Positions 1 through 64,000 of a stretch of DNA of 64,000 nt are shown one piece after another. The notes beneath the pieces are model-generated. The model was not told the DNA's origin. It saw nothing but the letters and a program-made list of their open reading frames with translations, and ran no database searches. This stretch comes from Squalus acanthias. Its lineage: Eukaryota. The stretch lies in assembly GCA_030390025.1 (NCBI GenBank), contig CM059432.1:24182001-24246000 (forward strand), given 5' to 3'. A program made the position numbers and the translations under genes. Positions within the stretch are counted from its first letter, which is position 1; the number at the start of each line of letters is the position of its first letter.

Positions 1-52
1 TTCCGCTCACCCTAGCACGCTCATCCTTAGTGACCTGCAATACCTCTCGGTC

Positions 53-522
53 AGCTGTGGCTCAGTTGGTAGCACTCTCGCCTCTGAGTCAGAAGGTTGT
101 GGGTTTAAGTCCCACTCTGGGGACTTGAGCACATAAAGCTAGGCTGACACTCCAGTGCAGTGCTGAGGGAGTGCTGCACTGTCGGAGGTGCCGTCTTTCG
201 GATGAGATGTTAAACCGAGGCCCCGTCTGCTCTCTCAGGTGGACATAAAAGATCCAATGGCACTATTTCGAAGAAGAGCAGGTGAGTTCTTCCCTGATGT
301 CCTGGCCAATATTTATCCCTCAACCAACATAACAAAAACAGATTATCTGGTCATTATCACATTGCTGTTTGTGGGAGCTTGCTGTGCGCAAATTGGCTGC
401 CTCGTTTCCCACATTACAACAGTGACTCCACTTCAAAAGTACTTCCTTGGCTGTAAAGCGCTTTGGGACGTCTGGTGGTCGTGAAATGAGCTGTATAAAT
501 GCAAGTCTTTCTTTCTTTCTTT
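53..522 (+). mobile_element. tRNA-derived SINE, SacSINE1/DeuSINE-like, inserted in an L2-like LINE fragment (1-52 and 523-652)
   Basis: A box (tggctcagttgg) and B box (ggtttaagtcc) head, Deu-like core, tail ataaatgcaagt(cttt)n; the flanks join into a continuous L2-like sequence. Confidence 0.85.
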
Positions 523-1458
523 CCCCCAATGCCTCAATTTAAAATTCTCATTCTCATGTTCAACTCCCTCTGTGGCCTGTCCCGTTCCTATCTCTGTAAT
601 GTTTTTCAGCCCTATAACCCTCCGGGAACTATGTGTTCCTCGAACTTTGGCCATAAAGTATGCTGATTATCTTACCAGTCTAAATCTTATTTGAAACCAG
701 CCATTATATCTTACATTAGTGTTGTCTGGCTCTACGTAGTTCCTTGTTCACTCGTGCAAGTCAGCAGCTGGCATCAATACTGTACTGTATCAGACCATGA
801 GGTACCTAACCAAAGGTTCCCGCTACTAATTTGCCTCTCTCTCTGAGCGCCTCCCTCTCCTGATCCAGTCATTGCGGATGTAGAAAATAATACCATGCAT
901 CCGCGCAACTTCAAGTCTTTTTGAATAAAGCTGAATGACTCACTTTAAGCACTGAATATGTTTATTGGTTACCTTCTACTTACAAGTAATTACTGCTGGG
1001 GGCGGCGGGGGGGGGGTCGTCATTGAGTACGCAGGGCAGGCTCCGAGTAGAATTCCTACAGCCAAAACGTAATCCATCGCTGTTCGGCTGGAAAACCTTG
1101 GTGGTGTTGCAGTGGGACCACCGCTGTAGCTCCAGAAGGGGCATCGAGAGACCTTAAAAGGTCAGAAGAAATCTGACTATCAAGGAAGCTCCCGGCTTGT
1201 AGACCTTGGCAGAGATAGAGACATATAAAGGTAAGTGCCGGGGACTGAAATGGAAAGAGAGAAGGCCCCTATTAAGCCACCAGGGAGAGGGCCTAATAGA
1301 GGCCTCCTCTCCTTCATTACGGAATTCGGAACATTCTCGCCACTACACCGGGCCTACTGCCACCTTTGTCCAGGCAATTCCAGGTAAGAAGAGTCAACGG
1401 GAAGAAAATCTGCTGGAAACCTGGACCCCCACTCTCCCTCCCTCAACCGTCAACAATT

Positions 1459-2100
1459 GTAATTGGCTAAAAAAAAAGAAAGCAGAGAGTAGGGGTAAAG
1501 GGTAGTTATTCAGATTTGAGGGAGGTAGAAAGCGGTGTTCCACAAGGATCAGTGCTGGGACCACTGTTATTCATAATTTACATTAACGATTTGGACAAAG
1601 GAGCAATTAACTCAATATCAAAATTTGCAGGTGATACCAAACTGGGGGGTATAGCTAACACTGAGGAAGAATGCAACCTAATACATGAAGACATTAGAAA
1701 ACTTGCAGACTCGGCAGTTAAGTGGCAAATTAACATTAACATAGATAAATGTGAGGTGATGCACTTTGGTAGGAAAAATAGAAACATCATCTATACCTTA
1801 GAAAATAAGAAACTGAATGGGGTAGAAGAGCAAAGGGATCGAGGGATACAGGTGAACAAATCATTAAAAGCAGCATCGCAGGTCAGCAAAGCATTTAAAA
1901 ATGCTAACAAAGCACTGGGACTTATTTCTAGGGATATAGAATTCAAAAATAGTGAAGTTATGTTGAACTTGTATAGGAATCTGGTGAGGCCATATTTAGA
2001 GTACGCTGCACAGTCTGGTCTCCATACTTAAAATGACATAGAAGAACTGCAGAAAGTGCAAAATAGATTTACAAGGACGGTAGCAGAGCTGAGAGATTAT
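1459..2100 (+). mobile_element. CR1 LINE RT fragment (decayed)
   Basis: ORF 1516-2031 has GVPQGSVLGPLLF..YINDL, KFAGDTKL, KCEVMHFG and LVRPYLEY motifs. Confidence 0.9.
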
Positions 2101-2627
2101 GGGCCATATTTTGCAACACCTATGGGTGCGTACGAGATGTGTACGTGCCCGTAGGGGCCGCGCAGGTTCCGGGTTTAGGTATGTGAAGCGCATGCGCTAA
2201 AACCCGGAACTTGCGACCTGTCAAGAATCTTCTTGACAGATCATTCGCATCCCCGGGAGAAGGCCTCTGCGGGTGTAGAGTTGCGCTATTTGCCCAACTT
2301 CCGCCCGCTGAATGCCCTGTGAAATTCTTACACCTGGTAGAAACAGGCGTAAGGCCTGCTTTTACCAGCATAAGAGTTTTAAAAAATAGAAAAATAAAAT
2401 TTTATCACTCATTTATACATTAAAAACCCTGTCCAATAAGGTAAGTTTATTTTTAGCCTCGTTAAAACATATACATTTCCCCCCCCCAAAATTTAATCTT
2501 TGTTTAAAATATTTAATAAATGGCATTTTAATTAATTTTTATGCAATTTTTAAATTTATTTATTTCATGGGTTTGTGTATTTTTTAAGTGATCCCCATTC
2601 ATACTTATGGGAGTTCCGTACGTACGG
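2101..2627. mobile_element. Truncated Harbinger-type MITE
   Basis: Starts gggccatatttt; subterminal gcgcatgcgc block resembles the ends of the 33959-34725 and 55038-55780 elements; second TIR not confidently located. Confidence 0.5.
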
Positions 2628-4904
2628 TTCAAACCAAGATCAGGACAGAAAGAAATGGTAGGCCTCAGCACCCCATTTTCCTGCCATTTCTGCCACTATC
2701 CCGGTCGAATTCAGCCCATACTATCTAGGCTCACAAGTGAATAATGCTAACTTGTGCAAGTTTCCAAAGAGCCTGTTGAACCACAAACCAGCATGAGCCA
2801 TTGCCTTCAGGAGAGAAGGAGAACAAATCTTGAAAGGGTATTGTTTTTTTGTACCATACATCTTCAGCTTAAAATAATAATTACTGTTTATATATTATTA
2901 ATATGGATTGCTCTGAGCAAGTAATAAGGCTGTAAATTAATCAAGAGTCCAGATGATGAAATAAACCAGAACAGCAAAAATCAAGTGTTGGCATCATCCA
3001 ACCTATAAGATTAAATTTCAGCCTTGTTCTCACTCTCTTACTTTTGAAGGAATTATTATTATTCAGTATCTCTCAGGTTCACTTTGCAGCTGAATAATTG
3101 TCCCAATTGCTACGGGGATCATTGTTTGGAATCAAGCTCTATGATTCGCATCCCATAACGAAAAGCTCGAGCAGCTCAAGGACCACCCTCACTGCCCAAA
3201 CACACCGAGGGGGGCAGCTCTGATGGGTTGATCTTCACAAGAACAAAGGTGCTGTCACCAAAAGCATCTGGGTACTCGATAGGCCAGCTCATAGAAAGTG
3301 TTGCACAATGTATATTGAACCTTCTTTACCGGTAGCACATCAAACGATTCTTTACGAGTTATCCCCTGATGTGATCTAAAGCTCTGCCCAAGACTACGCA
3401 AGCTGGAAGAAACTTGCGGATGCATGCAGGTCCACAGCAAGAAGATCGATAGATTGTTGTCTATTATTAATGATCCAACTGCTTAACTAGAAGAGAAAAT
3501 TCCTACTGTTAGGATCATTAAGATGAAGTCTAACTTGGCTTCTTTGAGATGCATGCAGAAGTATGTGCTTTCTGAAAATGTTTTGACATGCTTTTTGAAA
3601 AAAGTTTCTTTAATAAAAGAGTTGAGAAACGTTGATAAAATTGCCTGTTCACGAACTAAAGATTATGGAATGCAGTGGCACTATGCTCTTCACGTCTGTC
3701 CATGTGCTGTTTAGTCTATGCTTTTTGCAAAACAATACCTATTCAGAGAGCTTCATACTTCTCCCTCAACCGCAGTTGTTAGTCTTTTTAGTTCTCTAAT
3801 TACTAATTAATGGAAGTCAGGCGAGGACAGGATTAAGGGTTGGCTACGACGCCCCTAATGATTGCATAGCCTGCTGATGCTTACTGTTTAAGCTCACATA
3901 TGAAGAGCATAGCTGATCTTAGGGACTTCATCTCTTGCTTCATTACAAGATCATTTATCCTACCGAGAAAGGAATCTTAGAATCGAGAAATAAGAGGAAT
4001 AATATTGAATGCAGGAAATCTGAAATAATAACACAAAATGTTAGAAACAAATGATAAAGATAGTCAACGTTCTGAGTGTCTCACACCACAATACTTAAAC
4101 TCTCTTACTCTTTCAGGTATTGACTGACCGGCTATGCACTTCCACTATCTTGCACTTTAAATTCTGCCAGAAGGAAGTGATTTCTCATGCATTGGTCTTG
4201 CCTCGGACCTCTATGCTACTAACGGTAATGTAGCAAATCAGCCAGAGAGAAAAGCATGTCCTGATTGTTGCTAAGGGGATGAAAAATAGAAAACAAGCAG
4301 CAAGTCCATAAACACAAGGGCAGACATCACTGAGCTGCAACATTCCATTGATACAGTTCAAAAGCTAGGGTAATCTGAAAAGGTAATTATACTGTTCAAA
4401 ATCCCTTACACATGTACACTGGCAAAAAAAAAAGACAAGACAGGCTTTGCAGATGCCATCTCAATCTGGTAAGCTTTGCTGGACAGGAAATTAAGGAACC
4501 TTTCCCCAGCTGCTCGCAGTGATGCCCATGACAGCTGTTGCCAGCGCTTAAATGCCAGTCACCTTCAAGCTGAACATGCATGCTGGAGTTTCACAGCATG
4601 CCAAGCAGCTTCAAAGCCCACTGCTCTGATGTTTAAATAATCACATCCATCAGGCTGGGAAAATAATTGCTTTCTGTGCTATATTTACAATGGGAAATGA
4701 TTTTTTTTAAATGAAGAACACAATTACCCATTTTGCTAGTGTAAGGTTAAATCGTGTATGGAACAAAATAGATCTTAGAACGGACTTTTAATACTGGTTT
4801 AAACATTTTTATAATCCACATTCAAACTAGGTTTGCACATTGGCTTTGTTCATTTATTCATTTATCCACTCTCTATCTGTTTTTCTATCTATCTATCTAT
4901 CCAG

Positions 4905-5180
4905 GAGAGTCGGTAACCAGAGACACTAATTGGCAAAAGAACCAGAGGGGAGATGAGAAGAAATATTATTACACAGCGTGTTGTTATGATCCGGAATCCA
5001 TTGCCTGAAAGGGTGGTGGGAAAGATTCAATAGTAACTTTCAAAAGGGAATTGGATAAATACTTGAAAAGGAAAAATTTGCAGAGCTATGGGGAAAGAGT
5101 GGGTCTTTCAATGAGCCGACACAGGCACGATGGACCAAATGGCCTCCTTTTGTGCTGTATGATTCTATGGTTTTATGATC
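4905..5180 (+). mobile_element. CR1 3' end fragment between (tcta)n microsatellites
   Basis: MDKYLKRKNLQSYGER C-terminal motif and ctatgattctatg tail. Confidence 0.7.
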
Positions 5181-6596
5181 TACACAACTCTTTGTCTGCC
5201 ATCTATCCATCAATCTGTCTATTGGTCTGTCTCTTCATCAGTCTGTCTATCTTCCTGTCCACCTATCTATCTATCTATCGTGGTTAAAGGGATGCATATA
5301 GACTGAGCTGATCAAATAATCCAAACAAAATGATAAGATGACTTTTCCCTGCTATCCCCTCTGAAATTGGATGGGATGTTGACGGAAATGGAGGGAAAAT
5401 CGGCCAATCAGCCACTTCCCTGCCCTGACCTTGACCTTCCTTCCTGCGGGCTATCCCTTTCTTTCCCACTATGTGTAAATGTCGTCAGGCAGCATGGAGA
5501 CTGGTCCCCTATCCCATTTCCTTCCAACTGCTCCTATTACCACCGCTCTCCGGGACTATTTGGTGGGAGGTAGCGGTAGGCGGTAGGCGGTATGCAAATT
5601 ATATCATTAAATATTCTTAATTATATTTACTGGCAAGTACAAAAGAGAGTTAGAACATTTTAGCAGGTTAAATCCTCCAGCAAATTAGAAGCTAATTTGC
5701 ATTCAATTAACTGGAAAAATTTGGATTAGAGTGGAGTAATCTCTCTAGACTCTATGGTAAATATGCTTAACGGAAATGGTTATACAGGAAAGTGCATCAA
5801 TAAATTCATAATACAAAAAAACAACTCAAAAAACCAGTATCAGATGGTCCTATTCTGTGGTCCCAGCAAAACCCACAAAGTGCACCAATGAAGTGGGCCA
5901 TGGGGAGGCCCTCTCTCCCTCCAATCTTGCCCCAATCACTACATATGCTGGACTCCATATCTGCTGAGGCCTACAAAGCTGCAGCTCCCATCATTTTCAG
6001 GACAATCTGCCACATCAAGGACCCTCGCGGTATTAGAGAGGCGTCCCCACTTGAGCACTGCCGCGGCTCCCTCAGTTGCCCTGGTGGGCTCCTTCTTGGT
6101 GGTAGGATTCCTGCCGGGAGCTCGCCGTGCAAGAGTAATGAACCTCAACCAGGAATATGAGTAAGGGTTGTGTGGGGGCTGGGGGGTGGGGGCGGGGGGG
6201 AAGCTGGTGGACGGAAGTCCTGCTGCACCAAAACACTGCTACGATAAAGAAAATCAACCCGACGGTTAATCTGCTGTGGGAAGGGGCTATATGTTGTCTG
6301 GAAAGCACACCATTGACAAAGTCTCTTGTCATCAGGGCCTTTAGCATGCTGCAGCATCCTAAGGCCAATTTCTGCAATATTAGGTTCTGACAAGTCGGTC
6401 CAGAGTTTAGAGCCACCTCAATCTCCCAACAATAAAAACAATTAAAACATTATGTAAATTCATTGCAAAACTGGTGGCTTTTAGTTTGGAAAAATTGACC
6501 ATATTCAGCTGTTTAAAGTATTTGCTGTGTGTAGCCTTTGAGACCCCAAGTACTATGCTTATATATATAAAGAAAACATCAACTTTATTTAAGAAG

Positions 6597-6805
6597 GGAA
6601 GAACTTGCATTTATGTAGCACGTCAGCACATCCCAAAGAGCTCTGCAACCAATGAATTAGCACTTCATCTGAAAAACAGGACCTCGACAATGCTAGTACT
6701 ACACTGTGGTGTCAACCTACATTATTTGTTCAAGTCCAAAGTGGTGCTTGAACCCACAATCTTATTGCTCAAATCCAGGAGTGACACCAACTGAGCCAAG
6801 CTGAC
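6597..6805 (-). mobile_element. Degenerate SacSINE1-like SINE
   Basis: Reverse complements of the tail (gaacttgcatttat) and tRNA-like head (cttgaacccac...caactgagcca). Confidence 0.55.
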
Positions 6806-7368
6806 AAGTTTAAAGAGCTGCCACTTAACATCTTGCTGACATTTCACTTAGCTAGGTGAGACCAAGTAGGTGGGAAGTTATCAGCTCGGCATGATGGGGC
6901 AGGTAACCAATCCGGTACATCAATATCAATGCTTGGTTTGTGAATGGTGCCTGATGACTCCAGTCTTCCCCATTGACTTTGTTAAGCGCACATGGATTTT
7001 AAACCTTGCATGCTTCAGCTCCTAAAAAAGACTGAGAGCTCCTGCAGAAGCAAAAAAAAAATGAACGATCTGAGATAAATAGGGGCCACATAATCCCACC
7101 CGTTTCACACCCTCTGCAATGCATATTCAAGAGAAACAGCACAATCGGTGTTGGCGATACACTAGGCAATAGGAGAAAGCAAAGGAAAAAATATGGCAGG
7201 GGAGAAATTGTCTCATTGGGGAAAATTCTCTGCTGCTTTCCACAGAATCGTGGCGTGCTAGTGTCCCACCTACCATTCATTTTACCACATCCATTTCATC
7301 CCCTGAGGAAAGATTTGGCATAAATACTTCCTGATGCCCAAAGGTAGTCAAGGAAAAATAATCCATTT

Positions 7369-7732
7369 TAGAAACATAGGAATTGCTAGACAAAAACAGA
7401 CCAAGGTCCATCTAATTCGCCTTTTACCATCCTGGTAGTTGTATGACACAATGATAATGGAGATCGTAGCAATCAATCTCTATCAATTAGTCTACAACAG
7501 ACCCAGAACTGACACAAGTGGTGAAGAGCTTTGAGAACCATAGATCCAAAGTCACCTTCTTTCTCCCAAGCATGCTACACAAGCCACGTTTCAAATTACT
7601 CATATACTGTGTCCCAAAATGTTATATTCTGAAAGAAATCTATCTGATTTGTATTTGAATGAATCAATACTGATTGCTTCCACCATCTCCTTACGGTGTC
7701 TGTTCCATAGATTGACCACTCACTCACTGAAA
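7369..7732 (-). mobile_element. CR1 3' end fragment
   Basis: Tail agaaacataggaattgc; reverse complement of a WxxL...VV.A.S..F-like CR1 C-terminus. Confidence 0.55.
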
Positions 7733-7913
7733 TTTTGTTTCTTCTATCTCCACGATTGAACACTGGCCTGCTGTGCTCCAGACAATGACCCATCCTCTCA
7801 CACCCCTCCGAACCTCCCCCTCTCCCCCACCACCCCTTACCCCCGCTGATACCCAAGCAGCACAGGGACCACTGGGTTCTGTGGAGAGTTTGAGCATCTT
7901 AGTCCATAGCTAC

Positions 7914-8185
7914 TAGGGCTGCCAATCCACCAGGGTTGCCTTGGAGTCTCCAGGAATGAAAGGTGAATCTCCTAGACACTGCTGCAAACGACCTGGGAGA
8001 AGAATCATAAGGACATTAAAAATATTGTACTTATTATCTCATTTTATTTGCACACTTTTGTTCATTAGATATAAAAATATTTCAGATGGCAGAAAAAGCA
8101 ATGTGATTGGGCGTGCCAATTGAGGGGTGGGAGGTCATATGATGGAACATCCATTGAATACATCCAAGCAGAGTTGGGAAACCTA
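7914..8185. mobile_element. hAT-type MITE
   Basis: TIRs tagggctgccaa / ttgggaaaccta; 8-bp TSD atagctac / atatctac (1 mismatch). Confidence 0.75.
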
Positions 8186-10551
8186 ATATCTACCCATGTA
8201 ACTATCAATCCAAGTCCTATTTTAAAAAGTTAATTGTTTTAGTGCCAACCGTTTTTATTGAGAATCTGCTCCACTTAATCTGTGTGTTTAATCTCTAGTT
8301 TCACTTATTACTTTTAAGCTTGTGTTTGCTGGCTCTGAGCTCATAGTCAAAGTAGTTTTAAAGACACTGCACATTTTCTGATATGGGTTCAGCACAATCG
8401 GTGAATTGCAAACATCTGTTTATCCAACAGTTTTTGAATGGATCTGTTAGCTAGTCCACAGGTTCACAATGTTTTAATTCCCTTACGGGCCAGGTTCCAA
8501 GCAGCTTTATCCAGCACTGACCAGCACTGTTTAATTCATCTGATTCTTTTTAACCCTTGCATTGTCAGCATCTCCAGGGGCCAGCCATGTTTTAAACCTT
8601 GAGGTTCAAACATCACTGAATAGGTGTCTTTATGCAGGCAATTGTTTTGGTTGGATTTCGGAAGACTGGTGTCGATGAGCCAGCTCCATGAATTTACAGC
8701 ACTAAATCTGGCAGAATAGTAGACTCATAAAAAAATTGGCCCTTTTGTTATTCTGCCACGATAAGCAGAGCCAGACTTAGAAATGTAAATGTAGGTAATT
8801 GGCACACAGAGCTCGAGTCTCCTAGAATCTGACCTTACCAAGTGCCTGTATAAAATAGGCTAATGTTACAGTAATAAACCCTATAAACAGGCTTGCTTTA
8901 TTGTTGTATTAATAAAACATGCAATTCAAAGAGATTCCAAATCAAAATAACAAGAAAAATAACATCTGCCTGTCTTTTTTTCTTTGCTCTATTACACTTT
9001 GTATTCTCAGTGAGGTTTTGAAAAGGCTGCACACAAAGCCTTTGATATCACATTCTGATATGATTTCTTTCTGGAATTGCTTAATAGAGAAATTGGCCTT
9101 CTTAAAATGATGCCTCCATTATTTTTCTCACTGCATCTAAGCACGTTAAATATTTGCTTGTTAATATTTGTACAGCATAATTTCAAGGATTCAAATATTT
9201 ATATAACTCGCTTCATTATTTACTTTTTAGGATTTTTGTTTGTACTCTCTCCACTGTCACTACAATTTACTTGTGCTTTCTACCTTGTCATCTATCCATC
9301 GACTTTTGAAACCAGGACCACTTCAATAAACTCCACTTTCTGATTGGTGGAAAAGCAGTTTGCGGGCCCACTTCGTCAGCCAATCAGAAAATACCTCAGT
9401 AAAGTGCTGCCTTGATGTTATCAGGAGATTGGCAAGCTAAAACCTTCAGTTATAGTTCTCAGGCTCAGGAAAGGAGATGGTCTGAAAATAGTTATCTGAC
9501 TGGCAGTAAATTTAACATAAAAATTGAAGTGGTGGCAAGTGATGCAAACCTATTGCCATCACATTACTACAGTTCTGAGTGGACACTTAGGCCGGAATTT
9601 TACCGGCGCTGAGAGGGCGGGATCAGAGGCGGGTCAGCTGTCAAAATAAAAAAGATTGACAGCAGGTCGGGACCTCGCTGTCAACCCACCTCCACGCTAG
9701 TCTCCCAGGTCTCAGGTCTGTCAGTGCTGAACAGACCCGACAACAAGCGGCGGGGGAGACCATTTAGATCATTAAATGCATTGTTAAGAGGCAATTAAGT
9801 CTTACTTTAAGCTTACCTCTAGATTTTTAGAGTTCGCCAACAGCTTCCCTCTCTTCGGGGATCACGTCAGGTAAGGAGGTCGGGTGTTGTGTCAGCATGG
9901 GATGATTTACTAACTTGACAGCTGCAAATGGTCTATAAAACCTCCCATTTCATACGCCTTCACTTTCCAAGGTTAGAAACACTTGCTTACTGCATTTGGA
10001 AGACAGATTGAGCTCTATGCAGCTAGCAAGTGTTTGGAGCAAACTCTCTATCCAGTGGCACCTCAGTGGAACAACCTCTCTCACCATTGACAGATTGCTT
10101 CTGTCATCTCAACCTCACTTGCCATCTATTCCATCAGCATTGGTGCCCATGAAAAAATCTCTCCTTGGTCCTCAGAATCCCACCACGATCAGCCCTAACA
10201 CCAGCAGCACCGGGCACACCAGCAGCACCAACAACAACACCAATCTTCTCCGCAATCAACTGGTGCTGCACAGGACAGAGGGCATCAGTACCTGACCACA
10301 TTGCTACCCGGGACGCCAGGGATGGCCTCACCATGGCCAGATTTACTTCACTTGACTCTGCACACCCTGGCTGCCACATGATGCGCCAGGTTGACACCAC
10401 CCCACACCAACACCATAAAGCATCCCTACAATGCCCAAGCCATTCCTTTCACACTCATCACCATTGCGGGGGGTACCATTATGTCTCACCATTCACTGCA
10501 ACTCACTAAGCCACTTCCAAAGGTGTACACAAATCTGTCCAAGAACACAAA

Positions 10552-11442
10552 GGGGGAGAAATTCAGTATCGCCCCATTTGGGGCGCAATTATCGTCCGGG
10601 CGCAAAGATTAGCGCCTGGCGCTGATTATCGCCACCGACTGCAAACTTGACTTTAATCGCCCCTGGAGGTGATTGGAATGCTAAATCAGGCGCTTCACAC
10701 CTGTCTTAAGGCGCAAAGGCCGAGGAGCGAGGCGCTACCTCAGAGCGCTGGCGAAGCTCATGTGATGTCAGTCAGCAATGGAACACACACACAATGGTGC
10801 GGGCCAGTTCTTAAAGGGGAGGGTTGATCTTGCTTTCCATCCACATCCTGCTCATTGCAGCCTTGAATCTCGGCCTGGAAAGAACTGTACATCAAATCTG
10901 CTGGAAAGAACAATGGAGAGTACCAGGGAAAGAGCTCAGAGTGCAGCCCCCACAGTCTCTTCTAAATCGATACAAGGAAGGGCAAATCAAAATGAACCTG
11001 CAAAGTGCTGCTCAGTACCCAAAACTCCCTCACACAGCATTGAATCTCTCCAGAAGTCTCTCTCTCTCTCTCAGAAAGCGTGCTTCAAAAATGTCACCAA
11101 CAATAAAAGGCAGGAAGCGGTCGCCTTTAAATAGCGCTCCCCCAGTCCCTTCCTGACTGCAAAACGCTCCCCTCAACCTTTCGTTGCTAGCGGCAGGCGG
11201 TAAGGCAGGGGGCGCCACTCAATATCCGCTCCGGGGCGATACTGGGGCATTGCGCACTCGACTGACGTCACGATCTGCCAGCGCAGGAGATCGTGGCGGT
11301 AGTGTTTAGCGCCACCGCAAAATGTCTAGTTAATTTCGCGAGTGGTGCAAACATGGCCGTGCCCGGGCGCTAGATGATTTGCGCCCCATTAGCGCCCTCT
11401 TAAGGCGCTAACGGGAGGCACAACCAACTGAATTTTTCCCCC
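10552..11442. mobile_element. Harbinger-derived MITE nested in the element above
   Basis: 16-bp TIR gggggagaaattcagt / actgaatttttccccc, AAA TSD; empty site in the paralog near 35722; one end homologous to 63046-63320. Confidence 0.9.
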
Positions 11443-11744
11443 AAAGTGTTCAAAATAAAGATTTCATTGTTTGACAGCACATTAACAGAAACTTCACATT
11501 AACATTCGCTAAAACACACAAATGCCTACCCTTGTGTGTTGTTAGTTGGTATGATTGCAGTAGGATGAGGGTGAGTGTGAGGGGTGGCTAGTGAGATGGG
11601 GAAGTGATAATGTAGATAGAGAGGGATGGGTGGAGGTGCAAGGTACATTGGTGTGAGTAAAGATGTGCAGGAGTAGGGTAGGGAAGGCAGAGTGATGGGG
11701 ATGTGATGAGTGGCACAGCAGGATGAGGTTGAGTGTGGCTTGGC

Positions 11745-11985
11745 TGTAACATTTCGTGATCTATTGAGATCATTGAAAGGTTTGCGCCACTGCAGCCTGG
11801 TCCTCCTGACGACATCCCTGGTTGTGCCCTCCTGTGTAATGTGCAACCAGGCTGCATTGGTCTCCTGGGGAAGTGTCTTCCGCCCATTGGAAGGGAAGAG
11901 CACCTCCCTGTGTGCTGTGGCTCCCTCCGTAAGCATATGGAGGGAGTCATGGGAGAGCCGGGGTGCAGCTCTGCACCTTTGTGTA
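11745..11985 (-). pseudogene. Myb/SANT-like DNA-binding protein remnant (Harbinger second ORF, NAIF1/MSANTD-like)
   Basis: RAAPRLSHDSLHML...REVLFPSNGRK...AAWLHI...RRTRLQWRKPFNDL within ORF 11526-12116. Confidence 0.8.
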
Positions 11986-12295
11986 GTGTTAGTCAGTGTT
12001 TGCAACACCTCAATGCTGTAGAACACTGACAAAACAACTGTCAAAAACAATTTGGACATGGCCCCTTGAAGGAAACCGGCTGATGACGCGTCATCAAATG
12101 ATGTCATCAGACCCACTTCCTTTTCATTGGCCGGGAAACTTGCTGGGCAAGCTTAACAAACCCTATCAATGTAAAATCACTTGGCGAGAGTGGGCTGGAG
12201 CAGGCAGCGGGCTGGGACTGCGCTACCGACCCCGGCCACCCCGGACCTGCCTCCGTCGGCGAAATCACGGCCTTAGAAACGTTTCCAATTATATT

Positions 12296-13398
12296 GGCCC
12301 AGATCTTGCTTGAAAAATAACAGGGTGCACAGCATTATTAATGTGCAAATTGACCAGTAAATTCAAGGGATTAAGAGATACAGTGTGAGTTGCGAATCTC
12401 CAGAACTTGGTGGTCGATTTACGTCCCTTCGCCTTATGCTTCGCACAAATGCATCTCGCCCTTAGCCTCCCAGATATTTTTAAAAACCTGCTGGATTTGC
12501 ATAATAATTGTCCATTAAGCTCACCGCAGAAAGTTAAGCCTGGTAATTAATAATGTAAGTACGTTTTAATGATGTGATAATTGTTAATGCAATCCCAATG
12601 AACCTCTCTGGCCCAGAAACTGTACAATTGAAACTGTGGAACCTTATTCCTTCAGGTGGTAAATTGTTCTTAGAGATTTAAAAACATTTTTATGTTAAAT
12701 TTTAAAGTTTTTTCTCACTTTTTCTTTCTGTCTCTTTTTCTCTCTTTAATCCATCTTTCTTTCCTTCTCTTTATTTCTCTTTCTGATTTGACTCTAATTC
12801 ACCTGCTCTAATTCACCTTCCTTTTCAGTCATTCTTCTGTTTCTTTCTCAATCCTGAAATCTCATTGATTAAGGAAATAGACTGTTGGGGCTGGATTTTC
12901 ATTGACCCGTGGAGGCAGGTTTGGAGGCGTGTGGGGGGTTAAACTTGCAGATTCGGGGGTCCCGAACCCATCCCGCCCCCAACCCGCCTCCATGCCAGTT
13001 TCGCTGGAGGCGGGTACCCGACCTGTGCTGGGACCCGCCTCCCCGAGGCGGGAAGGGGATTAGTGACAATTAACTGGCCCTTAATTGGCCTGCTGAGCTC
13101 GCTGGGCGGGCTCAACAAGGTCAATCAAGTGAAAATGCAGTGGGTTGGCCACAAGTCGGTGGAGGCGGGACTGCAACCCAAAAAGTGGGAGTCCCGCCTC
13201 CATCACGTCCCCAGTATCAAAATCCAGCCCGTGGTCTCAGTGGTCACTGAGGCCCCAGTGGCCCATTGCGCTCGTCACGCTGTTATCAGCTCGCACCCAG
13301 CAAGTTACGGCGCAAAAAAACTTTGAGCTAAAGGGTGCAGAAAAAGTCTAACTAATGGGGCACAGTGCGAGATGCCCCGCTTCAGCCAGATGCAGCCC
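12296..13398. mobile_element. Old Harbinger-like non-autonomous element
   Basis: Degenerate TIR ggcccagatcttgc / gccagatgcagccc; hosts the 12888-13230 MITE. Confidence 0.45.
12888..13230. mobile_element. Harbinger-type MITE (internal-deletion derivative of the 19670-20513 family)
   Basis: TIR gggctggatttt / aaaatccagccc; both halves match the ends of 19670-20513 in reverse orientation. Confidence 0.85.
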
Positions 13399-13559
13399 AG
13401 TATGTTTGGGTGGAGAAAATAATTTATATGTTTCAATTGGCACAGCTAAAACACCTTTGCTTGAAAGCGGGCTTTGAAGGATAAAAGAGAATATGATCAA
13501 AGCTTGAGGTGGGAGGATGTCGAGGCATTAAGAGCAGTCCACTTTTTGCTCCATTTCAG

Positions 13560-13810
13560 TGCAGTAGTAGGTGTCGTCAGTTGGATGAGATATTAGACTG
13601 AGGTCCTGTCTGCCTTCTCACGTGGACGTAAAAAATTCCTCAACACTATTTGGACAAGAGCTGGGGATTGTTTCCAGTCTCCTGGCTAACATTTAACCCT
13701 GAACCAACATGGTCAAAAAAATTACATTGAAAAAGTACTTCATTGGCTGTGAAGCACTTTGAAACATCCTGAGGTCATGAAATAAACGATATAATTGCAG
13801 GCTCATCCTG
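13560..13810 (+). mobile_element. Degenerate SacSINE1-like SINE
   Basis: Colinear similarity to 170-510 (ggatgagat...ggacgtaaaa...cattggctgtgaagcacttt). Confidence 0.6.
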
Positions 13811-13861
13811 TCTTTCCAGATAAAATGTATGCACTATTTTAGCGCAGTCTGTTTCTTTTAA

Positions 13862-15067
13862 CATAAGAACATAAGAACATAAGAAATAGGAGCAGGAGTT
13901 GGCCAATTGGCCCCTCGAGCCTGCTCCGCCATTCAATAAGATCATGGCTGATCTGATCCTAACCGCCAATCTACTATCACAGAACCATCTCCTGAACCTA
14001 ACAGAATTGGACACACGAAATAGGAGCAGGATCAGGCTACACAGCCCCTGGGCCCGCTACGCTACCCACAGGGCCATGACCGATCCGAACCTAGACTCAT
14101 GTCCAAATTCCTGCCCGCTCCCCGTAACCCTTAATTCCCTTTACTTCTAGGAAACTGTCTATTTCTGTTTTAAATTTATGTAATGATGTAGCTTCTACAG
14201 CTTTTTGGGGCAGCATATTCCATGGACCTACCACCCTCTGAGTGAAGTAGTTCCTTCTCATCTCAGTTTTGAAAGAGCAGCCCCTTATTCTAAGACTATG
14301 CCCCCTAGTTCTAGTTTCACCCATCATCGGGAACATCCTCCCCACATCCACCCAGTCCAACCCCTTCACAATCTTATATGTTTCAATAAGATCGCCTCTC
14401 ATTCTTCTGAACTCTAATGAGTAGAGTCCCAATCTACCCAACCTCTCCTCATATGTCCATCCCCTCATCCCCGGGATTAACCGAGTGAACCTTCTTTGTA
14501 CTGACTCGAGAGCAAGTATGTCTTTTCTTAAGTATGGACACCAAAACTGTATGCAGTATTCCAGGTGCGGTCTCACCAATACCTTGTACAACTGAAGCAA
14601 TACCTCCCTATTTTTATATTCTATCCCCCTAGCAATGAAAGCCAACATTCCATTGGCCTTCTTAATCACTTGCTGCACCTGCATACTAACCTTTTGAGTT
14701 TTGTGCACCAGGACCCCCAGATCCCTTTGTACTTCAGTACTTTCCAGTTCCTTGCCATTAAGATAATAACTTGCTCTACTATTTTTCCTGCCAAAGTGCA
14801 TAACCTCACACTTTCCAGTATTGTATTCCATCTGCCAAATCTCTGCCCACTTACTTAGCCTGTCTATGTCCCCTTGCAGATTTCTTATGTCCTCACTCAC
14901 TACTTTCCCTCCCATCTTAGTATCATCTGCAAACTTTGATATGTTACACTCGATCCCCTCCTCCAAATCGTTAATATAGATTGTAAAGAGTTGGGGACCC
15001 AGCACTGACCCCTGCGGAACACCACTAGTTACTGATTGCCAGTCTGAGAATGAACCATTTATCCCAC
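13862..15067 (-). mobile_element. 5'-truncated CR1 LINE with an uninterrupted RT/C-terminal frame and a duplicated 3' UTR
   Basis: ORF 14097-15083: GVPQGSVLGP, FADDTK, LVRPHLEYC, RGDLIE; (ttcttatg)n tail. Confidence 0.95.
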
Positions 15068-15617
15068 CTGGAGTAATGTGCACAGTTTGGTCTCCTTATC
15101 TGAGAAAGGACATACATGCCTTAGAGGTGGTGCAACAAAGGTTCACTAGATTGATCCCTGGGATGAGAGGGTTTTCCTATGAGAGAGATTGAGTAGATTG
15201 GGCCTATACTCTCTGGAGTTTAGAAGAATGAGAGGTGATCTCATTGAAACATATTAGATTCTGAGGGGGATTGACAGGGTAGATGCTGAGAGGTTGTTTC
15301 CCCTGGCTGGAGAGTCTAGAAGTAGGGGGCATTGTCTCAGGATAAGTGGTCGGCCATTTAAGACTGAGATGAGGAGAAATTTCTTCACTCGGAGGGTTGT
15401 GAATCTTTGGAATTCTCTACCCCAGAGGGCTGTGGATGTTGAGTATATTCAAGGCTGAGATAGATAGATTTTTGGACTCTAGGGGAATCAAGGGATATGG
15501 GGATCGGGCAGGAAAGTGGAGTTGAGGTCAAATTTCAGCCATGATCTTATTGAATGGTGGAGCAGGCTCGAAGGGCCATATGGCCTGCTCCTGCTCCTAA
15601 TTCTTATGTCTTATGTT
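15068..15617 (+). mobile_element. CR1 3' fragment (older), back-to-back with the previous copy
   Basis: LEFRRMRGDLIE, FFTRRVVNLWNSL; tail ttcttatgtcttatg. Confidence 0.9.
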
Positions 15618-16169
15618 GTTAAGGAATGTTATGTGAACAACAGCAACAACAATCAATGCATTATCAAAGAACATTATTGAGTCATTACGCATTTGAGTGA
15701 ACTCTGACTGTTCTCACATTTGAACTGGCCAATATTACTGTTAAACAAGAAATTTTCACATCTGATATATTTTACGGGACATAAAATGAAGAAGCAGTTG
15801 TTTGCGCATATAGATTCAGGGTCCCCGTTAGCATGCAATGTAATGTTACTGCTGTGGTTCCCATGCTCAGCAGCATGTTAAATTTAATCAACAGTGTGTG
15901 TGAAGTGCTGTTTCTCTGCTATTCCTTAACTGCTATGTGTGGAGGAAGTAACCAGCTGGCTATACAGTCAAAATTCAGGCAGTTGAAAAAGGCAGAACCC
16001 TCACACTTGACACACTGTATAAAAACATTCACTTCACAACAATCTTTTTTTGTAATACTAGCATTAATTTAGTGAAGACAAATTTGGTGTAAAGCAATCT
16101 GTATTTGACAAATGCTTTCCTCCTGTGTGCTCTGGGGTGGGGTGATGATGGGTCAGGACCTGTAGACTG

Positions 16170-16350
16170 TGGCTGTTTGGGTGTTAGCCATGGGACCTTG
16201 CTGTGCGCATATTGACTGCTGCGATTCCTACATTACAACAGTGACAACATCTCAAAAGTACTTAATAGCCTGTAAAATGCTTTGGGACGTCCTGTTGCCA
16301 TATAAATGCAAGTCATTCTTTCTTTCTTTCTTTCTTGTTTGTTTGTTTGT
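16170..16350 (+). mobile_element. SacSINE1-like 3' half
   Basis: cattacaacagtgac...ctttgggacgtcc...tataaatgcaagt plus a tttc/tttg tail. Confidence 0.6.
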
Positions 16351-16476
16351 TTTATAAGACGCTTCCAGCTCGTGTGGCTCAAACCAGAGGATCTTGTTAT
16401 CAAGTGTTCTGCTCTTCCATGGCTTGACAGTATTCCCTTGATCATCATTTGCCTTCAGGGGTTATGGAGAGCTCAC

Positions 16477-16576
16477 TTTCTCCAGACCTCTCATCATTCG
16501 GGCATCATCGCCCTCCTCCTCCAAAATGATGATGGTGTCGTGGCCTAAAGACTCCAGAGATGCAGAAGGATCATCA
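16477..16576 (-). CDS. Candidate 100-bp host exon, product unknown (xDDPSASLESLGHDTIIILEEEGDDARMMRGLEK)
   Basis: Acceptor tgtttcatatttccag and donor AAA|gtgagc; only one of three frames open; not recognisably repeat-derived. Confidence 0.35.
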
Positions 16577-17309
16577 CTGGAAATATGAAACAATGATTTT
16601 AGCAATTAACTTTCAATTCTCCATTAACATAGACTGCTTTTGCAATTAGATTTTTTTTTCCAAAAGGCAGAAAACCAATAAATAATTTATTTACTTCATT
16701 CCCAGCAGCTGGTCAATTACAAATTTTATGCATCAGCTTTGTGAGGTTTTAGTAAATATTATTGACAAGCATATTATTCAAAAATTGGGAAAATTGCTTT
16801 GATAATGATTTCTTTTGATGAGTAAATTTTATCAAGTGTAATTTTATCTGAATTGGAAGGGTCAAAGTACGTGTTTAGTACCTGGAAGATGATATCCTTG
16901 ACTCAATGGAAATAAAAATGGGGAGAGATGTAAAACAGGCTGCCGATTTACTATCACCTCTTTAACACTATCGCACAGTCAAAATCTACCCCATAATCTT
17001 TTAAACATGTTTCGGGCTATATAACTATGGGCCCCTACTCATTTTGAGTTGGGTTTGGACTACCCAAGTTCATTTTATGTAAGATCTTTACAGCCAAAAG
17101 GGAGGGGCGTATTTTGTTCGAATGGTCTGGGCTGGATTCCAGAGATGAAAGGATAATGTGCTCACCTACTATAACCTAAAGCCCACTAAAGGGTGCTGTA
17201 CCGTCCCCAGCTCCCCTTTAATAAGTCTGCGCTGTAAGCTAGTGTGCCTGCTCTGTCAGGGCGTTCAGGTAACTATGTAATCAAGTACAATTCTGTCAAT
17301 GACAGAATT

Positions 17310-17632
17310 TTCTTTGGCAGCACCTCCCAAACCCACGACCTCTACCACCTAGAAGGACAAGGGCAGCAGGCGCATTGGAACACCGTCAACTGCAAGTTCC
17401 CTTCCAAATCACACACCGCCCTGACTTGGAAATATATCGCTGTTCCTTCATCATCGCTGGGTCAAAATCCTGGAACTCCCTCCCTAACAGCAATGTGAGA
17501 GTACCTTCACCACACGGACTGCAGGGGTTCAAGAAGGCAGCTCACCACCACCTTCTCAAGGGTAATTCGGGATGGGCAATAAATGCTGGGTTTGCCAGCG
17601 ATGCCCACATCCCATGAACGAGTAAAAATAAA
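17310..17632 (+). mobile_element. 3' fragment of a second APE-RT LINE family (CR1-group/jockey-like, here 'family B')
   Basis: KSWNSLP...FKKAAHHHL; 3' end aataaatgctgg...cccacatccc matches 53750-54075. Confidence 0.85.
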
Positions 17633-17919
17633 ATGAGGTGTCTGTGTAAGACATGGGAGGCCTAAAATTTCTGGGGCACAGCTGTGCCAAATAAAGTGCA
17701 GAATGGCAGCCAATCTGCAGGGCTTGTGACCCTGTCGGAATTCCCAGTGTCCGGCTCATTTTTATGGGGGTGCACCACTGATGATGTTACTCTAGAGTAG
17801 CACCTTTCTGTAGTGTAAAGGCTGTTCTGGCTGAAGATGGCCACAGAGACCATATTTTTTAAAGAATTTGTAGTTGGCATTTTCCCAACGGTAATCAATT
17901 GCTCTGCATAAGTGTCCAA

Positions 17920-18065
17920 CGTGGCTCAGTGGTAGCACTCTGGCCTCTGAGTCAGATGGTTGTGAGTTCAGGTGCCACTCCAGAGACTTGAGCACATAAT
18001 CTAAGTTGACACTTCAGTTGGAGGTGCCATCTTTCAGCTAAGATGTTAACCCGAGGCCGTCTGGT
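17920..18065 (+). mobile_element. SacSINE1-like 5' half
   Basis: gtggctcagtggtagcactctggcctctgagtcag tRNA-like head. Confidence 0.65.
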
Positions 18066-18213
18066 TCTCTGGCATAGCAACATGCCTGCATCACACAGGC
18101 GTACTTAGCAGTCGGGGCAATGGAAGATAAACTGGAAGGACATTATTCTATCTCTCTCACCTCATCTGATGATGAATGCACCAGGGAAGGGAGGGGATGG
18201 GGGCGGCAGGAGG

Positions 18214-20650
18214 TTTTTTTATTCATTTCTGGGATGTGGGCGTCGCTGGCAAGGCCAGCATTTATTGCCCATCTCTAATTGCCTTTGAGAAGGTGGTGGT
18301 GAGCCACCTTCTTGAACTGCTGCAGTCTGTGCGGTGAAGGTTCTCCCATAGTGCTGTTAGGGAGGGAGTTCCAGGATCTGACACAGTGACGATGAAGGAA
18401 TGACAATATATTTCCAAGTCAGGATGGTGTGTGACTTGGAGGGGAACTTGGAGGTGATGCAGTTCTAATGTGCCTACTGCCCTTGTCCTTCTAGGTGGTA
18501 GAGGTCGCGTGTTTGAGAGGTGCTGTTGAAGAAGCCTTAGCGAGTTGCTGCAGTGCATACTGTAGATGGTACATACTGCAGCCACGGTGTGCCGGTGGTG
18601 GAGGGAGTGAATGTTTAAGGTGGTAGACGGGGTGCAAATTAAGTGGGCTGCTTTGTCCTGGATGGTGTCGAGCTTCTTTAGTGTTGTTGGAGATGCGCTC
18701 ATCCAGGCAAGTGGAGAGTATTCCATCACACTCTTTGTAGATGGCGGAAAGGAAGCTTTGGGGAATCAGGAGGTGGGACACTCACCACAGAATACCTAGC
18801 CTCTGACCTGCTCTTGTTGCCACAGTATTTATGTGGCTGGTCCAGTTAAGTTTCTGGCCAATGGTGAACCACAGGATGTTGATGGTGGGGGATTCGGCGA
18901 TGGTAATGCTGTTGAAAGTCAAGGGGCTGTGGTTAGACTCTCGCTTGTTGGAGATAGTCATTGCCTGGCACTTGTGTGGCGCGAATGTTACCTGCCACTT
19001 ACCAGCCCAAGCCTGAATGTCGTCCAGGTCTTGTTGCATTCGTGCATGGACTGCTTCATTATCTGAGGAGTTGCGAATGGCACTGAACATTGTGCAGTCA
19101 TCAGCAAACATCCCTATTTCTGACCTTATGTTGTAGGGAAGGTCATTAATGAAGCAGCTGAAGATGGTTGGGCCTGGGACACTGCCCTGAGGAACTCCTG
19201 CAGCGATGTCCTGGTGCCGTGATGATTGACCTCCAACCACCACAACCATTATCCTTTGTGCTAGGTATGACTCCAACCAGTGGAGAGTTTTCCCCATGAT
19301 TCCCATTGACTTCAATTTTACTAGGGCTCCTTGATGCCACACTCGGTCAAATGCTGCCTTGATGTCAAGGGCAGTCACTTTCACCTCACCTCTGGAATTC
19401 AGCTCTTTTGTCCATGTTTGGACCAAGGCTGTAATGAGGTCTGGAGCCGAGTGGTCTTAGTGGGCATCAGTGAGCAAGTTATTGGTGAGTAAGTGCCGCT
19501 TAGTAGGATTTGTCCTGCTTTTTGTGGACAGGACATACCTGGGCAATTTTCCATATTGTTGGATGCTGTTCCAGTGTTGTAGCTGTACTGGAACAGCATG
19601 GCTAGAGGCGCGGCTAGTTCTGGAGCACAAGTCTTCAGCACAACAGCCGGGATGTTGTCGGAACCCATATGGCTGGATTTTGATACTGGGGTCGGGTTGG
19701 TGTCGTGAATCCCACTTTTTGGGTTGTAGACCCGCCTCCATTGACTTGTGGCCAACCCACTGTATTTTCCCTTGATTGGCCTTGTTGAGCCCGCCCATTG
19801 GGCTCAGCAGGCCAATTAAGGGCCACCCGGCAACAGGTGACATCACAGATTGACATTTCATCTGTCAAGAGCTTTTGACAGATGAAATATCAGCGTTTGA
19901 CAGCTCTGTGAAGCTGGCAAACACTCACAATATGATTTCTAACTTGAGTCCTTCCTCTCAGGCTGAGTTAGAAATCATTCCAGCACAGAAAAAAGAAGGC
20001 TGGAGTTTTTGACAGCACCACGGCTTTTCTGCTTTCTGTGCCGGTGAGATTTCTGACTCCCGAGAACTGAAGGGCTGACACCTGCAGGAGGAAGTTAAGG
20101 TAAGTAAAACATTTTTCCACACTTTGCACTTAGCTTACACACTTACCTCTGCACACATGCACCCATCACTCACCTGCCCACCGGACATATCGACCCCTCC
20201 AACCCCTGCAGACCCACGGTCCGCCCCGATAACTTGCCGTGGTTGGCACCTGTCGGGAAGCCCACATTTCAGCGATTAAAATAGGGATTAGGCAAAAAAC
20301 TGCCTGTTAACTACCTGTTAATAGGCGGTTAATTGTCACTAATCCCTTCCCGCCTCGGGGAGTCGGGTCCCAGCACAGGTCGGGTACCCGCCGCCAGCGA
20401 AACTGGCATGGAGGCGGGTTGGAGGCGGGATGGGGTCGGGACCCCAGAATCTGCAACTTTAACCCCCCACACGCCTCCAAACCCGCCTCCACGGGTCAGT
20501 GAAAATCCAGCCCACAGCCTTTGATGTATCCAGTGCGCTCAGTTGTTTCTTGATATCACGTGGAGTGAATAGAATTGGCTGAAGACTGGCTTATGTGATG
20601 CTGGGGACCTCAGGAGGAGGCCGATATGAATCATTCACTCGGCACTTCTG
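18214..20650 (-). mobile_element. Family B LINE, 5'-truncated, internally deleted and interrupted by a MITE
   Basis: ORF 18782-19426: LDIKAAFDRVWH, GVPQGSV, FADDC; colinear with 52400-54075. Confidence 0.9.
19670..20513. mobile_element. Harbinger-type non-autonomous element inserted in the LINE
   Basis: TIR (t)ggctggatttt / aaaatccagccc; 3-bp TSD ata/aca; host LINE resumes on both sides. Confidence 0.85.
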
Positions 20651-20899
20651 CCATAGATCCCCTGAGGCCCTCTCCGGGCCAAAGAATCAGCAAATTAAAA
20701 TTTAAAAATTGTCCGAAGTGAACCATTTGGAGGCACAGCCAAATTAATTGCTCGTGAAGTGAATTGCTTGCTGTAGTAAAACCCCGATTTTAACTCTAGG
20801 CCTGAGTTAAAATTACAGTCAGGTCTCCATGCTGTCATTGGGTCGCAACATGCATATGTAAAGAAGGACCCTGTTGGCTCTGGGCGCATGTCATTGCTG

Positions 20900-22405
20900 C
20901 CTGTAATGTACAAAATGCAACAGCCAATTGGCACACAGCAAGCTCCCACAAACGGCAATGTGATAATGACCAGATAATCTGTTTTAGTGATGTTGGTTGA
21001 GGGATAAATATTGGCCAGGACACCGGGATAACTCCCCTGCTCTTCTTTGAAATAGTGCCATGGGATCTTTTACATCCACCTGAGAGAGAAGACGGAGGCT
21101 CGATTTAATGTCTCATCCGAAAGACAGCATAACTCCGACAGTGCAGCACTCCCTCAATACTGCACAACTCCTGTCAAATCCCTCAGTACTCCCTCAGTAC
21201 TGCACTGGAGTGTCAGCCTAGATTTTGGTGCTTAATTCTCTGGAATGGGACTTGAACCCACAACTTGCTGACTCAGAGGTGTAAGCATCAGCGCAGGCCC
21301 CAAGGATTTTTTTTTGTATCGGACATTTTGTATGATTGTTACTGCTGATTGCCCAGCAGCCTGTTCGGAGAAGATGGGAGGGGCCCAGGTGTTCGTGATG
21401 GACAGGAGATTCCAGCCAGGCCTACAAACTGATTACGGGAGAATGTCTGAGCAGACAGAGTTCGATGGGAAATAATGGGCCCGAGTAGGTGACTCATACG
21501 GTAACGGGCAGAAGAAGTCCATTATAAATTAATGGGAAACCACTTAACCCAGGATCAGGTAAGAAGTGCAGCCCATCATCTGCCATTAACACTAGCATCT
21601 AGATGGGATAGCCCCGAAAGGCAGGAAACCAGACAAAGAAGGGTGATTAAAAAGACATCACTTCAATACACAGACCTTATTGAACTTTTAGGGTATAAGA
21701 GAAGGCAGCTTTGGCCATTCTCGCTCTCTCTAGCATACTGTCGCCTTTGCGTGCCCTCATCTCTGAACCAAGAACCGAGCACTCCGTCCGAGACAGAGAG
21801 AAGAAACCACCACGAGCGACAAGAGCCTCGCCTTGCTCTTCGACTGTAGGAACGAACCTCGAAACTGGGACTTGGATACTGCATCGGCGATACGGAACCA
21901 GGAGACGCGCTCTACACAGGGAAGCAGCGAGCAAGAAAACGGACAATCGGGGTGAGCATTGTCCAAGCCCACGCATCCTTAAGACCACCGGTACTGTGTG
22001 AGGGGGTGTTGTGTGTCCCAACCAAGCTTGAAGGGGCTTAGTGGGGAGGTTCTGTGTGTATTATATAGTGTCTGTTCCGGGGTTTGTGGGACAAGTCCAT
22101 GTTATATTCTGTATAGCAACACGGTGTGATTTGAGGCGTCTTAACACGAGACAGGGGCCTGTTCGACGGGCCAAGTTGTATTGTTGTACTGTTTGTTTTA
22201 CGCCACCAGGCATTTTACGTACTGGAGGCGGGTGTGTGTGTTAACCTTATTAAACACCGTATGGTTGAGTCTGAAAAGCTTGTCTGTGTCCCAATCCTGT
22301 TCACCGTAATTCCTGTCGACTAGAACTAAGTAGGAGAGGTGATTTGAACCACCAAGGCAAACCACCTACAGTGGTGATGGTGCTACCAACTGAGCCATTG
22401 ACTGA
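20900..22405 (-). mobile_element. SacSINE1-like SINE split by a solo LTR
   Basis: Reverse complement of 53-420; head split as ...ctcagagg|LTR|gtggtgatggtgctaccaactgagcc. Confidence 0.8.
21280..22370 (+). mobile_element. Solo LTR (1091 bp; Gypsy or ERV-like)
   Basis: TG...CA ends with short IR tgtaag/cctaca; 4-bp TSD gagg/gtgg; TATA-like tataag near 21694; attaaa near 22249. Confidence 0.75.
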
Positions 22406-24174
22406 CATATAATGTTGCATTAATTGGTGACAGAATTAATCTCACTCAGAGGTTCTACAGGATGGCCGATGGGGAATTGTAAGAATGTCACATCCGTGCA
22501 GTAAGGATTCTTCTCTAAGGATGGGGCTGAGGCACATTGTTGGGGCAGATCAGAGCGAAGTTGGCCTGAGAGCGCTTGATGCTGAAACTGAGGTCCAGAT
22601 TTTCCTCTTTTTATTTTCTATCTGTTTTGGGTGGTTTTGAGGTGGATGGGAACAGGAATTGCCATTCTAATAGCTCCCTGAACTTTGCTACCGTTTCTGG
22701 ACTATGGGGAAAGAGCAAGGACTAATTGGATAGTTCGTTCTATCAGCCGGTACAGACAGGATGGGCCTCATTTTGTGCTGTGTTTTCTTTGTGTCAAATT
22801 TGGTTTGTTAACTGTGAAGCGTCATGGGACATTTTACTATATTAAAAGTGCTATATAAATGCAAGTTGTTATTGTTGTTGTATGACTCTACATTCCTCCA
22901 GAAGTCATGGTGGATGCAAATTATAGGTGAATGAAGGGCGAATGTGAAAATAGTATCCAACATATTGCCCGTCATTAATGCCTTGCATTCCTGGTTCCCA
23001 AAAGTGCTAAGGAAGCAGTGGGGAGGGCGGGGAGGGAGTGGGTGGGCTGTTCCAAAATAAAAGTGCCACCTTGCCTAATGTAATCGACGGCAGAGCACCA
23101 GGCAACACGGAAGATTTCAAAGAAATATTTGTTTCAATAAATAAGATTTAAGAGAAACCGCCGAATTAGCTTGTCCCTGGAGGACCACCAGCGGGGCACA
23201 CCGGCGGGCAGAAGGCCCACCCCGATGCACTTCTGTGGAAGCCTTGCCATGGAGAAAATTCTAGGCCCGAGTGTCCGGAATGGAACTTGCTCCACTCAGC
23301 AGCACTAACATCCCTGATCTTGATGAATACAAGTGAAAAGTTATTAATAAATGATGAAAGAAAGTAATGTCACTCGACAGCATGGCTCGACATGAACTGG
23401 AGCTCCAGTGCGTTGTGTTAAAGGATGGTAAAGCATGGATCTGCATTCATGATTCCTCCATAGTGGGTTGGCATCGAGCATTGCATAAAAACTAGGCATC
23501 CGAATTTATATACGTCGATACAGACTAGTTATCTATATTAGACATATGGCTAATGAATATTCATGAGAAGCCAAGGGACCAACAGTTTAGTTAACTGCAA
23601 ATAGTGTTCAGCGGTAAGGTGTTGAGAATTACTACATCTGCAGCTATACTTGGTGATGGACCCTGAAAGCTAACCTCAAGATTGAAGCCTCAAGAGTGAA
23701 GCAACAGGATGGTGAGATAGTGAAATAAGTGTTTGAAGTTACACTTGTGCAGTGTTGATTCACATGTTACTTTTGCTGTTTAGATTATTACAAAATAACA
23801 GTTTGTGTAAAATTGGTATTTCTAATCTGACCCACCAACTGAGATTTGCCAATCTAGGTGTATAATGATTTGAAAGATGCTCAGCAGACAATACACGCGA
23901 TGTTAGCCACCAGAGGGGCATGAGAGCATGAGGGCAGTTCAATATTCTGAATGAATTCTATCATTGCATTTGATGTACTCTTACCACTGAGTACACTGGA
24001 GAGAGTTAGGGTGCGCTCTTCCATGTATTATAATAATAGTAAAGAAGAAAAGATCACCAGTTCTTTAAACTCCATTATGTTTGGACGGTAGGTAAAGATT
24101 CACTGGAAAATGGCTGTCATGCTGATACTGAAGAACATCTATCTGTAAAGCTGAAGTACAGGTATATTATCATC

Positions 24175-24410
24175 AGCAATAACTTGCACTAACATAGTAC
24201 CCTTATCTTAGAAAACATACCAAGGTGCTTTACAAGGAAGGATCAGACACTAAATAGGAATTGGGAAGAAAGTTAGGGATGGTGATAAAGATGCAGTTGA
24301 GAAGGTAGGTTTCGAAGAGGCTTTTGAAATTGGGGAGCAATGTTTGCAAAAGAGAATGGTTTAGGAAAGGAATTCCAGAGTGCAGGGCCATGGTGGCTGA
24401 AGGCTCTGCC
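24175..24410 (-). mobile_element. Degenerate L2-like 3' fragment
   Basis: aacttgca tail and gaattccagagtgcagggcc...ggctgaaggc, the reverse complement of an L2-like F...AP.LWNSLP end. Confidence 0.5.
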
Positions 24411-25178
24411 AAACAAATGGGAACTAGAGCTGGAGGAGGTTGTGCAAGTAGAAGGGAGAGATCTAACAGAACAAATAAGCTTCAGGAGGATTATTAATCA
24501 AAGAGCTGGCAGACAAGGAGCCAGTGGAGATTTGCAAGGATAGAGTGTTAGCTGAGTGACACTTAATACAGGATAGGATGCAGGCAGTGTCAGGGCAATG
24601 TAGAGCTCATAGTTTATCTCTTTAAATTGGAGGTGTCTGTTTCATTTTTTTTTGATTTGCCAAAATTTGGAATTCAGGGAAGAACCCTTCAATTGATGTC
24701 TTTTTTGCTTGTGCTGAGAAGAGTTGAAGTCATTTCTTCAGGGAGATGTTTCCTGCAGCACCCTCATGGCAACTCCTGCAGGCTCCTTTACCATTATTAA
24801 ATAATATACCACAGTGAATTAAAATGGCAGGTTTCAAATCATTTTTTGGAAAAGTTGACATGCTTTCAAATGCTATTCCCTCAACAAAACTCAAGATTTT
24901 AATGACTACCTGGGAGTGATTGAAATGCAGTAATCTCAAAAAGGAGTTAAGAATGAGATCATAAACCAAGAGCCATTTGTAACTGAGATATTTGCAGTGA
25001 TGGTCCAAGCTCTGCTATACTGGTTGTAAACAGTTTTGCGTAATTTAAAAACCTATGTGAAAGGCTAAGCCATGTAATACATAGATACATAGATACATAG
25101 AAGATAGGAGCAGGAGTAGGCCATCCGGCCCTTCGAGCCTGCTCCGCCATTTAATGAGATCATGGCTGATCCTCCAAT

Positions 25179-28100
25179 TCAGTATCCCGTCCCCGCCTTC
25201 TCTCCGTAACCCTTAACCCCTTTTGCCTGTAGAAATATATCTAATTCCCTCTTAAATATATTTAATGAGCTGGCGTACACTGCCCTCTGTGGCAATGAGT
25301 TCCACAGGTTCACCACCCTCTGAGTGAAGAAATTCCCCCTCATTTCTGTCCTAAATGGTTTAGCCCTTATCCTTAAATTATGTCCTCTAGTTCTGTTCTC
25401 ACCCGCCAAGGGAAACATTCCTTCTGCATCTAGTCTGTCTAGACCTGTCAGAATTTTATACACTTCTATGAGGTCCCCTCTCAATCTTCTAAACTCCAGT
25501 GTATACATCCCTAAACTACATAGTCTCTCCTCATAGGTCAATCCCGCCATTCCTGGTATCAGCCTGGTGAATCGCCGCTGCACCCCCTCCATGGCAAGAA
25601 CATCTTTCCTCAGATGAGGCGACCAAAACTGTACACAGTACTCGAGGTGTGGTCTCACCAGTGCCCTGTACAGCTGCAGCAAGGTATCCCTGTTCCTGTA
25701 TTCCAACCCTTTTGCTATGAAGGACAGCATACCGTTTGCCTTCTTGACCGCCTGTTGCACCTGCATGCTCGCCTTCAGTGACTGGTGTACAAGAACACCC
25801 AGGTCTCTCTGTACTTCCCCCTCTCCCAATTTATTGCCATTTAAATAATAATTTGCCCTCCCGTTCCTGCACCCAAGGTGGATAACTTCGCACTTGTCCA
25901 CATTATAGTGCATCTGCCATTTATCCGCCCAATCACCCAGTCTGTCCAAATCGCTCTGGAGCTTCCTGGTCTCCTCCTCTGAGCCCACCCCCCCTCCTAG
26001 TTTAGTGTCGTCTGCAAATTTGGAAATGCTGCATCCGACTCCCTGATCCAGGTCATTAATGTAAATTGTGAACAGCTGGGGACCCAGGACAGATCCCTGT
26101 GGTACCCCACTTGTTACTGCCTGCCATTCAGAAAATGAGCCGTTTATTCCAACTCTCTGTTTTCTATCTGACAGCCAGTTCTCTATCCACGTCAATACTT
26201 TCCCCTTTATCCCATGAGCTTCAATTTTCCATGCTAATCTTTTATGTGGGACCTTATCGAAGGCCTTTTGGAAGTCCAGGTACACCACATCTACTGGCTC
26301 TCCCCCATCTATTTTACCAGTTACTCCCTCAAAAAATTCCAATAGATTAGTCAAGCACGATTTACCCTTTGTAAATCCATGTTGACTCTGTCCTATCCTG
26401 TCCCCATTTGCTAAGTGCTTCGCTATTTCATCCTTAATGATGGACTCCAGCATTTTGCCCACAACTGATGTAAGGCTTACAGGTCTGTAATTACCTGCTT
26501 TTTCCCTACCCCCCTTTTTGAATAGTGGGGTAACATTAGCTACCCTCCAATCCATGGGCACTGTTCCCGAGTCTAATGAATTCTGAAAAATCATACTTAG
26601 TGCATCCGCTATCTCTAGGGCCACCTCCTTCAGTTCCCTAGGATGCATGTTATCAGGCCCTGGGGATTTGTCCGCCTTCAATCCCTTTAGCTTCCTTAAC
26701 ACCATATCCTTAGAGATATTGATTTGCGTCAGTTCCTCCTTTGCCAATGTCCCTATTTTTCCCGATATCCCAGGGAGGTTTTTTGTGTCTTCCTTCGTAA
26801 AGACTGACCCAAAGTATGCATTTAGTTGGTCTGCCATTTCCTTATTTCCCGTTATATATTCCCCCGTATCTGACTGCAATGGACCAACTTTGGTTTTCAC
26901 CAGTCTTTTCCTCTTGATATACTTATAAAAGCTTTTGGAGTTAGTTTTTATATTTTCCGCCAGCTTGCTTTCGTAAGCTATTTTGCCCCTCTTGATTAAG
27001 CCCTTTGTCCTCCTTTGCTCTATCTTAAACTGTTCCCAATCTTCCGCTCTGGCGCTTTTTTTTGGCTATTTTATATGCCCTATCTTTGGATTTTATGCTG
27101 TCTCTAATTTCCCCTGTTATCCACGGTTGAGTCACCTTTTTAGATTTCCTTTTATGCCAGATTGGTATAAACAATTTTTGCAATTTTGTCATTCTATCTT
27201 TAAATGCTTGCCATTGTTTATCTACCTCCAGTCCTCCCAGGAACGTTGTCCAATCAGACCTACTCAGTTCCCGTCTAATGGCATCATAATTCCCCTTGTT
27301 TAAATTCAGGACCTTAGTCTCTGAGTCAATTTCTTCGCTCTCCATTTCGAGTGAGAAATCGATCATGTTATGATCGCTCTGACCCAAGGGTCCATAGATA
27401 CATAGATACATAGAAGATAGGAGCAGGAGTAGGCCATCCGGCCCTTCGAGCCTGCTCCGCCATTTAAGGAGATCATGGCTGATCCTCCAATTCAGTATCC
27501 CGTCCCCGCCTTCTCTCCGTAACCCTTAACCCCTTTTGCCTGTAGAAATACATCTAATTCCCTCTTAAATATATTTAATGAGCTGGCGTACACTGCCCTC
27601 TGTGGCAATGAGTTCCACAGGTTCACCACCCTCTGAGTGAAGAAATTCCCCCTTATTTCTGTCCTAAATGGTTTAGTCCTTATCCTTAAATTATGTCCTC
27701 TAGTTCTGTTCTCACCCGCCAAGGGAAACATTCCTTCTGCATCTAGTCTGTCTAGACCTGTCAGAATTTTATACACTTCTATGAGGTCCCCTCTCAATCT
27801 TCTAAACTCCAGTGTGTACATCCCTAAACTACATAGTCTCTCCTCATAGGTCAATCCCGCCATTCCTGGTATCAGCCTGGTGAATCGCCGCTGCACCCCC
27901 TCCATGGCAAGAACATCTTTCCTCAGATGAGGCGACCAAAACTGTACACAGTACTCGAGGTGTGGTCTCACCAGTGCCCTGTACAGCTGCAGCAAGGTAT
28001 CCCTGTTCCTGTATTCCAACCCTTTTGCTATGAAGGCCAGCATACCGTTTGCCTTCTTGATCGCCTGTTGCACCTGCATGCTCGCCTTCAGTGACTGGTG

Positions 28101-29050
28101 TACAAGAACACCCAGGTCTCTCTGTACTTCCCCCTCTCCCAATTTATTGCCATTTAAATAATAATTTGCCCTCCCGTTCCTGCACCCAAGGTGGATAACT
28201 TCGCACTTGTCCACATTATAGTGCATCTGCCATTTATCCGCCCAATCACCCAGTCTGTCCAAATCGCTCTGGAGCTTCCTGGTCTCCTCCTCTGAGCCCA
28301 CCCCCCCTCCTAGTTTAGTGTCGTCTGCAAATTTGGAAATGCTGCATCCGACTCCCTGATCCAGGTCATTAATGTAAATTGTGAACAGCTGGGCCCCCGT
28401 ACAACAAGATTACTAATTAGTCCCTTCTCATTGCACAGTACCCAGTCCAATATAGCCTGTTCCCGAGTTGGTTCCTCGACATATTGATCCAGATAACGAT
28501 CCCTTAAACACTCAAGGAATTCCTCCTCCTCATTATTTTTACTGATTAGGCTATTCCAATCTATATGTAAGTTAAAGTCACCTATGATGACAGCTGTGCT
28601 CTTATTGCACGCTTCTCTAATTTCCCTCGTGATGCCCTCCCCAACCTCTATTTTACTATTTGGAGGCCTATATACCACTCCTATTCATGTTTTTCGCCCC
28701 TCGCTATTTCTTAGCTCCACCCATATAGATTCTGTATTAACTGAGTTAATATCCTTCCTTTCAATTGCATTTATCCCCTCTTTTACCAGCAATGCTACCC
28801 CTCCTCCCTTTCTTTTTTGTCGATCCTTCCTAAATACTGAATACCCCTGTATGTTAAGCTCCCAGCCCTGCTCACCCTGCAACCATGTTTCCGTAATCCC
28901 AATTAGATCATAATTATTAACCTCTATTTCCACAGCTAATTCATCTACCTTGTTCCTGATGCTTCTCGCATTAAGGTATAAAACCCTCAGGCTTTTTTTA
29001 TGCTCACATTTTTTATGAATTAGTTTGGCCCTTTGTTTTTTGTTCCTCAC
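25179..29050 (-). pseudogene. CR1 ORF2 (APE endonuclease + reverse transcriptase), disrupted
   Basis: YLNARSIRNK, GITETW, VYRPP, GDFN, SDHN; 573-aa open RT segment with YLDFQKAFD and FADDTK; lesions are an in-frame TGA at 28685, a nested insertion at 27394-28390 and a +1 shift in an A-run at 27056-27063. Confidence 0.92.
27394..28390 (-). mobile_element. 5'-truncated CR1 of the same subfamily nested in the APE domain
   Basis: 997 bp nearly identical to 25081-26077 with its own tail; flanked by gggtcc/gggccc. Confidence 0.9.
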
Positions 29051-29159
29051 CCTTTTACCATTTATTTCTGTCTGCCTTTCACTTTCCTCTATTTCACTAC
29101 ATAGGTTTCTAGCCCCCTGCCATACTAGTTTAAATGCTCCCGAACTGCTTTATCAAAAA

Positions 29160-30069
29160 TTACCCGAGAACATCAGTTCCATCTTTGCACAGGTGTAGAC
29201 CGTCCCTTTTGTATAGGTCACACCTACCACAAAACTGGTTCCAATGCCTCAAAAATTTAAAACCCTCCCTCTTACACCACTGCTCAAGCCACGTATTTAG
29301 CCTAACTATCCTGTTCTCTGTACTCTTACTAGCACGTGGCACTGGTAGTAATCCAGAGATTACTACCTTCGAGGTCCTACTTTTTAGCTTGGCTCCTAAC
29401 TCCCTAAATTCTACTTGTAGGACCTCTTCCCTTTTTTTAGCTACGTCGTTGGTACCAACATGTATCACGACAACTGGCTGTTCCCCCTCCCCTTCCAGAA
29501 TGTTCTGCACCCGCGCCGAGACATCCTTGACCCTTGCACCAGGAGGCAACATACCATCCTGGAGTCTTGGTCGCGACCACAGAAACCCCTATCTATTCCC
29601 CTTACAATCGAATCCCCTATTACTATAGCCCTGCCACTCTTTTTCCCTCCCTTCTTTGCAACAGAGCCAGTCATGGTGCCATGAGCCTGGCTGCTGGTGC
29701 CTTCCCCCGATGAGTCATCCCCCCGACAACAGCACCTAAGGCGGTGAACCTGTTGCTAAGGGAGACAACCCCAGGGGATTTCTGCACTACCTTCCTGCCC
29801 TTGCTCTGCCTTTTGGTCACCCATGTACTATCTACGCTGGCCTTAACCTGCGGTGTGACCAACTCACTAAATGTGTTATCCACAACCCTCTCAGAATCGT
29901 GGATGCTCCAAAGTGAGTCCATCCGCAGCTCAAGGGCCGTCATGCGGTCCCACATGAGCTGCAGCTGGACACACTTCCCGCACACATGGTTGTCAGGGAC
30001 ACATGAAGCGTCCCTGATTTCCCACATGTTACAGGAGGAGCATGACACAGGTCCGAGCTCTACTGCCAT
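29160..30069 (-). pseudogene. CR1 ORF1: N-terminal Cys cluster plus SGNH/GDSL esterase-like domain, two frameshifts
   Basis: CSSC...HVCGKC; IVIGDSIVR, IHVGTND and DGLHL blocks across ORFs 29671-30069, 29465-29674 and 29160-29552. Confidence 0.9.
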
Positions 30070-30517
30070 GACTTAACTGTTATATTACTTTTTAATTTTC
30101 TAGTTTTAGTTTATTTATTGACTTTTGTTTTCCCGAAGCTTACTTAGACCAATGTATACTGTACTCCTCTTATTCCTTTTTAAACTAACCAAATCCCACT
30201 AGTTTTAGTTTTACTTTCTAGGAAGGTTTGAGGAAAGTACTTACCAGTTAGTCTTACCTCCCTGGTCTTTCGCTGACTTCCCGGTCTTGTGTCTCCTTGG
30301 TCCTACGCCGACTTCCCGCTCCTCCCGGTAACCGTCCTGCCCTGCTGAAAAGAAACTGAGACCAAAAAATTTGTGACCTCTGTTTTTAGACTGCTAAAAG
30401 ACTAGTAGGTTAGAGGAGGAGGGCGGGTGGGGGTTCCTACTCTGTAGGAACTCGGGTTTAAGCCACCACCCTCCTTAAATGCCGTTCACCTGGGTGCTTC
30501 CCAAATGGTCCGCTTCC

Positions 30518-31288
30518 GGTCTCGTCGCTCCCGACAACAGCCTGTGAAGAAAAGCCCGCGAAAGTGAGTTCAAATACTCACAGCACCTCACAGCACCTCT
30601 GGTCTCGTCGCTCCCGACAACAGCCTGTGAAGAAAAGCCCGCGAAAGTGAGTTCAAATACTCACAGCACCTCACAGCACCTCTGGTCTCGTCGCTCCCGA
30701 CAACAGCCTGTGAAGAAAAGCCCGCGAAAGTGAGTTCAAATACTCACAGCACCTCACAGCACCTCTGGTCTCGTCGCTCCCGACAACAGCCTGTGAAGAA
30801 AAGCCCGCGAAAGTGAGTTCAAATACTCACAGCACCTCACAGCACCTCTGGTCTCATCGCTCCCGACAACAGCCTGTGAAGAAAAGCCCGCGAAAGTGAG
30901 TTCAAATACTCACAGCACCTCACAGCACCTCTGGTCTCGTCGCTCCCGACAACAGCCTGTGAAGAAAAGCCCGCGAAAGTGAGTTCAAATACTCACAGCA
31001 CCTCACAGCACCTCTGGTCTCGTCGCTCCCGACAACAGCCTGTGAAGAAAAGCCCGCGAAAGTGAGTTCAAATACTCACAGCACCTCACAGCACCTCTGG
31101 TCTCGTCGCTCCCGACAACAGCCTGTGAAGAAAAGCCCGCGAAAGTGAGTTCAAATACTCACAGCACCTCACAGCACCTCTGGTCTCGTCGCTCCCGACA
31201 ACAGCCTGTGAAGAAAAGCCCGCGAAAGTGAGTTCAAATACTCACAGCACCTCACAGCACCTCTGGTCTCGTCGCTCCCAACAACAGC
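30518..31288 (-). repeat. Tandem array of 9.3 x 83-bp monomers forming the CR1 5' UTR
   Basis: Units start at 30518, 30601 ... 31265; only two substitutions seen (both CG>CA). Confidence 0.97.
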
Positions 31289-31331
31289 AAAATTGAGGGT
31301 AGGAGAGACTATGAGGTAATTTAGCTAGTGT

Positions 31332-31849
31332 GGGGGAAAAATTCGTTGTCGCCCGGAAAGCAGTCAATGTCCTCGCCAACTGCCGTTAACGGCCGTCCGA
31401 AATGGCCGCAGCGCTAACAAGGTAAATTGGCGTGGGGGGTATGGTGGCAGGTGGCGCAGCGATAAGCTTAGGTGCAACGCCGTCCTGGTGGTGTTGCACG
31501 AGGGACCAATTTGTTGTGCTGGTGCGGCGTTGCTGCTTCCCCGAGCGTCTGTGTGCGAGGCTGTGAAGCTCGCAATGCATTGTGGGCAGTGAGAGCCTGG
31601 CGTGCTTAGGACCCAGCGCTGAATTGAGCGCTAGGGTCGAAGTTCGCATAGGTGACGTTAAGTCGGCGTTGCACGCTGATTGATGTCACCATGCCGCCAT
31701 TTTTTTTTTACAGGGCGCTGCCGGTTACCGGCCGTGCAAAGGGGCCCACGAATATGGCGACTGCCGTGGGGATTGCCTCCAGCAGGCTGCCATTTTTTCA
31801 AGAATCGTTGGCGCTAACAGGGGGCGGTAAGTATATGAATTTCTCGCCC
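31332..31849. mobile_element. Harbinger-type MITE
   Basis: TIR gggggaaaaattcgt / atgaatttctcgccc, similar to the 10552 and 63046 TIRs; TSD not preserved. Confidence 0.65.
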
Positions 31850-31860
31850 TAACAATCTCA

Positions 31861-32341
31861 TTTTTTTAATTCATTCTCGGGATGTGGTCGCCCCTGGCAA
31901 GGCCAGCATTTATTGTCCATCCCTAGTTGCCCTTGAGAAGGTGGTGGTGAGCTTTCTGCTTGAACCGCTGCAGTCCGTGTGCTGAAGGTACTCCCACTGT
32001 GCTGTTAGGGAGGGAGTTCCAGCGTTTTGACTCGGCGACGATGCAGGAATGCCGATATATTTCCAAGTCCGAATGGTGTGGGACTTGAAGGGGTACCTGG
32101 AGGTGGTGATGTTCCCATGTACTTGGTGTCCTTGCCCTTCTAGGTGGTGGAGGTCACAGGTTTGGGAGGTGCTGTTGTAGAAGCCTTGGCGAGTTGCTGC
32201 AGTGCATCCGTATTGTAGTACACGCTGCAGCGCTGGTGTACCGGTCGTAGATGTTTGTAGTGGTTGGGCTGCCGATCCTGCTTTGTCCTGGATGGTGTCA
32301 AGGTTTTTGAGTGTTGTTGCAGCTGCACTCATCCAGGCAAG
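31861..32341 (-). mobile_element. Family B LINE 3' fragment
   Basis: LAWMSAAATTLKNLDTIQDKA; 3' end matches 18214-18720. Confidence 0.85.
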
Positions 32342-32691
32342 CTGCTTGTGCATAATATATGGAACAGCAAAGGCTAAAGGTAGTAAGGAGTTCCATAGTT
32401 TTGCACTTTGGAAAGCAATGAACTGGAATAGTAGACGAGTTGTGGACAAATTATTAGGAGCTGGAATTCCAATTAGGCCATTCGGTTGGTGGAAGTGCAG
32501 CCGAATAAGCCCAAGTCTGTGGATATAAGGATATGCAGATATCGTCCGTCACAAATCTGCATTACCGGGCCACAAAGAATTAGGGTAGATTGATGATTCT
32601 TGGACTACAATATATTACTGACTTTGGAGGTTACTTTCCACACTTTCAATGTTACTTTCTGCACTTTGGAGGTTTGCTCAATCACATCAGG

Positions 32692-33790
32692 ATGGGTGCC
32701 GCTTATGCTGCCTTCGATTGGACCTCAGATGAGGACCAAGGTGACCAGCAATATCACCAGCAGCAGCACCCGCAGCGGTCTGCTGCTCACAGACCTGTAG
32801 CTCCACAGGAGAGAGGGCAGCAGCAGAGTGGGGAGCAGCAGAGAGGCGACTGGTAAAGCGGTGCAGCTCGCAGGAGGCAATACCCACGAAACAGGGTCTA
32901 GAGGCAGAGGCTGATGTCACGTCAGGTGGAGGTAGACATCTGCAGCCTCCAAGAAGAAGACCTGCTGCCTGCTGGACCTGGTGGCCACGTGTTACCAGTG
33001 GGTGTCAAAGTTACCACTGCCTACAACTTCCAGGGCTCTACCACAGACATATCCAGGATCTCCCAGTCGTCCGCCCACAAATGCACAAGAGAGGTGACTG
33101 ATTGCTTGTTTGGCAGGGCTGGCAATTATGTCAACTTTGCCACCGATGATGCCAGTCAGAATGAGGGTTTGCAGCTCTGGCTGGCTTCCCACAGGTGCAG
33201 GGTGTCATTGACTGCACACATGTGACAATCTGGGCACCCTAGATCAACCAGGAGTATTCATCAACGGCAAGGTCTTCCACTCCCTCAATGTGCAGCTGGT
33301 GTCCAACCACAAAAAGATGTTTATGATGGTGTGCGCAAGATTCCCGGGCAGCTGCCATAATGCTTTTGTCCTGCGGCAGTCCAAGCTCCCGATCTCTTTG
33401 GACCTGGAATCAGACTTAAGTGATGGCTACTAGGTGACAAGGGATAGCCACTGCAAATTTGGCTCATGATAACCGTTAGAAACCCGACCACTGAAGCCCA
33501 ACAGCGCTACAATGAATGCCATATCACCACCAGATGTGTGATCCAACAGGCCATCGGCATGCTGAAGATGCACTTCAGGTACCTGGACAGATCATGAGGC
33601 ACCCTTCATTACACACCAGCATCTCCAAAATGGCCATGGTTTGCTGTGCACTGCACAACATTGCACCGCAGCGAGGCTTGGACCTGCAGGAGGAACAAGG
33701 TGAAGAGCTCAGATCCTCTTCGGACGATTTGGAGGCAGAGGAAAAGAGGAGGAGTAGGAGAAGGAGGAGGGTGATGAGGGGAATGCACCC
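32692..33790 (+). pseudogene. PIF/Harbinger DDE transposase (HARBI1-like) pseudogene
   Basis: Fragments [82 protein letters not shown], with stops and frameshifts. Confidence 0.9.
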
Positions 33791-33958
33791 TCAGCTGCCT
33801 GGGATGTGAACCCATGTCACAAGGAAATGCAAACACGACTCTTACTGCTCTCCACCCCTACCCCTACAAATGCTATTGACACAAAGCAGTCCTGCAGCCA
33901 ACCAACTACCCCTTCAACAATCCCCCATTGGTCCTCACAGTCATCATCAACAACTATT

Positions 33959-34725
33959 GGGCCAGAAATTCGGATTGGAGGCTTCCCGCGGGTGCAAGCC
34001 CCCAACCTGCACTTACCTAGCGCGCCTGCCGTTGTGCTCTGGGCCCGTGTGGGATTCCGATACTGGGCCTGCTCCAGCTGCCGGTGTGCAGTGCTTGCGT
34101 ATCCCAGGGGCGCAGTTAGTTCGAAGCATCCCCTGGGATCATGTGGGCCATGGAGAGCCAATCGGAGCAGGGAATCTCCATTCATAGATTTGACAGGAAG
34201 ACCTGTCAAATCTATGAATAGAGATCACCCCCCAAAACCTAACTAAAACTTCAAATACATTTTTAAAAAAACATCACATTTTTAAAATAACTATAAATTA
34301 CACAAATTAACTACTTTAAACAAAAATTAACATTTTTGAAAAAATTAATTACAGTTTATAACGGGGCTAAAAATAAACTTACCTTTCTTTAAAGTATTTG
34401 AAAATAATAAACCTGTGGAAAAAATGTTTTAATTTTAGTTAATTCACCACTTACCTTGTTAAAAGCAGGCCTTGTGCCTGCTTTTTCCCCGCGCAGCTGC
34501 TGGGGACTTACCCTCACACAGAAACCTGAAAAAAAAACCGGAAGTCCGATGCGTGCACGCTGCCTCTCCGGCGCACGCGTTTGACCTCCGAACCCCTTCC
34601 TTCAAAGGAACGGAAGTACCCGTTTCCAGCGCATGCACAGTGCATGCGCGAAACCGACACTTTCGTTGGGTCTACAGGTGAGTACACAGCGCGTACTCAC
34701 CCGTGAAGACCCGAATTTCTGGCCC
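33959..34725. mobile_element. Harbinger-type MITE
   Basis: 15-bp perfect TIR gggccagaaattcgg / ccgaatttctggccc; ATT TSD. Confidence 0.9.
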
Positions 34726-34776
34726 ATTGTGTTTAGCGATCAGGATGCTTGCATATGTGCCATCAACTGCATCCTA

Positions 34777-36546
34777 GGGCTGAATTTTGCCGGCGCTCAG
34801 AGTGCGGGTTTGGAGGCAGGTCCGCTGTCAAAATCACAAAGATTGACAGTAGATTGGTATCCCGCTGTAAACCCGCCTCCTTGTCAGTTTCTCAAGTGTC
34901 AGGTCTGCTATCCCCGAACAGACCCAACACCAAGTGACAGGCCTGCCAATTTAGATAGTTAAAAGCTTATTAAAAGGCAGTTAAGAGCCATTTTCCCATG
35001 TATTTACCATTTTACAAGATTTTCAATGAGGCTATCATGTCAGTTAAGTGTGTCGGGTTCTCAATGACTGTGGATTGCTGTGAATAGGTGAATGCTGCAA
35101 AAGTGTTATAAAACCTACCATTTCACAGATGTTCACTTCCCAATCTTAAAAGCTCGAGCATTAATGATTTGGATCCCACTTTTGAGCTTTATACACTTTT
35201 GAAGTGTTTGGAGTAATCACTCTATCCACTGTCACCTCCTTGGCACAAACTATCTCAATAATGACTGATTACTTCTGTCATCTCAACATCACCTGCCATC
35301 TATTCCATCAGCATCGGTGCCCTTGAAATAATCTCATCTTTGTCCTCAGAATCCTAACAAGATCAGCCCCAATACAAGCAGCACCAGGCACACCAGCAGC
35401 ACCAACATCCACACCAACCTTCTCCGCAATCAACTAAGGCTGCACTGGATACAGGGCATCATCACCCAAGCACATTGCTGCCCAGGACGCCAGCAATGGC
35501 CTCACCATGTCCACTTTTGCTTCACTTAACACTGTACACCCTGGCTAATACATGATGCACCAGGTTGGCACCACCCCACACCAACATCATAAAGCATCCC
35601 TACAATGTTCAAGCCATTCTTTTCACACTCATCACCATTGCGGGGGGTACCGTTATGTCTCACCATTCATTGCAACTCACGAAGCCACTTCCAAAGGTGC
35701 ACACAAATCTGTCCAAGAATGCAAAGTTTTCAAAATAAAGATTTCAATGTTTGACAGCACATTAACAGAAACTTCACATGAACATTGGCTAAACCACCCA
35801 AGTGCCCACCCTTGTTTGTTGTTAGTTGGTATGATTGGACTAGGATGAGGGTGAGTGTGAGGGGTGGTTAGTGAGATGGGGAAGTGATAATGTAGATAGA
35901 GGGCTGGGTAGAGGCGCAAGGTAAGTTGGTTTGAGTAAAGATGTGCAGGAGTAGGGTAGGGAAGGCAGAGTGATGGGGATGTGATGAGTGGCACAGCAGG
36001 ATGAGGTTGAGTGTGGCTTGGCAGTAACATTTCGTGATCTACTGAGATCATTGAAAGGTTTGCACCACTGCAGCCTGGTCCTCCTGACGACATCCCTGCT
36101 TGTGCCCTCCTGTGCAATATACAACCGGGCTGCGTTGGTCTCCTCGTGAGGTGTCATCCGCCCATTGGAAGGGAAGAGGACCTCCCTGTGTGCTGTGACT
36201 CCCTCCATAAGCATATGGAGGGAATCATGGGAGAGCCTGGGTGCAGCCATGCACCTTTGTGCAGTGCTTGTCAGTGTTTGCAGCACCTCAATGCTGTAGA
36301 ACACTGATAGCACAACTGTCAAAATCAATTTGGACATGGTCCCATTGAGGAAACCGGCTGATGACGTGTCATCAAATGATGTCATCAGACCTGCTTCCTA
36401 TTAATTGGCCGGGAACCTCGCACGGCGGGCTTAAGAAGCCCTATTAACGTAAAATCTTGGAGGCCGGGATCGAGACAGATGTGAGGTCCCCACATGCCAC
36501 TACCATTGCCCGCCATGGACCTGCCGAGGTTGTAAAAATACAGCCC
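34777..36546. mobile_element. Non-autonomous PIF/Harbinger element with a Myb/SANT remnant on the minus strand at about 36025-36260 (copy 2)
   Basis: TIR gggctgaatttt / aaaatacagccc; CTA TSD; AAPRLSHDSLHMLMEGVTAHREVLFP...RRTRLQWCKPFNDL. Confidence 0.9.
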
Positions 36547-36834
36547 CTAGATTTTGGGGAATTGTATGAGGCAAAATAATTGTACTGCCCTGTCATTCTG
36601 CTGTTTTTCTTCCCCTGGGGAAAGATGTTTAACCAGATAAACAAAACATCAGTGATCTGTTTGATGCATCGGCGCACGGCTGGTTGACTGCAGCTGTCCC
36701 CTGTGGCAGCCGGGAGGAGCTCAGAGGCATAAAAATTGAAAGCGGTTGTATTCTGCGGTGGAGTCCTTATGATTGAGGTTGTCTGCAGGTCAGCTTACAG
36801 CACAATCTGTAACAGCTTGCGTGGTGAACATTAG

Positions 36835-37130
36835 TCAGAATAAGGGGTCGGCCATTTAGGACTGAGATGAGGAGAAATTTCTTCTCTCAGAGGGTGGTGA
36901 ATCTTTGGAATTCTCTACCCCAGAGGGCTGTGGAGGCTCAGTCGTTATGTATATTCAAGACAGAGATCGATAGATTTTTGAATATTAAGGGAATTAAGGG
37001 ATATGGGGATAGTGCGGGAAGGGGGAGTTGAGTTAGAAGATCGGCCATGATCTTATTAAATGGCGGAGCCGGCTCGAAGGGCCAAATGGCCTACTCCTGC
37101 TCCTATTTCTTATGTTCTTATGTTCTTATG
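36835..37130 (+). mobile_element. CR1 3' fragment
   Basis: FRTEMRRNFFSQRVVNLWNSL; (ttcttatg)n tail. Confidence 0.9.
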
Positions 37131-37164
37131 AAGGCAGCTTCCCATGGCCCTGCAAACATGGCTC

Positions 37165-39222
37165 TGAGAATAAAAACAGAAAATGCTGGAAATACTCAGC
37201 AGGTCAAGCAGCATCTGTGGAGAGAGAAACAAAGTTAAGGTTTCCAGTCGATGACCTTTCATCAGAACTGGAAAAAGTTAGTGATGTGAAGGATTTAAGC
37301 AAGTGCAGGGGCAGGGAAAGGGGGAGGGGCGAAAAGAACAAAAGGGAAGGTCTGTGATGGTGCAAGGCAAAAGAAGATGATAATGGGACAAGCAAAGAAA
37401 CAAAAGATGGGTCCAGAGGAGGTGTTAATGGCAATAGCAGATCATTGCCAACAGCAGCTGTCCGAATAAATGGGGTGGTGGTTATGAACTGAAATCGTTG
37501 AACTCAATGTTAAGTCCGGAAGGCTGTAAAGTGCCTATTTGAACGATGAGGTGCTGTTCCTCAAGCTTGCGTTGAACTTCATTAGAGCAGTGTAAGAGGC
37601 CAAGGACAGAGAGGTCAGTGCGGGAGTGGGGCAGAGAATTAAAATGACAGGCAACCAGAAGCTCAGGGTCTCGCTTGCGCACTGAACGGAGGTAGAAAGA
37701 AAACGGGGAACTACAGACCTGTTAGCCTCACATCAGTAGTTGGGAAAATGCTGGAATCTGTTATAAAGGATGCAATAACTGGGCACTTAGAAACTAATAG
37801 TAAGATTGGGCAGAGTCAACATGGATTTATGAAAGGGAAATCCTGTTAAACAAACCGATTGGAGTTCTTTGAGGATGTAACCAGTGGAGTAGACAAAGGG
37901 GAACCGGTAGATGTGGTGTATCTGGATTTTCAGAAGGCCTTCGATAAGGTCCCACACAAGAAGTTGGTGAACAAAATTAGGCCACATGGAATTGGCGGTT
38001 ATATACTAGCATGGATTGAGAATTGGTTAACAGACAGAAAACAAAGAGTAGGGATAAACGGGTCATTTTCAGGATGGCATGCTGTGACTAATGGGGTACC
38101 GCAAGGATCAGTGCTTGGGCCCCAGCTATTCACAATCTATATCAATGATTTGGATGAGGGGACTAAATGTAACATTTCCAAATTTGCTGATGATACAAAG
38201 CTAGGTGTCAGTGTCAGTTGCGAGGAGGATGTGAAGAGGCTTCAAGGGGACCTCGACAGGCTCAGTGAGTGGGCGAGAACATGGCAGATGGAATATAATG
38301 TAGATAAATGTGAAGTTATCCACTTTGGTAGAAAAAACAGAAAGGCAGTGTATTTCCAAATGGTGAAAGATTGGGCAATGCAGATGCTCAAAGGGAACTG
38401 GGTGTCCTTGTACTGAAAGTGAATGTGCAGGTGCAGCAAGCCATTAGGAAGGCAAATGGTATGCTGGTCTTCATTACAAGAGGATTTGAGTACAGGAGTA
38501 AAGAAGTCTTACTCCAATTATATAGGGCCTTGGTGAGACCACATCAAGAGTACTGTGTACAATTTTGGTCTTGTTACCTAAGGAAGGATATACTTGCCAT
38601 AGAGGGAGTGCAACAAAGGTTCACGAGATTGATTCCTGGATGGCGGGACTGTCGTATGAGAAGAGATTGAGTAAACTAGGCCTGTATTCTCTTGAATTCA
38701 GAAGAATGAGAGGGGATCTCATTGAAGCATACAAAATTATTACAGGGCTTGATAGGATGGATGCTGGGAGAATGTTTCCCTTGGCTGGGGAGTCTAGAAC
38801 CAGGGCCATTCAGGACTGAGATGAGAAGACATTTTTTCACACAGAGGGTGGTGAATCTTTGGAATTCTCTACCCCAGAGGGCTGTGGAGGCTCAGTCATT
38901 GGGTATATTCAAAAGAGAAGTCGATAGATTTCTGACTAGTAAGGCCATCAAGGAATATGGCGATAGGGCCGGTGAATTGAGTTGAGGCAGAAGATCAGCC
39001 ATGATCTCATTGAATGGCGGAGCAGGGCCGAATGGCCTACTCCTGCTCCTATTTCTTATGTTCTTATGTTCCACAAAGTGATCACCCAATCTGTTTGGTC
39101 TCCCCAATGTAGAGGAGACTGCATCATGAGCAGCTTATACGGTATATTAAATTGAAAGAATACAAGTAAATTGTTGTTTCACCTGGACGGAGTGTTTGGG
39201 GCCATGGTTGGTGGGAAGGAAT
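37165..39222 (-). mobile_element. Penelope-like element 3' part (GIY-YIG endonuclease + pLTR), split by a CR1; PLE sequence at 37165-37692 and 39068-39222
   Basis: LIYRISC..C.LLYIGET..RLGDHFVEH joins LRSVRKRDPELLVACHFN...GTLQPSGLN; pLTR with CTGATGA...GAAA. Confidence 0.85.
37693..39068 (+). mobile_element. 5'-truncated CR1 (RT to tail)
   Basis: ORFs 37859-38416 and following: YLDFQKAFD, GVPQGS, FADDTK; tail ttcttatgttcttatg. Confidence 0.92.
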
Positions 39223-39225
39223 GAG

Positions 39226-40445
39226 AACTAAAGAACATAAGAGAAAGGAGCAGGAGTAGACCATACGGCCCCGCGAGCCTGCTCTGCCATTCAATAAGAT
39301 CATGGCTGAAGTTTTACATCAACTCCACTTTCCTGCCCTATCCCCATATCCCTTGATTCCCTTAGTTCCCAAATATCTATCAATCTCATTCTTGAATATA
39401 CTCAATGACTGAGCATCCACAGCCCTCTGGGGTAGAGAATTCCAAAGATTCACAGCCCTCTGAGTGAAGAAATTTCTCCTCGTCTCAGTCCTAAATGGTT
39501 AATCCCTTATCCTGAAGGGAAACAGCCTCTCAGCAGCCAACCTGTCAAGCCAGAATGATACTTGTACTCCAAGGGTTAAGTTACAAGGAAAGATTACACA
39601 AACTAGGGTTGTATTCCCTGGAATTAAGAAGGTTAAGGGGTGATTTGATCAAAGTTTTCAAGATATTGAGGGTATATAGAGTAGATAGAGAGAAACTATT
39701 TCCACTGGTTGGGGAGTCTAGGACTAGGGGGCATAGTTTAAAAATTATAGCCAGGCTTTTCAGGAGTGAAGTTAGAAAACACTTCTATGCAAAGGGTGGT
39801 AGAAGTTAGGAACTCTCTTCCACAAAGGCAATTGATGCCTGGTCAATGGTTAATTTTAAATCTGAGGTTGATAGATTTTTATTCACCAAAGGTTTTTACA
39901 GAATATGGGGCAAAGGCGGGTATATGGAGTTAGGTCACAGATTAGCCATGATCACATTGAATGGCGGAACAGGCTCGAGGGGCTAAATGGCTTACTCCTG
40001 TTCCTATGTTCTTAAGCCTTCTAAGAATTTTATATGTTTCAATGAGATCACCTCTCACTCTTCTAAACACCAGAGAATATAGACCCGTTCTACTCAGTCT
40101 CTCCTCATAGGACAGCCCTCTCAACCCAGGAATCAATCTAGTGAACCTATCCCCCTCTATAGCAAGTATATCCTTCCTTAGGTAAGGAGTCCAAAACTGT
40201 ACACAGTACTCCAGGTGTGGTCTCACCAAATCCCTATATAATTGTAACAAGAATTCCTTACTCATACTGCAACCCTTGCAATAAAGGCTAACATATCATT
40301 TGCCTTCCTAATTGCTTGCAGTACCTGCATGTTAACGTTCTGTGATTCATGTACAAGAACACCCAAATCTATCTGAATCCCAACATTTACTAATTCTCAC
40401 CTATTAAAAAATATTCTGCTTTTACATTCTTCCTACCAAAGTGGG
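39226..40445 (-). mobile_element. CR1 3' fragment hosting an opposite-strand CR1
   Basis: Tail at 39226; ORF 39942-40265 has LVRPHLEYCVQFW. Confidence 0.85.
39552..40013 (+). mobile_element. CR1 3' fragment nested in the previous copy
   Basis: LSYKERL...RGDLI; 5-bp duplication aagcc at 39547-39551 and 40014-40018. Confidence 0.85.
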
Positions 40446-41151
40446 GTTTTCACTTTACGAAGGGAAAGAAACAGACCTGTCAACTGTTGCTGTCAAAAAT
40501 TCCGAACATGTACTTGACACCAGAGCAGGTTAGCATAAACTCAGGCTTTTTTCAGAGGCAGGAATAACCTGTTATGGTCGACTGTGTGAGAACATGTGTT
40601 CAACCAGGTAAAAGTGGAGCTCCTCCGATGGAATCTAGGTGTCACATAACAACAAAGGGAGGGAATTCCGGAGTTCAGGGCCTACGAGCTGAAAGCACGG
40701 CGCCAACGGAAAAGTGTTTAAAATAGAGGATGTGCAAGAGGCCAGAATTGGAAAAGCACAGAGATCGGGGATAATTTTGACTTTGTAAAACGGGTGGTAT
40801 TGATTCAGCTGCGTGCTGCGCATCTCTCCCGATTTTCATTTCCAGTGACTTCAAAGTCACAATGACCCTCATGGTGATTTCTCAGTCTGAACTATATTGT
40901 GCTGATACTGGATATTATCTGATAAAATAGTTTTTCAACGTGTGATAGTCAGTACTGCAGCAATCGTTTACCTTTATTACAGTGCCTCTCCTGCGCACCT
41001 GAAGAGTATACAAGAAAAAACTTTTCAATGGTATAAAACTTTCAATGGAAAGTATAATCAGGTGGGGTGTAAAAGGGGCAACCGATCCAAACCAGTCACT
41101 TTCCCTCCGAGCGGGTTCGGTTAAAATGACCCCCTCGGTCTGAACATAGTG

Positions 41152-43499
41152 AAGGGAAGGATTAATTAGCAATCTTGTTGTGCGAGGCCCCTTGGGGAGG
41201 AGCGATCATAATATGATAGAATTCTTCATTAAGATGGAGAGTGAAGTAGTTGACTCAGAGACTAGGGTCCTGAATTTAAATAAAGGAAACTACGATGGTA
41301 TGAGGTGCGAGTTGGCTAGGATGGATTGGGGAGCATTACTTAAAGGGTTGACAGTGGATAAGCAATGGCAAACATTTAAAGATTGCATGGATGAACTACA
41401 GAATTTGTTCATCCTTGCTTGGCATAAGAATAAAACAAAAAAGGTGACCCAACCGTGGCTAACAAGGGAAATTAGGGATAGCATAAGATCCAAGGAGAGG
41501 GCATATAAATTGGCCAGAAAAAGTAGAAAACCTGAGGATTGGGAGCAGTTTAGGATTTAGCAAAGGAGGACAAAGGGATTAATTAAGAGGGGGAAAATAG
41601 AATATGAGAGTAAGTTTGCAGGGAACATAAAAACTGACGGTAAAAGCTTCTATAGATATGTGAAGAGAAAAAGATTGGTGAAGTCAAGCGTAGGTCCCTT
41701 GCAGTCACAATCAGGGGAATTTATAATGGGGAACAATGAAATGGCTGACGAATTAAATACATACTTTGGTTCTGTCTTTACAAAGGAGGACACAAATAAA
41801 CTCCCAGAGATGTCGGGGAACATAGGGTCTAATGAGAGGGCGGAATTGAATGAAATCAGTATTTGTAGGGAAATGGTGTTAGGGAAATTGATGGGATTGA
41901 AGGCCGATAAATCCCCAGGGCCTGATAATCTACATCCTAGGGTACTTAAGGAAGTGGCCCTAGAAATAGTAGATGCATTGCTGGTCATCTTTCAAAATTC
42001 TATAGACTCTGGAACAGTTCCCATGGATTGGAGGGTAGCTAATGTAACCCCACTAGTTAAAAAAGGTGGTAGAGAAAAAACGGGGAATTATAGACCGGTA
42101 AGCCTGACATCGGTAGTGGGCAAAATGCTAGAGTCCATTATAAAAGATGTAATAGCAGAGCACTTGGAAAACAGTGACAGGATCGGACAAAGTCAACATG
42201 GATTTACAAAAGGGAAATCATACCTGACTAATCTACTGGAATTTTTTGAGGATGTAACTGGAAGAATAGATAAGGGAGAACCAGTGGATATGGTGTATTT
42301 GGACTTTCAGAAGGCTTTCAATAAGGTCCCGCATAAGAGATTAGCGTGCAAAGTTAAAGCACATGGGATTGGGGGTAAGGTACTGATTTGGATAGAGAAC
42401 TGGTTGGCAGACAGGAAGCAAAGAGTTGGAATAAACGGGTCTTTTTCCGAGTGGCAGGCAGTGACTAGTGGGGTACCACAGGGATCGCTGCTAGGACCCC
42501 AGCTATTCACAATATATATTAATGATCTAGATGAGGGAACTAGATGTAATATCTCTAAGTTTGCAGATGACACAAAGCTGGGTGGGCGCGTGTGCTGTGA
42601 GGAGGATGCAGAGAAACTCCAGTATGATTTGGACAAGTTGGGTGATTGGGCAGATGCATGGCAGATGCAGTATAATGTGGATAAATGCGAGGTTATCCAC
42701 TTTGGTGGCAAAAACTGGAAGACAGATTATTATCTGAACGGCAATAGATTGGGAAAAGGGGAAGTGCAATGAGATCTGGGAGTCCTTGTGCAACAGTCGC
42801 TGAAGGTAAGCATGGAGGTGCAGCAGGCGGTTAAGAAGGCAAATGGTATGTTGGCCTTCATAGTGCGAGGATTCGAGTACAGGAGCAAGGATGTCTTGCT
42901 GCAGTTGTACAAGGCCTTGGTGAGACCACACCTTGAGTATTGTGTGCAGTTTTGGTCGCCTTATCTGAGGAAGGATGTTCTTGCCATGGAGGGAGTGCAG
43001 CGAAGATTCACCAGACTGATACCTGGGATGGCATGAATGACGTATGAAGAGAGATTGGGTCGATTAGGCTTATATTCGCTAGAGTTTAGAAGAATGAGAG
43101 TGGATCTCATTGAAACTTATAAAATTCTAACAGGACTAGACAGACTAGATGCAGGAAGGATGTTCCTGATGGCGGGGTAGTCCAGAACCAGAGGTCACAG
43201 TCTAAGGATAAGGGGTAAGCCATTTAGGACTGAGATGAGGAGGAATTTCTTCACCCAGAGAGTGGTGAACCTGTGGAATTCTCTACCACAGAAGGCAGTT
43301 GAGGCCTATTTATTAAATATATTCAAGAAGGAGATAGATATATTTCTTAAGGCTAAAGGGATCAAGGGATATGGGGAGAAAGCAGGGACAGGGTACTGAA
43401 TTTGGATGATCAGCCATGATCTCATTAAATGGCGGAGCAGGCTCGAGGGGCCGAATGGCCTACTCCTGCTCCTATCTTCTATGCTTCTATGCTTCTATG
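41152..43499 (+). mobile_element. 5'-truncated CR1 (end of APE + RT + tail), several stops; related to the 25077 element
   Basis: ORFs 41180-41560 (SDHN), 41660-42772 (RT), 42788-43036; tail (cttctatg)n. Confidence 0.95.
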
Positions 43500-43587
43500 A
43501 AGATTAATGTTGAAGGAAGTGCAGGTCTGATGGAATATCTGAGGCGAAATAGAACAAGAGCCCAATCACTACATCCTAACTTGCATT

Positions 43588-43721
43588 GACCAGGAATTTC
43601 CTTGGAGCTGCCACCATAACTTCGCCAGGAGTGCAGCAGAATCCCTGTTTATGTGTCTAACCGGTGTTTCTGGTGCAGTTACGGTGGTGAAGCAGGAGCA
43701 GCTCCAAAGAAATTCCCGGTC
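43588..43721. mobile_element. Small MITE-like foldback element (134 bp)
   Basis: 24-bp TIR gaccaggaatttccttggagctgc / gcagctccaaagaaattcccggtc (2 mismatches). Confidence 0.7.
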
Positions 43722-43777
43722 AAACGCATATTACACCCTCTTCTACTCTAACCCCTCTTTCCCAGGACCTCAAAACT

Positions 43778-43835
43778 GTTTCTCTCTCCACAGATGCTGC
43801 CTGACCTGCTGAGTCTTTCCAGCATTTTCAGTTTT
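43778..43835 (+). mobile_element. 58-bp PLE pLTR micro-insertion
   Basis: Matches the reverse complement of 37172-37230; 12-bp perfect TSD gacctcaaaact. Confidence 0.8.
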
Positions 43836-46317
43836 GACCTCAAAACTACTTCCTTATCACCTTCAGTCTACCTTTCTTCCTACAATCTATAGGCTTCAGA
43901 AACCCAAGCTAGGTGTCAACTAACGCTACCTGATTTATCCCATCTTCCCTCCTCATGCTCAACTTTGAAGCTATCCTGAACTGTGGCTTTTGAGCCTTTG
44001 TCTAGATTTCCAAATTTATATCATCTCCTGTATTATAATCCAACTCAATATAATAATTGGATTAAGGCATCTATTCCTTTTCTCTAGTTATCCTGTGCAT
44101 TGGCTGATGTTTCTCATACATTTTGCCATCATTCTCTATACGACAATGCTTTCAGAGTAACTTGGTTTGGGCAATAAATGCGGCCTGCCCGCATCACCCA
44201 CATGCCGAGAATAATGTTTTTTAAAAAGTCAGCTAAGTCTATTTTCCAACTGTTCTGAAACATGTCAAGTGTTATCATCTCAAACACGAGAATATGATTA
44301 ATTGAGTGAAAAGGAGAGAAAAACAAGCAGCTGTCTTGTGGGATCTGAAGAGCTCATGTTGCTTGGCCAGCTGAAGATCAAAGAGGAATGCTTGAATCTG
44401 CAGAGACTGAGGAGTCAGCTGCTAGACTCTCACAAAAGAAGGCATGGACAGTAAGCAATAATGATTTGAACTCAGTGCCGTGTGCCTGGTATGTATCAAG
44501 CGCATCAGCAATAAGAAAGACCACATGCACAACCAGAAAACATTCAACAAAGACTTGAGAGATAAAAAGAAAAACTGCAATGCTGGAAATCTGAATTTTT
44601 TAAAAAAGCTGGAAATATACTATAGGCTAGTAGGCATCTGGTAAGAAAAGGCGGGTTAACATTTTTAGGGTAAAACACACTTAAAGGGCCTGAGTAAGGA
44701 AAGGATGGCTGCATTGGTTTCAAAGGGGACGCACATCAAGAGGCCAAGCATTTCCCTGCGATTAAATAAAACCTAATCTGTATACAAGAGAGTTCAAAAG
44801 TGATCAACAAATGTAGATACACAGAAGAACAGATTGAAAATTGTGATTAAAGCAGGCCATGTTAGAACAACAGAGTTTATCTGGTAATTGAGGTAAGCAC
44901 AAGACTATGAGCTTCAAGAAATTGAAAAATAGTGACACTATTATGCTGTATTAGACAAGAGAGGGAAATAATTTAAAGGGGCAATGTCTGCTTGTTTAGT
45001 AAGGCCTTTTGTTATTTGTTTACAAGCATACTGTATTGACATAAATCATCGCTCTACAGGCAAGAGGTACAATACTGAATAGATTTGCTCTTCTGTGTAT
45101 CTTTGAAAGTAGTACAGGATGCTGCACCAATTGCATCTCTCAACTCGGGGATAACACCTTGGAGTTCTTTGCAGGGAAGAAGTGAACAAAGAATCATCAC
45201 CAGGTGTAAACATGGTCAAAGAAAAGGGTTCTAAGGAGGATTTTGAAAGCAGAGAGGCGGAGATATTTATGGAGGGTCTTCCAGGAGAGAGTGCATTGCG
45301 GCAGAAAGAATGGCCATCTATAATGAAGCGGGTGAGTGGAAACAGTGGATAATCTGGTGTCAGAAAAGTGGAGGAGGAATGCAGGGGTGTTCAACTGGTG
45401 AAGTTCACAGAGGTATAGTGGGGCAAGGCCACAATTGATCTCTTGGTATACAGGAAGCTTGGGAAAAATGGAAGTGATGAAAATATTGGAGAGGCTTGGC
45501 ATTCTGAATAACTTGTTAATTGTGGAAGGTGGAGATAGAAAGGCCAGCATGGAAAGCAATAGAGAAGTCAACCTTGATGGAAAGATTCTTAGCAACAATG
45601 AAGTAGAGGTAGGGGATGAGGCGGGCAATAGACTCTGTAAAATAGATTCACTTGGAAAGTTGGTTATAGGTCTTAACTTAAAGATGCTGTTACCTTCTAA
45701 AAGTGCACCAACAGAAAACAGTTGTTCTGAGATAATGACCAGCTTACCTTGTTCCAGCAACAGCAGAGACCCAGGCCCTGAAATTATGTCATAGGATGGC
45801 AGCAGGCGAATACTTTCTGTAATCACTAGAACTTCTCACTCTACTATTTTTGTGGAGATTTTAACCTGTTTACAATAAGCAGGTTAATATCTCTATTAAA
45901 ATAGCAGAGAGAAACATTGCAGAAGAAGACATTAAGCATTCACCTGCTAACATCACAAGACATAATTTTAGGACCCCATCTTTTGTGGCCCTCATGAAAT
46001 AATGCAGGATGTTAGCTGCACTCCCAGCCAGTATATGGCCCATTGCTCGGCAAATTTTTCATTTCAAGTATTTATCCAATTTCTTTTGAAAGTTATTATT
46101 GAATCTGCTTCCAATACACTTTCAGGCAGTGTAACTCGCTGTGTAAAAAAAATTCTCTTCATCTCCCCTCTGGTTCTTTTACCAATTCCCTTAAATCTGT
46201 GTCCTCTGGTTATCGACCCGACTGCTACTGAAAACAGTTTCTCCTTATTTACTCTATCAAAACCCTTCATGATTTTGAACATCTCAATTAAATCTCCCTT
46301 TAAACTTCTCTGCTCTA

Positions 46318-47970
46318 GAATCACAGAAATATACGGCACAGAAGGAGGCCATTCGACCCATTGTGTCTGTGCCGGCCAAAAAAGAGCTATCCAGCCTAAT
46401 TCCACTTTCCAGCTCTTGGTTCGTAGCCTTGCAGGTTACGACACTTCAAGTACATATCCAAGTACTTTTTAAAATGTGATGAGCGTTTCTGCCTCTACCA
46501 CCTTTTCAGGCAGTGAGTTCCAGCCCCCACCACCCTCTGGGTGAAAACAATTCTCCTCAACTCCCCTCTAATCCTACCAATTACTTTAAATCTATGCCCC
46601 CTGGTTATTGACCTCTCTGGTAGGTGAAATAGGTCCTTCCTATCCATTCTATCTAGGCCCCTCATAATTTTATAAACCTCAATCAAGTCTCCCCTCAGCC
46701 TCCTCTGTTCCAAAGAAAACAACCCCAGCCTATCCAATCTTTCCTCATAGCTAAAATTCTCCAGTCCTGGCAACATCCTTGTAAATCTCCTCTGTACCTT
46801 TTCTAGTGCAATCACATCTTTCCTATAATGTGGTGATCAGAACTGTACACAGTACTCTAGCTGTGGCCAAACTAGTGTTTTATACAGTTCAAGCATAACC
46901 TCCCTGTTCTTATATTCTATGCCTCGGCTAATAAAGGAAAGTATCCCGTATACATTCTTAACCACCTTATCTACCTGTCCTGCTACCTTCAGGGATCGGT
47001 GGACATGCACTCCAATGTCCCTCCGTTCCTCTACACTTCTCAGTATCCTACCATTTATTGTGTTTTCCCTTGCCTTGTTAGCCCTCCCCAAATGCATTAC
47101 TTCACACTTCTCTGGATTGAATTCCATTTGCCACTGTTCTGCCCAGCTGACCAGTCCATTGATATCTTCCTGCAGTCTACAGCTTTCTTCCTCACTATCA
47201 ACCACATGTCTAATTTTTGTATCATCTGCAAACTTCTTAATCATGCCCCCTACATTGAAACCTAAATCATTGATGTATACCACAAAAAGCAAAAGACCTA
47301 GCAAGGGACCAAGGGGCCACTGAGCCCTGCGGAACCCCCACCGGAAACAGCTTTCCAGTCACAAAAACATCCATTGATGTTACCCTTTGCTTCCTGCCAC
47401 TGAGCCAACTTTGGATCCAACTTGCCACTTTCCCTTTTATCCCATGGGCATTTACTTTTCTGACCAGTCTGCCATGTGGGACCTTGTCAAGAGCCTTGCT
47501 AAAATCCATGTTGACTACATCAAATGCACTACCTGACATGAATCTTGTCATTCATGGGAAATGACTTATGACATAATACTGGGCGGCCTCCTGGTGGCGC
47601 TGTCCAGTGAGAGTATAAATACTCGGGCATGGGCCCAGCTTGCTCAGGACATTCTTTAACAGGAACTATGAAGGACAACTAGATCTCCATGTTGTAAAAC
47701 AGTTGATTAAAGCTTTTTTCACGCTTAGACCAAGTGCCTAGTAGTTTTCTTACATCACTACCCTCATCAACCCTCCTTGTTACCTCATCAAAAAATTCAA
47801 TCAAGTTAGTCAGACAGGGCCTTCCCTTAACAGATCCATGCTGACTGTCCTTGATCAATCCGTGCCTTTCTAAATGATGATTGATACTGTCCCTCAGAAT
47901 TTTTTCCAACAATTTACCCACCACCGAGGTTAGGCTGACTGGCGTGTAGTTACTCGGTCTATCCCTTCCT
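46318..47970 (-). mobile_element. 5'-truncated CR1 nested in a CR1
   Basis: ORFs 46495-46815, 46837-47304 (FADDTK), 47267-47551, 47679-47924; ctcta duplicated at 46313-46317 and 47971-47975. Confidence 0.9.
47534..47757 (+). mobile_element. Short solo LTR (224 bp)
   Basis: TG...CA ends, perfect 5-bp TSD ctacc, TATA box gtataaata, attaaa poly(A) signal; interrupts the CR1 RT frame cleanly. Confidence 0.85.
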
Positions 47971-49915
47971 CTCTAAGGAGATCAAGTGCAGCTTCTCGTC
48001 TCTCCATGTAATTCAAGTCCCGCATCCCTGATACCATTCTAGTAAATCTCCTCTGCACCCTCTTAAGGACTTGCGGATGAATCAAAAATAATGTTTGTGT
48101 AAAATGCAATTGCTTATGCTGCTCAATTTAACGCTTTATTCTTCTCTTTGCTACATGTCATAACTCATGGAAAGCTAATTAAATAATTCAAAATGTAGTC
48201 TAAGCACACACGTCATGCCCCAAAAATACAACGTCTTGTTGAGTAACACTTTTATGTCAACATTTCAAACTGACATTTCGAATGGGCATTCTGTACTTAG
48301 GACTGTGACGATTGAGGCTTCCATCCAGCAGGTAATTCTGTGGCAGATCTGCTGTTCATTTCCCAGTACCTTAGGTTTTAGTAGCAACACTTGTGAATCT
48401 CGTTCATTCGGCCGCAATCGCTCTCTTTGACGTTCCTGCAAGTTCTCCGTTTTTCGAACTTTTCTTTTGGGAACTGATTTTTAATATCATAGAATTATAG
48501 AATAGTACAGCACAGAAGGAGGCCATTCAGCCCATCGAGTCTGTACCTACATTTGTGTCCTTTCAACGTTCCCATTTTCATTTTTATCTGGAACTCCGAC
48601 CTTCACCTAGGCCTTGCAGGTGATTTGCCAGTCAATTTTATTTTAGAAAGTCTTAAAAATCCATTTGCAGTTAATAAGGGAAGGCAGAGGGCAGTGGGCA
48701 GGGGATTGTCAAATCCAAACTAATTGCTGGCCGCTAATTTCTAATTTGTACTTTACCACCACCCTGGTGTCCTAATAGTATCAGCATGTAATGTTAACTT
48801 AATGGAGCAAGAAAATTCAACAGATGGAAGGATGAAGTGCACTAGTTGTGGAATTAACTGACAAATGGTAAATCTCTAAGCATTAAGCACCAGTTCTCGC
48901 TCAAGGCTGGTTTAAATTAAAATGAAGCAAATTAATAACAATATTGACACAGTGTATGCCAGCTTCACTGTCCATAGTAGATTTATGTAGAGGGAGTGGA
49001 ATACTGCCCTTTACATCCATACAAAACATCTGATTTTCATTTTCATTTCAAATTACATTTTATCAAGCTATGGTCAAATATACTGCAAAGTTCAAACAGA
49101 CAATTATTACTAAAGGGATGAATTTGGGGGGCGATTTTAATCCTACTTGCTCAGCAGAAACCTGGCGGGTGGGCAGTTAAAAGCGCCCTGGCTCTTACCT
49201 GTCCGAAAGCCGCCACGATCGCAACATCTGCAATTTTAACCTGCTCTCCTGAGCAAGCAGTAAGGACACAAGCCTGGAGCCAACAGGGTCCCTCTTTACA
49301 TATGCATGTTGCAGCTCGATGACATCATTGAGACCCGACTGTAATTTTAACTCGGGCCTGAGCGGGAAATCCACCTGGAGTTAAAAACAGGGCCAAAATT
49401 ACTAGATGCTGAATTTCTGGGTCTGGACAGTGTTGTGGTTTGAATTTGATGCATTGATGACTGAAGTCTCGGCTTAAATTTTCCTATTCTGCTGCATCAA
49501 ACTGATTTCTTTGCTGGCCCTATAAAGATCTTTAGTGGAATGAGTGGGACAGAATCAACTCAACTCCTAATGCATGCAAGTCCATAGTGCAAAATAATTG
49601 CTAGCATTTGGCAGTGATTTGGCAATCCGACAGTCGCAAGGCTGGTTGGTGTAGGAATTGCTGTTACAGCACCAGTGCAGTAGGATTTTCTCTGAGTGTG
49701 AGGTTAAGAAAAATATGGGCAGGATTTTAAAGTGCAGACGCGCTGCGAGTGGGGGTGTTCCGATAGCACGTGGGAAACCCGGAAATATGTTAAGCACCTC
49801 TGTCAGTGGCTTTTTAACTCAGCCACCTCATTATCATTTTCTTTCCGGGTTTCCCATCCAATCAGCGGCAGCGGGCGTGATGTGGACCCGCATGACGCGA
49901 TCTCAACTCCAGTAT

Positions 49916-50234
49916 CACAGAATCACAGAATCCCCACAGTGCAGATAGAGGCCATTTCGGCCCATCGAGCCTGCACCGACACATATCCCACCCTATCCCC
50001 GTAACCCCACGTATTTAATCCCCCCTAACACTAAGGGTCAATTTATCATAGCCAAATCAACCTAACCCGCACATCTTTGGACGGTTGGGAGGAAACCGGA
50101 GCACCCGGAGGAAACCCACGCAGACACGGGGAGAATGTGCAAACTCCACACAGACAGTCACCCGAGGCTGGATTCGAACCCGGGTCCCTGGCGCTCTGAG
50201 GCAACAGTGCTAACCACTATGCCACCGTGTTGCC
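49916..50234 (-). mobile_element. HE1-like V-SINE (tRNA head, V-domain, CR1-derived tail)
   Basis: Reverse complement reads ggcaacacggtggcatagtggttagc...ggttcgaatcc...gtgtggagtttgcacattctccccgtgtctgcgtgggtttcctccgggtgctccgg; near-TSD ctccagtat/ctcaagtat. Confidence 0.9.
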
Positions 50235-51092
50235 CTCAAGTATTTAAAGGAACAATCCAAACATGCAAGTTGAAGGAGTTGGAGTTGGCTGTCAAAGAAC
50301 TGGAAGTGTTGCAATGGAGTCGAGACGGGCAAAGACTATGTCCACTTCACGGATGCCCACCTGGATGTGTTACTGGGGCTATGAGGAGTAGCAGAGAGAT
50401 ACTCTTCCCTAACAACGGGAGGAAGCAGCCTGCTGCTGAGACAAAAGAAAGCATAGTCTGAGGTTGCTGAGGAGGTCAGCAGCAGGAGTGTGGTGCCACG
50501 CTCCTGGATTCAATGCCGAAAGCGGTATAATGACCTAAGCAAGGCAGGAAAGGTGAGTGCAGTGGCACATTAACCTACAGCCTGCTGTGCGCATCACCCC
50601 AACCCCTACAATGCCTTCTCAAGACTGCTCCATCACATCACTCCTCATGCCCACTTACATTGCAGGTGCACCCACCCGTCCTTCTCTTTCTATCCACAGA
50701 ACACCAGGGAGAGGGTGAGAACTGGAGGGGGCCCTCCGCGGATAACGCAGCTGACAACTGCAGAGGAGGGGGCACTGGAGATCAGTGGAGTTATGGCATC
50801 CCTAGCTGTCGGAGATGGGGAGGCAATGAGTTCCCAGCTACCTAGAGACACATTGAAATAAAAGCCACTCGTGTCATACGGCACTCAGTCATGTTGAATT
50901 GATTTCAACAGCGTGTGAAATATGATCATCTTCATCATGATAACATGCAACATTCTAACCTTGCAATGGCTAATTCATGTTGTTTATCTCCCACAGGGCC
51001 TTTATGCATGCAGCAGGCGTTGAAGGATGTGGCAGGCGACAAATCCTCAGAGGAGCTGAGTCATTCTGAGAGTGCACCGTCACAGGACTCAT

Positions 51093-54075
51093 TCAGAGAA
51101 ATGCACCGCTACGAAACACAATAATAAGAATGAAACCGGATGGACCAACCGGCATCGACCTCGGCACCGGATACGGACACGGCAACGGCCACCCAGCCCA
51201 GTCGACACTGCAAAGTCCACCTCACCAATATCTGGGGACTTGTGCCAAAATTGGGAGAGCTTATTCCACAGACTAGTCAAGCAATAGCCTGACATAGTCA
51301 TAGTCACAGAATCATACCTGCCAGCCAATGTCCCAAACTCCTCCATCACCATCCCTGGGTATGTCCTGTCCCACCGGCAGGACAGACCCACCAGGGGTGG
51401 TGACACAGTGGTATACAGTTGGGAAGAAGTGGCACTGGGTGTCCTCAACATTGACTTCGGACCCCATGAAGTCTCATGGCTTCAGGTCAAGCATGGGCAA
51501 GGAAACCTCCTGCTGATTACCACCTACCGCCCTCCCTCAGCTGATGAATCAGTACTCCTCCATGTTGAACACAACTTGGAAGAAGCACTGAGAGTAGCAA
51601 GGGCACAGAATGTACTCTGGGTGGGAGACTTCAATGTCCATCACCAAGATTGACTCGGTAGCAACACAACTGACCGAGCTGGCTGAGGCCTGAAGGACAT
51701 AGCTGCCAGTCTGGGCCTGCGACAGGTGATGAGAGAACCAACACGAGGGAAAAACCTACTTGACCTCGTCCTCACCAATCTATCTGTTGCAGATGCATCT
51801 GTGCATGACAGTATTGGTAGCAGTGACCACCGCACAGTCATTGTGGAGACGAGGTCCCGTCTTCACACTGAGAATACCCTCCATCGTGTTGTGTGGCACT
51901 ACCACCGTGCTAAATGGGATAGATTCAGAACAGATCTAGCAGCTCAAAACTGGGCATCCATGAGGCGCTGTGGGCCATCAGCAGCAGCAGAATTGCATTC
52001 CACCACAATCTGTAACCTCATGGTCCGGCATATCCCTCACTCTACCATTACCATCAAGCCAGGGGACCAACCCTGGTTCAATAAGGAGTGTAGAAGAGCA
52101 TGCCAGGAGCAGCACCAGGCATACCTAAAAATGAGGTACCAACCTGGGGATGCTGCAACACAGGACTACATGCATGCTAAAAAGCGGAAACAGTATGCTA
52201 TAGACAGGGCTAAGCGATCCCACAATCAAGGGATCAGATCAAAGCTCTGCAGTCCTGCCACATCCAGTCGTGAATGGTGGTGGATCATTAAACAACTAAC
52301 TGGAGGAGGAGGCTCCATGAATATCCCCATCCTCAATGATGGTGGAGCCCAGCACGTGAGTGCAAAATACAAGGCTAAAGCGTTTGCAACCATCTTCAGC
52401 CAGAAGTGCTGAGTGGACGATCCATATCGGCCTACTCCTGAGGTCCCTACCATCACAGTAGCCAGTCTTCAGCCAATTTGATTCATTTCACATGATATCA
52501 AGAAATAGCTGAGCGCACTGGATACAGCAAAAGCTATGGGCCCCGACAACATCCCAGCTATCGTGCTGAAGACTTGTGCTCCAGAACTAGCCGCACCTCC
52601 AGCCAAGCTGTTCCAGTACAGCTACAACACTGGCATCTATCGAACAATGTGGAAAATTGCCCAGGTATATCCTGTCCACAAAAAGCAGGACAAATTCAAT
52701 CCGGCCAATTACCGCCCCATCAGTCTACTCTCAATCATCAGCAAAGTGATGGAAGGTGTCGTCGACAGTGCTATCAAGTGGCACTTACTCACCAATAACC
52801 TGCTCACTGATGCCCAGTTTGGGATCCGCCAAGACCACTCGACTCCTGACCTTATTACAGCCTTGGTCCAAACATGGACAAAGGAGCTGAATTCCAGAGG
52901 TGAGGTGAGAGTGACTGCCCTTGACATCAAGGCAGCATTTGACTGAGTGTGGCATCAAGGAGCCCCAGTAAAATTGAAGCTAATGAGAATCAGGGGGAAA
53001 ACTCTCCACTGGCTGGAGTCATACCTAGCACAAAGGAAGATGGTTGTGGTGATTGAAGGTCAATCATCACAGCCCCAGGACATCGCTACAGGAGTTCCTC
53101 AGGGCAGTGTCCTAGGCCCAACCATCTTCAGCTGTTTCATCATTGACCTTCCCTCCAACATAACGTCAGAAATGGGGATGTTCACTGATGACTGTTCAGC
53201 GCTATTCACAATTTCTCAGATAATGAAGCAGTCCATGTCCGCATACAACAAGACCAGGACAACGTTCAGGCTTGGGCTATTAAGTGGCTGGTAACATTCG
53301 CGCCACAGAAGTACCAGGCAATGACTATCTCCAACAAGTCAGAGTCTAAGAACCACCCCTTGACATTCAATAGCATTACCATCGCCAAGTCCCCCTCCAT
53401 CAACATCCTGGGGGTCACCATTGAACAGAAACTGGAACAGCCACATAAATACTGTGGCAACAAGAGCAAGTCAGAAGCTAGGTATTCTGTGGCGAGTGTC
53501 TCACCTCCTGAATCCCCAAAGCCATTCCACCATCTACAAGGCACAAGTAAGGAGTGTGATGGAATACTCTCCACTTACCTGAATGAGTGTAGCTCCAACA
53601 ACACTCAAGAAGCTCGACACCATCCAAGACAAAGCAGCCCGCTTGATTGGCACCCCATCCACCACCTTAAACATTCACTCTCACCATCACCGGCGTACCG
53701 TGGCTGCAGTGTGTACCATCTACAAGATGCATTGCAGCAATTCGCCAAGGCTTCTTCGGCAGCACCTCCCAAACCCGCGACCTCTTCCATCTGGAAGGAC
53801 AAGGGCAGCAGGCACATGGGAACACCACCACCTCCAAGTTCCCCTCCAAGTCACACACCATCCAGGCTTAGAAGTATATCACTGATCCTTCATCGTCACT
53901 GGGTCAAAATCCTGGAACTCCCTCCCTAACAGCACTGTGGGAGTACCTTCACCACACAGACTGCAGCGGTTCAAGAAGGCAGCTCACCACCACCTTCTCA
54001 AGGGAAATTTGGGATGGGCAATAAATGCTGGCCTTGCCAGCGGCACCCACATCCCAGAAACAAATTTAAAAAAAG
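51093..54075 (+). mobile_element. Family B LINE, near-complete APE-RT ORF with many stops
   Basis: TESY, TYRPP, GDFN, SDH (APE); NYRPISLL, LDIKAAFD, GVPQGSVLGP (RT); aataaa and A-rich tail. Confidence 0.92.
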
Positions 54076-54232
54076 ATAATCTCACTTCGGTGGGACCAGG
54101 AAGGCCGATATTTGGGGTTTCACCTGGTGACTCACACTTCATCTGTGAGCAAGAGCAGATGGCGGAGACAAGGACCGCAGTGGCGAGTCTGCATCAGAGA
54201 ACGTGCCCTCTCCAAGCTTTGATCAGCTGGAC

Positions 54233-54664
54233 TGTGTTTCAGTTGACAGTTTGTTTCAATTAAATAGGTTAAGGAGGACAAGGGGTCACAAATTTCAGTT
54301 GTATAAGGCTAGATCTGGGTTAGATGTCAGGAGGTGGTTTTTTCCCCAGAGAATAGTGGACCTCTGGAATAGGCTGCCGTCTCGTGCTGGATCTGTTTCT
54401 GGCTGGGTACTGCATGGATTCAGGGCCAGACTGATCTCCTGGACTAGTTTTGATCGCCTAGATGGGTCGGAGAGGAATTTCCCAGATTTTTTTCCCCAAA
54501 TTAGCCTGGGTTTTTAATCTTTTTTTTGCCTCTCCCAGGAGATCACATGGTTTTGGGTGGGGTGGAGAGTATATATTGTGATACACAAGGTATCGCAATT
54601 GTGTGAGACAGGCTTGATGAACCAGAGGGTCTTTACCTGTCAGCCATTGTTCATATGTTTGTAT
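54233..54664 (+). mobile_element. CR1 3' fragment with a long 3' UTR
   Basis: RTRGHKFQL...FFPQRIVDLWNRLP; tail ttcatatgtttgtat; ggac duplicated at the flanks. Confidence 0.8.
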
Positions 54665-54946
54665 GGACACGGATGCTGTACCTCGGGGGCCGTCGATAAA
54701 GAGGAGAATCATTGAGCAGCAGCAGACAATGTGTGATGCACTGACAGGCCTTCAAAGCACACTCACCACAATTGCAGAGAGACTGGAGGAGTTCACCATG
54801 AGGTGAGTGATGTCGCAGGCCATTAAGATGATGTCTTCTTCCATAGATTGAGTGTGATGATGCGGAGATGCCGGTGTTGGACTGGGGTGGACAAAAATGA
54901 GAAGTCGCACAACACCAGGTTATAGTCCAACAGTTTTATTTGAAAT

Positions 54947-54981
54947 TACGAGCTTTCGGAGCTCTGCTCCTTCTTCAGGTA
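54947..54981 (-). ncRNA. Minimal type I hammerhead ribozyme-like motif
   Basis: uac CUGAAGA a ggagc-aga-gcucc GAAA gc UC gua. Confidence 0.6.
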
Positions 54982-55037
54982 CAGGTACAGTGAGGGAATA
55001 CAAGTCGATTACACAGTATATAGAGACAGAGAACAAT

Positions 55038-55780
55038 GGCCCAAAAATTAGTGTCTCTACGCGAGAGTACGCACTGTGTACTCTCGCGTATTCTGTCTCC
55101 AATTGCCGGTTTTCTGCATGCACTGCGCATGCGCTGAAAACCGGCACTTGGTGATTTCAAAAGGGGGCGGTTCCTAGGTGAACCGCGTGCGCGCTACAGG
55201 CTGCGCGCACGCAGTGCACTTAGTGCTTTGAACGCACAGGTAAGCATGGAAGATTTTGCACATAAAGAAAGGAGGCGTAAGACCCTCTTTTAACAAGGTA
55301 AGTAGTTAATTAAGTATTATTTTGAATTTTTTTCAACAGGTATATCTTTTTTAGAGACTTTAAAGAAAGGTAAGTTTATTTTTATAACTTTTTAAAAGAT
55401 TTTAAATTTTTTCAAAAATTTAATTTTTTGTTTAAAGTGGTTAATTTATTTAACTATACTTATTTTATTAATGTGATGGTTTTTTTTTAAATTTAATTGA
55501 GGTTTAGCTGTTCTTTTGAGGGGGTATAGATTCATAGCTTTCACAGCACTTGCTGTGAAAACTATGAATGAAAGATGGTGTGCTGCCATTGGCTCTAACT
55601 GAATCACGTGATCCCACAGCTCGCACGAATTAACTGCGCCTGTGGGATACGGAAGCACTGCACAGCTGCTGTCTAGAAAATCAAGGTCGTGCGAGCTCGG
55701 AATGAAAAGGCAGGCGCGCAGTGAGATATCGCGGGGAAGCCTTACCCCCGCACGAAGGCTCCGTCATTAATTTCTGGGCC
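55038..55780. mobile_element. Harbinger-type MITE related to 33959-34725
   Basis: TIR ggcccaaaaattagtg / cattaatttctgggcc; AAT TSD. Confidence 0.88.
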
Positions 55781-56949
55781 AATGTGTCTGCAGAGATACA
55801 ATCCATCAGGGACACATCAAAGACACATCAGAGTACAGCTAAGACAAAAAGGTGGGTCACAGGGGGTCCAACGTGTCAAATGCTGCCGTCTGCAGTTAAG
55901 CTTTTAACTTTTTTTTAAAAACTGGAAAAACAGACAGCGATATCGAGTCACGTTCTGGAGCGTGACATGATTGAGTGGCTAGCGCTATGGACCATTAAAT
56001 GCACCAATCACATGAGTCCTTGCATGCCTGGAACACCAACTTGCAGACTCTGGATGCTAACATGCCTGCCACCGTAAATAGGTTGACAGACACCATAGCC
56101 TTGGCCTTACAGGGCCGCCCTGATCTGCACCAAAGTGTTCTCCAGCAAAGTGGTAGCAGTGAAGTGCGGCTTTATCCAGGAGAGGGATGATGGCGAAAGG
56201 GGACATGGAAGCGAGAACTCCACTCAACGCGCTTCCATTTCTCACCCACAGCCCACCTCTTAGACATTAGCTCACATGCTGCCTCGTCTCCCGATGGCTG
56301 AGTCTACCCCTGCACAGGTGTAGGGGGGGGGCAGCCTTTGGCGGGGCCCTCACAGGCTCCAAGACCCAGAGGACATCAGCCAAGAGTAATTCAGCAGTCA
56401 GAGCAGGGATGTGATCAGCCTGCCTCTACCTCTGCTGAAGACACACAGGTTGCACCACATAGGAGTAGCAGAAAAAGGAAGAGTAATGCTTTGTAGTTGC
56501 ACAAGGGTATGCACATGGGTGTCTGAGAAAATGTTGCTTTGATAAGTTTCTCTTCTTTATTTACATCACATAAATGTTAATCTTTTTCACAACTTTCCTG
56601 TCTTGTGCATTCTTGGGTGCTGGGTGCTATGTGGCCTTCTCTTATCATCATGTCTTTCATAAACCGCAAGGGCTTTCACTCAGTCAATGCCTAGGTGGTG
56701 AAAAATCTGCAGCATAGGAACATGTAGGTCAATGCCCACTTTCAGACAGCAGGCACAATTCATTAATTTTAATATTGCTCTTTTCCAAGCAACCATGCAC
56801 TTCCCTTTCCAAAGAGTTTATGGACTCTATTATTTGTGGCAGAGTTTCTCTGCATGGAGAAATTTTTCGAACCTCCCCTTTAAATCTTTTTAAAAATTTG
56901 TTACCTCTTGTTACAGTTTTTCCAGTTAGTAGAAATAATCTTCCACAAT

Positions 56950-57267
56950 TTCTTCGACAGCACCTCCCAAGCCCGCGACCTCTACCATCTAGAAGGACAA
57001 CAGCACCAGGTGCATGAGAACACCATCAACTCCAAGTTCCCCTCCAAGTCACACATCATCCTGACTTGGAAATATATCCCCGTTCCTTCATTGTCACTGG
57101 GTCAAAATCCTGGAACTCACTCCCTAACAGCACTGTGGGAGTACCTTCACCACACGGACTGCAGCGGTTCAAGAAGGCTCACCACCACCTTTTCAAGGGC
57201 AATTAGGGATGGGCAATAAATGTTGGCTTTGACAGTGACGGCCACATCCCAGGAACGAATAAAAAAT
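56950..57267 (+). mobile_element. Family B LINE 3' fragment
   Basis: Colinear with 53750-54075. Confidence 0.85.
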
Positions 57268-58554
57268 GTTTTAATCTTATTGTAACTTTCATAACTTTGA
57301 AGGTTACCTTTAACTTCTTCCCTGCAGTGCAAATTCCTTAACTTTTCATGTTTTTCTTCATAACTGTAACCCTTCATCCCTGGTAATGTCTCAAATGAAT
57401 CTATGCTGTGCATTTACCATTGCTTTTACATCCTTCCCTTAATGAGTTGCCCAAAGCTATGCACAATATTCCAACTGTGTTTAATTACACACACTATCAA
57501 CATTCACCTTGTAGGCTCTCACATGAGTACTTGGGTGAGCTAGTGAAGAGCTGTTGAAAGTTGTGAAACCGTATGAGTCCATAAATGAGCCCAAAGTATG
57601 AGACCTTCAAGAGAGATGGGGAAAACTTTGGAGGGAAAATTTTTTAAATGTTAAAGAGAATATTTGTGGTTTTATTGTTACGAGAAACAAGACCAAATCA
57701 AATCCAATCCAGACTGACAGCCAAAAGACCCACTAGGTGTCATCTTTGCTCAATTGGTGGCCTTCTTGCCTTGGAGTTGGAACATTGTGGATCCATAGTG
57801 CCGCTATGGACTTGGACACATAACCCTAGAATTTCCTTGAAATTAATTATGCTGCTGTTGCCCCTTCCAAAAACAAAATGACGCCTGCAGAGGCAGTTAC
57901 ACGTAGATTTACTGGGTCTGCTCACTTGCATTCCTATTGGTGTAAGACCTGTGTAAAATGGGTGTAAGTGTTTGAAGTACCTGGAAACTTCTGTGCAGCC
58001 TTTAAAAAGGCAGTTCAACAACAGACTGGGAGATAGCCAGGTAAAAGAGGAACAGCGCTTGACTCTTTTACTTCACTCTCCAATAACTTCACTGCATATC
58101 TTAGCAATATTTTTAATATAATGTACAGAAATATGACTACGCAGACATCATCTGGACCCAGAGGGCAGCAGGTTATGGCACCAAGCCAGATAAGAAGAAT
58201 GCAGAACTTCACTGATTCAGACTTCTAAGCTCTCCTCAAGAAACTTGAAGGCAGTAGGCACAGACCACCAAGTTGCCACCATGAAACTCAAAAGTGCAAC
58301 TCATGCCCACTAGCTTCACCCTATTAAAGCAACATTTCCACAACTAACTCTTTCCACTGCACTCTGGATAAGAGTGGCTTTAATTCAGTATCTTGTACCA
58401 TTGGCTACCCAGTTCCCATCATAGCTAAACCCTAATCCCTTCTTTCACTGTAACACCCTCATATCCCCATGTCTCTTACTTCACCTCTTCCATGCCACTC
58501 GACACACATTCCTCAACTGCTAACCGTACACTCATTCATTATGTCTTCTTCCAG

Positions 58555-58700
58555 TACAAATTGGCACACAATCTCCGCCAAAGACAGGCCACCAGAGGGG
58601 GTATCCCCACCTTTAAACCCCTTACTTCCTTCGAGGATGAGGCCATGCAGCTCGTGAGCACTCACTCGGCTCTTGTCACGGGAGTTGGTGTGGTTGGTGA
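58555..58700 (+). pseudogene. Harbinger Myb-like second-exon remnant
   Basis: Acceptor tgtcttcttccag then KLAHNLRQRQATRGGIP..KPLTSFEDEAMQLV, similar to exon 2 at 50699; TIR-like aaaatttaccc near 59160. Confidence 0.5.
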
Positions 58701-59217
58701 CATTTTGCTGGTATCAGGTGTGGACACAGAATCGCAAAAGAAAGCTGCTTTACAAAGTGTTGCCCAGCTGCAGAAACCTGTATTCAAAATCTCCAGACGT
58801 TTCTGCATCAGGAATTCCTCACTTCCACCTGTATCCAGATTACTGCACCATCTAACTCCGCAAAAATGATTTTTTTAGTTTATTTGGTCAGTTTTCTGAA
58901 AGGCTTCCAACAGACCCTTTAAGGACCACTGGTTAGGCTGCCCAACGCTGGTACAAATGGGCGAAGTGTCACTGGTGCGTAGAACCCCAATTTGAATTTT
59001 AAATGTAGCCTCCCGCCTGGAACAGTTGAGTGCTCTTTCCCTTCTCAGGACCCTAGCTAAGATAGCTACGACGGGAGCACCGGCCTAAACAGGGGAGTAA
59101 GTTCCATTTTTAGGCTACTATCAACCCGTTTACACAGAGCGGAGGCAGTTAAAATTTACCCCTGGTGTCTAAAGTAGAAAGTATCTCATTATCTACCCGT
59201 CGATTCTTCACCTCAAT

Positions 59218-59667
59218 GAAAGAAAAGAAGAACTTACATTTATATAGCGCATTCCATGACCTCAGGACGTCCCAAAGCGCTTTACAGCCATACTTTTGAA
59301 GTGTAGTCACTGTTGCAATGTAGGAAACTCAGCAGCCAATATACACACAGCAAGCTCCCACAAACAGCAATGAAATAATGACCAGATCATTTGTATTTTT
59401 TAGTGATGTTAGTTGAGGGATAAGTATTGGACAGGACACTGGGGAGAATTCCTGTGCTCTTCTTCAAAATAGTGTTTTGAGATCATTTACGGCCATCTGA
59501 GAGGGCAGATGTGGCCACGGTTTAATGTCTCATCCAAAAGACAGCACATCCGACTGTGCAGTTCTCCCTCCGTACTGCGCTGGAGTGGCAGCCTAGATTT
59601 TGTGCTCAAGTATCTGGAGTGGGACTTGAAGCAGAGGTGCGAGTGCTACCTTTGAGCCAAGACTGAC
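59218..59667 (-). mobile_element. SacSINE1-like SINE
   Basis: Near full-length reverse complement of 53-522. Confidence 0.85.
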
Positions 59668-62260
59668 ATGTATGTCTGTATGATACAAATGTAAAGAATT
59701 GAGAAAAATGATTTGATAATAGCAAAGGATAATCCAAATTCCAAAATCAAATGAAACATTAATGAACGTGAAAAGTAGAATACTGCATAATTAAAAATGT
59801 CTGGGATTGTTTTCAAAACTATAAGCCACTTTGGGACTCAAATGACATTTATAAACTGTTTGGCCTCTAGTTTTGTGCTTACAAATCAAACTAACCCCTA
59901 AAGAAGTGCATTTCATCCTTGTTATTCCCTGTATTATATGCTGAAAAGCAATAGCTCCTGATATCTGTCCACCAGGAAATCAAAATACAAACACGGTTTT
60001 ACCATAACACTAAAACTGCTCTGTTGTATTTCAATTATATTCACTTCATTAATTCATGTGATGGCAGAACAAGTGATGAAGCCATTAGCAGGACAACATG
60101 CACAGTGGCATTCAACACTGCACTAAGATTATTTATCTGTCTCCTGCCAATTCTGCCACTAGAGTTAGTCATTTGTCTTCTCCATCCCAGTTAGCCGCAA
60201 TCCAACTGTGCGCGGGAACTGATGACGCTGCTGCCAGTCCATTTTCTGAAGCTAATTATCTGTTATTCTTTGGCCTTCCTCTTGTGTACCTTACCAATCT
60301 CCCTCTTCCATAAGGGACCTGCTTTGCAATCAGTATTGTTATCATTCCTTAGCAAAAACAAACCGTAAGGTAACTTGTGCAAGGCTCCGCTCCCTCCGTC
60401 ACCTTCGCTCATTGGGGTTGGAGATTTGAAGATTCGGAGGTGGAGGCCAGCACCCAGGATTTGAGCCACTCCTGGTTTATCTGGAGCCTTATAAAATTTA
60501 CTCTATACTCACTCTTCAACGTGAAGAATAAGGTAAAGTCAGACCCACTTGTAATTCCAAAAAGTATATAAGCACATTCTACCAGATTCAGGAGATTAGC
60601 AAGTGACTTTTGTTGTAGTACAAAATAAATTCAAGGGATGACATTTTATCCAGCTGAGGTACAATATGTTATATAAAACAAAGGGAAAGAGCAAGTAATT
60701 ACAATGAACATTGATATCAAATAAAGATATAAGAACTGCAAGAACAATCTTTAACTGACAAAAGTTTGAAACTAGCTGGTTGGTCTTTCAATTCTGCTGA
60801 TGTAGTCCCTTGGACTCTCTGTTCAACTGTTCGATGTTGACACCATATTGGTAATAGTTATGACCTTATTTGGCACAAGCAAGGATTAATAGATTACAGC
60901 AGTAGTTTACAAAGTACAATTCAGAATTATATTACCCCGTTGTCCTTTGGGTAGAAGCTACAACTCCATTCCACGCACCCTCTAGAATTTTGTCCTTGTT
61001 CACCCGCCTGGTGCCCTTTGTTCAATCCTCTACCCTGAGTTAATTTTGAGTTGCCTACTTATTCCCTGAACATTCCTGCCCACCCTTTGTCGTATCACGT
61101 CCACTACCGTTATTACAGCCTATCAAATTTCTCTTTCCCCCCTTTTCCTCGAAACAGTAATAATGAAGAACAGCTCATTATGGAAAGCTCCACACCTGGT
61201 TGTGACATCTTAGCACACATGACTATAGCTAGGGCGCTTATAACGAAAATATTGTTAGTGACAGTTTCATGACCCAACGTGTTCCTCCATCTGGCCCGCA
61301 GCACCTGCTATAACAGGCTACACGTTAATACTGAAACAATTGCTCTTCCCTAATTATGGGGTGTTCAGAGACTTGTTCAGACTTGTCTGTTTGGACAGGT
61401 TCAACCTGTAGACTTTAAAACTAATGACAATTCTAACTGTAAAGAAATCCTAGCCTAAACATCATTCTCTTTACTAATTCTAATGAAGGAATAATAAGAC
61501 TATAGTCCAACAAAACTTAATAATAAAATGCATTCTAGCAGACCTTAATATTGGAAAATAGTAAAAGGGAATTATAATTCCACAAATAACAAGAGCTCTT
61601 TAGTACACATGACCACCGCTAGAGGAGTAGAATCATAGAATCATAGAATGGTTACAGCAGAGAAGGAGGCCATTCAGCCTGTCGAGCCAGTGGTGGCTCT
61701 CTGCAAGAGCACTTCAGCTAGTCCCACTCCCCCGCCCTTTCCCCGTAGCCCTGCAAATTTACTTCCTTCAGGTACTTATCCAATTCCCTTTTGAAAGCCA
61801 TGATTAAATCTGCCTCCACCACCCTTTCAGGCAGTGCATTCCAGATCCTAACCACTCGCTGAGTAAAAAGTTTTTCCTCATGTCGCCTTTGGTTCCTCTG
61901 CCAATCATCTTAAATCTGTGTCCTCTGATTCTCGACCCTTCCGCCAATGGGAACAGTTTCTCTCTATCTACTCTGTCTAGACCCATCATGATTTTGAACA
62001 GCTCGATCAAATCTCCTCTCAACCTTCTCTGCTCTCAGGAGAACAACCCTAGCTTCTCCAGTCTATCCACGTAACTGAAGTCCCTCATCCCTGGAACCAT
62101 TCTTGTAAATATTTTCTGCACCCTCTCTAAGGCCTTCACATCTTTCCTAAAGTGCGGTGCCCAGAATTGGACACAATACTCCAGTTGAGGCTGAACCAGT
62201 GTTTTATAAAGGTTCATCATAACTTCCTTGCTTTTATACTCTATGCCTCTATTTATGAAG

Positions 62261-62470
62261 TTGAGAGGTCGCACAACACCAGGTTATAGTCCAACAGTTT
62301 TATTTGAAATCACAAGCTTTCGGAGCTATCGCTCCTTCCTCAGGTGAAAGGAAGGAGCGATAGCTCCGAAAGCTTGTGATTTCAAATAAAACTGTTGGAC
62401 TATAACCTGGTGTTGTGCGACCTCTCAATTTTGTCCACCCCAGTCCAACACCGGCATCTCCGCATCATGA
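62261..62470. mobile_element. PLE-derived inverted pLTR insertion
   Basis: Perfect 80-bp inverted repeat (62261-62340 / 62349-62428); 15-bp perfect TSD cctctatttatgaag. Confidence 0.9.
62310..62347 (-). ncRNA. Minimal type I hammerhead ribozyme-like motif
   Basis: ucac CUGAGGA a ggagc-gaua-gcucc GAAA gc UU guga; palindromic AAGCUU in place of stem III. Confidence 0.65.
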
Positions 62471-63045
62471 CCTCTATTTATGAAGCCCAGGATCCCATAT
62501 GCTTTTTTAACCGCTTTCTCAACCTGCCCTGCCACCTTCAACGATTTGTACACATATACCCCCAGGTCTCTCTGTTCATGCACCCCCTTTAGAATTGTAC
62601 CCTTTAGTTTATATTGCCTCTCCTCGTTTTTCCTACCAAAATGTATCACTTTGCACTTTTCTGCGTTAAATTTCATCTGCCACGTGTCCGCCCATTCCAC
62701 CAGCCTGTCTATGTCCTCTTGCAGTCTATCACTATCCTCCTCACTGTTCACTATACTTCCAAGTTTTGTGTCATATGCAAATTTTGAAATTGTGCCCTGT
62801 ACTCCCAAGTCCAAGTCATTAATATATATCAAGGAAAGCAGTGGTCCTAATACCGACCCCTGGGGAACACCACTGTATACCTTCCTCCAGCCGATAAACA
62901 ACCGTTCACTACTACTCTCTGTTTCCTGTCAATTTTGTATCCATGCTGCCACTGTCTCTTTTATTCCATGGGCTTCAACTTTGCTGGCAAGCCTATTATG
63001 TGGCACTTTATCAAATGCCTTTTGGAGTAGATAACAACATAACTA

Positions 63046-64000
63046 GGGGGAAAAATTTGGTACCTTAGCGCCTCCCGTTAGCGCCTCCAGGGGGTGCTAA
63101 CGGGGCGCTACAAGCTTAGTGACTGGGCGCGGCGATAGTACCGACGCCAGCGAAATTAAAGTGGAGGTTTGCGGCGGCGGTAACCACTAGTGCCACGCTC
63201 TCCTGCGTCTGGAGATCGTGACGTCATCTGGCTGCACAGCGCCCCGGTTAGCGCCGGCTCAGAAATTCACTCTCACCCCCTGCCTGAGCGCCTGCCGTTA
63301 GCAACGACAGTGGAGGAGGCATTATGCAGTCAGATGAACGCTGGGGTAGTGGTATGTAAAGGTGTCAACATCCGATTTATTTTTAGTCGGCAAAGAATGC
63401 TGCCTTATCAGTTTGACATCGGCAAGCAGGCGTTTTGAGCGATTTCAGCGTTTTTCACTTGAAGGAGTCGTCTGCCTCAGAAAAAGTATTCAGTTTCATT
63501 TAGGTGAGATTTTAAAGGGCAACATTTCCATACTTTAATGGGGGCTGCACTGGCACTGGACCTCGCCCTCCAGCATCAACGTCGGAGGCAGCGGAGGCAG
63601 AGAGAAAGACTGCAAAATGTGGCCAGAGGGAGGAGGGCCAACAGGGCTCTCAACAGGAGGCCTTACCCACCCAGGGTATTCCGGCAGCATTTCTCCTACA
63701 TCAAATTCACTGAGGAACAGTGTCTTAGAAGGCTCCGCTTCACCAAGGAAGTGGTCACAGAGCTCTGCCACCTCCTGCAGCCAGACCTCGAGCCTCACAT
63801 GAGGACCACCAGGGCTCTCTCAGTGGAAGTCAAGGTCACCGTCACTCTCAATTTCTATGCCAGCGAATCCTTCCAGTGTGCAACAGGAGATATATCTAAC
63901 AGATCACAGTTCGCCGACCATTGCTACATCTGTAAGGTCACAGATGCTCGCTACAGAAGGAGAAGGGACTACATTTCCTTCCCCATGACCAGAGAGAAGC
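63046..64000 (+). mobile_element. PIF/Harbinger transposon, left part (runs off the window)
   Basis: TIR gggggaaaaatt preceded by cta; transposase start downstream. Confidence 0.85.
63538..64000 (+). CDS. Harbinger transposase (HARBI1-like) N-terminal part, open to the window edge
   Basis: Manual translation, 154 codons without a stop: MGAALAL...RRPYPPRVFRQHFSY...EEQCLRRLRFTKEVVTELCHLL..DL...ALSVEVKVTVTLNFYAS.SFQ..TGD. Confidence 0.8.
   Translation, partial: MGAALALDLALQHQRRRQRRQRERLQNVARGRRANRALNRRPYPPRVFRQHFSYIKFTEEQCLRRLRFTKEVVTELCHLLQPDLEPHMRTTRALSVEVKVTVTLNFYASESFQCATGDISNRSQFADHCYICKVTDARYRRRRDYISFPMTREK

Follow-up and report, generated by a model that had tools for sequence, protein, structure and literature searches.

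We consider that the tandem array at positions 30518..31288 (minus strand) of the window, by which we mean the whole 64-kb stretch of shark DNA analysed, is the repeated 5' leader of a CR1 element, whose 83-bp monomers, by analogy with mouse L1, probably act as stacked internal promoter units and whose transcripts probably retrotranspose unspliced. Tandem Repeats Finder assigns the array a period of 83, 9.3 copies and 99% matches. Counted from the 5' end of the element, nine units are complete and a tenth stops after 24 nt, and the units differ by two substitutions in 771 bp (31280 and 30856), both CpG transitions. Each unit divides into an exon-like half of 43 nt, with a 10-nt duplication inside it, and after this an intron-like half of 40 nt (30582..30624 and 30542..30581, respectively, in the last whole unit, minus strand). 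The intron-like half presents, every 83 bp, a GTGAGT donor-like motif, a branch-like or initiator-like CTCAC, a pyrimidine tract and CAG. The near-identical 83-bp units and their order of motifs are thus as the original prediction had described them. Donor and branch motif form a palindrome, GTGAGT-N6-ACTCAC (30564..30581, one per unit), predicted to fold into a 6-bp hairpin that pairs the one with the other. Next to it lies the putative E2F-like site TTTCGCGG (30556..30563, minus strand), also one per unit; the initiator-like motif, again one per unit, is likewise putative.

With a GC content of 54% and a CpG observed/expected ratio of 0.86 vs 0.41-0.42 in the flanks, the array exceeds all other parts of the element in CpG richness, and its monomers are indeed CpG-rich, as first proposed. 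Its last 24-27 nt pass directly into unique 5' UTR. The two changes per 771 bp are in line with the unique part, where private divergence is ~0.5% (at least 8 substitutions in 1,718 bp), and also with the 7 differences per 1,001 bp between two sibling 3' ends described below. Growth of the array in place after insertion and insertion as a whole array fit these data alike. An origin by back-splicing or rolling circle was rejected by reasoning, because only the 43-nt half would then multiply. An Rfam search gave three matches, all far below the gathering score and none in the monomer, and a reading of the palindrome as an antisense tRNA T-arm or B-box is unsupported. The monomer pattern had no match in metagenome, prokaryote-genome and viral contigs.

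The host element, on the minus strand, has an esterase ORF1, an endonuclease/reverse transcriptase ORF2 and an 8-bp repeat tail, and is a cartilaginous-fish CR1. Canonical CR1 elements carry a short tandem repeat at their 3' end in place of poly(A). ORF1 (29125..30069), with a Cys-rich N-terminus and an SGNH esterase domain (Lipase_GDSL_2, E 2.8e-10, which identifies an SGNH/GDSL esterase), lies in three pieces in this copy. Against the contigs of each of the four public runs compared below, it shows gaps of one base near 29718, 29541 and 29162, which may be real or may be assembly errors in G/C runs. Its named relatives (7 named among 21 matches) come from sawshark, smooth-hound, skate, stingrays and chimaera, at 57-75% identity. 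An alignment search with ORF1 also returned 10 distant metagenome loci (23-36% identity), whose tandem repeats were uninformative, and no match among viral contigs; no homologue of the N-terminal piece was present among 67 candidates. At its end (29125-29134) ORF1 reads TTTAAAC and then TAG. The first part of ORF2 (28394..29134), which encodes the APE endonuclease (Exo_endo_phos_2, E 2.7e-9), has an in-frame stop at 28685-28687, and the remainder (25179..27392) encodes the reverse transcriptase (RVT_1, E 2.6e-31). Between them, in the endonuclease region, a 5'-truncated sibling of 1,001 bp is inserted (27393..28393, minus strand), with 7 differences from 25080-26080. It is thus 99.3% alike to the host's own 3' end, has CCC at both junctions, and is a CR1 that landed in a member of its own family. 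The 3' UTR and tail follow at 25077..25178, the tail being made of 3.1 copies of the 8-bp unit (25077-25101); at the element ends, exact target-site duplications do not exceed 2 nt. The description of this CR1 as full-length therefore holds for its extent and fails for its intactness: ORF1 lies in three pieces, and ORF2 carries a stop as well as a 1-kb insert, so that neither ORF is intact and the copy is dead.

Elsewhere in the window there is neither another ORF1 nor another 5' UTR. An older CR1, ~80% alike, lies at 41150-43499 (plus strand) and is 5'-truncated near the ORF2 position hit by the nested sibling, which is probably a coincidence. At 43 bp from the CR1 5' end begins a GC-rich, MITE-like stretch (31332-31852), whose imperfect inverted ends were seen by eye and are not among the computed pairs. 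It is followed by a repeat of 320-500 bp (31857-32341), probably a SINE or LINE tail, with relatives 79-83% alike at 17318-17637, 18214-18711, 53574-54074 and 56950-57266. Frames at 32902-33225 and 35840-36397, which had no Pfam match, are putatively Harbinger-like.

Between array and ORF1 extends a unique, tether-like 5' UTR of 448 nt (30070..30517, minus strand), GC-rich in its first part and AT-rich in its last 160 nt. It contains two CANNTG E-boxes 15 bp apart (30507 and 30492, within 30487..30507), and the first of them reads CAGGTG in three of the runs (X1, X4 and X16; rows 30504 and 30505), matching the second. The element thus shares the E-box pair of canonical vertebrate CR1 elements, a reported feature of their 5' UTRs, e.g., in chicken CR1-B (PMC2734521). 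Their location in the unique UTR suggests that array-independent transcription from this region is possible.

Whether the array belongs to the family or to this locus can be judged from 19 public runs that hold words of the stretch, all as contigs; 13 of the 19 hold half or more, and these come from six organisms. Five of the 19, with shares under 0.2, were left out, and four were compared over 28800-30645: X1 and X4, which are labelled RNA by guess only, X15 and X16. Contigs of all four, representing four organisms, contain the monomer, and in X1 (30327-30568) as well as in X16 (29979-30544) its junction with the unique UTR is spanned by single contigs. Three contigs, of 113 nt in X1, 113 nt in X15 and 104 nt in X16, have lengths consistent with closed loops of 83, 83 and 74 nt, respectively, as deduced from 31-letter words, and one joint in X4 "goes back 83". 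The monomer in four runs, its junctions with the UTR and these tandem joints indicate that the array is a trait of the family and not a quirk of the locus, in agreement with the original prediction. The 74-nt units of X16 and X4 are variants without the 10-nt internal duplication, in which the GT donor and the YAG/G acceptor are kept; the splice-like motifs are in this respect conserved, as had been expected. Three X15 contigs agree up to 30581, which is both the G of the donor and the edge of the palindrome, and diverge beyond it among the rows listed, so that the 40-nt half seems to be common to another exon-like half. The place of 30600 is C at full depth in X1, X15 and X16 and T at all junctions of this array, which implies that the array was homogenised from one unit, either in the parent or in place. 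Contig depth of the monomer relative to the unique UTR ranges from ~0.8 (X4) to 11.5 (X15), depth not being a copy number.

An 838-nt joint in X4 has no sense-strand splice ends and coincides with a loose end also found in X15; we read it as a probable paralogue. Over 28800-30517, each of the four runs shows contig depth climbing stepwise from the 5' UTR towards ORF2, which 5' truncation or a set of subfamilies with a common ORF2 would produce, and X1 and X4 may consequently reflect DNA or read-through instead of element transcripts.

This recurrence bears on one alternative, according to which the array is a passenger minisatellite: the first bases of the element would have been duplicated and multiplied by slippage or unequal exchange, the E-box region alone would act as promoter, and the splice-like appearance would result from chance and a single palindrome. 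Such an origin agrees with the continuity of the last 24-27 nt of the array with the unique UTR. It agrees also with the predicted folding, in which two units and 24 nt do not surpass shuffles in stability (z 0.41) and only local hairpins are firm. Nonetheless, a tandem monomer kept in four organisms in 83- and 74-nt forms, and forming the most CpG-rich part of the element, speaks against a mere passenger, which we regard as unlikely.

How far the unit resembles an intron was examined by our own scoring against the splice-site consensus. A donor-like GCT/GTGAGTAT occurs in each unit (31245, 31162 ... 30581), and an acceptor-like site, a pyrimidine tract (9 of 12 pyrimidines) with CAG/G and no further AG close by, precedes 31205 ... 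30541. By the U2-type consensus, the unit has the expected GT donor, branch motif 18-40 nt before YAG and pyrimidine tract, the branch-like A lying at position 17 of the 40-nt "intron" and 23 nt from its end. Within one unit, however, donor and branch motif are 16 nt apart, short of the U2-type spacing of about 50 nt or more. The minimum distance from 5' splice site to branch is given as ~50 nt, and 35 nt abolished assembly in a test cited in PMC6692369. The splice signals hence appear too tightly spaced for excision inside one repeat.

From a donor to the branch motif of the next unit, by contrast, arithmetic gives 99 nt, which is enough by the ~50-nt minimum, and the original prediction had proposed that splicing from a donor to the acceptor of a later unit, before retrotransposition, could change the number of monomers. 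Both of its distances, 40 nt within the unit and 123 nt to the next acceptor, are correct, and human L1 elements with spliced 5' UTRs do retrotranspose (PMC5860796). Yet each such event would remove 123 nt (in general 40+83k nt) and leave a 43-nt scar rather than a series of intact monomers, units could not be gained in this way, and spliced human L1 leaders have reduced promoter activity (PMC5860796). None of the nine units of this array bears the scar, all nine 40-nt "introns" are retained, and this copy has no precise GT-AG deletion of the kind that defines SpIREs. In the four contig sets, the joints listed (8) and the indel rows listed (7) include neither a 40-nt skip nor a GT-AG joint, and hence no splice junction in the monomers. 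As a negative this is weak, since rare forms are lost from contigs and X1 and X4 are labelled RNA by guess. We therefore hold it highly improbable that splicing changes the monomer number.

The joint pattern is rarer than chance would make it. Circular dinucleotide shuffles showed donor, acceptor and branch motif together in 17 of 5,000 cases, and among 1,520 other 83-mers taken from the window 9 had all three; with the 6-bp hairpin added, the counts are 2 of 5,000 and 2 of 1,520. The thresholds were set after the fact at the observed values, so that these rates flatter the motif. That 9 of 1,520 ordinary 83-mers show the same splice pattern is in keeping with a minisatellite. The same is true of the palindrome, since CTCAC is the reverse complement of GTGAG, and donor and branch motif are therefore one palindrome and not independent, the antisense strand carrying GTGAGT too. 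The exact 6-bp complementarity of GTGAGT and ACTCAC was correctly noted at the outset: the palindrome occurs nine times in the 64-kb window, all within the array, against 0.09 expected. Folding predictions give the six donor-branch base pairs a probability of 0.91-0.97, and donor and branch are 0.92-0.98 paired at three folding spans, which supports, as a prediction, the earlier suggestion that the hairpin masks the donor. Such masking argues against the use of either donor or branch site. Signals too close together and a predicted hairpin over them suggest that transcripts likely retrotranspose unspliced.

Splice signals could also be used without splicing. The leader of 1,219 nt contains 11 donor-like sites, nine in the units and two in the unique UTR, and the two latter, GAG/GTAAGA (30257) and CTG/GTAAGT (30244), both within 30237..30260 on the minus strand, are stronger than those of the monomers. 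Duplex energies are -9.6 and -10.5 kcal/mol for 30257 and 30244 vs -7.4 kcal/mol for the unit donor, and 30257 is predicted open (probability of being paired 0.00-0.03). Two overlapping AATAAA hexamers (30110..30119, minus strand) lie 125-138 nt behind these donors, and the AATAAA 138 nt downstream of 30257 is also predicted open. The arrangement over 30110-30260, donors ahead of overlapping AATAAA, is in itself that of a possible U1-protected polyadenylation signal.

On this basis, U1, perhaps with U2AF, could bind the leader and shield the intronless nascent RNA from Restrictor termination and from the AATAAA of the UTR, while the 40-nt spacing prevents excision. In mammalian cells, Restrictor is blocked by a 5' splice site close to the promoter even when no splicing takes place (PMC12211998), and the X15 contigs that are common exactly to the donor's G and then differ would agree with such a role. 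However, the same boundary is the palindrome's edge, the monomer donors are predicted shut (0.97-0.98) and have no exon-side pairing, sites of the unit-donor score occur about twice per kb in the window anyway, and small or artificial introns give no protection from HUSH (PMC8770142). As an explanation of the whole leader, we find this shield quite improbable; for the two unique-UTR donors only, it is compatible with a monomer promoter. Evasion of HUSH by the leader was rejected, because neither spliced stuffers nor a small artificial intron conferred protection (PMC8770142). A fuller version, to which we also give a low probability, is that the family uses its splice signals unspliced throughout: mini-introns too short to excise and folded shut would be followed by open U1 sites ahead of the element's own polyadenylation signal, with the RNA starting exactly at the acceptor boundary. 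If this were true, an intronless retrotransposon would pass the U1/Restrictor checkpoint like an intron-bearing gene with its promoter kept whole.

The 5' end of the element deserves separate consideration. Its first base, 31288, is the base right after the acceptor-like AG in unit phase, and no microhomology is shared with the flank there. Such a coincidence is expected in about 1 of 83 cases by chance, for a single case spotted post hoc; it fits a start site at the boundary, and no reading explains it with confidence. One alternative would be promoter borrowing, in which the acceptors catch host transcripts entering the element, 30541 to 30257/30244 becomes an exon of 284-297 nt, and the 5' end is a trace of this processing. 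The start directly after AG would agree with it, as would the good acceptor anatomy outlined above and the retention of YAG/G in the X4 and X16 variants, and mouse L1 has upstream-started, spliced transcripts (PMC10620060). Against it, the branch motif is predicted paired (0.92-0.98), a spliced RNA would include a host exon instead of starting at the junction, and no loose end at 30541 or 30624 is present among the 24 of 171 rows listed. We judge promoter borrowing very unlikely.

We thus return to stacked promoter monomers moved unspliced. Transcription would start at or near the unit boundary, and the 40-nt half, with its palindromic site, E2F-like site and initiator-like pyrimidine stretch, would serve the unit that follows it as an upstream core promoter; the E-boxes behind the array would be the basal promoter of the family. 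Internal starts and 5' truncation would remove units, and duplication (unequal exchange, slippage or re-priming) would restore them and also homogenise the array. We infer each step that involves transcription; the position of the array, its linkage to the family, its CpG richness, the motif geometry and the nine retained 40-nt "introns" are observed directly. The order of parts, an array at the extreme 5' end, then 448 nt of unique sequence with its E-box pair, then ORF1, argues for a promoter. Points against it are the G/G pair at the first position of the array, in unit context, which is not a pyrimidine/purine initiator of the kind preferred by mouse L1 starts (PMC10620060); the lack of a YY1 core (CCATNTT) on both strands of 30060-30624, i.e., in the last unit and the UTR; the fact that the 5' end was seen in a single case; and a joint splice pattern rarer than chance (17/5,000) and kept in variants, which a promoter leaves as a by-product.

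The literature searched, which comprised few subscription journals and lay outside Repbase, Dfam and supplements, yielded no description of monomer leaders or splice motifs in shark CR1 elements, and none of promoters of shark or ray CR1-group elements. The supplements of PMC13343379 may be a place where the consensus of this family already stands. Repeats in CR1-group 5' UTRs are already known. Turtle and pufferfish CR1-group elements have a 32-bp direct repeat in the 5' UTR (as cited in PMC2734521), and some ORF1-less CR1-group elements have arrays of one to five subunits of 100-500 bp (PMC13343379). The shark copy differs from these in being a canonical, ORF1-bearing CR1 with nine 83-bp units, and has the E-box pair in the UTR in common with them. 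As far as searched, the texts of PMC2734521 and PMC13343379 do not tie splice motifs to these 5' repeats.

Splice signals in LINEs have precedents of other kinds. Tamura, Kajikawa and Okada reportedly described in 2007 functional splice sites in zebrafish ZfL2 LINEs, which belong to the CR1 group; these sites are not known to be arranged as a tandem monomer leader. Human L1 SpIREs likewise involve donor and acceptor motifs inside a LINE 5' UTR and are recognised by precise GT-AG deletions in integrated copies (PMC5860796), of which none was found for the shark CR1. The donor in the human L1 5' UTR coincides in part with a RUNX3 site required by the promoter, and promoter function is the presumed reason for its retention (PMC5860796), which offers a good model for a donor-like palindrome that may be kept here as a DNA site.

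The closest likeness is to the mouse L1 families A, Gf and Tf (L1Md), which share with this element CpG-rich, near-identical units in tandem at the very 5' end, followed by a tether and ORF1 (PMC6454616, PMC10620060, PMC5381506), the monomers-tether-ORF1 layout of mouse and rat L1 matching that of this shark CR1 (PMC5381506). Insertions of mouse L1 are taken to show by their 5' end where transcription of the parent started, such ends cluster at starts inside monomers, and internal starts lose units that duplication restores (PMC6454616, PMC10620060). The contributions of mouse monomers are not simply additive (PMC9022269), so that the additive action first suggested for the shark units is too simple even for mouse L1. 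Differences are equally clear: mouse units measure ~200 bp vs 74-83 bp here, belong to another LINE clade, and number 3-4 on average in young families vs nine in this copy, and the mouse G and T types have a YY1 core near the start, of which the shark CR1 showed none; the shark unit, unlike mouse L1, has donor-, branch- and acceptor-like motifs, and its promoter role is predicted. The short modular unit is suited to dissection with reporters, and if the splice motifs work without excision, the element would allow one to study in a natural setting how retroelements without introns get past surveillance by early termination. In sharks and rays, CR1-group elements account for 22-34% of the genome (PMC13343379), and with a monomer leader in a CR1 that bears ORF1, the mouse-L1 answer to 5'-end loss would be seen to recur in another LINE clade.
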